48,658 bases of DNA from an uncultured Bacteroides sp. (lineage in GTDB: Bacteria > Bacteroidota > Bacteroidia > Bacteroidales > Muribaculaceae), in NCBI GenBank assembly GCA_964401095.1, contig CAYNXG010000001.1, positions 1-48,658 of the forward strand, in the 5' to 3' direction. A model generated the notes under the pieces. It searched no databases, was not told where the DNA came from, and saw only the letters and a list, made by a program, of their open reading frames with translations. Every line of letters begins with the position of its first letter. Within the stretch, counting starts at the first letter, position 1. A program made the position numbers and the translations under genes. Positions 1 to 48,658 of the stretch are shown in pieces.

Positions 1-167
1 TTGAATTTCAACAATTTCAAAGTACTCTTATGATTTTTCAGTGGACACTAATGACCGTAATTTTCTAATTCAAAATCCATTATATCGCCATTTTTTACCA
101 CTAAAAAGGCACTCCAAGCTTAAACCAGATATTTAATGCTATTGTGTATTCATTTATCGCTAATAAT

Positions 168-716
168 TTATGCTTGCTGCGGATAGAAACTACTCCAATT
201 CAGAGTGTCGGTTGTATTCACGATAGGGAGCGGCGAGTACAGCCAGTTAGAGCCTTGCTGCAAGATGACACCGCCTGCGAGTGGTTGCTCGGTTGTGCTG
301 TTAGTCTTGATGTATTCCAACAAAGCGTTATGCTTTTCAGCAGCAAACATATCGCTGTCTGCACTCTTTGTATCGAAGAGATATATGTGCCCGTTCTTCA
401 TGCGAATAACAAAGTCCACATAGAAAAGTGCCTTTTCACCGCCCTCTCCCCTATTGTATTCAATAGCATAGTTGGCTTTGCCATTATCGCCGTTTTTATA
501 CCACCAGTCAATGTATTGCGAATTGGCTTCAAGGAATTTGACAAACTCCTTTTCAGGAGTCGAGGCGGTGTTAAGCTGAATGAAAGGCAACAGAGCATGG
601 TTTTCAGCCCGGGCAACACTGTTAGTTTCGGCATTATAGACTCTCTGTTCAGGTACTTCCCAATCGTATTCTTTATAAAAACGGTTAGCGGCAGCTCGTA
701 CGGCAGCTAAATATAT
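168..716 (-). pseudogene. 5'-truncated type III restriction enzyme Res-like subunit (C-terminal PD-(D/E)XK endonuclease domain only)
   Basis: Motifs WWYKNGD, FYVDFVI and LFDTK are typical of Res C-terminal nuclease domains. The frame stays open for 42 codons upstream of the called TTG (IYLAAVRAAANRFYKEYDWEVPEQRVY...) to a TAA at 717-719, with no ATG. The helicase portion is absent. Confidence 0.7.
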
Positions 717-764
717 TTATTGCAAATTCATATCTATACATACAAGTATTTGCTCTATTTTATG

Positions 765-772
765 TACTTTTG
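765..772 (+). promoter_or_regulatory. Bacteroidetes housekeeping-sigma -7 element for the NERD operon
   Basis: TACTTTTG matches TAnnTTTG, 77 nt upstream of ATG 850. No well-spaced -33 TTTG was seen. Confidence 0.55.
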
Positions 773-849
773 TAGTCAAAAACTGACAATTCTTCATTGA
801 AAAGGTCACTAAAGAAATAATAGTCGTTTTGTATTGATTTTTTTTTGCA

Positions 850-2928
850 ATGGGAGGACTTTTAGCATTCAGAGTCGGAAACTTTGATACAACAGCAGAA
901 CGTGAACAGTTTCGGTTTCTCTGTGAGCAACTCAAGGCTCACTATGAGGATTCGAATGAGTTCTGTGTGTTCGCAGGCAACTATAATATTGGATGCGAGT
1001 TAGATGCTCTCTTTATAAAGAAGGACGCTATTATTTCTATAGAATTCAAAAATTATGGAGGTAATGTTATTGCCAATGAAAATGGTGAATGGACATGCGA
1101 TGGCAAGGTAATTAAAGGGGGTTCGAGAAAGACTGTTCTTCAGCAAGCTAGGATAAATCATTCTACGGTAAAGAAAGAACTTAAAGTCTTAGGCGTTGAA
1201 AAGAATCAAATCAAGGACGTGCCACACCTTATTATCTTTCATCAACCCATAGAACTGGAGAATAATTTAAGTTCCACCAATAAGTCTTGGCTTCACATTA
1301 CTGATAACGAACATTTCATTGAAAAGTTGGATGACATTACTTGTCCTCATACCGACTTTGATCCACTCAGAATTGTTAATCTTGCGGAAACTCTCAACCT
1401 AAATCCTTTCTACCTAACGGAATTCAGCAATGCTACTTATGACAAACCGACAGAGCCAATTGAGAAAATCAAACTGTTTGAGAATATAAAGAACTACGAA
1501 ACCCATACTGAAGAGAAAAAACAAAACGAAAAACCAAAGGAAAAAGAGGAAGAGTTAAACTTAAATTCTTTTGTAATCGAGAACGAAGATAGTATTGCAC
1601 TTTCGGATTTTGTGAAAAGAATAGTGAGTTTACCGCTCAAACTCGACAATTTTACTGTCAAGGTGCTTGACAGCAGAAGGGCATCCTCATCTTTTGCAGC
1701 ACACGGAATAAGGTTAACTCAAGAATATGTTGTGACTATAAGTGCAGATGGCATAGGTGAACATTGTGTAAAACTCGCAAGGTTCACCAATCATGATGTT
1801 AAAGCTATTTCACCTTCTACAATCTTTTGGGAAGAAGGCGAAAGAATTGCAACCGAAGATGACAATCCATCTGCCGTTATCGAAGAACATCAATCAAAAG
1901 AACTATCAAATACTAATTCGATAGTTTGTTTCCGAAAGTCAAAGACGATTTTGCCACATTGGCTTGACAAAAAGATTTTCAACGACCATCGAGCTATTTA
2001 TGCTCCAGAGCATGAGCGTTATGAGTATAATCTTGATCTCAACGAAGAAGAACTTAAAGTCTATCTTGGTACTTACTTTCCTCGCAGTTATGCAGAGATG
2101 TTTTGTATTGTCGACAATCTTTTGCAGAACAAATACCTGAAAGAAACATTGGAACAAGATGAGATTAGTGTATTGGATTATGGGTGCGGTACAGGTGGTG
2201 AAATTCTTGGCTTGATTACAGCAATTGGAAGACACTTACCTCATACAAAGATCAGCATCACAGCAATAGATGGCAATGATGGAGCTTTAGCCATACTCAA
2301 GGATTTAGTAGAGTGTAACCCTAATAAAAATATACAAGTCGAACTAACTACATTTAGCCAAACATTAGGCTCTATTGAAGACGTGGAAAAACTTGCATTC
2401 GGAAAGAACGATTATCATTTTATCCTCTGTGACAAGATGGTTTGTGAGTTAATTTCTAAAGAAGTCCTACCAATAAATGCATACGCAATAATGGCAAAGA
2501 AACTTACAGCTTTTCTTCATGAAAATGGTTTGCTTATAATGCTTGATGTAACAACTAAAGACGAACATTCAGGATACTTCTATCCTCAATTGATGAATAA
2601 TGCAATAAATGACTATGTTCGTAAAAGCAAAACCATCGAGACGCTTTTGCCGTTGTCATGCGCATGTTATGATGGATGTAGAGACCTTTGTTTTATGCAG
2701 CAAACATTCAGCATAAGTCATTCTCACAAATCAAATGACGAAAGCAGGGTGTGTTATAGAGTGTTGTGTAAGAAACCGCTTAAGACAGCTATCATGCAAG
2801 GGATGGAAACAGCAAACCTTATCCATGTCATACACCCCACCAAATATAAGCAAAATGATGATTTGGCAATTTGCTGCCATTCAAAAAACAATGAAATAAC
2901 AATTGATAGTTTCAACATAAATCTATAA
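850..2928 (+). CDS. NERD-family nuclease fused to a class I SAM-dependent methyltransferase (Rsm22-like), 692 aa
   Basis: The N-terminus has AERE...ELDALF...IEFKNYGG...QQAR (NERD/PD-(D/E)XK pattern), followed by a charged linker. The C-terminus has YLGTYFPRSY, SAM motif I VLDYGCGTGG, AIDGN, and a Cys cluster LPLSCACYDGCRDLCFMQQ. Confidence 0.8.
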   Translation: MGGLLAFRVGNFDTTAEREQFRFLCEQLKAHYEDSNEFCVFAGNYNIGCELDALFIKKDAIISIEFKNYGGNVIANENGEWTCDGKVIKGGSRKTVLQQARINHSTVKKELKVLGVEKNQIKDVPHLIIFHQPIELENNLSSTNKSWLHITDNEHFIEKLDDITCPHTDFDPLRIVNLAETLNLNPFYLTEFSNATYDKPTEPIEKIKLFENIKNYETHTEEKKQNEKPKEKEEELNLNSFVIENEDSIALSDFVKRIVSLPLKLDNFTVKVLDSRRASSSFAAHGIRLTQEYVVTISADGIGEHCVKLARFTNHDVKAISPSTIFWEEGERIATEDDNPSAVIEEHQSKELSNTNSIVCFRKSKTILPHWLDKKIFNDHRAIYAPEHERYEYNLDLNEEELKVYLGTYFPRSYAEMFCIVDNLLQNKYLKETLEQDEISVLDYGCGTGGEILGLITAIGRHLPHTKISITAIDGNDGALAILKDLVECNPNKNIQVELTTFSQTLGSIEDVEKLAFGKNDYHFILCDKMVCELISKEVLPINAYAIMAKKLTAFLHENGLLIMLDVTTKDEHSGYFYPQLMNNAINDYVRKSKTIETLLPLSCACYDGCRDLCFMQQTFSISHSHKSNDESRVCYRVLCKKPLKTAIMQGMETANLIHVIHPTKYKQNDDLAICCHSKNNEITIDSFNINL

Positions 2929-2935
2929 CCTTATC

Positions 2936-4015
2936 ATGGCTAAGAGAAATTTTATGATTAAGGATTCCTTGTTGGATCCATATGAGCGCAAGATACTGAA
3001 CAAGCGAACCGATGAATCATACGTCGTTACTGGTTGTGCTGGTAGTGGAAAATCTCTAATTGCATTGATGAAAGCTAAAGACTTACAAGATAAAGAGAAG
3101 TCCTATTTGATTATCATGTATAATCGTGTTTTGAGTCAGTACATGCATGATGCTATCAAAGAATTGGAATTAAAAGAAGACAACGTTACTACTTATGGCA
3201 AATGCTTTAATTGGAGAAAGAATGAAAATGGAGAATGGGAACTTGGCTCATGGAAACGTGGATATTATGATTACATTCTTGTTGATGAGGCACAGGATTT
3301 CTCTGGAGCAGCATTAGACGAAATTAAGAAACATTGTACTAAGATTTTGATTTTTGGCGATTCTGCACAAAGTCTTTATTCTTCATTTTCATTTGATAAC
3401 AATCCAACGATTAGCATCAACAACATAGCATCAAGGTTTTCTTTGAATACGGAACAACTCATCATCAATCATCGAATGCCGAAGACAATAGCAAGAGTAG
3501 CGCAAAGTTTGAATGAAGAAGATGATGTCCTTGAAGAAAGGTGTGCGAATGATGGTATTGCAAAACCGATTATCATGCAACACATTGACATGGATGCTCA
3601 ATTAGATAGTATCGCCAAGATTATAAAAAACAAAAACCTTGAAAATGTCGGCATCTTTGCATTTTTCAAAAATGAAGTAGAAACAATAGGGGCATATTTG
3701 AGCAATAAGGGATTATCCCCTGAGATTTATCATAGTGACGAAAACATGCAGCTTGATTTCTCAACAAGTAATCCTAAAGTGATGACTTATAAAAGTTCAA
3801 AAGGATTGCAGTTTGAAACGGTATTTATCGTTGGTTGTGATCAAAGGATAGGAGTTGACAAGTCCAAATCACTTTATGTGGCAATGACCAGAAGTTATCA
3901 GGATTTGTTCATTTTTTATTCAGGAGAAATGACATCTTTGTTTGATACTGTAAGTACAGATTTGTATGATACACAATTAGGCGGATCATCAAGCGATGAG
4001 GATTTTGAACTTTAA
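2936..4015 (+). CDS. Small superfamily 1 (UvrD-like) helicase/ATPase, 359 aa
   Basis: Walker A GCAGSGKS, motif II VDEAQD, III FGDSAQSLY, IV INHR, V MTYKSSKGLQFETV, VI LYVAMTRS. Starts 7 nt after the previous stop. Confidence 0.88.
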   Translation: MAKRNFMIKDSLLDPYERKILNKRTDESYVVTGCAGSGKSLIALMKAKDLQDKEKSYLIIMYNRVLSQYMHDAIKELELKEDNVTTYGKCFNWRKNENGEWELGSWKRGYYDYILVDEAQDFSGAALDEIKKHCTKILIFGDSAQSLYSSFSFDNNPTISINNIASRFSLNTEQLIINHRMPKTIARVAQSLNEEDDVLEERCANDGIAKPIIMQHIDMDAQLDSIAKIIKNKNLENVGIFAFFKNEVETIGAYLSNKGLSPEIYHSDENMQLDFSTSNPKVMTYKSSKGLQFETVFIVGCDQRIGVDKSKSLYVAMTRSYQDLFIFYSGEMTSLFDTVSTDLYDTQLGGSSSDEDFEL

Positions 4016-4026
4016 TTAGAAGAAAC

Positions 4027-6276
4027 ATGAAACTCTATATTTTAACTTCAACATTGAATTTCCATTCAATAATGGCGACCGCATCATGCTCGCCATTTGC
4101 CTGTTATACACAAAGAGGGTTCGGAGACTCTTACTTCTATCTCGCTGGGTCATTTGCAAAAAAGAATTCTATAATTCTATTTAGCAAATACCCTAAATGT
4201 ATTATGCCTATTACTGATGAAGAACAATATTCATTGGTTATTGAAGTAGATACAGATAAGACTGCAAATTTTGAATATGAAAAAATAGGCGAACATCATG
4301 ACGTTGTTTTCTACCAAACGAACAAGACAATATATTTGAACCCTATGGGCTGTAAATTGATTTTTGAAACTAATGAAATTCGTGACCTCATCATTTCAAG
4401 AGCCAAAGTAAGAAGTCTTGATGCTAAAGTACTTTTCTATTCAAAAGCAGGAAGTTTTACTACCCAATTTACAGAGTCGTTTACATACCGCAAAGAATAT
4501 ATAGAATCTTTTCCTGATTTAGAATTTGACGAGGAGAACCTTCTCCGTGACAAAAGAGTCAATAAGTGTAAAGGATTCTTGTATGCTTACCTCATAGGTG
4601 CAAACACTTCACCAGGAGAAGGCGTGTCCTGTATGCAGAGGATTCTCAAAGATTTGTCTAATCTGATTCATGCCAGAATCATAAATAACGACTTTAGACT
4701 TCACACTGAGAAGATAAATGAATTACAAAACCAATTTGAGAATGAAGCATGTAAATACGATATTGTCAAAAAGAAACTTGCTGAGTCTGCAAATCGTCTA
4801 AACTCTTCTACTGTTAAAATGTTGCAGAGCGAATTAAAAAGCCTCGGTTTATGGGATGCCTTGGCTCATCGAATGTTCTCTTTGCCAAATTTATCTTCTG
4901 TTTATTCCTCTGAACAATGGAATAATATTGAGTTAATGATTACTCAATTTGTTGACCGTGTTTCATCTGTATCAAACAATCGTTTATTGGTTGATGAGAT
5001 TCCTTTTATCCGTGAGTATGAACCTCCAAAGATTCCTATTCGGGCAAGTAACCAAGAAATGGAGATTTATACAGCATGGATCAAGTTACTTCTGAATCCT
5101 AAGTGTAATTTAAAAGAATTCTTTGCTAACAAACTATCGTATCTGAAGAATCTTGGTATAGTAGCCAAAGATATTATGGGTGATGAGATTTTTGCAAACT
5201 CACCCGAACGGTTTTATTATAATGGCCTCATTAAGAACATCAGAGATGCGGAAGATTTTGATCTTTCATCTCTTAATTCTTTTGTTTGGCAATCATTAGC
5301 AATATGTGCAAAAGCAACAAATCCTAATATTGATGCTCTGTATAGTTTAATGACATCATGTGCTATCGAGGATTATCGTTGTGCAGTAGCAATGTGGGGT
5401 GCAATGTGCGGATATGCTGATCTGCCAAAAACTTTCTTCAACCGAATAATTGAAGGAGTTAGTACGGAAGAAGCCTATCAGTATGCGTGTTGTATAGAGA
5501 AGAGAATACATGGCTTTGAAAGTGCTGCATTCGTTACACAGATTTCTCAATTGCCAAAAGAAACAAATATTCCGCTTACAGAACCATTTGAGTATAGTTC
5601 TCTTGAAGGCATTGTCCATAAGCATCTTACGGAGTATCAAAAGGAAAAAGGAAAGAAATTACCTAAGTCTCATCTTGATTCAATTGAAAAAGCTCTTTCT
5701 TGTACCCACGATGGAACAGTATTGAGTTTTCTTATGAAACTTATTGACTTCCCTGGATTTACAAAGAAGACTAAAACTTCGTTTTGGACATACCTCAAGG
5801 ATAAAACATGTCCAGAATATGATGAGATTACAACTGCAAAAACTAAAAAAAAATCTGCAAAAAACAAGCAAGAATCTTTAGGCTTATTTGATAACATTAT
5901 AGATGAAAATAAAGTTATTTCGCAGGGTGGTGTTGAAAAGCGAAACGTGAAACCAATACATCCAACATCATCTAAATTTGTAGAGGATGCAAATGTTAAC
6001 TATTTTATCCTTTCAAGAAACTACCTACCTATAAAAATGCGAGAAACGCTTTCCAGAAAGGTAATAACATTTCAAAAAGGTTATTCTCATGGTGGTAAAT
6101 ACTGTTCTAATCCATTGGATAACCCTACAGATAATAGATCAACCATTGATCATTTTAAGCATTGGTGTTTTTATGATAAAGGTGGTTATCCTCCTATCGT
6201 AGAGGGAACTTATGAGAATAAAAAGTACTTTGAGCAGTTAATGCAAGATTTATTTAATCGTTATGCCAATAGGTAA
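4027..6276 (+). CDS. Hypothetical protein, 749 aa (possible divergent ADP-ribosyltransferase-like N-terminal domain)
   Basis: Long uninterrupted ORF in AT-rich DNA, 11 nt after the helicase stop and overlapping the next gene by 14 nt. No family confidently recognised. Confidence 0.8.
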   Translation: MKLYILTSTLNFHSIMATASCSPFACYTQRGFGDSYFYLAGSFAKKNSIILFSKYPKCIMPITDEEQYSLVIEVDTDKTANFEYEKIGEHHDVVFYQTNKTIYLNPMGCKLIFETNEIRDLIISRAKVRSLDAKVLFYSKAGSFTTQFTESFTYRKEYIESFPDLEFDEENLLRDKRVNKCKGFLYAYLIGANTSPGEGVSCMQRILKDLSNLIHARIINNDFRLHTEKINELQNQFENEACKYDIVKKKLAESANRLNSSTVKMLQSELKSLGLWDALAHRMFSLPNLSSVYSSEQWNNIELMITQFVDRVSSVSNNRLLVDEIPFIREYEPPKIPIRASNQEMEIYTAWIKLLLNPKCNLKEFFANKLSYLKNLGIVAKDIMGDEIFANSPERFYYNGLIKNIRDAEDFDLSSLNSFVWQSLAICAKATNPNIDALYSLMTSCAIEDYRCAVAMWGAMCGYADLPKTFFNRIIEGVSTEEAYQYACCIEKRIHGFESAAFVTQISQLPKETNIPLTEPFEYSSLEGIVHKHLTEYQKEKGKKLPKSHLDSIEKALSCTHDGTVLSFLMKLIDFPGFTKKTKTSFWTYLKDKTCPEYDEITTAKTKKKSAKNKQESLGLFDNIIDENKVISQGGVEKRNVKPIHPTSSKFVEDANVNYFILSRNYLPIKMRETLSRKVITFQKGYSHGGKYCSNPLDNPTDNRSTIDHFKHWCFYDKGGYPPIVEGTYENKKYFEQLMQDLFNRYANR

Positions 6277-7315
6277 AATTATTATCACGAACGATACAGG
6301 TGAACAAGTAGAAGCTACAGCTCCTGTCATTGTCTCTGCAAGTCGTTCAACCGATATTCCTGCCTTTTATGCCAAGTGGTTCTTCAACCGCTTGGCTAAA
6401 GGGTATTGTGCTTGGTATAATCCGTTCAACCAGCAGAAAATGTATATTTCGTTCAAAAACTGCAAGGTGGTGATTTTCTGGACAAAAAACCCAAAGCCGA
6501 TTCTCCCATACCTTCATGAGCTTGACGAAAAAGGAATACACTACTACTTTCAGGTTACACTCAACGATTATGTAAAAGAAGGTTTTGAGCCTAATGTTTC
6601 GTCTGTCGAAAACAGAGTTGAGACATTCAAGAAACTTTCTGATATGATTGGTAAGGAGAAAGTAATCTGGCGTTTTGATCCTTTAATAATTACGCCAAAC
6701 ATTGCTCCTCGTGACATCTTGACGCGCATTTGGCGCATTGGAAATAAACTGAAGGGTTACACAAATAAGCTTGTATTCAGTTTCGTTGATGTAAAAGCAT
6801 ATCGCAAGGTTCAAAACAATCTTGTTAAGGAAAGTATGCTCTTTACAAAGGAGAATGTGGAGAATGCCGAAGCCAACCTTGCTCAACGAATAGAAATTGT
6901 AGAAGGTCTTCAAAAGATTCGTGAAGCTTGGCACAAAGATGGTTGGGATGTTGAAATCGCCACTTGTGCTGAAAATATTGACCTTGAAAAATACGGGATA
7001 GAACACAATCGTTGCATTGATGGCGAATTGATGAAACGCATTTTTGCTGACGATAAGGAACTTGTCTATTATCTACATACATTGAAATTACCAGAAAAAG
7101 ACTTGTTTGGTAATTTGCCACCAATACCAGAGAAGGTGCGTAATGTAAAGGATACAGGGCAACGTAAGGTATGTGGATGTATGGTCAGCAAGGACATCGG
7201 CATGTATAATACTTGTCGTCATTTCTGTGTCTACTGCTATGCCAATACAAGTAAAGAATGCGTCATCCGAAATGCTGAGAAACATAATGATGAAAGTGAA
7301 AGTATAATTGGGTAA
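6263..7315 (+). CDS. DUF1848 family protein (radical-SAM/spore-photoproduct-lyase-related), 350 aa
   Basis: Family signatures VSASRSTDIPAFY, FWTKNP and WRFDP, plus C-terminal KDTGQRKVCGC..SKDIGMYNTCRHFCVYCYAN containing CxxxCxxC. Confidence 0.88.
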   Translation: MPIGKIIITNDTGEQVEATAPVIVSASRSTDIPAFYAKWFFNRLAKGYCAWYNPFNQQKMYISFKNCKVVIFWTKNPKPILPYLHELDEKGIHYYFQVTLNDYVKEGFEPNVSSVENRVETFKKLSDMIGKEKVIWRFDPLIITPNIAPRDILTRIWRIGNKLKGYTNKLVFSFVDVKAYRKVQNNLVKESMLFTKENVENAEANLAQRIEIVEGLQKIREAWHKDGWDVEIATCAENIDLEKYGIEHNRCIDGELMKRIFADDKELVYYLHTLKLPEKDLFGNLPPIPEKVRNVKDTGQRKVCGCMVSKDIGMYNTCRHFCVYCYANTSKECVIRNAEKHNDESESIIG

Positions 7316-7317
7316 TT

Positions 7318-8985
7318 ATGCAAGAGTCAGAACTACAACAATATCTCCTTCGCAACTATCCACAAGAGAATGCTCGTTGCGAATGGAAGGAATTCAAGAA
7401 TTTGAAGGACTCATTCTGTGGGGATGAGAAAAACGATGTCATCTCATAAGTGTCGGCTATTGCCAATATGGAAGGAGGGCATTTAGTGATAGGGGTACAT
7501 GACAGTTCTTTGGAAATTGTCGGGACAGATACCGATAATTATGACTGGCAAAAGGCAATTCTTCGTTTAACGGAACGATGTGTTAATCTTTCGACAGAAG
7601 GTCTCGATATTGAAGAGTTTGTTACCGATGACACTAACAAGAAAGTTTGGGTAATACATATTCCCAAGCATCGTCCCAAATTGCCTGTTTACGCTCATAA
7701 CAAAGCATGGCAGCGAATTGAAGATTCTCTTGTAGAGTTGACCACTGAACGCATGAATGTCATTCTTGATGAGCCAATATTTGGTGAAACAGATTGGTCT
7801 GCACAGATTGTTCCTGATGCAACGATAGATGACCTTGACGAAGTTGCTATAGCTAAAGCCCCCAAAATGTTTAAGAAGGTACATAGCCGTATTCCCGAAT
7901 CCGAGGTAAATGCTTGGGATATTCAGACATTTCTTGGCAAATGCGGACTAACAAGAAATGGAAGCATCACTCGTGCCGCTATCATATTGTTAGGCAAATA
8001 CGAATCAGCCTTTAAACTGCGCCCTGTTGTCGCTCAGGTAACCTAGACACGCAGGGATGCAAATCAAGATGTGGTTGACTACGAACATTTCACTGTTCCA
8101 TTCATACTGACAGTAGATGAAATTCTCTCAAAGATTGAAAATCTGACTTTGCGTGAAATGCCTGGTGGTACGCTTTTCCCAGATACAATGAAGCAGTATG
8201 ATGACTACACGATACGCGAAGCACTTCATAACTGTATTGCTCATCAAGATTACACGATGCAACAGCGTGTCAATTTCGTTGAGAATCCCGGCTATTTATA
8301 TTATTCCAACGCCGGTACTTTCATCCCCGGAACTTTGGAAAATGCTTTGAGAAATGAGGAATCTCAGACCTATTTCTGCAATGAATGCCTATGCAAGGCA
8401 ATGGTGGACTTCAATATGATTGATACCGTAAGTCGTGGCATCAAGAAAATGTTTAATGAACAATGGCGCAGACACTTTCCGATGCCGGACTACGAGATTG
8501 ATGCGGCGAAAAAGAAGGTTGTAGTACGCATATATGGTAACGAGATCAATAAGCGATATACGGATTTATTGAAGACCGACAACACTCTGTCATTATGGGA
8601 TTGCATATCTCTCGACGCTGTACAGAAAGGCAGATTCATACATGAAGATGTTGCAAAAGACTTGCTGAACAGGGGACTTATTGAGGGCGATGCTCCCAAT
8701 TATACAATTTCTTTAGGAGTTGCTAAAGCTACTCGTCAATTGCAAGGTTACACCAAGCAAAAAGGACTTGATAAGGACAAAATTAAACAAATGGTTTTGC
8801 AATATCTTAAGAATGCAGGATCAGATGGCGCTAAACGTGATGGCATCTACGAATACATCAAAGATGTAATGCCGCAAGCTAAAACACGGGAACAGCAATT
8901 GAGGATATTAGGAGACATTCTTAATGCTCTAAGTGTAGATAAACTTATTTTTGCTAATGGGCGAACTTGGTTCTTGAAAGAATAA
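7318..8985 (+). pseudogene. AlbA_2 (Schlafen-like) + HATPase_c_4 (RecG-C-like) + wHTH protein, disrupted by two in-frame stops
   Basis: A single frame runs from ATG 7318 (MQESELQQYL...CEWKEFKNL...DVIS). It is broken by TAA 7447-7449 (VIS*VSAIANMEGGHLVIGV) and TAG 8044-8046 (QVT*TRRD), and later has IREALHNCIAHQDY. It would be 555 codons if repaired. Confidence 0.85.
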
Positions 8986-8995
8986 CCACAACAGA

Positions 8996-9076
8996 TATAG
9001 CGGTTTTCGCTAATTATAGCGGAATTTATAACGGATTCCGTCATATTATAGCGGATAATGACAGCCTATTCCGTCA
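8996..9076. repeat. Short imperfect direct repeats TTATA(G/A)CGGA x4 plus ATTCCGTCA x2
   Basis: Copies at 8996-9003 (partial), 9014-9023, 9026-9035 and 9046-9055. ATTCCGTCA occurs at 9035-9043 and 9068-9076. Confidence 0.6.
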
Positions 9077-9138
9077 AAAATGTTTAAATCCATCGAATTT
9101 CGACGAAAATACATACTGAACGGAAAAGAATAAAGACC

Positions 9139-9420
9139 ATGTTATTAGTAGACAAAATAAAAGAGTTGAGAGAAGAACACGGTGTGTTACAAAGGCAATT
9201 GGCAGCTTTGCTTGATATAGGCACTCGAATGTTTAGCAAAATAGAGCGTGACGATAGATATGCCAAACGGACACAAGTAATACAATTAGCTGAGTATTTC
9301 AATATTGATAAAAATGAACTTCTTACACTATGGCTGGCAGACAAAGTATTGGATGCTATAGAAGATGAAGACGAATTAAAGCAAAAAGCCATTGAGGTTG
9401 CACAAGAAAGAATAGACTAA
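9139..9420 (+). CDS. XRE-family helix-turn-helix transcriptional regulator, 93 aa
   Basis: KIKELREEHGVLQRQLAALLDI...FSKIER HTH pattern. The LWLADKV tail is characteristic of Bacteroidales XRE proteins found next to RM loci. Confidence 0.85.
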   Translation: MLLVDKIKELREEHGVLQRQLAALLDIGTRMFSKIERDDRYAKRTQVIQLAEYFNIDKNELLTLWLADKVLDAIEDEDELKQKAIEVAQERID

Positions 9421-9517
9421 TCCTCACAAATATCGGGAACTATATGGTATCATTATCATACGATTTCCGATGTTAATATTTGATAATCAGATTGATATTT
9501 TGCAATATTCGGTTCAA

Positions 9518-9815
9518 GCGTGGGTATCTGTACCGTTGCTATTTGCTGAATAGGTATCGCCAAACACCTTGCTGTCAAATAACAACGCAGATACTCACGC
9601 CGATATGTGAATACCCCAAACCCACTCCATGCCAATTAAGGCATAGAATGAGCCCGGATAGGTAAATACATACCCGTGAGCGTCAACTTTGCTTATTCTT
9701 GACAGCTGTTAAAATTGGCGATTTTATTCAGCAAGAATAAAGCGCGAGTAAACGCCTTTTATTTTAATTATCTCCCGCCCCGCTTCCTCTCATGGAAGAC
9801 AAATGGCGTGAGTCT
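9518..9815 (-). ncRNA. Putative structured non-coding/leader RNA
   Basis: Three consecutive long imperfect hairpins with long-range complementary blocks, directly downstream of a minus-strand TATATTTG promoter element. No convincing ORF. The family is not recognised and the strand is inferred from the promoter. Confidence 0.4.
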
Positions 9816-9820
9816 ATATG

Positions 9821-9828
9821 CAAATATA
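9821..9828 (-). promoter_or_regulatory. -7 promoter element pointing into the island
   Basis: CAAATATA on plus reads TATATTTG on minus (TAnnTTTG). Confidence 0.5.
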
Positions 9829-9969
9829 GATATTTAAATTCATGTGGCAATCAGATTATGCTATGTAACATATCGCGACAGCCTACTTTGAGGTAAGTGT
9901 GGGATGCAGTTATTTGCAAAAAATATCGATGGTCGAAAGATGCGGCTATAATATCTCCGCGATTTTCAC

Positions 9970-9977
9970 TAATTTTG
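9970..9977 (+). promoter_or_regulatory. -7 promoter element of ychF
   Basis: TAATTTTG, 37 nt upstream of ATG 10015. Confidence 0.6.
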
Positions 9978-10014
9978 CAGTCTAAATCAATTTAATAAGT
10001 AACAATATTGAATC

Positions 10015-11118
10015 ATGGCACTTCAATGCGGCATAGTAGGACTGCCCAATGTGGGCAAGTCGACACTTTTTAACTGTCTCTCCAATGCAAAGGCTCAATC
10101 GGCCAATTTCCCGTTCTGCACAATAGAGCCTAATGTCGGAGTCATAACTGTACCCGATGACAGGTTGACAAAACTGGTTGAGATGTGTCAGCCCAAAAGC
10201 GTGGTGCCCGCTACGGTGGAGATTGTCGACATAGCCGGCCTCGTAAAAGGAGCAAGCAAAGGCGAGGGCCTCGGCAACAAATTTCTCGCCAACATACGCG
10301 AGACCGACGCTATAATACATGTATTGCGCTGCTTTGATGACGACAACATAACCCATGTGGACGGAAGTGTCGACCCGGTGCGCGACAAGGAGATAATAGA
10401 CTACGAGCTGCAACTCAAAGACCTTGAGACAGTAGAAGCCCGTATAGCCAAGACGCAGAAGCAGGCCCAGACAGGAGGCGACAAGACGGCCAAGATGCAA
10501 TATGAGGTGCTGTGCCGCTTCAAAGAGGCCCTCGACCAAGGCAAGCCCGCACGTTCGGTGACATTTGACGGCGTGGACGAGCAGCGGTTTGCCCGTGACC
10601 TGTTTCTGCTCACCAACAAACCGGTGCTTTACGTGTGCAACGTCGACGATGCGTCGGCAGCCACAGGCAACAGCTATGTCGAGGCTGTCAAGGAAGCTAT
10701 AAAAGATGAAAACGCACAGCTTCTTATAGTGGCCGCACAGACCGAGGCCGACATAGCGGAGCTCGACACATGGGAGGAGCGTCAGGAATTTCTAAATGAG
10801 ATAGGCCTTGAAGAGTCGGGAGTAAGCCGACTTATACGCTCGGCTTACGCACTGCTTAACCTACAGACATATTTCACGGCAGGTCCCGACGAAGTGAGAG
10901 CGTGGACATTCATGCGCGGCTCCAAAGCACCGCAATGTGCCGGCATTATACACACCGATTTCGAGAAAGGCTTCATCCGCGCCGAGGTCATCAAGTATGA
11001 CGACTATGTGTCGCTCGGCGGCGAACAGGGCGTGCGCGAGGCCGGCAAGCTCGGCGTGGAAGGCAAGGAATATGTGGTGCAGGACGGCGATATCATGCAC
11101 TTCAGATTCAATGTCTGA
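10015..11118 (+). CDS. ychF: Ribosome-binding ATPase YchF (Obg family)
   Basis: [36 protein letters not shown], and a TGS-domain end [19 protein letters not shown]. Confidence 0.98.
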
Positions 11119-11154
11119 TTATTGTGTGAAAAACGTTAAATAATACAAAAGACG

Positions 11155-11197
11155 CGGATTTCGTGTGTGTTTGTTTGTAAGATACACACGGAATCCG
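11155..11197. terminator. Stem-loop after ychF, overlapping the next promoter
   Basis: CGGATTTCGTGTGTGT (11155-11170) pairs with ATACACACGGAATCCG (11182-11197), 16 bp with two G-U pairs. The U-tract is weak. Confidence 0.5.
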
Positions 11198-11205
11198 TAA
11201 CTTTG
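11174..11205 (+). promoter_or_regulatory. Consensus Bacteroidetes promoter for the ECF sigma gene
   Basis: TTTG (11174-11177), a 20-nt spacer, then TAACTTTG (11198-11205). Confidence 0.7.
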
Positions 11206-11292
11206 TAAACTTGAAAATAAACCGGATTATCCACTAATAAAAAACATCTGCCTATAGCCAATCTCTACTCTAAATCGAAATTAAGAATAGAA

Positions 11293-11883
11293 ATGCAACA
11301 ATTAGCACAGCTCACCGACGATAAGTTGGTGCAATCTTACGCTAACGGCAACCACGAAGCTTTTGACGCGTTATTGCTGCGTCACCAATCACGACTTCTG
11401 AACTATATCATACAGCAGTGTGGCAACGCTCAGCTGGCCGAGGATATATTTCAGGAAACCTTTGTAAAGGCAATCGTCACCATACGCAACGGCAACTACA
11501 CCGAAAACGGCAAGTTTGCCAACTGGCTTTTCCGCATTGCCCGCAATCTGGTAATAGACCATTTCCGTCACGAGAACGCCGAGGGGACCTTCTCCACCGA
11601 TGACGAGAATTTCGATGTGCTCAATCGCAAGGAACTCAGCGACATCACCATCGAGGACGAGCTCGTAGACCTTCAGATACGCGACGACGTGCGCCGCCTT
11701 ATCCGCAATCTGCCATTCGTGCAGATGCAGGTGCTGGTCATGCGCTACTACCGCAACCTCAGCTTCAAGGAAATCGCCGAAAAGACCGGTGTAAGCATCA
11801 ATACGGCCCTCGGCCGCATGCGCTATGCCATCCTGAACCTGCGGCGTATGGCCAAGGAGAGCAACATCGCTCTCACCCATTGA
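11293..11883 (+). CDS. ECF-type RNA polymerase sigma-70 factor
   Basis: Region 2 AEDIFQETFVKA...WLFRIARNLVIDHFR; region 4 LSFKEIAEKTGVSINTALGRMRYA. Confidence 0.93.
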   Translation: MQQLAQLTDDKLVQSYANGNHEAFDALLLRHQSRLLNYIIQQCGNAQLAEDIFQETFVKAIVTIRNGNYTENGKFANWLFRIARNLVIDHFRHENAEGTFSTDDENFDVLNRKELSDITIEDELVDLQIRDDVRRLIRNLPFVQMQVLVMRYYRNLSFKEIAEKTGVSINTALGRMRYAILNLRRMAKESNIALTH

Positions 11884-11925
11884 CCGCGCCCGCCTCGCGG
11901 CGGTAACCTAAGACAAATTTCTGTA

Positions 11926-13323
11926 ATGTTAGAAAATATCGGAAAATACATCGTGGCGGTAGCCGACTTCCTGTGCGGCTACCCCTTGTTTTTTCTGCTC
12001 ATAGGCGGAGGCCTCTACCTGTTTCTCAGCTCGGGGCTGGTGTCGCTGCGGCGCCTGCCCTCGGCCCTGAAAGAGCTGCGCACCAAGAACGACAGCAAGA
12101 ACGGCCAGATATCCTCGGCCCAGGCTCTTGCCGGCGTCATCGCGGCCACCGTGGGCCTCGGCAACATAGCCGGCGTGGCAATAGCCCTGGTGATGGGCGG
12201 CCCGGGCGCGATATTCTGGATGTGGGTCAGCGCCATCGTGGGCATGGCCACCAAGTATCACGAAGGCGTCCTGGCCATCATGTACAAGGGCACCGACGAC
12301 GCCGGGCGCCCCCAGGGCGGCCCCATGCACATCATCACCCGCGGCCTGGGCGTGCGGTGGACTCCCGTGGCGCGGTTCTTCGCCGTGGCCGGCCTGTTCG
12401 GCACGCTGTGCATCATGAACGCCAACCAGCTCACCGAGGCTGTCATAACCACCTTCTCCACGCCCGACGGCGTGGCGTCGAGCGGATTCCTGTCGTCGGC
12501 CGGGGCCATGCTGGGCCTCGAGAACGTCAGCGTCTACAAGCTCATCGTGGGCTGCGCCATAGCGGCCGTTGTGGCCATCGTGATTCTCGGCGGCATACGG
12601 CGCATAGCCAATGTGGCGTCGGTGATGGTGCCGTTCATGGTGGGCGTCTATTTCCTCATGGTGCTCTATATCATCCTCACCCGCCTGGGCGACGTGCCCG
12701 GGGTGTTTGCCCGCATATTCTCCGAGGCGTTCAACCTCCGGGCCGGCATTGGTGCCCTGGCCGGCATAGCCATCATAGGCGCGCGCAGGGCCGCCCTCGT
12801 CAACGACGCCGGCATAGGTACAGCCTCGATAATGCACGGCGCCTCGCGCAACAACAGCCCCGTGCGCGAGGGCCTTATCGCCATGCTCGGCCCCGGCATC
12901 GACTCGGGCCTGGTGTGCACCCTGACGGCGCTGGCCATCCTGCTCTGCGTGCCCGAGGTGCAGCATATCGAGGGCGTGCAGGGGCTCGCCGTGGCCATGA
13001 CGGCATTCAGCCGCGGCATACCCTACGGCGAGTATCTGCTGATGTTTGTGGTGATATGCTTCGGCATGTCGTCGATGTTCTCCTATTCGTTCTACGGCTC
13101 CACGTGCGCGTCGTATCTGTTCGGTTCGCGCCGCTCGCGGTGGTATGTCTACGCCTTCATCCTGTCGCTCATCGTCTTCGCCGTGGTGCCGCTCGAGGCC
13201 GCCGTGGGCATGTGCGACCTGTTCTACGCCCTGATGGCCCTGCCCACCATGGTGACAATCATCCTGCTCAGCGGACGTGTGCGCGAGGCCACCCGCCGAT
13301 ATTTCAACAAGAGTCAACAGTAA
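11926..13323 (+). CDS. Alanine/glycine:cation symporter (AGCS) family transporter
   Basis: ATVGLGNIAGVAIAL, GGPGAIFWMW, GGPM and LGGIRRIA motifs; many transmembrane segments. Confidence 0.93.
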   Translation: MLENIGKYIVAVADFLCGYPLFFLLIGGGLYLFLSSGLVSLRRLPSALKELRTKNDSKNGQISSAQALAGVIAATVGLGNIAGVAIALVMGGPGAIFWMWVSAIVGMATKYHEGVLAIMYKGTDDAGRPQGGPMHIITRGLGVRWTPVARFFAVAGLFGTLCIMNANQLTEAVITTFSTPDGVASSGFLSSAGAMLGLENVSVYKLIVGCAIAAVVAIVILGGIRRIANVASVMVPFMVGVYFLMVLYIILTRLGDVPGVFARIFSEAFNLRAGIGALAGIAIIGARRAALVNDAGIGTASIMHGASRNNSPVREGLIAMLGPGIDSGLVCTLTALAILLCVPEVQHIEGVQGLAVAMTAFSRGIPYGEYLLMFVVICFGMSSMFSYSFYGSTCASYLFGSRRSRWYVYAFILSLIVFAVVPLEAAVGMCDLFYALMALPTMVTIILLSGRVREATRRYFNKSQQ

Positions 13324-13367
13324 AAGCCTGTTTGTTATTAAACAAGCTCTAAAGCCTACATAAAACC

Positions 13368-14234
13368 ATGCTCAACTATATAATATGGAATATGGACCCC
13401 ACGCTCATAAGCTGGCCGGTGCAGATACGCTGGTACGGCCTCATGTTTGCCGTGGGCTTCTGGATAGGATTCAATATCGTCGGCGCTATGTTCAAGCGCG
13501 AGGGCGCGCCCGAGCGCTGGCTCGGCGTGCTGCTTATATGGGTGGCTGCCGGCACGGTCATCGGTGCCCGTCTGGGACACGTGTTCTTCTACGAGTGGAG
13601 CTACTATTCCCAGCATCCGCTCAAGATTCTCGCCACGTGGGAGGGCGGCCTCGCTAGCCACGGCGGTGCCATCGGCGTCATACTGGCCGTGATACTGTTC
13701 TCGATCATCACCACAAAGCGCAGCCCCCTGTGGACGTTCGACCGCCTGGTGGTGGCCATCGCCCTGGTGGGCGGCCTCATCCGCGTGGGCAATCTCATGA
13801 ATTCCGAGATATTCGGCCATGCCACCACGCTGCCCTGGGGCTTCATGTTCGTGCGCTCGGCCGAGTGGCACCATTATTACGAGGGCCAGGCCTGCCATCC
13901 CACCCAGCTCTACGAGGCGCTGTGCTACTTCGCCCTGTTCGGGCTGCTGATGTGGATGTACTGGCGGCGCAACGCCGGCGAGCGTCCCGGCCTTATCTTC
14001 GGCACATTCCTCACGGGCATATTCCTGCCCAGGTTCCTGATAGAATTCATAAAGAATCCGCAGGTGGCCTTCGAGAACGACATGACGCTAAACATGGGCC
14101 AGTGGCTCAGCATACCCTTCGTGCTGCTGGGCGTGGCGCTCATCATCATGGCTCTGCGCCGTCCGCGCGTCAGAATCGACTATCCCGGCCGTTATGCCGA
14201 CGACACATCGGCCCCGGCAAAAGGCAAGAAATAA
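13368..14234 (+). CDS. lgt: Prolipoprotein diacylglyceryl transferase
   Basis: IRWYGLMF, GARLGHV, GGLASHGG, RVGNLMNSEIFG, HPTQLYEA, MGQWLSIPF. Confidence 0.97.
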   Translation: MLNYIIWNMDPTLISWPVQIRWYGLMFAVGFWIGFNIVGAMFKREGAPERWLGVLLIWVAAGTVIGARLGHVFFYEWSYYSQHPLKILATWEGGLASHGGAIGVILAVILFSIITTKRSPLWTFDRLVVAIALVGGLIRVGNLMNSEIFGHATTLPWGFMFVRSAEWHHYYEGQACHPTQLYEALCYFALFGLLMWMYWRRNAGERPGLIFGTFLTGIFLPRFLIEFIKNPQVAFENDMTLNMGQWLSIPFVLLGVALIIMALRRPRVRIDYPGRYADDTSAPAKGKK

Positions 14235-14262
14235 GAACATCCATATTTGAAGAAGTTCTGAT

Positions 14263-15183
14263 ATGAACAAGGCGTCGTTTCGCCGCAGGCTCAAACCGTG
14301 GATGCTCCCTATAGCCATGGTCTGCGGCATGTTGTTCCACTCGGCTATGGATTCGGTGCAGTTTTTGGCGCCGTATCTGATTTTCACGATGCTGCTCATC
14401 ACGTTCTGCCGTGTCAGGCCGTCGGAGTTCCGCGTGTCGCGACTGGCCCTGGCCGTCGTGGGCGTGCAGATAGCCGGCGGAATAGCGGCATACTTCGCCC
14501 TGCTGCCCGCGGGCGCCGACCTGGCCCAGGGCACCATGATATGCTTCCTGTGTCCCACCGCCACCGCCGCCCCGGTCATCACGGCCATGCTGGGCGGCTC
14601 CATCGCCACGCTCGTCACCATCTCCGTGCTCAGCAACCTGGCCCTGGCCGTGGCCGGGCCCCTGTTCTTCGCCATGATAGGGCCGGGCGCCGACATAGGA
14701 TTCGGCGAGGCGTTCATGACAATCATAAGCAAGGTGGGCCCCATGATTTTCGGACCCATGCTCACGGCTTTCGCGCTGATGCGTGTGGCGCCGCGCGTCC
14801 ACTCCACCCTGGCCACCCACCAGTCGCTGTCGTTCTATATCTGGGCGGTGTCGCTCATCCTCGTGGTGGGCCGGGCCGTCACCTTCGCCATGGCCGAGCC
14901 GGCCGACCGCGTGCCCGAGATGGTGGCGCTGGGACTGCTGGCCGGCGCCGCATGCGTGGCCCAGTTCATAATAGGCCGCAGGCTGGGACACCGTGCCGGC
15001 GACCCCGTGGCCGGCGCACAGGGCCTGGCGCAGAAAAACACCGTGCTGGCCGTGTGGATGGCCACCACATACCTAAATCCCATATCTTCCATAGCGCCTG
15101 CGGCATACATTGCATGGCAGAATACCATAAACTCGCTGCAGATATATTTCAAGACAACTCGCGACGCGCAGACCGAACCTTAA
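14263..15183 (+). CDS. Bile acid:sodium symporter-like membrane transporter
   Basis: About 9-10 hydrophobic segments; CPTATAAPVIT and QKNT motifs resemble SBF/BASS transporters. Confidence 0.72.
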   Translation: MNKASFRRRLKPWMLPIAMVCGMLFHSAMDSVQFLAPYLIFTMLLITFCRVRPSEFRVSRLALAVVGVQIAGGIAAYFALLPAGADLAQGTMICFLCPTATAAPVITAMLGGSIATLVTISVLSNLALAVAGPLFFAMIGPGADIGFGEAFMTIISKVGPMIFGPMLTAFALMRVAPRVHSTLATHQSLSFYIWAVSLILVVGRAVTFAMAEPADRVPEMVALGLLAGAACVAQFIIGRRLGHRAGDPVAGAQGLAQKNTVLAVWMATTYLNPISSIAPAAYIAWQNTINSLQIYFKTTRDAQTEP

Positions 15184-15241
15184 CGGCCCCCGTGCGTTTT
15201 TATCTATAAAACACTAATACCGCATACATACACCAACCGTC

Positions 15242-15940
15242 ATGAACAGCATGTTCGATATACTAATGGGGCTTCCGTTGTTCAAGGGTGTAAGCCTCGA
15301 ACGAATGGCCCAGACCGTAGGCAAGGCCAAATTCCATTTTCTGAAATATCTGCCCGGCGAGACTATCTTCCGCGCCGGCCAGCCGTGCACCGATCTTGCA
15401 TTCATCATATCGGGCACCGTCAGGATTACGATCTCGAATCCCGACGGACGGTTTGCCGTGTCGCAGTCGATCGCTTCGCGCGACGTTATATCGCCCGAAT
15501 TCCTTTTCGGGCGCATAACATCCTATCCCGGCTCTGTCACGGCTGTCGACACCGTGAGCCTTCTGCTCATCTCCAAGAAAGACTATATCGACATACTCCT
15601 CAGCGACAAGGTCTTCATGCTCAATTTTGTGAACGTGCTGTCGATGAACGCCCAGAAGGCCGTCGAGGGCATCCTTGCCGTCTCCACCGGCGATGTCACC
15701 GAGCGTATAGCATTCTGGATAAGCGCCCTCACCCAGCCGCGCAGCTTCGACATAAGACTCGAATGTCGCCAGCGCGACCTCGTGGCCCTGTTCGGCGTGC
15801 CGCGCACCACGCTGCGCGCCGCCCTGGAGGGGCTGAAGGAGCGAGGCATCATAGATTACTCGCTCTACGGCATCGACGTGCACGACCGTCAGGCCCTGCT
15901 GGCCTTGCTGCACAACCACGCCGAGAGCACTGCGGGCTGA
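15242..15940 (+). CDS. Crp/Fnr family transcriptional regulator
   Basis: N-terminal cNMP-binding fold (GETIFRAGQ...FIISGTVRI) and C-terminal HTH (QRDLVALFGVPRTTLRAALEGLKERGII). Confidence 0.88.
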   Translation: MNSMFDILMGLPLFKGVSLERMAQTVGKAKFHFLKYLPGETIFRAGQPCTDLAFIISGTVRITISNPDGRFAVSQSIASRDVISPEFLFGRITSYPGSVTAVDTVSLLLISKKDYIDILLSDKVFMLNFVNVLSMNAQKAVEGILAVSTGDVTERIAFWISALTQPRSFDIRLECRQRDLVALFGVPRTTLRAALEGLKERGIIDYSLYGIDVHDRQALLALLHNHAESTAG

Positions 15941-15965
15941 TGCACCACAGATACGAAAAAGTGAA

Positions 15966-15999
15966 CGGAGCCGCAGGTCAGCAATGACCTGCGGCTCCG
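15966..15999. terminator. Perfect 15-bp stem-loop between convergent genes
   Basis: CGGAGCCGCAGGTCA-GCAA-TGACCTGCGGCTCCG. Confidence 0.8.
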
Positions 16000-16040
16000 G
16001 CACAGTTCGGCGTCAGGCACCGATTATTTCACCAATCATT

Positions 16041-17864
16041 TCATTTTACCAATACCTTCTTGCCGCCGCGGATATAGAGGCCGGGGGCCGAGGGTGTGTC
16101 TATTTCAATGCCCTGGAGGTTGAACCAGCGTGCATCGTCGTCAGTGCCGTCTGTCACGGCCGAGTCAATGCCCGACTTGGCGCCGAAGCTGAGAGTGCAG
16201 TCTTTCGATACGGTGAACATGCACTTGCCGTCGGTGTCGGCCTGAAGGGCCTCGCCGTCGAGGCGTGCGATTGTGTTTTCGGGAATCTCGAATTCCACCC
16301 GTGTGCCGTCGAGAGCCTTGAACAGCGAGCCCTCCATCTTGGGTGCGCGCAGGAAGTCGACTGTCAGTGCGGGAGTCTCCAAGCCCTTGTCGGCGGTCAC
16401 GTCGACGATAAACAGCTCGGGAAGGTCGCCGAAGAACACCTTCACGGCATCGCCGTCCTCGAGGCTTACGTTATATTCGCGGCTCTGGGGATAGCTCTCG
16501 GCGCAGAGCTGGTCGTTGACGTAGACGTATGAGTTTACCGGGGCGCCGGTGCGCACGATGAACGCGTTGTCGCCGTCATAGAAGTCAAAGAGATTGTAAC
16601 CCTCCGCGAGTCCTTCAATGGGCGAGCGGTCGGCGCGCAGCATCGAGAAGTATTCCTCGGCCTCTCCAAGGTTTTTGATGAACGCGGCGGCGCGGCGGTC
16701 GCGCACGATGACGCCGGTGGTGACGGTTATCACATCGTCCTGCGTGAGCGAGCCCAGCATAACGGGTGCCACCTGCAGCTCCTCGCGGGTATATGCCTCG
16801 CCGGTGAGGTCGAGCGACTCGATGAAGCAGCCGTCGGCCGGCACGAAGCTTATGATGGGTATGGTGCGCAGCACTTCCACAGTGTTCTCGCCTGCCGTGA
16901 GCTCATATTCCTCGTTGTTGTAGCTGTATCCGCGGTAAACGTGGATGCGCGAGGGATCGTCGACCACCACCTTCATCTTGAACGATGCGAATTTCTGCAC
17001 CGTTATGTCGAGGGTGGCGTCGCAGGTGGCGATGAACATGAAGGGGTTGTAGAACGCAGCCTGACGGCCGTTGACGGTGAATGACGTCACCTCGTATTCG
17101 TTGGTACGGCCGTAGACGCATACCTCCGAGCCGGCCTTGACGGTGAAGTCGGGCGACATGTAGTTGAACACGGGCTTGCCGTCAACGTCAACGCCTCTTA
17201 TAAAGTCCTCGGCATCATCGCCGTAGAGGTTGAATTTCACGGCATAATCGATGTCGGGATATTTCGTGAGAATGTCGATGCGGGTGCCGTCTACGGCTGC
17301 GACGGTGTAGCTGTAATCCGAGGTGGCGGTTATGTCCTTGCCGTCGACGGATATCGAGTAGATGGGCTTCTCGCCGGTGGGCTTGATGATGAAGTCCTTG
17401 TCTGTGGCGGGGTCGAACGACACTGTGTTTTCGCCGTCGGCGAGGGGCACCACGGTCTCGGTGCCGCTGAGCGTGAGGCTCACCTTCGACGCGTCGTCGA
17501 CGTTAACGGTGGCCTTGGCCGTGCGCACGTCGCCCGAGGCGGCCGTGTATACGTAATAGACATCGCCGTAGTCCGAGTAGAAGTTGAGATAACATGTCTT
17601 GTGGTTGAGCACCGGCATGTCGTCTGACCATGAGCCGTTGGTTTCCTTCACCGACTCTATGATATAGCCGTCCACGGCCTCGATGGTGATGGTCGTGCCG
17701 GCGGAGACGTCAAACGTGTTGAGCCCGTCAACTATGCCTGTCTTCACTTCGTCGCCCACCGAGAGCGTTATGTGAGAGGCATTGTCCACGTGTATGCGGG
17801 CGTCGAAAGCCGATGCAGACAGTGTCGTGACGATGGCAATAATAAGGGGTAGGAGTTTTTTCAT
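16041..17864 (-). CDS. Secreted beta-rich repeat protein with a T9SS-like C-terminal sorting domain, 607 aa
   Basis: Start reassigned to MKKLLPLIIAIVTTLSASA (signal peptide, downstream of a promoter). Has internal repeats VD(D/N)xS...LxxGxNT and a C-terminal GIDSAV...WFNLQGIEI...GLYIRGGKKVLVK. Confidence 0.8.
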   Translation of the reverse strand: MKKLLPLIIAIVTTLSASAFDARIHVDNASHITLSVGDEVKTGIVDGLNTFDVSAGTTITIEAVDGYIIESVKETNGSWSDDMPVLNHKTCYLNFYSDYGDVYYVYTAASGDVRTAKATVNVDDASKVSLTLSGTETVVPLADGENTVSFDPATDKDFIIKPTGEKPIYSISVDGKDITATSDYSYTVAAVDGTRIDILTKYPDIDYAVKFNLYGDDAEDFIRGVDVDGKPVFNYMSPDFTVKAGSEVCVYGRTNEYEVTSFTVNGRQAAFYNPFMFIATCDATLDITVQKFASFKMKVVVDDPSRIHVYRGYSYNNEEYELTAGENTVEVLRTIPIISFVPADGCFIESLDLTGEAYTREELQVAPVMLGSLTQDDVITVTTGVIVRDRRAAAFIKNLGEAEEYFSMLRADRSPIEGLAEGYNLFDFYDGDNAFIVRTGAPVNSYVYVNDQLCAESYPQSREYNVSLEDGDAVKVFFGDLPELFIVDVTADKGLETPALTVDFLRAPKMEGSLFKALDGTRVEFEIPENTIARLDGEALQADTDGKCMFTVSKDCTLSFGAKSGIDSAVTDGTDDDARWFNLQGIEIDTPSAPGLYIRGGKKVLVK

Positions 17865-17899
17865 TATGCGTAATGATTGTGTAGGATGAATATAATTCG

Positions 17900-17930
17900 C
17901 AAAATTATATAAATATGTTGAATTTCCAAA
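17900..17930 (-). promoter_or_regulatory. Consensus promoter for the secreted repeat protein
   Basis: Minus strand: TTTG (17930-17927), 19 nt, then TAATTTTG (17907-17900). Confidence 0.65.
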
Positions 17931-18047
17931 CATTTTGCTAAAATTTTGGAACGGCTGTTGAAAAAACTTTTTTAAGTTGACCGAGGTTATAAATAATGAC
18001 AACGCGCCCCCGCGGGCGAGTTGCACAGTTAATCCGTCCTTTATAAT

Positions 18048-19418
18048 ATGCCTCGAATTCTTACTTTCGCAGCCTTAGTGCTGATACTGTTGCCTTTGCG
18101 GGCCTCGGAGCCCGCGGTGCTTGACCGTCTTCTCCCCGAGCGCTGGACTTTCGACGGCGGCATACCGCAGCCGATGCCGTCTGACGATGCCTGGTGGAGC
18201 ACATTCGGCGACAACGTGCTCGACTCGCTCATATCCATGGGCGTCGATGCAAACTATGACGTGGCGATGGCCGCCAGGCGCATGGACGCGGCCTCGCGCA
18301 GCATCGCCGTGGCCCGTGCCGCTTACTTCCCGCAGCTCGGGCTCAACGCCTCGTACACCCGCTCGGGCACCGGCCACGAATCGGCCAACCGTTATGCTCT
18401 CGAGGCCAATATGAGCTGGGAGATAGACCTTTTCGGCAAAATCACAGCCAAGACACGCCAGAGCAAGGCCCAATACCGCGCCTCGCGCGCCGAGTGGACC
18501 GGCGCCATGGTGAGCATGGCCGGAAAGATTGCCTCGACCTACATGCAGTTGCGTGTGTGGGAAGCCGAGTTGCAGGTGGCCCGCGACCAGTCTGTGGCCC
18601 AGGATTCCATAGCGCGCATCGTGTTTGACCGATACGACTGCGGCCTCGGCGCCAAGCCCCAGGTCGACCAGGCCAACGCCCTTGTAAACACCACCCGTGC
18701 CACAATTCCCGCCCTTGAGACATCCGTCGCTACGGCCAAGGCCGCCCTGGCCCTGCTCGTAGGCCGCTATGTGCCCGAAATAGAGCCGCTGCTGTCGCAG
18801 TCGGCCGGGCTGCCCGACTATCGCCGTCTCGTGGGCGCGGGCGTGCCGTCAGAGCTGCTGCGGCGCAGGCCCGATATCGCCGTGGCCGAGGCCAACCTTG
18901 CAGCCGCGGCCGCCGCGCTGGGCATTGCCTCCAAGGAATTCCTGCCCACGCTGACGCTCGAAGGCTCGGTAGGCGTGGCCGCTCCGCGCCCCGGCGACAT
19001 GTTCACCCGCGACGGATTCGGCTATTCGGTGGCTCCGACACTTTCGTGGACCGTCTTCGACGGCATGGCACGCAGGGCCGGAGTGGCCGCGGCCCGCGAC
19101 GAGATGGAGGCCCAGCTGGCCGAGTACAACTATACGGTGATGAACGCATACATGGAGGTGGAGAACGCCATGACATCATATATAAATTATGTGAAGCAGA
19201 TCTCCGAGTACGAGCAGGCCGTCGAGTCCACTTCCGAGTTCCTGTCGCTCGAGCTCGACCTGTACCGCCAGGGCCTCGCCCCGTATTCCGACGTGGCCAC
19301 CGCCCAGCAGAACGTGCTCAACCACACCAATTCGCTCATAGTGGCGCGCGGCAACGCCCTCACCGCCCTCGTCACGCTCTATGAGGCCCTCGGAGGCGGA
19401 TTTGACTACGGCCTTTAG
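18048..19418 (+). CDS. RND efflux outer-membrane factor (TolC/OprM family)
   Basis: WWSTFGD, SWEIDLFG, PSELLRRRPDIAVAE, LYEALGGG. Confidence 0.93.
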   Translation: MPRILTFAALVLILLPLRASEPAVLDRLLPERWTFDGGIPQPMPSDDAWWSTFGDNVLDSLISMGVDANYDVAMAARRMDAASRSIAVARAAYFPQLGLNASYTRSGTGHESANRYALEANMSWEIDLFGKITAKTRQSKAQYRASRAEWTGAMVSMAGKIASTYMQLRVWEAELQVARDQSVAQDSIARIVFDRYDCGLGAKPQVDQANALVNTTRATIPALETSVATAKAALALLVGRYVPEIEPLLSQSAGLPDYRRLVGAGVPSELLRRRPDIAVAEANLAAAAAALGIASKEFLPTLTLEGSVGVAAPRPGDMFTRDGFGYSVAPTLSWTVFDGMARRAGVAAARDEMEAQLAEYNYTVMNAYMEVENAMTSYINYVKQISEYEQAVESTSEFLSLELDLYRQGLAPYSDVATAQQNVLNHTNSLIVARGNALTALVTLYEALGGGFDYGL

Positions 19419-19426
19419 CCCCGTTT

Positions 19427-20593
19427 ATGAAAAAAGACATTCAAAACCAAGATATTATGAAAAATACAGTAATATATGCCGCCTGCGCCGCGATGTTGGC
19501 CTTCCTGCCGCTATCGTGCCGTAAACAGGACAAGGACGCCTCGCGCGCGATGCCAGAGATGAGTGTCGAGGTGACGCCGGTGGTGGTGGACTCCGTGACG
19601 CTGTTCAAGCAATATCCGGGCACACTTATCGCCAACCGCAGCGTTGACATCATGGCGCGTGTCACCGGCATACTGTCGCGGCCGATGTACACCGCCGGCG
19701 ATTTTGTGCGCGAGGGGCAGCCGCTGTTCACCATCGAGTCTACGCAATACCGCAATGCCGTGGCCACGGCCGAGGCCTCGCTGGCCACCGCCCGCAGCGA
19801 CAACGAGTACGCCGAGTCGCACTATGAGGCCGTCAAGCGGGCCTACGAACGCAACGCCGTGTCGAAGATGGAGCTGTCGCAGGCCCTCAACGCCCGCGAC
19901 CAGAGCCGTGCCGCCATCAGCAGCGCCGAGGCCGCCCTGTCGGAGACGCGCAGCGAGCTGGCCAAGACAACAGTACGCGCCACCCTCGACGGCCATATAT
20001 CCATCAACGAGCTTTCCGGCGGCTCTTATGTGCAGGGCGAGGCGTCGCCCGTGAAGCTTGCCACGATTTACGACGACGCACAGGTCGTGGCCAACTTCGC
20101 CATCGAGGACCGCTCGTTCCTGCGCATGTTCGAGAACCCCAACAACCGCCATCTCATCGACTACAAGGCCATCCCCGTAAAGTTCGGCGAGCAGCTGCCC
20201 CACAGCTACACGGCCAATCTCGACTACATGGATCCCGCCGTTGACCCCTCGACAGGCACTATCCTGCTCCAGGCCGTGATAGACAACCCCTACGGCGAGC
20301 TGCGTGCCGGCATGTACTGCACAATCGACATGCCCTACAAGGTGGAGCCCGAGGCCATCCTCGTGCGCGACGCCTCGATAGGCACCGACCAGCAGGGCCG
20401 GTATGTATATGCGGTAAATGATTCAGACCGTGTGGTATATACCCCGGTAAAGACGGGCGACATGGCCAACGATTCCATGCGCGTAATCACATCGGGGCTG
20501 TCGCGCGGACAGCGGTATGTGACGTCGGCCCTGCTGAAGGTGCGCGACGGCATGACCGTGAAGCCCTACACGGCGCCGCAACCTAAAAAGTAG
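19427..20593 (+). CDS. RND efflux periplasmic adaptor (membrane fusion protein)
   Basis: Lipoprotein-like signal (LPLSC), ARVTGIL, VREGQPLFTIE, VDPSTGTI. The start may be ATG 19457. Confidence 0.93.
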   Translation: MKKDIQNQDIMKNTVIYAACAAMLAFLPLSCRKQDKDASRAMPEMSVEVTPVVVDSVTLFKQYPGTLIANRSVDIMARVTGILSRPMYTAGDFVREGQPLFTIESTQYRNAVATAEASLATARSDNEYAESHYEAVKRAYERNAVSKMELSQALNARDQSRAAISSAEAALSETRSELAKTTVRATLDGHISINELSGGSYVQGEASPVKLATIYDDAQVVANFAIEDRSFLRMFENPNNRHLIDYKAIPVKFGEQLPHSYTANLDYMDPAVDPSTGTILLQAVIDNPYGELRAGMYCTIDMPYKVEPEAILVRDASIGTDQQGRYVYAVNDSDRVVYTPVKTGDMANDSMRVITSGLSRGQRYVTSALLKVRDGMTVKPYTAPQPKK

Positions 20594-20619
20594 AACCTTA
20601 ATATCTTGTTCTCAATATC

Positions 20620-23600
20620 ATGTTCTCAAGATTTTTCATAAGGCGACCGATATTCGCCATAGTCATAGCCGTAGCCATGGTGCTGGCCGGCGTGCTTACA
20701 TACAAGAGTCTGCCCGTGGCGCAGTATCCCGACATCACGCCGCCCACGGTGATGGTGTTCGCCACATATCCCGGTGCCGACGCGCAGACCGTGGCCGAGA
20801 CCGTAGGCGTGCCTATTGAACAGCAGGTCAACGGTGTGGAGGACATGATGTACATGAGCTCGACATCCGGCTCCGACGGCTCGTATCAGCTTACCATAAC
20901 ATTCGAGGAGGGCACCGACCTCGACATAGCCACCGTGAAGGTACAGAACCGAATCAGCGAGGCCGAGCCCACTCTGCCCGCCGCCGTGAAGCAGCAGGGC
21001 GTGTCGGTGACGTCGGAATCGTCGAATCAGATTCTGTTCATATCGCTCGACAGCGACAATCCCGAGCTGTATGACGCTCTGTTCCTCACCAATTACGCCA
21101 ACCTTAACATCACCGACGAGCTGGCGCGCGTGGAGGGCGTGGGCAACGTGCAGGCATTTGGCGGCGGCGAGTATTCGATGCGTGTGTGGCTCGACCCCGA
21201 CAAGATGCGCGAGCGCGACATCACCCCGGCCGACATCGAGGCCGCAATACGCTCGCAGAACATGGAGGTGTCGGCGGGCAGCGTGGGCGCACGGCCGTCG
21301 ACGGGCAATGAGGCTTTCACATACACCGTCACCACCCGCGGACGCCTGCAGCAACCGTCGGAGTTTGCCGACATCATCCTGCGCTCCGACACCTCGGGCA
21401 ACATCCTGCGCCTGGGCGATGTGGCACATGTGGATCTCGGCTCGGAATCCTACACGCAGATAGCACGCGTCAACGGCCGGCAGACGGCCATGATAGGCAT
21501 CAGCCAGCTCCCGGGCGCCAACGCCCTCGACGTGGCCCGCGGCTGCGAGGCCAAGCTGAAGCAGCTTGCCGAATATTTCCCCAAGGGCGTGAGCTACAAC
21601 ATCATGCTCGACACCACCGACTTCGTCACGGCCTCTATCGACGAGCTGCTCATGACGTTCCTCGAGACTACTCTGCTGGTGATGCTCGTGATTCTGCTGT
21701 TCCTGCAGAACTGGCGCGCCGTCATAATCCCGATGCTCACGATTCCCGTGTCGCTCATAGCCACGCTGGCCGTAATGAAGTTCATGGGATTCACGCTCAA
21801 TACCCTTACGCTTTTCGGCCTTGTGCTGGCCATAGCGATCGTGGTGGACGATGCGATAGTGGTGGTCGAGGACTGCTCGCGACTGCTCGACAGCGGCAAG
21901 CTGACGCCGCGCCAGGCCGCCGAGAAGGCCATGACCGAGCTGCAGGGCCCGGTGGTGGGCGAGGTGCTGGTGCTGCTGTCGGTATTCATCCCCACGGCCA
22001 TGGTGAGCGGCATCACGGGCCAGCTGTACAAGCAGTTTGCCCTGACCATTGCGGTGTCGACGGCCTTCTCGGGCTTCAATGCCCTCACGTTCACGCCCGC
22101 CATGTGCGCGCTGTTCCTGAAACCTGCCAAAGAGTCTAAATTTGTCATATACCGCTGGTGGAACAAGGCCTTCGGGGCCACCCTCGCCGGCTATATGAAG
22201 GTGGTGGGCGCGTTCCTGCGCAGGCCCCTCGTGGCCATCGCCGCCTATTTCATCATTACGGGTGTTGCCTTCTGGGGCTTCCTCAAATGGCCGACGTCCT
22301 ACGTGCCGTCTGAGGACATGGGCTATTTCCTGTCGTCGGTACAGCTGCCCACGGGCGCGTCGCTTGACCGCACCGACCGTATCGTCACCGAATATTCGTC
22401 GCGCCTCAAGGAGGTGCCCGGCGTCAAGGACGTCATGGCTGTCAGCGGCATGTCGTTCATGGGCGGCGGCTCCAGCTCCAATCTCGGCTCGGTGTTCGTG
22501 ATTCTCGAGCCGTGGTCGCAGCGCAAGTCTAAGGACGAGAGCATCGATGCCATCATAGCCCGCGCCAACGAGATAGGCGCATCGATGCAGGAGCCGGTGA
22601 TATTCTCGCTTAACCCGCCGGCCATCCCCGGCCTGGGCCTCACCTCGGGCCTGGAGATGCAGCTGCTCGACATAAACAACCACGGCGCATCGCAACTCAA
22701 GCAGGCCCTTGGCGCCATACAGGAGGCCGCGCACAACGACAGCCGCATAGCCTCGGTGACATCGCTCTTCGAGGGCGAGGTGCCGCAGTATTCCCTTAAA
22801 ATCGACCGCAACCGCGCCAAGATGCAGAATCTTACGCTCGAAGACATATATTCGACGCTTTCGGCCTTCATGGGCGGCGCCTATGTCAACGACTTCGTCG
22901 ATTTCGGGCGCGTGTTCCAGGTTAACATCGCTGCCGCAGGCGACGCCCGCAGCCGCGTGGGCGACGTGCTGAACCTTACCGTCCGCAACGCCGACGGCAA
23001 GATGGTGCCTTTCTCGGCCTTTGCCGAGATGGAGCCTTCGATGGGCGCGCCTACCGTGGCCCGATACAACATGTACACCACGGCCTCGCTTACGGCCACT
23101 CCCGCCAAGGGCGTGAGCTCGTCGGACGGCATCAAGGCCATGGAGGATATCGTAAGACAGGCCGTGGGCGACAATTACGGCTACGCCTGGACGGGCGAGG
23201 CTTATCAGGAGACTCAGGCCGGCACCACGATAACATTCGTGCTCATCCTGGCCATCATAGTGACGCTGCTTGTGCTCGCCGCACAGTATGAGAGCCTTAC
23301 CGACCCCGTGGCTGTCATAATTGCCATGCCTACGGCCATTCTCGGCACCGTGGCGGGCTGTATATTCATGGGCCAGAGCATATCGGTGTACACGCAGATA
23401 GGCATAGTGTTGCTGCTGGGCCTTTCGGCCAAGAACGCCATCCTTATCGTCGAGTATGCCATGGACTACCGCCGCGCGGGACAGTCGATACGTCAGGCGG
23501 CCCTCGATGCCGGCCGCGTGCGCTTCCGTCCCATCATGATGACGGCCCTGGCCTTTGTGCTTGGCGTAATGCCCATGCTGTTTGCCACCGGTGCGGGTGC

Positions 23601-23799
23601 AGCCTCGCGTGTGTCGCTGGGCACGGCGGTGGTGTTCGGCATGGCTGTCAACGCTGTGGTAGGCACGCTGTTTGTCCCCAACTTCTGGGAATTGCTGCAA
23701 CGGTTTGGCGAGAAGTATCTCTACGGATTCTTCAACGGCGGCGCGCCCTCGGCCCCGCCCTCAACGCCGAAGTCGGGCTCCGATGACGAAAATGTATGA
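20620..23799 (+). CDS. RND efflux permease, HAE1 (AcrB-like)
   Basis: FFIRRPIFA, LPVAQYPDITPP, VVDDAIVVVE, AKNAILIVE, RFRPIMMT; 1059 aa. Confidence 0.96.
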   Translation: MFSRFFIRRPIFAIVIAVAMVLAGVLTYKSLPVAQYPDITPPTVMVFATYPGADAQTVAETVGVPIEQQVNGVEDMMYMSSTSGSDGSYQLTITFEEGTDLDIATVKVQNRISEAEPTLPAAVKQQGVSVTSESSNQILFISLDSDNPELYDALFLTNYANLNITDELARVEGVGNVQAFGGGEYSMRVWLDPDKMRERDITPADIEAAIRSQNMEVSAGSVGARPSTGNEAFTYTVTTRGRLQQPSEFADIILRSDTSGNILRLGDVAHVDLGSESYTQIARVNGRQTAMIGISQLPGANALDVARGCEAKLKQLAEYFPKGVSYNIMLDTTDFVTASIDELLMTFLETTLLVMLVILLFLQNWRAVIIPMLTIPVSLIATLAVMKFMGFTLNTLTLFGLVLAIAIVVDDAIVVVEDCSRLLDSGKLTPRQAAEKAMTELQGPVVGEVLVLLSVFIPTAMVSGITGQLYKQFALTIAVSTAFSGFNALTFTPAMCALFLKPAKESKFVIYRWWNKAFGATLAGYMKVVGAFLRRPLVAIAAYFIITGVAFWGFLKWPTSYVPSEDMGYFLSSVQLPTGASLDRTDRIVTEYSSRLKEVPGVKDVMAVSGMSFMGGGSSSNLGSVFVILEPWSQRKSKDESIDAIIARANEIGASMQEPVIFSLNPPAIPGLGLTSGLEMQLLDINNHGASQLKQALGAIQEAAHNDSRIASVTSLFEGEVPQYSLKIDRNRAKMQNLTLEDIYSTLSAFMGGAYVNDFVDFGRVFQVNIAAAGDARSRVGDVLNLTVRNADGKMVPFSAFAEMEPSMGAPTVARYNMYTTASLTATPAKGVSSSDGIKAMEDIVRQAVGDNYGYAWTGEAYQETQAGTTITFVLILAIIVTLLVLAAQYESLTDPVAVIIAMPTAILGTVAGCIFMGQSISVYTQIGIVLLLGLSAKNAILIVEYAMDYRRAGQSIRQAALDAGRVRFRPIMMTALAFVLGVMPMLFATGAGAASRVSLGTAVVFGMAVNAVVGTLFVPNFWELLQRFGEKYLYGFFNGGAPSAPPSTPKSGSDDENV

Positions 23800-23829
23800 C
23801 ATTATCGGGCTTATTACAGCCAAAAACAC

Positions 23830-23837
23830 TAACTTTG
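23830..23837 (+). promoter_or_regulatory. -7 promoter element of the DEAD-box helicase
   Basis: TAACTTTG, 19 nt before ATG 23857. Confidence 0.55.
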
Positions 23838-23856
23838 CAATTCTAAATTATAATAT

Positions 23857-25575
23857 ATGACATTTGAAGAACTTGGAGTGAGGCCCGACCTCCTCAAAGG
23901 CATAGCCGAAATGGGTTTCGAGACCCCGATGCCGGTGCAGGAGAAGGTCATACCGTCGCTGCTCGGCGGTGACCGCGACCTGGTGGCGCTGGCCCAGACC
24001 GGTACAGGCAAGACCGCCGCTTTCGGTCTGCCGCTGATACAGCGCGTCGATGCCGCCTCGCTCACCACGCAGGCCCTGGTGCTCGCTCCCACACGCGAGC
24101 TGTGTCTGCAGATAGCCGGCGATCTGGCCGACTTTTCAAAATATTCGCCCGATATACACATTCTGCCCGTCTACGGCGGATCAAGCATACAGAGCCAGAT
24201 CAGCGCCCTGCGCCGCGGCGTACAGATTATAATAGCCACTCCCGGCCGCCTTATCGACCTGATAGGCCGCGGAGTGGTCAATCTCGACAACGTGCACACC
24301 GTCGTGCTCGACGAGGCCGACGAGATGCTCAATATGGGCTTTGTCGACTCTATTAACGACATCCTGGCACATGTCCCCGAAAACCGCAAGATGCTGATGT
24401 TCTCGGCCACCATGCCTCCCGAGGCCTCGCGCATAGCCGGAAAATACATGCACGACCCCGAGGAAATCGTTATCGGCATCCGCAACGAGGGCGCCAAGAA
24501 CGTGCGGCATATCTACTATATGGTTAATGCTCGCGACAAATATCTGGCATTGAAGCGTATAGCCGACGATTCGCCCAATATTTACGCCATAATCTTCTGC
24601 CGCACGCGCCGCGACACACAGGAGATTGCCGACAAGCTCATCGCCGACGGCTATAACGCCGACGCCCTGCACGGCGACCTCTCGCAGCAGCAGCGCGACA
24701 TGGTGATGAAGAAGTTCCGCGACGGCGTCACCTCGCTGCTCGTGGCTACCGACGTGGCCGCCCGTGGCCTCGACGTGGACGATCTGACACACGTTATCAA
24801 CTATGGCCTGCCCGACGACACGGCCGTCTACACCCATCGCTCGGGCCGCACGGGCAGGGCGGGCAAGACCGGTGTGTCGATTGCGATAATCCACTCGCGC
24901 GAGAAGGGCCGCCTGCGCGAGATAGAACGCATAATCGGCAAGAAATTCGAGCGCAAGGAGGTGCCCACACCCCAGCATATCATAGAGAAACAGCTCTACA
25001 ATCTCGCCGACCGCATCGAGCGTACCGACGTGGACGACAGCCAGGTGGAGGCATATATGCCCGGCGTGCTCAAAAAGCTGTCGTGGCTGTCGACCGAAGA
25101 CCTGCTGAAGCGTCTGCTCACTCTCGAATTCCGCCGTCTGCTCAATTACTATAAGGACGCGCCGAAAATCGATGTAATCGACGAAAAGCCTGTGCGCGAG
25201 AAACGCGAGAAAGGAGCCGGCAAGGGCGTCCCGCAGGACAAGGACCGCCGCACCGCCGAGAAGGGTATGGCCCGCCTGTATATCAGCGCCGGCAAGGCCG
25301 ACGGCTTCTATGCCGGCAACCTCATTGAGCTTATCAACCACAATGTGCAGGGACAGCGTGTCGACGTGGGCCGTATCGACCTCATGCCTTCATACTCGCT
25401 TTTCGACGTGAAAAAGGGCGATGCCCCGCGTGTGGTGGCCGCCCTCAAGGGTGCGGATTTCTACGGCCGGCGCCTCTACTGCGAGGTGGCCGAGGAAGGG
25501 AAAGACTATGGCAGCGCCTCCACCCGCAAAACCCGCTCAAAGGCAAAGCCCAAAGGCCGCACCCCCCGCCGCTGA
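23857..25575 (+). CDS. DEAD-box RNA helicase (DeaD/CshA-like) with DbpA-type C-terminal RNA-binding domain
   Basis: AQTGTGKT, PTREL, TPGR, DEAD, SAT, ARGLD, HRSGRTGRAG. Confidence 0.95.
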   Translation: MTFEELGVRPDLLKGIAEMGFETPMPVQEKVIPSLLGGDRDLVALAQTGTGKTAAFGLPLIQRVDAASLTTQALVLAPTRELCLQIAGDLADFSKYSPDIHILPVYGGSSIQSQISALRRGVQIIIATPGRLIDLIGRGVVNLDNVHTVVLDEADEMLNMGFVDSINDILAHVPENRKMLMFSATMPPEASRIAGKYMHDPEEIVIGIRNEGAKNVRHIYYMVNARDKYLALKRIADDSPNIYAIIFCRTRRDTQEIADKLIADGYNADALHGDLSQQQRDMVMKKFRDGVTSLLVATDVAARGLDVDDLTHVINYGLPDDTAVYTHRSGRTGRAGKTGVSIAIIHSREKGRLREIERIIGKKFERKEVPTPQHIIEKQLYNLADRIERTDVDDSQVEAYMPGVLKKLSWLSTEDLLKRLLTLEFRRLLNYYKDAPKIDVIDEKPVREKREKGAGKGVPQDKDRRTAEKGMARLYISAGKADGFYAGNLIELINHNVQGQRVDVGRIDLMPSYSLFDVKKGDAPRVVAALKGADFYGRRLYCEVAEEGKDYGSASTRKTRSKAKPKGRTPRR

Positions 25576-25598
25576 CCCCGCGCCACCCCGCCGCAAAA

Positions 25599-25649
25599 AT
25601 AAAACAGCATCCCGAAAGTTCAACCGCAACTTCCGGGATGCTGTTTTAT
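25599..25649. terminator. Bidirectional intrinsic terminator
   Basis: ATAAAACAGCATCCCGAAAGTT...AACTTCCGGGATGCTGTTTTAT, between convergent genes. Confidence 0.85.
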
Positions 25650-25650
25650 G

Positions 25651-25680
25651 TAGGGAGGGACAGTTTTTTATTTCAATCAT
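25651..25680 (-). pseudogene. Ten-codon remnant of a HipA/HipT-like kinase toxin gene
   Basis: ATG at 25680-25678 overlaps the 3' end of the HipA-N gene and reads MIEIKNCPSL, then runs into the terminator. This resembles, from memory, the xxxxxCPS start of Bacteroidales split-HipA kinases. Confidence 0.5.
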
Positions 25681-26002
25681 AGGTGATTTTCCTGACATTT
25701 ACGGCTCCTATGAAATCTTTATCTGCCATTGCCACGAGCAGGCTGAATAAATCTGTCTCGTCTATTCTCAGTGAGCGGCATATAACGCGTCGGTTGCCGC
25801 CTTCGGGGAGCATGTTTGTGAAAAAGGGAAAGAGGTATTCGGATTTGTAGGCCTCCGCGCGCTTGGGCAATGTCACTGAAACGGGCGGATTGGAGGAATT
25901 GAGATATTCTTCATAATATTGAAAAATATAACCTCTCCCGGGGTGTTCCTCTGTCAGCACTCCGGCTTTTGTATCATTAAGGTAAACTGCCAGTTGTCTC
26001 AT
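25673..26002 (-). CDS. HipA N-terminal-domain (Couple_hipA / HipS-like) protein
   Basis: VYLNDTKAGVL, YIFQY, VSVTLP, LFPFFTNMLPEG, DFIGAV. ATGA overlap with the upstream HTH gene. Confidence 0.9.
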   Translation of the reverse strand: MRQLAVYLNDTKAGVLTEEHPGRGYIFQYYEEYLNSSNPPVSVTLPKRAEAYKSEYLFPFFTNMLPEGGNRRVICRSLRIDETDLFSLLVAMADKDFIGAVNVRKITYD

Positions 26003-26199
26003 ATAGTCTGTCTTACACGGTATTCAATTTCCATTCCGAGAACTTCAAGTATTTTCTTTACGGTGCTCAGCGCGGGATTGCCTTTGCCGCGCTCGATGTC
26101 CTTGACTGTGGCGAGCCCCACCTGTGCCATCTCCGCAAGGTCCTGTTGGGTAATGGATAGAAATTCCCGCCGCTGTTTCATTATATCCTTTAGCTCCAT
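25999..26199 (-). CDS. HipB-like XRE antitoxin/regulator, 66 aa
   Basis: Start reassigned to MELKDIMKQRRE (downstream of the promoter). HTH ITQQDLAEMAQVGLATVKDIERGKGNP. Confidence 0.88.
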   Translation of the reverse strand: MELKDIMKQRREFLSITQQDLAEMAQVGLATVKDIERGKGNPALSTVKKILEVLGMEIEYRVRQTI

Positions 26200-26279
26200 A
26201 GTCTGATATAGTATACTTTTTCGCAAAAGTAGCAATAAAACTTGATGTATCCAAACAAAAGTATGATAAATTATACTTT
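26200..26279 (-). promoter_or_regulatory. hipB-like promoter flanked by two 20-bp operator-like repeats
   Basis: Minus strand: TTTG (26255-26252), 20 nt, then TACTTTTG (26231-26224). Repeats AGTCTGATATAGTATACTTT (26200-26219) and AGTATGATAAATTATACTTT (26260-26279) are 17/20 identical. Confidence 0.65.
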
Positions 26280-26312
26280 CGAGGTTTCGGCGCGTGGCAG
26301 GTAGATAATAAA

Positions 26313-26353
26313 AACAGGAGGTAAACACCTGCGGTGGATGCTTACCTCCTGTT
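26313..26353 (-). terminator. Intrinsic terminator of the TPR lipoprotein gene
   Basis: AACAGGAGGTAA...TTACCTCCTGTT, a 12-bp inverted repeat followed by a T-run on the minus strand. Confidence 0.75.
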
Positions 26354-26373
26354 CTATAGGTTGATGTTTAAAA

Positions 26374-28065
26374 TCAGTTGAGAGCCTTCGAGAGGTTGAA
26401 GTTGCGGAATTCGAGATCCTTGCGGGCCTTGTCGGCGAGCTTGGAGTCGAGACGGATAGCCTGACGGAGGTTGGTGTTGAGCATGGGCTCGTTGTTGGTG
26501 CGGGCGCCGAGGACAGCCATCAGATAGTATGTGGTGGCGTCGGGAGTGGTGATGCCTGCGAGGGTCTGCTTGGCCTTGCTGTAGTCTTTGGTGAGAATCT
26601 GTGCGAGGGCGGCGTTGTTGCTCTTGCTGTCGCCGAATGCGCGTGCTGCGGCTGCGTTGTCGCCGGTCTTGAGGTAGTAAACGCCGAGGGCGTCGTTGAG
26701 TTCGCTCACACCTGCGGCGGTGCCGAAGAGCTGGTTGGCGCGGTTATAGTCGCCGTTGAGGAGCTCTACGAGGCCGAGGTTCATCGAGGGCTCGTTGCTG
26801 CCGGCGGGGGCGAGCTGGGCGGCCTTCTTGAACGAGTTCTGAGCAGCCTTGTAGTCGCGGTCTACGTACTGTGTGAGGCCGAGGTCGTTCCAGCAACGGT
26901 AGTCGTTGGGATAGATGCGTACGGCAGAGTCGTAGATTTTCATGCGGGCGTTGTTGTCGTCGGTGAGGGTGGCGGCGTAGAGGAGTTCTTCTACGGTGAG
27001 GTCCTGAGGATTCTTGGCGGCGAGCTCGGTGATTTCAGCGTCGCTCTTGCCGATCACGTTGATTGAGGCTGTGATGCGCGAGTAGCGGAGCTGGGGCAGG
27101 ATCTGCTCGGCGAGCTGCTCGAACACGTTGGAGAGGTTGCGGATTTCGCGCATGCGCTGCTCGGGATCCTTGTACATCTGAAGAACGCTGAGGATGAGGT
27201 CCTTGTCCTGGATGTTGCTCTGCGACACGAGGCGCTGGAAGCCTTCCCAGTCTTCGGGGGTGAACTGAGCGGTGAGTTCGCCGAATTCGGTGATTTTATC
27301 CTTTTTGAGCTGGTCGGTGAGATATTTCTTTGTCGACTTTTCGCGGTTGGCGGCGAGGGGCTCGTTGATGGCGAGACCACCGTCGGGCGATGCGAATGAC
27401 TTGATGTTGAGTTCTTCGATCTCGCGGTTGTCAGCGGCGGCAGCCTCGATGATTTCCTTGCGGAGCTCGATCATGGCGTCGGTGTTGAGCTGATTGGCGC
27501 GGATGTTGGCGCGGTTGATGAGGAACATGATGTCAGCGGCATACTTCTCGTTGATGATGCGCTGGAATGCGTCGGGGGCGATGGCGGGAGTAACGGTAGC
27601 GGCATCGGCGAGGGCGGCTGTGGCCACTACGCCGTCGGCAACCTTGACGCGGGGCAGTACATACTGCTTTTTGCCCTGGGTGACGGTGAAGGCGAGCTCC
27701 AGCTGGCTCTTGGCCATGTCGGGGTTGTAAGCAAAGCGGGCGGGAATGTTGAATGTGCCGCCGTATTCATACGATACCACGGGAGCATTGCCGCGCACTT
27801 TCTCGCCCTGGAAGGCATAGGGCTGCGAAGCGGTCTCCGTGCCGTTATATACGAGATAGGGGGTGACGGTCACCTCGGCGTTTTTAAGGAAGAATTTAGC
27901 CGGAACGCGGGCGGTGATCTGAGCGGGAACCTTTTCGCCGACTACTTCCAGGGGATTAGGATTAACAGTAAAGTTGTCGGCACTGAATTGTCCGAGCTTC
28001 TTGCCGCACGATGACAGGGCAAGAGCGGCGCCAAGCGCTACGACACAGCATACTTTGCTTTTCAT
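26374..28065 (-). CDS. Conserved Bacteroidales lipoprotein with an OmpA-like domain and TPR repeats
   Basis: Lipobox LSSC; SFASPDG...NEPLAANR (OmpA-like peptidoglycan-binding pattern); TPR-like helices (WNDLGLTQY, MNLGLVEL, DALGVYYL). Confidence 0.82.
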   Translation of the reverse strand: MKSKVCCVVALGAALALSSCGKKLGQFSADNFTVNPNPLEVVGEKVPAQITARVPAKFFLKNAEVTVTPYLVYNGTETASQPYAFQGEKVRGNAPVVSYEYGGTFNIPARFAYNPDMAKSQLELAFTVTQGKKQYVLPRVKVADGVVATAALADAATVTPAIAPDAFQRIINEKYAADIMFLINRANIRANQLNTDAMIELRKEIIEAAAADNREIEELNIKSFASPDGGLAINEPLAANREKSTKKYLTDQLKKDKITEFGELTAQFTPEDWEGFQRLVSQSNIQDKDLILSVLQMYKDPEQRMREIRNLSNVFEQLAEQILPQLRYSRITASINVIGKSDAEITELAAKNPQDLTVEELLYAATLTDDNNARMKIYDSAVRIYPNDYRCWNDLGLTQYVDRDYKAAQNSFKKAAQLAPAGSNEPSMNLGLVELLNGDYNRANQLFGTAAGVSELNDALGVYYLKTGDNAAAARAFGDSKSNNAALAQILTKDYSKAKQTLAGITTPDATTYYLMAVLGARTNNEPMLNTNLRQAIRLDSKLADKARKDLEFRNFNLSKALN

Positions 28066-28101
28066 AATTGTGATTGAAATTGATAAGAAATTATTCTTCT
28101 A

Positions 28102-28133
28102 CAAAGTTAGTCCAAAAATCGGCCGTTGGCAAA
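28102..28133 (-). promoter_or_regulatory. Consensus promoter of the TPR lipoprotein gene
   Basis: Minus strand: TTTG (28133-28130), 20 nt, then TAACTTTG (28109-28102). Confidence 0.7.
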
Positions 28134-28168
28134 TTTTTAATAAAATTTTTGAATTTCTCGTGCCGCAC

Positions 28169-29089
28169 TTAGCTTTTCTGATACTGCGTGGGCGACATAC
28201 CGGTGAGATGTTTGAAATATTTTCCGAATGACGACTGATTGGAAAAGTTGAGCGTATAGGCTATCTGCTGTATGCTCTTGCCCGAGAACCGCAGCATGTT
28301 CTTGGCTTCCATTAGCACGAAATCGTCAATCCACCTGGCGGCCGAGCGGCCTGTGGCTTCCTTGACCAGCAGCGACAGATACTTAGGCGTGATGTAAAGC
28401 TTGTCGGCATAGAATGTCACCGACCTCTCGTGCATGTAATGGATGTGAACCAGCTTCATGAAATCGCGCACGTAGGTGTGGCGGCGTCCGGGGTCCTGGC
28501 CGCGGGTCGACGCCTCAAGCGCGCCGGCCAGGCGCTTGTGGTAGAACTGCACGAGCTGGTATACCAGCGCCGACGACAGGCTCGACGCTATCGACTTGTT
28601 TATCTGCGGGTTGAAGTCGTCTTTGGTGTTGGCGGCGAAAAGTTCGAGATAGCGTTTCAGCAGGTCGCACTCGTGGTGGTCGAGCCGCTGCACGGGGCTG
28701 GGCCGCTGCATGTTGGGCGGCATGGCTATGGACGTGAGGTTGACGTTGATGTTCTGTAGGAATTTTACGTCGAAAAACATTACGTAGGCGTTGAAATCGG
28801 TGGGCATGGGGCAGCCGAATTTCAGCACGTTGCCCGGAAAGGCCACCATGAACGACCCCGGCCCCATTGTATAAGGCTCCATGTTGATCTCCACATCGAT
28901 AGGGGTGCCGCTGAAGAGTAGAAACAGCATCATGCCGCCCATCTTGAGCGGCCATGTCTCCACGAGCTCCGTGAGACCTTTTGACCCCGGCACCAGGTGG
29001 GCGAAAAGATACAGGTCTTCGAGCTGGCAGTAACCGCGTGAAAATTCCTGGAGACGCGCTACATTGGCAAATTCGAGTATTTTTTCCAT
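28169..29089 (-). CDS. AraC family transcriptional regulator, 306 aa
   Basis: ERSVTFYADKLYITPKYLS...IQQIAYTLNFSNQSSFGKYFKHLTGMSPTQY. Start reassigned to MEKILEF, just downstream of TACATTTG (29114-29107). Confidence 0.92.
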   Translation of the reverse strand: MEKILEFANVARLQEFSRGYCQLEDLYLFAHLVPGSKGLTELVETWPLKMGGMMLFLLFSGTPIDVEINMEPYTMGPGSFMVAFPGNVLKFGCPMPTDFNAYVMFFDVKFLQNINVNLTSIAMPPNMQRPSPVQRLDHHECDLLKRYLELFAANTKDDFNPQINKSIASSLSSALVYQLVQFYHKRLAGALEASTRGQDPGRRHTYVRDFMKLVHIHYMHERSVTFYADKLYITPKYLSLLVKEATGRSAARWIDDFVLMEAKNMLRFSGKSIQQIAYTLNFSNQSSFGKYFKHLTGMSPTQYQKS

Positions 29090-29209
29090 AGATGTTAAAA
29101 TTACGACAAATGTACGACTATTTTGGTAAATATGGATACATCGGAGCGCATTTTTTGCAGATTTTGGCAATCGGGGCCGATTACGGCAGCCGCCGGCGCC
29201 TTCGGGCCG

Positions 29210-29217
29210 TAGCTTTG
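29210..29217 (+). promoter_or_regulatory. -7 promoter element of the holin-like gene
   Basis: TAGCTTTG, 42 nt upstream of ATG 29260. Confidence 0.5.
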
Positions 29218-29259
29218 TACCCGTTTCCTACGGCATAGAATCAAAATCACAGGATAGTT

Positions 29260-29739
29260 ATGACAATGATGTACAAGTATGTATCTGCCGGCGTGGCCGG
29301 CTATCTGTGGGCCTCGCTTGGCCCGGCGCTGCCCGTGGGGGCGGCGTGCACGGCAATGGTGCTCGCCGATGTATGGTCGGCCCGACGGCTGGCCCGACGG
29401 CTGGGACGCCGCCTGCCCTCGGCACGGCAGAAGCTGAAGTTCAACTCTGCAAAGTTCGGGCGCGTGGTGGCCACCCTGTCGCGCATATATCTCGCGCTGG
29501 CCCTCGCGGCCCTGGTGGAGCACGCTCTCGCGGGCGAGTGGGTACACCTTATCAAGCTTACGGGCGGCGTGATATGCTTCTGGCAGGCCGTGTCGGTGCT
29601 TGAGAACGAGGCCGCCTGCAATCCCCACCCGTGGGCGCGTGTGCTGGGCCGCTATCTGGTCGACAAGACCCTGCGCCACCTTGCTCCCGACGAGGCCGAG
29701 GCTCTGGCCGCGATGTTCAGAGATCCGCAACCGAAATGA
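29260..29739 (+). CDS. Phage holin family (Phage_holin_4_1/TcdE-like) membrane protein
   Basis: 159 aa with about three hydrophobic segments, a basic loop (KFNSAKFGRVV), FWQAVSVLENE (the family S(I/V)LEN motif) and WARVLGRYLVDKTLRH. Confidence 0.68.
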   Translation: MTMMYKYVSAGVAGYLWASLGPALPVGAACTAMVLADVWSARRLARRLGRRLPSARQKLKFNSAKFGRVVATLSRIYLALALAALVEHALAGEWVHLIKLTGGVICFWQAVSVLENEAACNPHPWARVLGRYLVDKTLRHLAPDEAEALAAMFRDPQPK

Positions 29740-32700
29740 TTTCGCCCAAAATGGGATACCACAGGAAGGCCCGCACCTCCCGGTATCCCATTGATTTTAT
29801 CATGGAGGCATAGCCGCGCACCTGCTCGTAGTGCGATTTGCGCACGGCCGAGGTGAACTTGTAGTCAATCACGTCCACGCTGCCGTCGGCGTTCCACACG
29901 ATGCGGTCGGCGCGGTGGTTGGTGTTGCTGCGGGTGTTGTAGATCGACTGCTCGTTGAGCACGCGCACGGCATCGGGCGAGAACCACCGCCGGGCATTGT
30001 CGCCGGCGCGCCCGAAGGCGTCGGTGATTTCGCGCCGGTACACCTCCAGCTCGCGGGCGGGGATGTCTCGGCGGTGATATTCTATGGCGTGGTCCAGGTC
30101 GTCGAGGGTGTACATCTGCGCCAGGATGGAGTGAAGGATGAGGCCGTGGCGTGCGGCGGCCTCCATTATGGCATTTTCGGGACGGTCTACAATCTCGCGC
30201 TCCACGTTGTTGCCTACGTCGGGGTCGTCCTCGTTGTCATCGGGCATCGTGAGGTCGGACAGGCGCGTAAGCGGCATGTTGAGCTTGTTGAACGACACGG
30301 TGAAGTCTATGGCATCGTAGCAGTCGCAGCTGTCGGAGTCCTCGCTGTCGTCGCGCACCGGCCGGGTGGGTTCGCCCTCGGCATAGTTGCCTGAATCGTC
30401 GGTGTGCCTCGACAGCGAGGTGTGCATGATGTCGTCGGTCGTCGCGGAGTCTCGGGCCATGGCCGCGACGACGGCGTCGGCCACGCGCAGCGCCGCTCCG
30501 GCTTTGGCCGGCCGCACAAGGCTCACGTGGAGCTCGCGCACGGCGCGGGTGAAGGCCACGTATGCCACGTTGAGATAGTCGGCCGTCTTCTCCTTGCGGC
30601 GTACGACGGTCTGTGTGCGCAGGGGGCAGTCGTCGGCGGTAAAGCCCTGCACGGGCGTGAGATACATCAGCGGGGGCCGCATCTCGTCGGGAATCTCGTC
30701 GAATCCGTCCATCTCAAACCATCCCGTCTCGTCGTCGGCCTCGAGCTTCCAGTCTATGGCCGGAATGTGCACGCAGGGCCACTCGAGGCCCTTGGCCTTG
30801 TGCACGGTGGATATCGTGACGGCGTTCTGTTTCTCGCCCGACGATATAGACAGCTTGTGCATGTTTTCGTGCCAGTAGTTGAGAAACGAGTGTATTGACG
30901 GCACATAGTCGCGTGCGAACTGCTCCACCAGGTCCACGAAGGCCATGATGTAGGGCAGCTCCTCGTTGCGTTCGTCGGGCGAGATCTTTATGTCGATTAT
31001 GGCTTCGACCAGGGCGCAGAGGTTCGACGGCGCCAGGGCCCTGATGCGGGCCAGGTCGTCGGCCAGGTCGTTGTGTCCGTCGGCTGTCTCGGCCCCGGGG
31101 TCGGCTTTGGCGCGTGCCACGGCCAGACGCAGGGCCTCGTCCACCTCCTTGCCGTGGGCCATGTAGTAGTTGAAGCTGTCGATGAGCATCGCGCGCCTGC
31201 GGCGGCCGTCATAGCGGCGTGCGCGGGCTTCTTCGACGGGGTCGGGCAGCGCGGGCACCTCGCGGCCTATGTACCGTGGCTCGGGCCCGGTGTCCTTGCC
31301 GTCGCCCAGAAAGCTTTTGTCGATAATCTCGAGGATGCTGACGATGAGCTTCACGGCGCGGCTGCTGCGCAGCTTCAGGGCTTCCTCGCTCACGAGCGGA
31401 ATCTCGGGAAACGCGTGCTGGAGCGCTTCGGCTATGTCGGAGGCATTGTTGTGGGTGCGGCATAGAATGGCTATCTCGTCGAAGCGGTAGCCCCGACGGT
31501 GCTGGTCCATGATGCTCTCGCCCAGTATGCGGTAGGCGGCTTCCTTGGCGTTGGGGATGCCGTCCTCGCCGGCGATGGCCTGCATGCCTTCGGGGCTGAG
31601 GACGCGGGCGGCCGTCGTGGCGGCCTTGTCGCCCTGCAGGTCATAGACGCGCACCATACCCGGCACGCCGGCCATTTTCGGGCCGGGCGTCTGCGCCACG
31701 CCTTCGTAGCCTTCCACCCCGCACATGTCGGCCATGATGCGGAAGAGGCTGTTGTTGAACTTCACCAGCAGATGAGCCGAGCGGTAGTTGGTGTTTTCGC
31801 CCGGCAGCTCGCCCCGCACGCGGTGGCAGTCGGGAAAGTCGCTGTCGGCCACTTCCGAGCCCAGCAGGTGCGAGTCGCCGCCTCGCCAGCGGTAGATCGA
31901 CTGCTTCACGTCGCCGATTATGAGATTGTCGTTCTCGGCGCTGAGCGAATTGGCCAGCAGCGGGCGCAGGTTGTGCCACTGCAGGCGGCTGGTGTCCTGG
32001 AATTCGTCGATGAGGAAGTTCTCGAGCTCCACGCCTACGCGCTCGTAGATGAATGGGGTGTCGCTCTCGCTGATGATGGCACCGAGCAGCGAATTGGTGT
32101 CGGCGATTACTATGAGGTTGTTCTCGCGGCGGTAGCGGTCGATGTAACGGTAGATGTATGCCAGGGCGAGCAGGGTGTCGGTCTTGGCCAGCATCTCGCC
32201 GTAAACATGGCGCTTCATGGCCCCCGACCTCAGCCGGGCGTACCAGTCGAAAAGCGCCGCGAGCAGGGATTCGGGCGGGATATACTTTGCCTTGAAAAGT
32301 TTGTCGGGGCAGCGGCGGGCGAGATTGGCGAGATACTGCGATGTGCCGTCGGCCACGGCCGGAAATTTTTTCTCGCTCAGGCATCTGTTTGCCACAATGT
32401 CTTTTATGAAATTGAGAAGATTGCTTGTGGCGGGCGCGTCGCCTATCATTTTGAGCATCGCGGCGGCTTCGGACGCCTCGGCTGTCTTGATGTCGTCGAT
32501 GCGCTTCCGCAGCCATATCTTTAGGCCCGTGGCCCGCGAGGGGTCGGACAGATACTCGTCCATCTCGAGGCGCCGGCTTGTGAATTCTTCTGAAAAGGCC
32601 TGCAACAGGCTCGACACCAGGTCGCTGTACATGCCTCCCGAGCGGTTGAAGGGGTTGAAGTCGCGTCCCTCGCACATGCGGTCGCGGGCCATGTCGTTGA

Positions 32701-33265
32701 GCCATCCGGCCACGGCGCGGCACTCCACGGCGCCGGCATCGTTGTTCACCTCGTCGAAAAGCAGCGATATGGCCTGGCTGATTACCGTGCGCTCGTCGAG
32801 CTCGAGGCGGTAGTCGCCCTGGCGGTCGATTTCGCGGGCGAAGCTGCGCAGGATTGTCTGGAAAAAGGCATCGATGGTGCTGACATTGAACCGGCTGTAG
32901 TCGTTGAGCAGCGAGCGCAGGCTGCGTGCGGCCACCTCGCGCAGCTCGTCGCGCGTGCAGCCGAATATGCGGGTGAGCGTCGGTGCGTATGACGAGTCTT
33001 TCGAGCCCTTGGCGGGGGTGCGCGACAGGGCGTCGAGATCCCGTATGATACGGTCTTTCATCTCCGCGGTGGCCTTGTTGGTGAAGGTTATGGCCAGCAC
33101 GCGCGAGTGCGACCGCCGGTTTTCGGGCATTCCACCCAGATAGCGGCGGTGGTTGAGCACGTATCGGCCGTCTTCGAGCCGCACGCCCAGCAGCAGCTTG
33201 ATGTATTCGAGGACGAGGGTATAGGTCTTTCCCGAGCCGGCCGATGCCTTGTAGATGGTCAGCAT
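29717..33265 (-). CDS. addA: AddA/RecB-like UvrD helicase-nuclease
   Basis: ASAGSGKT, AITFTNKAT, IDEFQDTS, GDVKQSIYRWRG, TVHKAKGLE, YVAFTRA. C-terminal nuclease HGLILH...RADRI...IDYKF; 1182 aa. Confidence 0.85.
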   Translation of the reverse strand: MLTIYKASAGSGKTYTLVLEYIKLLLGVRLEDGRYVLNHRRYLGGMPENRRSHSRVLAITFTNKATAEMKDRIIRDLDALSRTPAKGSKDSSYAPTLTRIFGCTRDELREVAARSLRSLLNDYSRFNVSTIDAFFQTILRSFAREIDRQGDYRLELDERTVISQAISLLFDEVNNDAGAVECRAVAGWLNDMARDRMCEGRDFNPFNRSGGMYSDLVSSLLQAFSEEFTSRRLEMDEYLSDPSRATGLKIWLRKRIDDIKTAEASEAAAMLKMIGDAPATSNLLNFIKDIVANRCLSEKKFPAVADGTSQYLANLARRCPDKLFKAKYIPPESLLAALFDWYARLRSGAMKRHVYGEMLAKTDTLLALAYIYRYIDRYRRENNLIVIADTNSLLGAIISESDTPFIYERVGVELENFLIDEFQDTSRLQWHNLRPLLANSLSAENDNLIIGDVKQSIYRWRGGDSHLLGSEVADSDFPDCHRVRGELPGENTNYRSAHLLVKFNNSLFRIMADMCGVEGYEGVAQTPGPKMAGVPGMVRVYDLQGDKAATTAARVLSPEGMQAIAGEDGIPNAKEAAYRILGESIMDQHRRGYRFDEIAILCRTHNNASDIAEALQHAFPEIPLVSEEALKLRSSRAVKLIVSILEIIDKSFLGDGKDTGPEPRYIGREVPALPDPVEEARARRYDGRRRRAMLIDSFNYYMAHGKEVDEALRLAVARAKADPGAETADGHNDLADDLARIRALAPSNLCALVEAIIDIKISPDERNEELPYIMAFVDLVEQFARDYVPSIHSFLNYWHENMHKLSISSGEKQNAVTISTVHKAKGLEWPCVHIPAIDWKLEADDETGWFEMDGFDEIPDEMRPPLMYLTPVQGFTADDCPLRTQTVVRRKEKTADYLNVAYVAFTRAVRELHVSLVRPAKAGAALRVADAVVAAMARDSATTDDIMHTSLSRHTDDSGNYAEGEPTRPVRDDSEDSDSCDCYDAIDFTVSFNKLNMPLTRLSDLTMPDDNEDDPDVGNNVEREIVDRPENAIMEAAARHGLILHSILAQMYTLDDLDHAIEYHRRDIPARELEVYRREITDAFGRAGDNARRWFSPDAVRVLNEQSIYNTRSNTNHRADRIVWNADGSVDVIDYKFTSAVRKSHYEQVRGYASMIKSMGYREVRAFLWYPILGEIISVADL

Positions 33266-34113
33266 AGGCTCTTGCGCTCGAAGGCGTCGATATACGAGCC
33301 GGGGGTGGCGTTGTAGATTCTGACGCCGCGGGTGGCGGCATAGCGCGCCAGCACGTGATAGGATCTGAACGCCGTGTAGAAGCTCTTGAGGATATCGTGG
33401 AGATGATAGCCTTTATATTCTGTGGCCGAGCGGTTTAGCTCGGTCTTGGAGTCGGCGTAGAAGTGGGGCTGTACCGACACCACGTGGTTGTCGTCGGTGA
33501 CGCGTATCGTCTCGAGCCACGAATGGTCGGCGCCGGTGAGGTATATGTCGCGGTAGCCCGCGGCGATGGCCGCCATTATGGCCGGAATGAGCACGTTGCG
33601 CGGTCGGGGCATGGCCATGCCGCTGTTGAATGCCATGTCCTCGAAGAGCGTGAAGCCTTCGACGCCCACAAAGTTGAACGTGGCGATGCTCACGCGGGGC
33701 GCCTCGCCCAGCAGCTGCTCGGCCCGCGCGGCCATGTCGGCGGGCACGCAGAGGGTCATGTTGTGGGTCGATGCGGCGATGGCGGCCCACAGCGTGCGCA
33801 CGTTTTCCTGGTCGGTGCGGTTGAAGAAATGCGGGTCGGCCAGCACGTAGAAATCGGGCTTCAGCATGGCGAACTGCGGCGTGTTGGCCATGAAATTGAC
33901 CGCCACGGTGGGTGTCATGGCCAGCAGCGACGAATATGTGTCGATAGTTTCCTTGAGCGACGGGCCGTTACCGAGGATTATGACGCGGTCACCGCCCTTG
34001 GCCGACGGCGCGGGCGCCTTGACCGAGCGCGACTGCATCAGTATTTTCAGCGTGCCTTTGAGCGTGTCGCCCAGGCATGAGGCAAATTCAGAGGCTTTCA
34101 TCGTCATAGACAT
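33259..34113 (-). CDS. DUF115/Maf-like (CstII-fold-like) putative nonulosonic-acid glycosyltransferase
   Basis: VIILGNGPSL, AVN, PDFYVLAD, IYLTGADHSW, PHFY, IYNATPGSYIDAF. Located in a glycan gene run. Confidence 0.6.
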   Translation of the reverse strand: MSMTMKASEFASCLGDTLKGTLKILMQSRSVKAPAPSAKGGDRVIILGNGPSLKETIDTYSSLLAMTPTVAVNFMANTPQFAMLKPDFYVLADPHFFNRTDQENVRTLWAAIAASTHNMTLCVPADMAARAEQLLGEAPRVSIATFNFVGVEGFTLFEDMAFNSGMAMPRPRNVLIPAIMAAIAAGYRDIYLTGADHSWLETIRVTDDNHVVSVQPHFYADSKTELNRSATEYKGYHLHDILKSFYTAFRSYHVLARYAATRGVRIYNATPGSYIDAFERKSLC

Positions 34114-34696
34114 GTGTGGTGAGATATTCTGTTACGGGGGTGGCCTTGAAGCTGAACCGGGCCGCGAATTCCGAGCCGTCGGCGAGGCGGTCGGTGGTGA
34201 CGGTGCGCCGCAAGGCGGGGCTCATCAGGAAGAATGCCGCGAGGGGCTTCACCGTAAGTATGCGTTTGTCGTTGATGCGGCGGGCCAGGGCGTCGGCCAG
34301 GGCGTCGAATGTGGGGTCGTCGCCGTCGGTGACGGTCCACACGCCTTCCGAGCCGAGGGCGAGGGCCGCGGCGCGCGCCACGTCGGATGCGTGTACCACC
34401 GACAGGCGGGCGGTGTTGCCCTTGATGTGGAAGAAGCGGCCCGAGGCCACGCTGCGCGCCAGCTCCATGGGCAGGCCGGTCATGCCGGTGCCCACCACTG
34501 CCGGGCACACAAGCACCGTCGGGGCCGACGGTGTGGCCGGCGCCTCCGGGGCTATCTCTATGTCGGCGGGGGCGTCATGGCATAGCGTCACCTCATAGGC
34601 GGCCAGCTCGCGCGAGATGTATGGTAGAATGAAATCGAGGCCGTGGCCGAGAGCCACGCGCAGCACTGGCTTGTCCACGGATGCGTTGTTATCCAT
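34088..34696 (-). CDS. Protein resembling the C-terminal half of an NAD-dependent epimerase/dehydratase (extended SDR), 202 aa
   Basis: TVLVCPAVVGTG, RLSVVHASDVARAA, WTVTDG. The N-terminal region is too short for a full Rossmann fold. Start reassigned to MDNNAS (downstream of the promoter). Confidence 0.6.
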   Translation of the reverse strand: MDNNASVDKPVLRVALGHGLDFILPYISRELAAYEVTLCHDAPADIEIAPEAPATPSAPTVLVCPAVVGTGMTGLPMELARSVASGRFFHIKGNTARLSVVHASDVARAAALALGSEGVWTVTDGDDPTFDALADALARRINDKRILTVKPLAAFFLMSPALRRTVTTDRLADGSEFAARFSFKATPVTEYLTTHVYDDESL

Positions 34697-34707
34697 TGTC
34701 GTTCTTT

Positions 34708-34741
34708 TTACTGTACTGCAAAAATTACTGTACTGCAAAAA
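34708..34741. repeat. Perfect 17-bp tandem duplication in a promoter/5' UTR
   Basis: TTACTGTACTGCAAAAA x2. It overlaps the minus-strand TATTTTTG element at 34743-34736. Confidence 0.85.
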
Positions 34742-34781
34742 TAGTGAATAAGCCCGACTTCCCCAAATCCGCGGGCATAAT

Positions 34782-35534
34782 TCATGGCCGGCGCCCCGAC
34801 AGCAGGTCGCGCAGTATGAGCAGATATTTCCCGGCCAGGTTCAGCGGATTGGCCGGCAGGCCGTTGGCCCGCAGGGCTTTCAGCTTTTCCATATTGTTTG
34901 TGAAAAGCCGGGCGCGGAGGGTGGTTGACAGGCCGCCCGTGGGCATAAGCACCATGGTGAGGGGCAGGTAGCGGCTGCGCAGCGATGTGTCGGCAAACAG
35001 TCGCATCCACATGTCGGTGTCGCCGCACATCACATAGCCGGTGTCATAATACCCTACCTTCTCGAGCACGCGGCGGCGCATGTAGAGGGTGGGGTGGGGC
35101 GGCGCCATGCCGTAGAGCAGGTGGGCGGGTCTGAACCTGTCGGCGCGGTAGAGGCGTCCGGGCGAATATGTGCCGGGCGACACATATCGTATGTCGGCAT
35201 ATACAAAGTCGAGCTCCGGATCGCTGTCAAATGCCTGCGCCACCCTGTCGAGGATGTCGTCGGAGGCGAATATGTCGGCGCCGTGGAGCAGCCCCAGGAT
35301 GTCGCCGGTGCATTTTTCCAGGCCGGCGTTGAGGGCGTCGTACACGCCGCGCCGTTCGCGCCGTATGTATCCCGAGCCGAATTTTTCAGCCAGGGGGCGG
35401 GCGCTTCCGTCGGGCGTGCCGTCCACCACTATGTGCTCCACCCGGCTGTAGCTCTGCGAGGCCACGCTGCGGAGTGTCTTTTCCAAGGCGTCGCCGGCTT
35501 GGATAGTGGCTGTCACGACAGATATGACATTCAT
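34782..35534 (-). CDS. Glycosyltransferase family 2 (WcaE/WfgS-like), 250 aa
   Basis: Start reassigned to MNVISVVTAT (ATGA overlap with the upstream gene). EHIVVDG, GVYDALNAGL, GLLHGAD, PPHPTLY, GDTDMW. Confidence 0.88.
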   Translation of the reverse strand: MNVISVVTATIQAGDALEKTLRSVASQSYSRVEHIVVDGTPDGSARPLAEKFGSGYIRRERRGVYDALNAGLEKCTGDILGLLHGADIFASDDILDRVAQAFDSDPELDFVYADIRYVSPGTYSPGRLYRADRFRPAHLLYGMAPPHPTLYMRRRVLEKVGYYDTGYVMCGDTDMWMRLFADTSLRSRYLPLTMVLMPTGGLSTTLRARLFTNNMEKLKALRANGLPANPLNLAGKYLLILRDLLSGRRP

Positions 35535-36928
35535 AGACGTACGGCGGTGTGCAGGTAATAGACGGTTATGAGCACGGCCGCCAGTATGACGGTGTAGACT
35601 CCGAGCCATACGTGGAGCGAGCGCCTGCGGCGGTCGAGCACCAGCGTGGCCGCGGCGGCGGGCAGCAGCATGGGCAGGTAGGGCAGGCAGTAGCGCGAGG
35701 CGCGCCCCGCATCGAGGTAGGCCGATACGACGGTGAGAAGCACGGCCCAGGCCACAAGCAGCAGCATGGCCGGGGACGTGGCGCGCAGGCGCGCCGTGAC
35801 GCGGTACACCACCAGCGCGGCCGCATAGTACCAGAAGAATCCGAAGTGTGCCACGGCGGTGAATGGCCCGAACTCGAAGTGCGAGGCCCACGTCCACGGC
35901 AGCGGCAGCAGGAACTGCAGTCCCAGGGCCGCGGGCAGCATCAGCAGCTTGTGAGCCAGGGACACCCGGCCGTCAATCCCGATCATGCCCTCGTAGATGC
36001 GCGTGTCGCTGTCGGTTACGTATGTTTTCATGGCCAGGCCGTGGTCGACCATGCGTATGAAGCCCTTGGGGCCGCCGATGAGAATGTGATGGGTCAGGAA
36101 CCTCATGCCGGCGGCGAATGCTATCACCGCTGCAAACCGCAGGTCGAAGCGCCACGGATTACGGCGCACGCCCATCATCACGGCGCCGAGGATAATCATG
36201 TACATGGCCTGTCCGCGCAGAAACGCCAGTCCTACGATTGCCGTGAACATTCCGGCCACTTCGGCGCCCGTGACGCCGCGGCCCTCCGACACGCGCCAGC
36301 GCGTCATGACCAGGGCGGCAAGGCCCATGAGCATCGTTACCTCTACATCCTTGATGAATACCGCTGTCTGTTCCAGCAGATAGCACATCAGCAGGCCGCA
36401 GAGCATGGTGGCCGTGGCTATGCGGCGCGATGCCGTCAGCGTCCACGATATGGCGCCCATGATGATGAGCGTGAGGCTGTAGCACAGCACGTTGAACATC
36501 AGCGGCACGCCTATGTCGCGCCCGAATACGGCCATGAGTCCGGCCGCGAGGCGGCACAGGTTGCGTTTTGAGGGCGCCAGGCCCGTGCTGTCGCCCGTAA
36601 GGTAGCCTATGGTAGAGTTCCAGTCGAGCGACGAGTCCCAGTTTAGCAGCATGGGATTGTCATAGCCCGTGTTGAAGACAGCCGTGTAGTAGTTTATGTT
36701 GATTATCACGCCGAATGTGGCCAGCGTGATTCCCGCGAGCAATATCCATGCGCCGCCGCGCGTGCGGAACGGACAGCGGCCGTAGACGATGAATGTCACG
36801 GCATATATTACGGCGAGGGCGGTCAGGAGAAATCCGGCACGGGCGCCGGGCCATACGGCGATGCTGCCTGCGAGGAGGGCGAAGCAGAGCAGCGCGGCGA
36901 TGCTGAAATTTCTCTTGAACGGATTCAT
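35531..36928 (-). CDS. Polytopic membrane protein, Wzy polymerase / GT-C-like, 465 aa
   Basis: Start reassigned to MNPFKRNF (TGATG overlap with the upstream gene). About 11-12 hydrophobic segments, WDSSLDW, IKDV, RYCLPYLP. Lies between a priming GT and a GT2. Confidence 0.6.
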   Translation of the reverse strand: MNPFKRNFSIAALLCFALLAGSIAVWPGARAGFLLTALAVIYAVTFIVYGRCPFRTRGGAWILLAGITLATFGVIININYYTAVFNTGYDNPMLLNWDSSLDWNSTIGYLTGDSTGLAPSKRNLCRLAAGLMAVFGRDIGVPLMFNVLCYSLTLIIMGAISWTLTASRRIATATMLCGLLMCYLLEQTAVFIKDVEVTMLMGLAALVMTRWRVSEGRGVTGAEVAGMFTAIVGLAFLRGQAMYMIILGAVMMGVRRNPWRFDLRFAAVIAFAAGMRFLTHHILIGGPKGFIRMVDHGLAMKTYVTDSDTRIYEGMIGIDGRVSLAHKLLMLPAALGLQFLLPLPWTWASHFEFGPFTAVAHFGFFWYYAAALVVYRVTARLRATSPAMLLLVAWAVLLTVVSAYLDAGRASRYCLPYLPMLLPAAAATLVLDRRRRSLHVWLGVYTVILAAVLITVYYLHTAVRL

Positions 36929-38340
36929 CAGAATGCGTTTGATTCTCCCTTTATGGCATTGATGACGGTACGCACCATAATCTTTATGTCGAGCATGAGG
37001 TTCCAGTGCTCTATGTACCATACGTCATATTCCACGCGGCGCTCCATCTTCCACAGCTCGTCGGTGATGCCTCGGTAGCCGTTGACCTGTGCCCAGCCGG
37101 TTATGCCGGGTTTCACGAGGTGGCGCACCATGTACTGGTCTACGAGCTTGGAATATTCCTCGGTGTGCTTCAGCATATGGGGGCGCGGGCCTATGATCGA
37201 CATGTCGCCTTTCAGCACATTGATGAACTGGGGCAGCTCGTCGAGGCTGGTGCGTCTCAGCAGGTCGCCCAGGCGCGTCTTGCGCGGGTCGTCTTTGGTG
37301 GCCTGGGCCTTGTCGGCGTCCTTGTTGACGTGCATGGTGCGGAATTTCATGCACCCGAAGGGCTTGCCCTTGTAGCCCGTGCGCTGCTGTATGAAATATA
37401 CCGGGCCGGGCGAGGTGAGCTTGATGGCGATGGCTATGGGGATGTAAATCAGCGGATAGAAACACAGGAAGACGGATGATACGGCTATGTCGAAGCTACG
37501 CTTGATAAAGCGGTTTACCGTCTTTTTGAGCGGGTTGCGGCGGATGGTGAGCACCGGCACGGGCCCTATGTTCTGTATCTGGAAGTCGCGGACGATATAG
37601 CGCGAAATCTGAGGCACATAGAAGAATTCAAGCATGTTGTCGTCGGCGATTTTCACCACTTGCGTGAGGATGTCGTCGTGGCCGGGCATGGTGAAGAATA
37701 TCTGATCTACGCGGTTGTCCTTGACAAAGCGGGCCATGTCGTCGATGTTGCCGCAATACAGGCCGGCGAAGTCGGGACGCCATTCGTGGTCGAAGAATCC
37801 GAGCACCTTGTAGCCGAATCCCGGGTCGGCCATCATTGACTCGTAAAGACGCCGGGCGGTGGAGTTCGTGCCCACGATCACCACGCGCGAATAGTTGAGT
37901 CCGCGCTTGCGGTAGGATTTTATGAATTTTCGCGACAGCAGGCTCCATAATATCATGGCGGCCAGCATTATCGAGTAGTATATCAGATAGAATCCGATGT
38001 TTATGTCCTCGATGCCCAGCAGGGTGATGGACGCCAGGAAAAACAGTGCGTGCCTGCCCACGGTGGAGCATACGTGCAGCAATACCTTGTCAAACTGCAG
38101 CGCACGCGACGCACTCTGACTCTTGCGGCTCTCGCTCACTATCACCGGGATGAAGCTGGTGTTGACGAGAACCCAAAGAATCCATATATGAGGCACGACC
38201 GCCGACACGGCCGGATAAAGCTCCAGGGCGCCCCACATCGACAGGTTCACGATGAGCCAGTCGGCGGCGAGAAGGGCAGGCCCCAGATACTTGCCTAAAT
38301 TCGGTCTACGTTTTTTTGCAATCATTCTGAATCGGGACAT
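36928..38340 (-). CDS. Undecaprenyl-phosphate glucose phosphotransferase (WcaJ/WbaP-type priming glycosyltransferase)
   Basis: KRSFDIAVS, KFRTM, LRRTSLDELPQFINVLKGDMSIIGPRP, VKPGITGWAQVNG, DVWYIEHW. Confidence 0.93.
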   Translation of the reverse strand: MSRFRMIAKKRRPNLGKYLGPALLAADWLIVNLSMWGALELYPAVSAVVPHIWILWVLVNTSFIPVIVSESRKSQSASRALQFDKVLLHVCSTVGRHALFFLASITLLGIEDINIGFYLIYYSIMLAAMILWSLLSRKFIKSYRKRGLNYSRVVIVGTNSTARRLYESMMADPGFGYKVLGFFDHEWRPDFAGLYCGNIDDMARFVKDNRVDQIFFTMPGHDDILTQVVKIADDNMLEFFYVPQISRYIVRDFQIQNIGPVPVLTIRRNPLKKTVNRFIKRSFDIAVSSVFLCFYPLIYIPIAIAIKLTSPGPVYFIQQRTGYKGKPFGCMKFRTMHVNKDADKAQATKDDPRKTRLGDLLRRTSLDELPQFINVLKGDMSIIGPRPHMLKHTEEYSKLVDQYMVRHLVKPGITGWAQVNGYRGITDELWKMERRVEYDVWYIEHWNLMLDIKIMVRTVINAIKGESNAF

Positions 38341-38380
38341 CGCGCCTTACGTCCGCCTGTGACGGCGGACGTGAGACGCG
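38341..38380 (-). other. GC-rich stem-loop between the DUF349 and priming-GT genes
   Basis: ACGTCCGCC (38349-38357) pairs with GGCGGACGT (38364-38372), extendable to 38341/38380. No U-tract. Confidence 0.55.
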
Positions 38381-38394
38381 GCGGGATGTGTCAA

Positions 38395-40254
38395 TTACAG
38401 TTTTGCGTCGATGAGCTTGATCTTCTCGAGTAAATCGTCGATATCCTGACGCAGACGGTCGGCCTTGTGCTCAAATTCCCTGAGCATGGAGTCGCCGCCC
38501 TTGCTTTTTGACGAGAAGGAGAGGAATCCGAGGTTGTTTTCGTAAGTGCGGAGGTCCTGACGGCGGCCTTCGAGCGCGCGCACCAGGCGTTCGCGTTCGC
38601 GCAGCAGGCGTGCTCTGTCGCCCTCGATTCCCGAGATGTTGTCGGAGAAACGCTCCATGCGGTCGCGCGAGCGGCTGAGGCTCAGGGCGTCGCGCAGGGC
38701 GTCGAGGCGGGTGCGGTAGGCTTCGTACACCTTGTCTTTTTCGCGGAAGGGCACGTGACCTATCTCTTTCCAGCGGTCCTGGAGGGCGCGCATCTGTGCC
38801 AGCACTTCCTCGCGGGGCGATTCGGGGTTGATTTTTTCAAGTTCGGCTATCACCTCGCGTTTGGCGCGCAGGTTTTCAGCCTCGGCGCGGCGGGTGCCCG
38901 AGCCGGCTTTTTTCTTGGCCTCGAAGAATGCGTCGCAGGCTTCCTGGAAGCGTTTCCATACCGAGTCGCTGTATTTCTTGGTGACCGAGCCGATGGTTTT
39001 CCATTCTTTCTGCATGGCCACGAATTCCTCGGTGGCGGCTTTCCAGTCGGTGGAGTCGCGCAGGGCCTCGGCGCGTTCGGCCAGGGCTGTCTTGCGGGCG
39101 AGATTGGCGGCGAGCTCCTCGCGGGTGGAGTGGAAGAACTCGGCCTTTGTGGCGAAGAACTTGTCGCACAGCGCGCGGAAGCGGGCAAACAGGGCCTTGT
39201 TCATCTTGCGCGAGGCGAATCCGAATGTGCGCCACTGCTGCTGCAGCTCCATCACGGTCTTAGTGGCTTCGTCCCAGGCGGAAAACGATTTGAGGGCGTC
39301 TAGATCCATGGCCTCGAGCTTCTCGCAGATGGCTGTCTTGCCGGTCTCGTTCTCGGCCTCGCGGGCCTTGCGGGCCTCGAAAAACGCCTGATAGCGCTTG
39401 TTCACGTCGGCCGATGCAGTCTTGAACTTGTCCCAGATTTCCTCGCGGAATTCCTTGGCCACGGGGCCTGCCTGGCGCCACTTGTTGTGGAGCTCCTGCA
39501 GGCGGCGGTAGGCCGTGATTACATCTTCCTCAGAGGCGAGGGCCACGGCCTCGTCGAGCAGCAGCTGCTTTATCTCAAGGTTTTTCTTGAAATCGTAGTC
39601 GCGGAGCTCCTTGTTTATCTTGAGATTGTCGGAATAACGCTCGCGGGCTTCCTGGAAGCGCTTCCATATCGATGTGTCTTCGGTGGGGGGCACGTCGCCG
39701 ATGGCGTTGAACTCGTCCTGAAGCTCGCGATAGCGGGGGAAGGTGCGGTTCACGTTGTCGGTGTCGTCGGCCAGCGAGAGTATCTCGTTTATTATTTCCT
39801 CCTTGCGGCGGAGATTTTCGGCACGCTCGGCTTCAATCTTGGCGGTGTATTCGGCCTTTTTCTCGCGGATTTTGGTGAGGAGGGCCTTGAATTCGTCGTC
39901 GGCCTCGGCCTCGTCGGCACCCATAGTGTCGGCGTCCTCGTTGTCGGCGGGCGTGTCTGCTTTGCGGAAAGCGTTGATCTGCTGGCGCAGGTGACGTATG
40001 TCATCGGTGGTTATGTCGGCGGCGTCCTTTTCCAACACGCTGTTGGCCAGCTCGATGATGGCCTCGCGTGTGAGCGGGGCGCGGCCCGTGCTCTCGGCGG
40101 CTTCCATTTCGAGCTCGGCGGCTTCCTCGGGGTCGATGCCGTCGATTTGCTCAAAGGTTTCATTGGATTCTTCGGCGCTCGCGGCGGCGGGCACCGGTTG
40201 GGTAGTTTGTTCTTCGGCCGGATTGACAGCCGAGGCGGGATCAAGCATTTCCAT
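38395..40254 (-). CDS. DUF349 domain-containing coiled-coil protein, 619 aa
   Basis: Repeated NLxxKxxIxE...LQxxWxxxGxV...WxRF units. Start reassigned to MEMLDP, downstream of the promoter. Confidence 0.88.
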   Translation of the reverse strand: MEMLDPASAVNPAEEQTTQPVPAAASAEESNETFEQIDGIDPEEAAELEMEAAESTGRAPLTREAIIELANSVLEKDAADITTDDIRHLRQQINAFRKADTPADNEDADTMGADEAEADDEFKALLTKIREKKAEYTAKIEAERAENLRRKEEIINEILSLADDTDNVNRTFPRYRELQDEFNAIGDVPPTEDTSIWKRFQEARERYSDNLKINKELRDYDFKKNLEIKQLLLDEAVALASEEDVITAYRRLQELHNKWRQAGPVAKEFREEIWDKFKTASADVNKRYQAFFEARKAREAENETGKTAICEKLEAMDLDALKSFSAWDEATKTVMELQQQWRTFGFASRKMNKALFARFRALCDKFFATKAEFFHSTREELAANLARKTALAERAEALRDSTDWKAATEEFVAMQKEWKTIGSVTKKYSDSVWKRFQEACDAFFEAKKKAGSGTRRAEAENLRAKREVIAELEKINPESPREEVLAQMRALQDRWKEIGHVPFREKDKVYEAYRTRLDALRDALSLSRSRDRMERFSDNISGIEGDRARLLRERERLVRALEGRRQDLRTYENNLGFLSFSSKSKGGDSMLREFEHKADRLRQDIDDLLEKIKLIDAKL

Positions 40255-40305
40255 AAAGCAGTAAATTTTAGTTATAAAGAAGGACTTATAAAGTCTTTCG
40301 GGGCT

Positions 40306-40336
40306 CAAATTTAGTTATTATTTTTTAAATTGCAAA
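40306..40336 (-). promoter_or_regulatory. Consensus promoter of the DUF349 gene
   Basis: Minus strand: TTTG (40336-40333), 19 nt, then TAAATTTG (40313-40306). Confidence 0.65.
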
Positions 40337-40446
40337 AAATATGTTTAAAATAGAGGCTCCGGGCGTTGCGGGCCTGTGCAACGGCGTTTTTCGGAGTCCA
40401 TCCTTACCGGTCAGTGTATATCTATTAATAGTTAATAATAGTTAAA

Positions 40447-40492
40447 TTATAGTACTTTGTATTGCATAGTACTATAACGATGCGTAATTTTG
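40447..40492 (+). promoter_or_regulatory. padR promoter with a palindromic operator
   Basis: TTATAGTACT-N11-AGTACTATAA (40447-40477), just upstream of the -7 element TAATTTTG (40485-40492). Confidence 0.7.
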
Positions 40493-40512
40493 CGGTGTAA
40501 ATCTCATCCTCC

Positions 40513-40842
40513 ATGAATATAGAGAATCTAAAATCACAGATGCGCAAGGGCATGCTCGAATTTTGCGTGCTGTTGCTGCTCAGAAAGAAGGCCGCCTATG
40601 CCTCCGAGATGATAGCGTCGCTCAAGGACGTGCATCTCATCGTGGTGGAAGGCACCCTCTATCCTCTCCTTACCCGTCTCAAGAACGACGGCCTGCTGTC
40701 ATATGAATGGCAGGAATCCACGTCGGGGCCGCCGCGTAAGTATTATTCGCTGACTCCGCTCGGCCTGCAATTCCTCGACCAGTTGTCGGCATCGTGGCAA
40801 GAGCTGTCCCGCACAGTCGGTTATCTTCAATCTCAAAACTAA
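40513..40842 (+). CDS. PadR family transcriptional regulator
   Basis: QMRKGMLEFCVL, EGTLYPLLTRL, GPPRKYYSLT. Confidence 0.95.
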   Translation: MNIENLKSQMRKGMLEFCVLLLLRKKAAYASEMIASLKDVHLIVVEGTLYPLLTRLKNDGLLSYEWQESTSGPPRKYYSLTPLGLQFLDQLSASWQELSRTVGYLQSQN

Positions 40843-40860
40843 TTCCTCTTTACTCTAACA

Positions 40861-41958
40861 ATGAAAAAAACATTTCCCGTAAACATCAACGGCACGGTCT
40901 TCTATATCGACGAAGACGCCTATAACCTGCTCAATACCTATCTCGACCAGTTGCGCAAGGCCTTTCCCGGCCGTGAGGGTGAAGAGGTGATATCCGACAT
41001 CGAGGCCCGCATTGCAGAGCATTTCAGCGAAATCATGTCTGCCGGCTCGCGCGTGATAAGCATATCGGATGTGAATTCCGTGATAGAAAAGATGGGCCGC
41101 CCGGCCGACATCTCGGACAACGACGCCGACAACGACGCTCCCGAGGTAGGCGGCACAAGCGGCCAGACTCCTCCCCCGTTCAACGCTCCCACCGGCAAGC
41201 ATCTTTACCGCGACGAGCGCAACAAGGTATTCGGCGGCGTGCTCTCGGGCCTGTCCTGGTATCTGGACTGGAACGTCACCATAATGCGCGTGCTGCTTAT
41301 CGTGCTGGCCCTGTGTACACAGATATGGCCCCTCGTGGTCATCTATCTGATAGCGTGGATGGTGATTCCGCCGGCACGCACACAGCGTCAGATACTCGAG
41401 ATGACCGGCCGCCCCGTCACCCCCGGCAACATAGGGCAGACGGTGCTCGGCACCATGGATCCCGACTCGCCCTATAACGGCGCGGGCACCGTTACCTCGC
41501 AGAGCATATTCTCGATTCTCGGCAAGATAATCCTCGCCATGTGCGGCATCGTGGCCGGCGCCGTGGGCCTGGGCTTTGTGGGCGTGCTGATAGCCGCCGT
41601 ATGCTCGCTCATCATATTCAGCGGGTGGGGCTCGCTGGAGCTGATGGACAATCTGCTTGACGGATTCTTTCCCGCGGCAGACCATCCCGTGATAGGCTCA
41701 ATCGGCGTAATCCTGCTGGCCGTGGCTGTCGCCATCCCCTGCATCGCCATAGTGTGGGGAGCCTGCTGCGCCCTGTTCAACGCCCGCGGAGCATCGAAAA
41801 CGTTAATCATCACCACCGTGGTGCTGGAGGTGGTGCTCATCGTGGCCACCGTTGTGACTCTCACGCTAGCCAACATCGAGCCCGACTATCACGCCATGGC
41901 AGTCTCCTCCTGTCCCGCCGCTGTGGCACAGGCCTCCTCATTCTTCTCTCTCCAATAG
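40861..41958 (+). CDS. PspC domain-containing membrane protein
   Basis: MKKTFPVNING...DIEARIAE N-terminus; PspC motif LYRDERNKVFGGVLSGLS...YLIAWMVIP. Directly follows padR. Confidence 0.92.
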   Translation: MKKTFPVNINGTVFYIDEDAYNLLNTYLDQLRKAFPGREGEEVISDIEARIAEHFSEIMSAGSRVISISDVNSVIEKMGRPADISDNDADNDAPEVGGTSGQTPPPFNAPTGKHLYRDERNKVFGGVLSGLSWYLDWNVTIMRVLLIVLALCTQIWPLVVIYLIAWMVIPPARTQRQILEMTGRPVTPGNIGQTVLGTMDPDSPYNGAGTVTSQSIFSILGKIILAMCGIVAGAVGLGFVGVLIAAVCSLIIFSGWGSLELMDNLLDGFFPAADHPVIGSIGVILLAVAVAIPCIAIVWGACCALFNARGASKTLIITTVVLEVVLIVATVVTLTLANIEPDYHAMAVSSCPAAVAQASSFFSLQ

Positions 41959-42061
41959 TGATTTTTATGGCATCCCGATGCAATAAGCGGGCGTAAGAGA
42001 CGTTATATAGATGTAACACTCTTTAACCCCTTTCTAATAACCTTGCAACTTCAGGCTGCCT

Positions 42062-42223
42062 ATGAAGAAAATCTCTACACCAACCATGGGCCATAAGCCC
42101 GCACAGCGTGAAATCCACAGCGATTTGTCACCACGCAAGACAACAATAGCCTTTCTGCGCCAGTTTGCGCGCGCATACCGCCCCGCCCCCGTCGCAGGTA
42201 TGCCCGGAATAGTACTGAATTGA
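42062..42223 (+). CDS. Small hypothetical protein, 53 aa (below the ORF-track cutoff)
   Basis: MKKISTPTMGHKPAQREIHSDLSPRKTTIAFLRQFARAYRPAPVAGMPGIVLN*. It fills the gap between pspC and a terminator and has an AT-rich upstream region. Confidence 0.6.
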   Translation: MKKISTPTMGHKPAQREIHSDLSPRKTTIAFLRQFARAYRPAPVAGMPGIVLN

Positions 42224-42252
42224 TGTCGACCCCTGCAGTCATCAGGGAAAAT

Positions 42253-42297
42253 TAAAAAACAGGTTCTCGTGTGTGTCACGTAAGAACCTGTTTTTTA
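42253..42297. terminator. Bidirectional intrinsic terminator
   Basis: TAAAAAACAGGTTCT...AGAACCTGTTTTTTA, a 15-bp inverted repeat between convergent genes. Confidence 0.85.
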
Positions 42298-42316
42298 GTA
42301 TAGTGCTATATTTCTT

Positions 42317-43540
42317 TTACCTCATTGATATCACCGACAGCGGCATGAGCGATTCCGCCAGGCCGGCGATGCGGGCGGGTGTCACCGCCCTGATGGCCTC
42401 GGCTGTCTGCGCGGCCGTGTAGGCCTCGTGGCGGTAGAGCAGGCGGCGCGCTATGCCGAGGATGCGGTTCTCGATGTTTTCCGACGCTATAACCAGCTGG
42501 CCCAGATACTGCTTCTTGGCCATCTCGAGGCGGCGCGGCGTGATGAATCCGTCGGCTACGCGGCTCACGGTATCGGTGACGAGCCTGCGGCACAGGGCGT
42601 CGTCCGACGGGTCGCAGCCATAATATATGGCCATGCTGCCGCAGTCAGAGAACAGCCCCGTCGAGGCTTCCACGCTGTAGACCAGGCCGCGGCGCTCGCG
42701 CAGGGCCACGTTGAGCAGCGAGTTCATGCCCGGGCCGCCCAGGATATTGGTGATCAGGGCCAGGGCGTAGCGGTCGGGCGAGTCGAAACCGCCGGTGCGT
42801 GCGCCCATGATGGTGTGGCACTGGTGCGAGTCGATATTGCGCACGACATCAAACGGCGGCAACACCTCGGGGGCCCTGCGCGTCGACGGTGCCGGCGTGC
42901 CCGACACATGGGCGAATTTCTGTTCGAGACACGCAAAGACGCGTTCGGGGGCGAGATTGCCGGCGTAGAAGGCCACCATGTCGGCCGGCACGTAGCGTGT
43001 GCGCAGATATTCGCGGCACACGTCAGACGTGAACGTAGCCAGGGCCTCTCTGTCGCCGAGGATGTTGTGGCCCAGGTCGCTGCCGGCGAATATCAGGTCC
43101 TCGAAGTCGTCGAACACCGCCTCCGACGGCGAGTCGAGATAAGAGTCGATTTCATCGGCCACCACCTCGCGCTCTTTGGCAAGCTCGCGTTCCGGAAAGC
43201 GCGAATCGGCCACGAGGTCGGCGATTAGCTCGGCGGCGCGGGGCAGATTGCCCGAGGGGAACACGCTGTAGACCGTCGTCTCCTCCTTGGTGGTGTAGGC
43301 GTTCAGCTCGCCGCCTACGGCCTCCATGCGGTTGATGATGTGCCACGGCGAGCGCTTCGACGTGCCCTTGAAGATTGTGTGCTCCACAAAGTGGGCCAGG
43401 CCGCGGCGGTCGCAGCCCTCGTCGCGGCTGCCCGCGCGCACGGCCACGCCGCAGTAGCCCACGGCCGAGCCGGGCACGCGCAGGTGCACCATGCGCATCC
43501 CCGAGGGAGAGGTGTGATAACTAACAGTCAGCTCCTTCAT
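42317..43540 (-). CDS. M16 family (pitrilysin-like) zinc peptidase
   Basis: GLAHFVEHTIFKGT (HxxEH), LNAYTTKE, LRERRGLVYSV. Confidence 0.93.
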   Translation of the reverse strand: MKELTVSYHTSPSGMRMVHLRVPGSAVGYCGVAVRAGSRDEGCDRRGLAHFVEHTIFKGTSKRSPWHIINRMEAVGGELNAYTTKEETTVYSVFPSGNLPRAAELIADLVADSRFPERELAKEREVVADEIDSYLDSPSEAVFDDFEDLIFAGSDLGHNILGDREALATFTSDVCREYLRTRYVPADMVAFYAGNLAPERVFACLEQKFAHVSGTPAPSTRRAPEVLPPFDVVRNIDSHQCHTIMGARTGGFDSPDRYALALITNILGGPGMNSLLNVALRERRGLVYSVEASTGLFSDCGSMAIYYGCDPSDDALCRRLVTDTVSRVADGFITPRRLEMAKKQYLGQLVIASENIENRILGIARRLLYRHEAYTAAQTAEAIRAVTPARIAGLAESLMPLSVISMR

Positions 43541-45026
43541 CGGGCCAGCGGTTGTCTGATTTTATGAGGCTTATGAGCCGTGGCAGGGCGTCTGCCGCGG
43601 GTATATTCTTTTCGACACATTCCTTGCCGCGGTAAATGCTTACGCGGCCGGGGCCGGCGCCCACGTAGCCGTAGTCGGCGTCAGCCATTTCGCCGGGGCC
43701 GTTGACTATGCAGCCCATGACGCCTATTTTCAGTCCCTTGAGGGCCGATGTGGCGGCCTTGACCTGTGCGAGGGTCGACTGGAGGTCAAACAGGGTGCGT
43801 CCGCAGCCCGGGCAGGCTATGTATTCGGTCTTGGATATGACGCGGCGCGTGGCCTGGAGTATGTCGCGGGCCAGGGCGGCGGCAGCCTCGCTGTCGAGGG
43901 CGGGCGCCTCGACGGCTATGTCGTTGTTCACCTCGGGGTGGTTGAGCAGCAGATAGCCGAGGTCGACGGCGGCGGCGATCTTCACCTGCTCGGCCGACAT
44001 GGATGCGGGATAGCGTGCGGTGACGCCGACGCTTTCCGCGCCAGAGGCCGAGATGATGGCCTTGCCGATTACGTCGGGGTAGGACACTGCCACGCGGCCC
44101 TCGCGCATCTCCACGGCGTCGGCGTCGGTGGCCCGGCCCTCGCGGCAGGCCTCGATGTGGCTCAGAATCTCGCGGGCCACGGGAATCTCGCGCTCGGGGT
44201 CCTCGGACAGCGACACGCGTATGGTGTCGCCGATGCCGTCGACCAGCAGCGAGCCTATGCCCACGGCGCTCTTGATGCGTCCGTCGTCGGCATCGCCGGC
44301 CTCGGTGACGCCCAGATGGAGCGGGAAAGCCATGCCTTCGCGTTCCATCTCGCGGCACAGCAGGCGCACGGTGTCGGTCATCACCACCACGTTGGAGGCC
44401 TTGATTGAGATCACCACGTCGGTGAATCCGCAGCTAACGCAGACGCGCAGAAATTCCATGGCGCTCTCCACCATGCCGGCAGGTGTGTCGCCGTAGCGGC
44501 TCATGATGCGGTCGGACAGCGAGCCGTGGTTCACGCCGATGCGTATCGCCGTGCCGCGGCTGCGGCAGAGTTCGAGGAAGGGTACGAACTTGTCGCGTAT
44601 GCGCTGTATCTCGGCGGCGTATTCCTCGTCGGTATATTCGAGCTTTACGAATGTTCGGCCCGGGTCGACGAAGTTGCCGGGATTGATGCGCACCTTCTCC
44701 ACCTCCTCCGCGGCGGCAAACGCGGCGGCGGGGTTGAAGTGTATGTCGGCCACCAGGGGCAGGGTGTATCCGTCGCGGCGCACGCGGCGGCTGATTTCGC
44801 CGAGGTTGCGGGCGTGGGCGGTGGTCTGTGCGGTGAGGCGCACGATGTCGGCGCCGGCGTCGGCGATGCGCTCGATCTGCGCGGCCGAGGCTTCGGTGTC
44901 CATCGTGGGGGTGTTGGTCATCGACTGCACGGCCACGGGGTGGGCCGAGCCGATGGCAACGCGGCCTATGCGTACCTCGCCGGCATGTCGGCGGCTGTAT
45001 GAGGGAAGGCTATTTTCGCTCAGCAT
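43521..45026 (-). CDS. ispG: (E)-4-hydroxy-3-methylbut-2-enyl-diphosphate synthase
   Basis: VQSMTNT, PLVADIHF, RINPGN, RIGVNHGSL, PLHLGVTEAG, GDTIRVSL, CPGCGR, MGCIVNGPGE. Confidence 0.96.
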   Translation of the reverse strand: MLSENSLPSYSRRHAGEVRIGRVAIGSAHPVAVQSMTNTPTMDTEASAAQIERIADAGADIVRLTAQTTAHARNLGEISRRVRRDGYTLPLVADIHFNPAAAFAAAEEVEKVRINPGNFVDPGRTFVKLEYTDEEYAAEIQRIRDKFVPFLELCRSRGTAIRIGVNHGSLSDRIMSRYGDTPAGMVESAMEFLRVCVSCGFTDVVISIKASNVVVMTDTVRLLCREMEREGMAFPLHLGVTEAGDADDGRIKSAVGIGSLLVDGIGDTIRVSLSEDPEREIPVAREILSHIEACREGRATDADAVEMREGRVAVSYPDVIGKAIISASGAESVGVTARYPASMSAEQVKIAAAVDLGYLLLNHPEVNNDIAVEAPALDSEAAAALARDILQATRRVISKTEYIACPGCGRTLFDLQSTLAQVKAATSALKGLKIGVMGCIVNGPGEMADADYGYVGAGPGRVSIYRGKECVEKNIPAADALPRLISLIKSDNRWPDEGADC

Positions 45027-45526
45027 TTGAATTTATAGTCGGATATCGAGGCCAGGTCTTCGTTGGCCTTAATGATTTTCTTGTTGAGGGTCTCGCACCA
45101 TGCGGCATAGCGTGCGGCCAGCTCGGGGTCGGAGAGGGCGAGGATGCGCACGGCCAGCACGGCGGCATTCATGCCGGCGTTGATGCCGACGGTGGCCACG
45201 GGTATGCCCGGGGGCATCATGACGATCGACAGCAGGGCGTCCTGGCCCTGGAGGGTGGAGTCGATGGGCAGGCCTATCACGGGCAGCGGGGTGAGGGCGG
45301 CTATGACGCCGGGCAGGGCGGCGGCCATGCCGGCAGCGGCGATGATGACCTTGATGCCGCGCGACGCGGCCGTCGTGGCAAACTGTTCAACCTCGCGGGG
45401 GGTGCGGTGGGCGCTGAGAGCCTGGAGCTCGAAGGGCACTTCCATCTGCTCGAGGAAGTCGGCTGCCTTGCGCAGCACGGGCAGGTCGGAGGTGCTGCCC
45501 ATTATTATCGATACACGTGGAGTCAT
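45020..45526 (-). CDS. purE: N5-carboxyaminoimidazole ribonucleotide mutase
   Basis: IIMGSTSD, SAHRTP, AAAGMAAALPG, PVIGLP, MPPGIPVATV. Confidence 0.96.
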   Translation of the reverse strand: MTPRVSIIMGSTSDLPVLRKAADFLEQMEVPFELQALSAHRTPREVEQFATTAASRGIKVIIAAAGMAAALPGVIAALTPLPVIGLPIDSTLQGQDALLSIVMMPPGIPVATVGINAGMNAAVLAVRILALSDPELAARYAAWCETLNKKIIKANEDLASISDYKFKC

Positions 45527-45555
45527 TGGTTATATTGTGATTGGTTGTGGATATG

Positions 45556-46218
45556 TCATGCGATATACATGGCGCCGAAGCAGAATGTGAATCCCAGGGC
45601 GAGGCCGGCCAGCACCTGTGCGGGTGTGTGGCGGCGCAGCAGCAGACGGGCCGTGGCCACGGCGCCAGCCAGCAGGATGCCGGCGCTCAGCATTATCATG
45701 ATGTTGATGTCGGCGAGGCCCGATACGGCGAACCACATCATCATGCCCGCCAGGCCGCCCACGGCGGTGGTGTGGGCGCTGATTTTCCATTTCAGCGTTA
45801 TCAGCAGGGCCGCCACGGTGGCCGCCGACGCGCCCTTGAAGAACATGCTGAGCCATGCCGGAGCGCCGAGCGAGCTTACGAACAGGGCGGCGCCGAAATA
45901 GCACAGCGCGCCCACGATCATGGGCGTCACGCGCTGTTCGCGCCGCGACACGGCACGGTCTGAGATCATGCCGGTGCGTATCATGGCGGCTATCGCGGCC
46001 AGGGGCACGATGCCCGTGATGACGCCTACGAGCAGCGTGGCTATGAGGCGGTGGCTGTCGGGCACGCTGCGCATGGGCGTGGCCCACAGCGCCAGGGCCA
46101 TGGCTATGGTGGGAATGGTGAGAGGCGAGAACACGTCGCTCACGATCTGGGCCCACAGCGGACGGTGTGAGGGCGTGTCCGCTGAGCCGCCTTCGGGTGT
46201 GGATTGCAGGGGATTCAT
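45556..46218 (-). CDS. PAP2-superfamily-like membrane protein
   Basis: Multiple transmembrane segments with KWKISAH and ARLLLRRHTPAQVLAG motifs. Confidence 0.7.
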   Translation of the reverse strand: MNPLQSTPEGGSADTPSHRPLWAQIVSDVFSPLTIPTIAMALALWATPMRSVPDSHRLIATLLVGVITGIVPLAAIAAMIRTGMISDRAVSRREQRVTPMIVGALCYFGAALFVSSLGAPAWLSMFFKGASAATVAALLITLKWKISAHTTAVGGLAGMMMWFAVSGLADINIMIMLSAGILLAGAVATARLLLRRHTPAQVLAGLALGFTFCFGAMYIA

Positions 46219-46233
46219 CCTTGGATTACGGTT

Positions 46234-47649
46234 TTATGTTTTGCGCAGGCGGGCCACCGGTATGTCGAGGCGCTTGCGGTATTTGGTTACGGTACGTCGG
46301 GCCACGTCGAGGCCGCGGCTGCGCAGCAGGGCGCAGATTTCGTCGTCGCTCAGGGGCGCGGTCTTGTCCTCTTCGTCGACGATGCGGCGCAGGGCCTGCT
46401 CTACGGCGCCGCCCGAGAGGTCGGCGGTGGAGCTGGCGCTCTCGCTGAACAGGCTGCGGAGACCTACCACGCCGCGGGGCGTCATGACATATTTCGTGGC
46501 CGTGGCGCGTGATATGACGCTGAGGTCGAGGCCGGTGGCGGCGGCCACGTCGCGCAGCACCATGGGGCGCAGGTCGGCGCGGTCGAAGGTGTGGAAAAAT
46601 TCGGGCTGAAGCTTCACGATGGCCTTCATGACGGCCATGAGCGTGTCGTAGCGGCGGTTGGAGAGCGATATGAATTCGAGGGCCTCGTTGCGACGCAGCT
46701 TCACAAACTCGTTGGCGTTGGGATTGTCGATGCTGAAGCTCTCGCTTACAGCCAGGCGCGGGCGCGTGCCGGCCATGGACACGGTGTAGCGTCCGTCCGA
46801 GTCGATGTCTACGGTGAAGTCGGGGGTGATGTGGCGCATGCGATCGTCAATGCCGGCGTTTTCCAGCAGTGTGCCGGGCTTGGGATTGAGCGAGCGTATG
46901 ACACGCGTGGCCTCGTCGAGGCGCGGGCGCGATATTTTCAGGGCCTCGCACACACGGTCGTAGTGGTGGTTGGCATAGTTGGCAAACTGTTTGTCGATAA
47001 TCTCGCGGGCGGTGTCGGCGGCCTCAGAGCGCGGCAGGCGGCGCAGCTGCAGCAGCAGGCAGTCGCGCAGGTCGCGGGCGCCTATTCCGGCGGGTTCGAG
47101 CTCTCTCACCACCTCTATGAGGCGGTTCAGCTCGTCGGGGTCGGCGTCGATGCCGCTGCCCGTCGCTATGTCGTAGGCAATGTCGTCGGCCGAGCGTGTG
47201 AGATAGCCGTTCGAGTCGATGTTGCCGATGATATATGCGGCCAGCTCGCGGCTGCGCGGGGGCAGGTCGAGGTCGGCCAGCTGGCTCTCGAGCGATGCCA
47301 CGCCGGCGGTGTCGGGCGCGGCGGCCTCGGGGATGTAGACCGCGTCGTCGGCCGAGCGGTTGGAGATACGTGTGCGGTAGTCGGGGACATCCTCGTCCGA
47401 GCGATAGTCGGCGCGGACCAGGTCGTCGGCCGTTTCGGTGAAGGTGCGGCCTTCATCGTCGGTGTCGTGCGCTGCGGCGTCGCGACTGTCATCGGTCTCG
47501 AGGGCCGGATTTTCCTCGAGGGCGCGTTCCATGGCCTCGTCAAACTCCGGCGCCGACATCTCGAGCATGCGGCCGAAGCGCACCTGATGCGGACTCAGGC
47601 GCAGCGATAGCTGCTGTTGCTGGTTGAGTGTCTGTGACTGCCGGGCCAT
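46234..47649 (-). CDS. rpoN: RNA polymerase sigma-54 factor
   Basis: Gln/Leu-rich N-terminus, ENPALE, PAGIGARDLRDCLLLQL, PLSDDEI, and the RpoN box ARRTVTKYR. Confidence 0.95.
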   Translation of the reverse strand: MARQSQTLNQQQQLSLRLSPHQVRFGRMLEMSAPEFDEAMERALEENPALETDDSRDAAAHDTDDEGRTFTETADDLVRADYRSDEDVPDYRTRISNRSADDAVYIPEAAAPDTAGVASLESQLADLDLPPRSRELAAYIIGNIDSNGYLTRSADDIAYDIATGSGIDADPDELNRLIEVVRELEPAGIGARDLRDCLLLQLRRLPRSEAADTAREIIDKQFANYANHHYDRVCEALKISRPRLDEATRVIRSLNPKPGTLLENAGIDDRMRHITPDFTVDIDSDGRYTVSMAGTRPRLAVSESFSIDNPNANEFVKLRRNEALEFISLSNRRYDTLMAVMKAIVKLQPEFFHTFDRADLRPMVLRDVAAATGLDLSVISRATATKYVMTPRGVVGLRSLFSESASSTADLSGGAVEQALRRIVDEEDKTAPLSDDEICALLRSRGLDVARRTVTKYRKRLDIPVARLRKT

Positions 47650-47668
47650 GGTGTTGATTTTGTGCCGG

Positions 47669-47700
47669 CAAAGGTACGAATTTTTCTAATCTTTGCCAAA
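47669..47700 (-). promoter_or_regulatory. Consensus promoter of the rpoN operon
   Basis: Minus strand: TTTG (47700-47697), 20 nt, then TACCTTTG (47676-47669). The -33 element lies inside the upstream gene's last codons. Confidence 0.65.
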
Positions 47701-48039
47701 AAGACCTTTTATGCGGTCGGAAATAGAGGGATTGAGTTCTTTGAGGTGTACGGATACCTTTGTCGACTTCTTGTTCAGGAAAATAATCGATGAATGCAGC
47801 ACAATGGCCGTCCACTCTTCAAAAGGCACTATGGCATGGATATGTGCCAGCGGGATAGACCTGAAAATGGAGCGTTCATCTACCGTGCCGATTATGAGCC
47901 TTCCCGATTCTATATCTACGTTGATGTCATGCAAGACGCCTACAGAGTCGAAAAGCAGGGCGATATCAAGACAATCAATGCTTTTGGCACGCTTGGGATA
48001 TTTTTTATAAAGTGTCTGTATGACTTCTTTGGTTATCAT
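47686..48039 (-). CDS. Hypothetical protein, 117 aa
   Basis: Clean ORF co-oriented with its neighbours, with an AT-rich upstream region. No family recognised. Confidence 0.75.
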   Translation of the reverse strand: MITKEVIQTLYKKYPKRAKSIDCLDIALLFDSVGVLHDINVDIESGRLIIGTVDERSIFRSIPLAHIHAIVPFEEWTAIVLHSSIIFLNKKSTKVSVHLKELNPSISDRIKGLFGKD

Positions 48040-48185
48040 GACGGTCGTTGGGAACGTGGATTAATAATAAAACGGGTATAATGTGGCGAACGGTAAGACA
48101 ATCTGTAAAGAATGTGGTAGCCTTTATCTTTATAACTTATGCGGCGCGTAAAAGTTCGGCCGCGGGGCGGCGATAGTTAAAAAAA

Positions 48186-48216
48186 CTCCTCCACCGCTGC
48201 GGTGAGCGGGGAGGAG
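48186..48216 (-). terminator. Intrinsic terminator of the decarboxylase beta gene
   Basis: CTCCTCC-A-CCGCT pairs with AGCGG-GGAGGAG, followed by T7 on the minus strand (48185-48179). Confidence 0.75.
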
Positions 48217-48234
48217 CAGGAATTTTCAGGATGT

Positions 48235-48657
48235 TCACGCAAGGAATCCGAGGAGGACACCCGCGGCGACAGCCGAGCCGATGACGCCGGCCACGTTGGG
48301 GCCCATGGCATGCATGAGCAGATAGTTGGACGGGTCGTACTCGAGGCCGAGGTTGTTGGAAATTCGCGCCGACATGGGCACGGCCGATACGCCGGCGTTG
48401 CCGATGAGCGGGTTGATTTTCTTTTCCTTGGGCAGGAGCAGGTTGAACAGCTTGACGAAGAGCACGCCGCTCGACGAGGCGATCACGAATGCCATGAAGC
48501 CCAGGAAGAAGATAAAGATGGTCTGGGCGGTGAGGAATTGCGATGCCTGTGTGGAAGCGCCCACGGTCATGCCGAGCAGGATGGTGACGATGTCGGTGAG
48601 GGCGTTCGACGCAGTCTTGGCCAGGCGAGTGGTCACGCCGCATTCACGCAACAGGTT
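48235..48657 (-). CDS. Sodium-translocating decarboxylase beta subunit (OadB/MmdB/GcdB family), 3' part; 5' end outside the window
   Basis: [45 protein letters not shown]. Confidence 0.93.
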
Positions 48658-48658
48658 G

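Follow-up and report, generated by a model that had tools for sequence, protein, structure and literature searches.

The window analysed here, a stretch of 48,658 nucleotides from an uncultured Bacteroides sp., carries four neighbouring genes whose combination raises two questions: do they form one functional unit, and what could such a unit do? An initial annotation had read them as a candidate undescribed system built from a nuclease-methyltransferase fusion, a helicase, an unknown protein, and a radical SAM-like protein.

Layout and Integrity of the Four Genes

The four open reading frames lie on the forward strand at 850–2928 (gene A, 692 aa), 2936–4015 (gene B, 359 aa), 4027–6276 (gene C, 749 aa), and 6263–7315 (gene D, 350 aa). 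Genes A and B are 7 nt apart, genes B and C 11 nt, and genes C and D overlap by 14 nt, which agrees exactly with the intact, co-oriented arrangement described initially. The AT-rich island noted at the same time was also found, with a GC content of 0.36 in the cassette vs. 0.57 genome-wide. Contigs from 4/4 sequencing runs (four studies, each a possible source of the DNA of the window) covered 850–7315 with zero differing letters; we therefore rejected misassembly or a base-calling mistake as the origin of the residue at position 19 of gene C. In the four RNA runs listed, only 15–20% of the sequence words were present.

A promoter-like TAnnTTTG element of putative function stands upstream of gene A at 765–772 on the forward strand, and we take it to be the Bacteroidota −7 consensus. 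The same element was also seen upstream of ychF in four of the seven relatives shown. The single promoter element proposed for the block was found as a motif, but a sigma-70 scan was no better than chance (42 sites vs. 33.4 ± 6.9 by chance), and a terminator scan likewise stayed at chance level.

Co-Occurrence and Spread of the Cassette

We examined 82 loci, which are the neighbourhoods of gene C relatives; kin are included, so the counts are not independent. Conserved co-occurrence, which the initial annotation had proposed to look for around the homologues, was observed: all four genes were found together in 64 of the 82 loci (44/52 among the well-flanked ones). The helicase accompanied gene C relatives in 79 loci, the methyltransferase in 70, and DUF1848 in 70. 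Complete cassettes occurred in three gene orders (55, 6, and 3 loci), and gene C stood without the methyltransferase and DUF1848 in five loci (L020, L058, L061, L067, and L081). The four genes are a real, intact, and conserved unit.

The distribution is patchy: gene C was not found in any of the 60 relatives searched, yet near-identical DNA is present in Alistipes and Bacteroides genomes, and the carriers include gut and environmental bacteria. The cassette is mobile and modular. It is not mainly phage-borne, because only two viral-contig loci were found.

The genes flanking the cassette had been described as broken. Downstream, a gene with AlbA_2 and HATPase_c_4 domains (7318–8985, forward strand; Pfam) has two in-frame stops; it is an optional fifth gene, which is intact directly after gene D in 5/82 loci. 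Upstream, a restriction-endonuclease-like gene is left as a C-terminal fragment (168–590, reverse strand), but its "type III Res" label is not firm, the family matches being weak (E 0.005–0.05). Homology to relatives begins at 708, so this fragment lies outside the shared module. We rejected ychF as a shared insertion site, since no cassette locus except the window has a ychF orthologue (one weak GTPase match).

Gene C Is Predicted to Combine Two ADP-Ribosylation-Related Folds

Gene C has many relatives (974 clusters at 50% identity, E ≤ 0.001). No significant family match was obtained in Pfam, PADLOC, NCBIfam, or ESM Atlas, the best E-value against PDB sequences was 0.23, and Foldseek with the gene C model returned nothing at E ≤ 0.001. 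The predicted structure (AF2 pLDDT 84.4) nevertheless points to an ADP-ribosyltransferase (ART)-like and an ADP-ribosylhydrolase (ARH)-like fold, both missed when the protein was called unknown. They are followed by a helical C-terminal domain (5959–6276, forward strand), whose exchange between copies is separate from that of the remaining gene.

Residues 1–153 (4027–4485, forward strand) matched four DarT structures with Z 8.5–9.5, among them DarT1 8baq (Z 9.5, rmsd 3.3, 131 aligned) and DarT 7omv (Z 8.8). The DarT profile (PF14487) gave no Pfam match in 46 gene C members, with an hhalign E of 0.36. Residues 175–497 (4549–5517, forward strand) resemble ARH3/DraG: seven ARH-family chains were found in the top ten rows (Z 9.1–12.6, residues about 175–497), and a four-helix bundle is inserted at residues 197–318. 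According to the tool's note, the score of the best match, ARH3 6g1p (Z 12.6, rmsd 3.2, 192 aligned), is one that helical proteins may attain through a common arrangement. Foldseek also placed ARH3 first for this part, with an E of only 0.28. The hhalign comparisons of gene C with the DarT and ARH alignments did not reach significance (E at best 0.36 and 0.005). Because these and the comparison with the Pfam 2Comp families are weak, the homology of gene C rests on folds, motifs, and context. Gene C is thus predicted to join a DarT-like ART fold and an ARH3-like hydrolase fold in one protein.

Such a fusion could be an active ADP-ribosylating toxin that reverses its own action; the helicase would place it on nucleic acid, and genes A and D would regulate it or prepare its target. 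The presence of both folds in one chain is consistent with this explanation, and Pfam calls the sister domains transferase and glycohydrolase. In the accessible part of PMC9967889, the residues described for DarT are the adenosine-ribose binders T15 and N19, Y71, and the required H13 and E160. T7 and N11 of gene C correspond to T15 and N19, and an aromatic residue at 52 corresponds to Y71. T7, N11, R30, E73, and K134 are conserved in the ART part, with hardly any variation at E19, R30, E73, and K134 (kept in 137, 139, 128, and 142 of 142 rows). However, with the register taken from motif spacing, the H13 position has no His or Arg (Ile in 124/142 rows), and the inferred E160 position has no conserved Glu vs. 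Glu in 15/15 DarT rows. The binuclear Mg motifs of the ARH family (PF03747), GDA, TDD, and DxDT, were also not found in gene C, whereas 12/12 true ARH rows have all of them; in a register set by the terminal motifs, 103/142 gene C rows have Ala in place of the GDA Asp, and DxDT is not conserved. Both domains therefore apparently lack the canonical catalytic residues, and we regard an active toxin as unlikely. The charged residues E19, R30, E73, and K134 would suit a binding pocket and an atypical active site equally well. Because the window copy alone carries Ala in place of E19, which hardly varies elsewhere, this copy of the cassette may be weakened.

The predicted folds link gene C to the Pfam families 2CompART and 2CompARG, and the likely chemistry shifts towards NAD+/ADP-ribose recognition.

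The Helicase Is Exchanged Together with Gene C

Gene B is a minimal SF1 helicase/ATPase according to the Pfam SF1 helicase families (2936–4015, forward strand). Its Walker A (G33–K39) and Walker B (D117–E118) motifs are invariant. The closest solved relatives of its profile were HelD (E 3e-20), UvrD, Rep, PcrA, and GajB, and HelD was also matched in NCBIfam.

The predicted complex of the gene B and gene C proteins scored 0.77, and the best of three controls scored 0.00. The score mark is passed by 116/157 solved complexes and 2/215 mismatched pairs, figures that hold only roughly with our own alignments. The runs shared at least 78% of contacts, with a partner pLDDT of at least 84. The predicted interface includes gene B residues 228–237 and 261–265 and gene C residues 212–220 and 404–411. 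Helicase B is thus predicted to bind the gene C protein.

DNA comparison by blastn revealed a swapped segment, which covers most of gene B and gene C to about residue 627 (3092–5906, forward strand). In loci L003, L004, and L006 no match to the window exists in this segment, whereas identity on its two sides is 88–90% and 97%; the breakpoints lie near 3091 and 5907. The corresponding protein identities are 94–95% for the methyltransferase and 97–98% for DUF1848, vs. 47% for the helicase, 37–38% for the ART part, and 23% for the ARH part. An Alistipes putredinis strain is a natural chimera with near-identical genes A and D and different genes B and C. The helicase and gene C are exchanged jointly between cassettes whose identity elsewhere is 90–97%, and these natural alleles permit a direct comparison on whether the two genes set specificity.

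The Methyltransferase Fold and Its Optional Nuclease

Gene A (850–2928, forward strand) consists of a NERD nuclease domain, a linker domain, and a SAM methyltransferase fold. The NERD domain (residues 24–130; 919–1239, forward strand; Pfam E 2.7e-8) belongs to a part in which E17, D52, and E65-x-K67 are intact, and these motifs are retained in 12/12 NERD fusions. The methyltransferase-fold core (residues about 363–640; 1936–2769, forward strand) has the motifs YLGTYFPRS, GxGTGG, DGN, and KxxCE. Its Pfam match (E 2.2e-5) falls under the cut-off, and Atlas features assign it at 0.97 to class I SAM methyltransferases. Its relatives match the N-terminal part of the PADLOC RT_UG35 (E 7e-10 to 3e-7) and RT_UG25 models. 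C604, C610, and C614 form a clade-specific Cys insert.

The initial annotation had put a nuclease and two Fe-S enzymes at the heart of the system. Neither nuclease-led restriction nor a pair of Fe-S enzymes is core, because NERD occurs in 12/82 loci and the Cys insert in about half of the copies (32–33 of 67 rows). About half of the locus methyltransferases are bare domains of 260–300 aa, and the fusion partner varies between NERD, PIN (a few), and none. NERD was rejected as a core part; it is an accessory fusion.

The Cys insert presumably resembles the METTL17 cluster site; Pfam gave no Rsm22 match in gene A at E ≤ 1. One explanation would direct the cassette at RNA or transcription: its ATPase would be HelD-like, its methyltransferase Rsm22/METTL17-like, and the two would act on RNA polymerase or ribosomes. 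Among solved structures the helicase profile indeed matches HelD best, and PIN RNase fusions occur. However, HelD (774 aa) aligned to gene B over its motor part only, and the insert is missing in 35/67 rows. We consider this explanation highly improbable.

Gene D Resembles Radical SAM Enzymes

Gene D (6263–7315, forward strand) is a DUF1848 protein (Pfam E 1.9e-92; model pLDDT 92.7). Its C318-x3-C322-x2-C325 motif (7214–7237) is C-terminal rather than N-terminal; the three residues are invariant in 44 rows, together with four further invariant Cys. The 19 best VIA rows for the barrel were radical SAM-type enzymes by title, with modest scores (Z 7.8–9.2, rmsd 3–7), and Foldseek with the same model gave generic TIM barrels only. 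Spore photoproduct lyase was tied with others (Z 8.5). Residues 1–236 of the model match lyase residues 124–341, which fits a permutation. The early suggestion of a radical-SAM-like protein therefore gains support from motif and model, and the prediction for gene D is a radical SAM enzyme in circularly permuted form.

Two SAM-using folds within one cassette might indicate a non-canonical restriction-modification (RM) system. Here, genes A (through its methyltransferase fold) and D would give self DNA a new mark, and the helicase and gene C (with NERD where present) would attack unmarked DNA. Both folds are present in the 64 complete loci, DUF1848 aligns with spore photoproduct lyase, which is a DNA-acting radical SAM enzyme, and the NERD catalytic residues are intact. 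In addition, L058 and L061, where both SAM enzymes are absent, sit inside BREX clusters. Motif IV of DNA methyltransferases is DPPY/NPPY or PC, and type I–III RM needs an endonuclease. However, neither DPPY/NPPY nor PC is among the conserved methyltransferase columns, and most copies are without a nuclease. Moreover, the helicase and gene C are swapped while the supposed writer is unchanged, which would uncouple the mark from its reader. An RM system thus appears improbable to us.

Defence Context

We compared the nearest four ORFs per locus with PADLOC-DB 2.0.0 (2023) at a flank match threshold of E ≤ 1e-40. Matches were found for 28/236 flanking ORFs, spread over 20 of 67 loci, and the other 47 loci had none among these ORFs. 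Named systems stand beside 14 loci: BREX (four), type I RM (two), Abi (four), Kiwa, SoFic, CRISPR-associated, and retron RT. In the controls, 1/57 ORFs (1/15 loci) around stand-alone DUF1848 genes and 0/25 host ORFs matched PADLOC. The loci thus lean towards defence surroundings, in line with the enrichment that the initial annotation had suggested checking.

DUF1848 itself is found in 50/300 genomes of the order, and about 15 of 20 sampled loci are without a partner by profiles, mostly amid housekeeping genes. For this reason, DUF1848 is not defence-specific, and the cassette might be a module for DNA or nucleotide damage repair or stress that rides mobile DNA and has no immunity role. A lyase-like radical SAM fold beside a UvrD-like helicase would suit such a module. 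By contrast, genes B and C diverge fast and swap alleles (median pairwise identity of 25% in the ARH part across relatives), nuclease and RT fusions occur, and the defence neighbours exceed those of the control loci. A repair or stress role is therefore very unlikely in our estimation. We conclude that the cassette is probably a defence system, whose mechanism we infer below.

The four genes as a set matched no PADLOC system, and no paper describing the cassette was found, in keeping with the earlier statement that it is not a named system. No paper was found under the Pfam/InterPro identifiers of the families either; the work behind the Pfam 2Comp names may already cover the sister cassette described below. 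PMC10853773, in its accessible part, and PMC13056530, in which a term search gave no occurrences, have no bearing on the cassette.

A Possible Mechanism

A tentative mechanism, to which we give somewhat less than even chances, is that the SF1 ATPase and the ART/ARH protein serve as an exchangeable sensor which switches on a SAM-dependent output of the gene A methyltransferase fold and the permuted radical SAM enzyme. The ATPase would bind the ART/ARH-fold protein, and the cassette as a whole would be directed against phages or other invading DNA. Both domains of gene C would have lost canonical catalysis and may instead act as binding pockets, the ligand being NAD+, ADP-ribose, or a nucleic acid that is modified or ADP-ribosylated. 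Ligand binding would gate the ATPase, and the activated complex could license radical or methyl chemistry on nucleic acid or a nucleotide. The fused NERD domain, where present, would add nuclease action, and the infected cell would be stopped.

A bolder version, which would make the cassette a new class of immunity, seems rather doubtful: a dead writer-eraser fusion on an SF1 ATPase would read phage ADP-ribosylation or NAD+-derived signals and fire a permuted radical SAM toxic effector, and nucleases, helicases, and RTs would all plug into the methyltransferase fold as their common socket.

If the cassette is a defence system, it would couple the recognition of NAD+/ADP-ribose with radical SAM chemistry, and no paper on this combination was found. 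It would also give DUF1848 a first testable role and account for the methyltransferase and DUF1848 that accompany the UG25/UG35 reverse transcriptases.

Comparison with Known Systems

Gabija shares with the cassette a small SF1 ATPase (gene B matches GajB, E 3e-19) and, in the window copy, a nearby nuclease. However, the cassette has no match to the OLD/TOPRIM protein GajA, its nuclease is an optional NERD domain, and the predicted partner of its ATPase is the ART/ARH protein. Type I–III RM systems differ in that the cassette is without motif IV among the conserved columns and its nuclease is optional. DarTG (DarT with DarG or NADAR) is similar in the DarT fold, in the T15/N19/Y71-like positions, and in a writer fold beside an eraser fold. 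The eraser of the cassette, however, is ARH-type and fused, equivalents of H13 and E160 were not found, and there are three extra genes.

Iyer et al. (2022, PMC9503650), in the available part of the article, proposed that ARG-centred systems counter viral ADP-ribosylation. These systems likewise place an ARG fold in conflict neighbourhoods of varying content, to which nucleases and helicases may or may not belong. In that part, however, no coupled ART accompanies the ARG, which instead occurs alongside phosphatases, chaperones, and Nudix/WYL regulators; the cassette has no such members. Mestre et al. (2022, PMC9226505), again in the accessible part, reported class 1 UG/Abi RTs with an N-terminal methyltransferase and either DUF1848 (UG25) or a UvrD-like helicase (UG35). 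The PADLOC models of these systems match gene D (E 5e-42), gene B (E 2e-14), and the methyltransferase relatives. In contrast to the systems as described there, the four cassette proteins have no RT match, both partners are present at once, and an ART/ARH protein is added.

A further likeness is to the Pfam families 2CompART (PF22546) and 2CompARG (PF22545), labelled "2-Component system", which likewise place an ART-like and then an ARG-like domain in one chain. The term "2Comp" is absent from the text of PMC9503650 and its one supplementary file. Gene C and 45 relatives match neither Pfam model, staying below the cut-offs; the N-terminal motifs align by eye, with a weak profile match (E 0.0015, probability 16%). 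A four-helix insert and different C-terminal domains also set gene C apart, and the cassette methyltransferase is of another subfamily (E 2.7e-4). By our own observation, the 2Comp gene in 9/9 loci is immediately preceded by a minimal SF1 helicase and immediately followed by a methyltransferase-fold gene, and DUF1848 lies upstream in five whole and in two more cut by contig ends. An ART-like and ARG-like fusion beside a helicase, a methyltransferase fold, and DUF1848 is thus common to both, this context not being the authors' definition. The 2Comp proteins with the same partners are a sister cassette.

Conservation of the Four Genes as a Unit

The cassette occupies 850–7315 on the + strand and consists of A (NERD plus methyltransferase fold, 692 aa, 850–2928), B (minimal SF1 helicase, 359 aa, 2936–4015), C (749 aa, 4027–6276) and D (DUF1848, 350 aa, 6263–7315). 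We built a search profile for C from 46 homologues and compared it with GTDB genomes, which gave 105 matching stretches; 80 were kept, and two loci from viral contigs were added. The loci were mostly from Bacteroidota, with a few records labelled Clostridium, Oscillospiraceae, Desulfovibrio or Alphaproteobacteria. Partners were sought on the strand of C, no more than 5 kb away, with profiles seeded by the window's proteins and then rebuilt from the same loci. The helicase was found in 79/82 loci, the methyltransferase and DUF1848 in 70/82 each, and all three in 64/82, in agreement with the initial annotation, which had treated the genes as one candidate system. Where the locus extended 4.5 kb or more upstream and 1.5 kb or more downstream, all three partners were present in 44/52. 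The gene order was A-B-C-D in 55 loci, A-D-B-C in six and D-A-B-C in three.

C occurred without A and D in five loci. B was present in four of these, two of them inside BREX clusters; in L061 (3576–16,684) and L058 (4324–17,905), loci from other genomes or viral contigs, the helicase and C lie between pglX and pglZ. The L061 pair adjoins a PLD-domain gene. Relatives of C number 974 among clusters at 50% identity, but C was not found in any of 60 host relatives searched. Cassettes also decay: in L035, L051, L075 and L039 either C is split, or the helicase is truncated and the methyltransferase missing.

Large DEAD/RecQ-like helicases adjoin C in L080 (13,096–16,545) and L081 (3905–9121). The N-terminus of the former resembles, by eye, the methyltransferase of the sister cassette described below; L081 has a C of 966 aa with a weak Sel1 match and no SF1 helicase.

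Layout and Borders in the Window

The initial annotation is confirmed for the four ORFs, for the gaps of 7 nt and 11 nt and the overlap of 14 nt, and for the AT-rich surroundings; the island stops just short of ychF at 10,015. Contigs from 4/4 sequencing runs cover the cassette with zero differing letters, although each run may itself be where this DNA came from. The downstream AlbA_2 plus HATPase_c_4 gene (7318–8985) has two stops. The upstream restriction-like fragment matches families only weakly and lies outside the DNA common to the window and its relatives, which begins at 708. In five loci (L003, L006, L036, L039, L073) an intact AlbA_2 gene follows directly on DUF1848, to which it is coupled; it is possibly an optional fifth effector.

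An XRE-family HTH gene (93 aa, 9139–9420) has close homologues after the cassette in L032, L041 and L045. At the contig start, a short element (1–55) is covered at high depth, continues in many different ways in the runs and has an 85% copy on another contig, C2; it resembles the terminus of a repeated mobile element.

Joint Exchange and Predicted Binding of B and C

B and C are exchanged as one block. The DNA of L003, L004 and L006 matches the window at 88–90% over about 708–3091 and at 97% from 5907 on, with no match between. Protein identities were 94–95% for the methyltransferase and 97–98% for D, against 47% for B, 37–38% for the ART part of C and 23% for its ARH part. In 75 locus pairs B was 75% identical or more; two of these pairs had an ART part below 55%. 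A reverse break near 5910 in L036 and L002 indicates that the last domain of C also moves separately.

Binding of B to C is supported by prediction. The model of B (1–348) with C (1–500) scored 0.77 against 0.00 for the best control, a mark that 116/157 solved and 2/215 mismatched pairs reached, rates that hold only roughly with the alignments used here. Runs shared at least 78% of contacts, with partner pLDDT of at least 84. B retains all SF1 motifs, and its closest solved relatives are HelD, UvrD, Rep, PcrA and GajB. A system directed at RNA or transcription might be read from HelD and is the least probable alternative.

Folds and Pocket Residues of C

In the AF2 model of C (pLDDT 84.4), residues 1–153 align with four DarT structures, DarT1 among them (Z 9.5, rmsd 3.3 over 131 residues). 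Residues 175–497 align with seven ARH-family chains, including ARH3 (Z 12.6, rmsd 3.2 over 192 residues), and the model places an inserted four-helix bundle at 197–318. Foldseek ranked ARH3 first (E 0.28), and profile comparisons were not significant.

By motif spacing, T7 and N11 of C would correspond to DarT T15 and N19, reported to bind the adenosine ribose (PMC9967889), and the aromatic residue at 52 to Y71. In the same register, the H13 position is Ile in 124/142 relatives and no conserved Glu stands at the expected E160 position among the 142. The ARH Asp motifs, present in 12/12 true ARH sequences, were not found in C. The catalytic residues of both folds have apparently been lost. An active ART toxin, which the DarT-like fold would suit and this apparent loss would not, is unlikely. 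Inactive ART-family members PARP9 and PARP13 act in animal antiviral defence (PMC10789625), which we cite as an analogy only.

E19 (137/142), R30 (139/142), E73 (128/142) and K134 (142/142) are near invariant, which suggests a pocket under selection. One residue tally was circular for N11, I15, E19 and S20, which the locus search pattern required; the 142 proteins came from a profile search that did not use it. In the window, C has Ala19, and its 92% identical cluster has Glu.

A SIR2-like gene is inserted between C and DUF1848 in L007 (8810–9928, E 5e-5), and a true ADP-ribosylglycohydrolase lies 4 kb downstream of the cassette in L056 (10,683–11,501). These are further links of cassettes to NAD+/ADP-ribose.

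Proteins A and D

NERD, which the initial annotation had counted as a core part, was found in only 12/82 loci and is accessory. Elsewhere the methyltransferase comes bare, with a PIN domain, or with an N-terminal domain that has no name. The A core keeps the SAM-binding glycine motif, DNA-methyltransferase motif IV was not found in it, and a cysteine insert is present in 32–33/67 rows. A non-canonical modification-restriction system could draw on the SAM-binding motif and NERD, sits poorly with the missing motif IV and the rarity of NERD, and is slightly less probable than the toxin.

D has an invariant C-terminal CxxxCxxC. The top 19 rows for its model (pLDDT 92.7) were radical SAM-type enzymes with modest Z (7.8–9.2). 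Residues 1–236 match spore photoproduct lyase 124–341, as expected if the cluster loop had been relocated to the tail, given the position of the lyase's cluster motif. DUF1848 is held by 50/300 genomes of the order, which counts against a defence-only role. Among 20 DUF1848 loci, three were this cassette, two had a methyltransferase-fold neighbour and 15 had no partner by the profiles used here. The same genomic site occurs with and without a methyltransferase-fold gene upstream of DUF1848 (L195, L196), which suggests that some stand-alone genes are remnants.

Defence Neighbourhood and Proposed Mechanism

The scan of flanking ORFs took up to four ORFs of 180 aa or longer from each locus, no farther than 5 kb away, and covered 236/252 selected ORFs in 67/72 loci. 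Six near-duplicates and a locus lacking flanks had been dropped beforehand, and three more loci had no qualifying ORF. The neighbourhoods tended towards defence genes: 28/236 ORFs matched PADLOC at E ≤ 1e-40, in 20/67 loci, against 1/57 ORFs flanking 15 stand-alone DUF1848 loci and 0/25 host ORFs, counts to be read with the kinship among loci and the small control set in mind. Named defence systems were present in 14 of the 20 loci. A repair or stress module would agree with the wide spread of DUF1848 and less with these flanks, and is improbable. The cassette is probably a defence system, whatever its scheme.

The most likely scheme, which we put forward tentatively, is that B and C would form a swappable sensor binding either modified nucleic acid or a ligand of the NAD+/ADP-ribose type. 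Once bound, they would gate ATP use, A and D would give a SAM-dependent output, and NERD would be an added effector in the window's copy. The make-up of the cassette, its linkage, the exchange and the genomic context are observations, the folds and the B–C interface are model predictions, and the ligand, the sequence of steps and the outcome are inferences.

Comparison with Known Systems

The folds of C, its apparent residue loss, the joint exchange and predicted binding of B and C, and the accessory status of NERD were tested in this analysis. No PADLOC 2.0 system matches the four-gene set, in keeping with the initial annotation, which had not recognised it as a named system. No description of the cassette was found in the open-access literature searched, and this search did not find the source paper of the Pfam names 2CompART (PF22546) and 2CompARG (PF22545).

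In family searches PF22546 exceeded the cut-off in 2/401 genomes and PF22545 in 8/401. The fused 2CompART/2CompARG protein has a minimal SF1 helicase before it and a methyltransferase-fold gene after it in 9/9 distinct loci, a count that leaves out L105, a sub-cut-off match without helicase, methyltransferase-fold or DUF1848 partners. DUF1848 leads in five of these sister cassettes, is cut by the contig end in two, is not visible in one and is absent from one. A sister cassette without DUF1848 (L087, 2116–11,873) has as its flanks one gene for an HD-CE plus HSP90-like ATPase and another for a 2OG-Fe(II) oxygenase. C is matched by neither Pfam model but has the same fold order, motifs and neighbours, and we place the window's cassette in the 2CompART/2CompARG system, as a divergent clade.

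UG35/UG25 RTs are reported to be fused to a methyltransferase and to have a UvrD-like helicase or DUF1848 as partner (PMC9226505). They have two parts in common with the cassette, and 5/9 A relatives tested match the N-terminal part of the PADLOC UG35 or UG25 RT models. Given this overlap and the Pfam names for the sister ART/ARG domains, we regard the cassette as a version of a kind already known, though uncharacterised.
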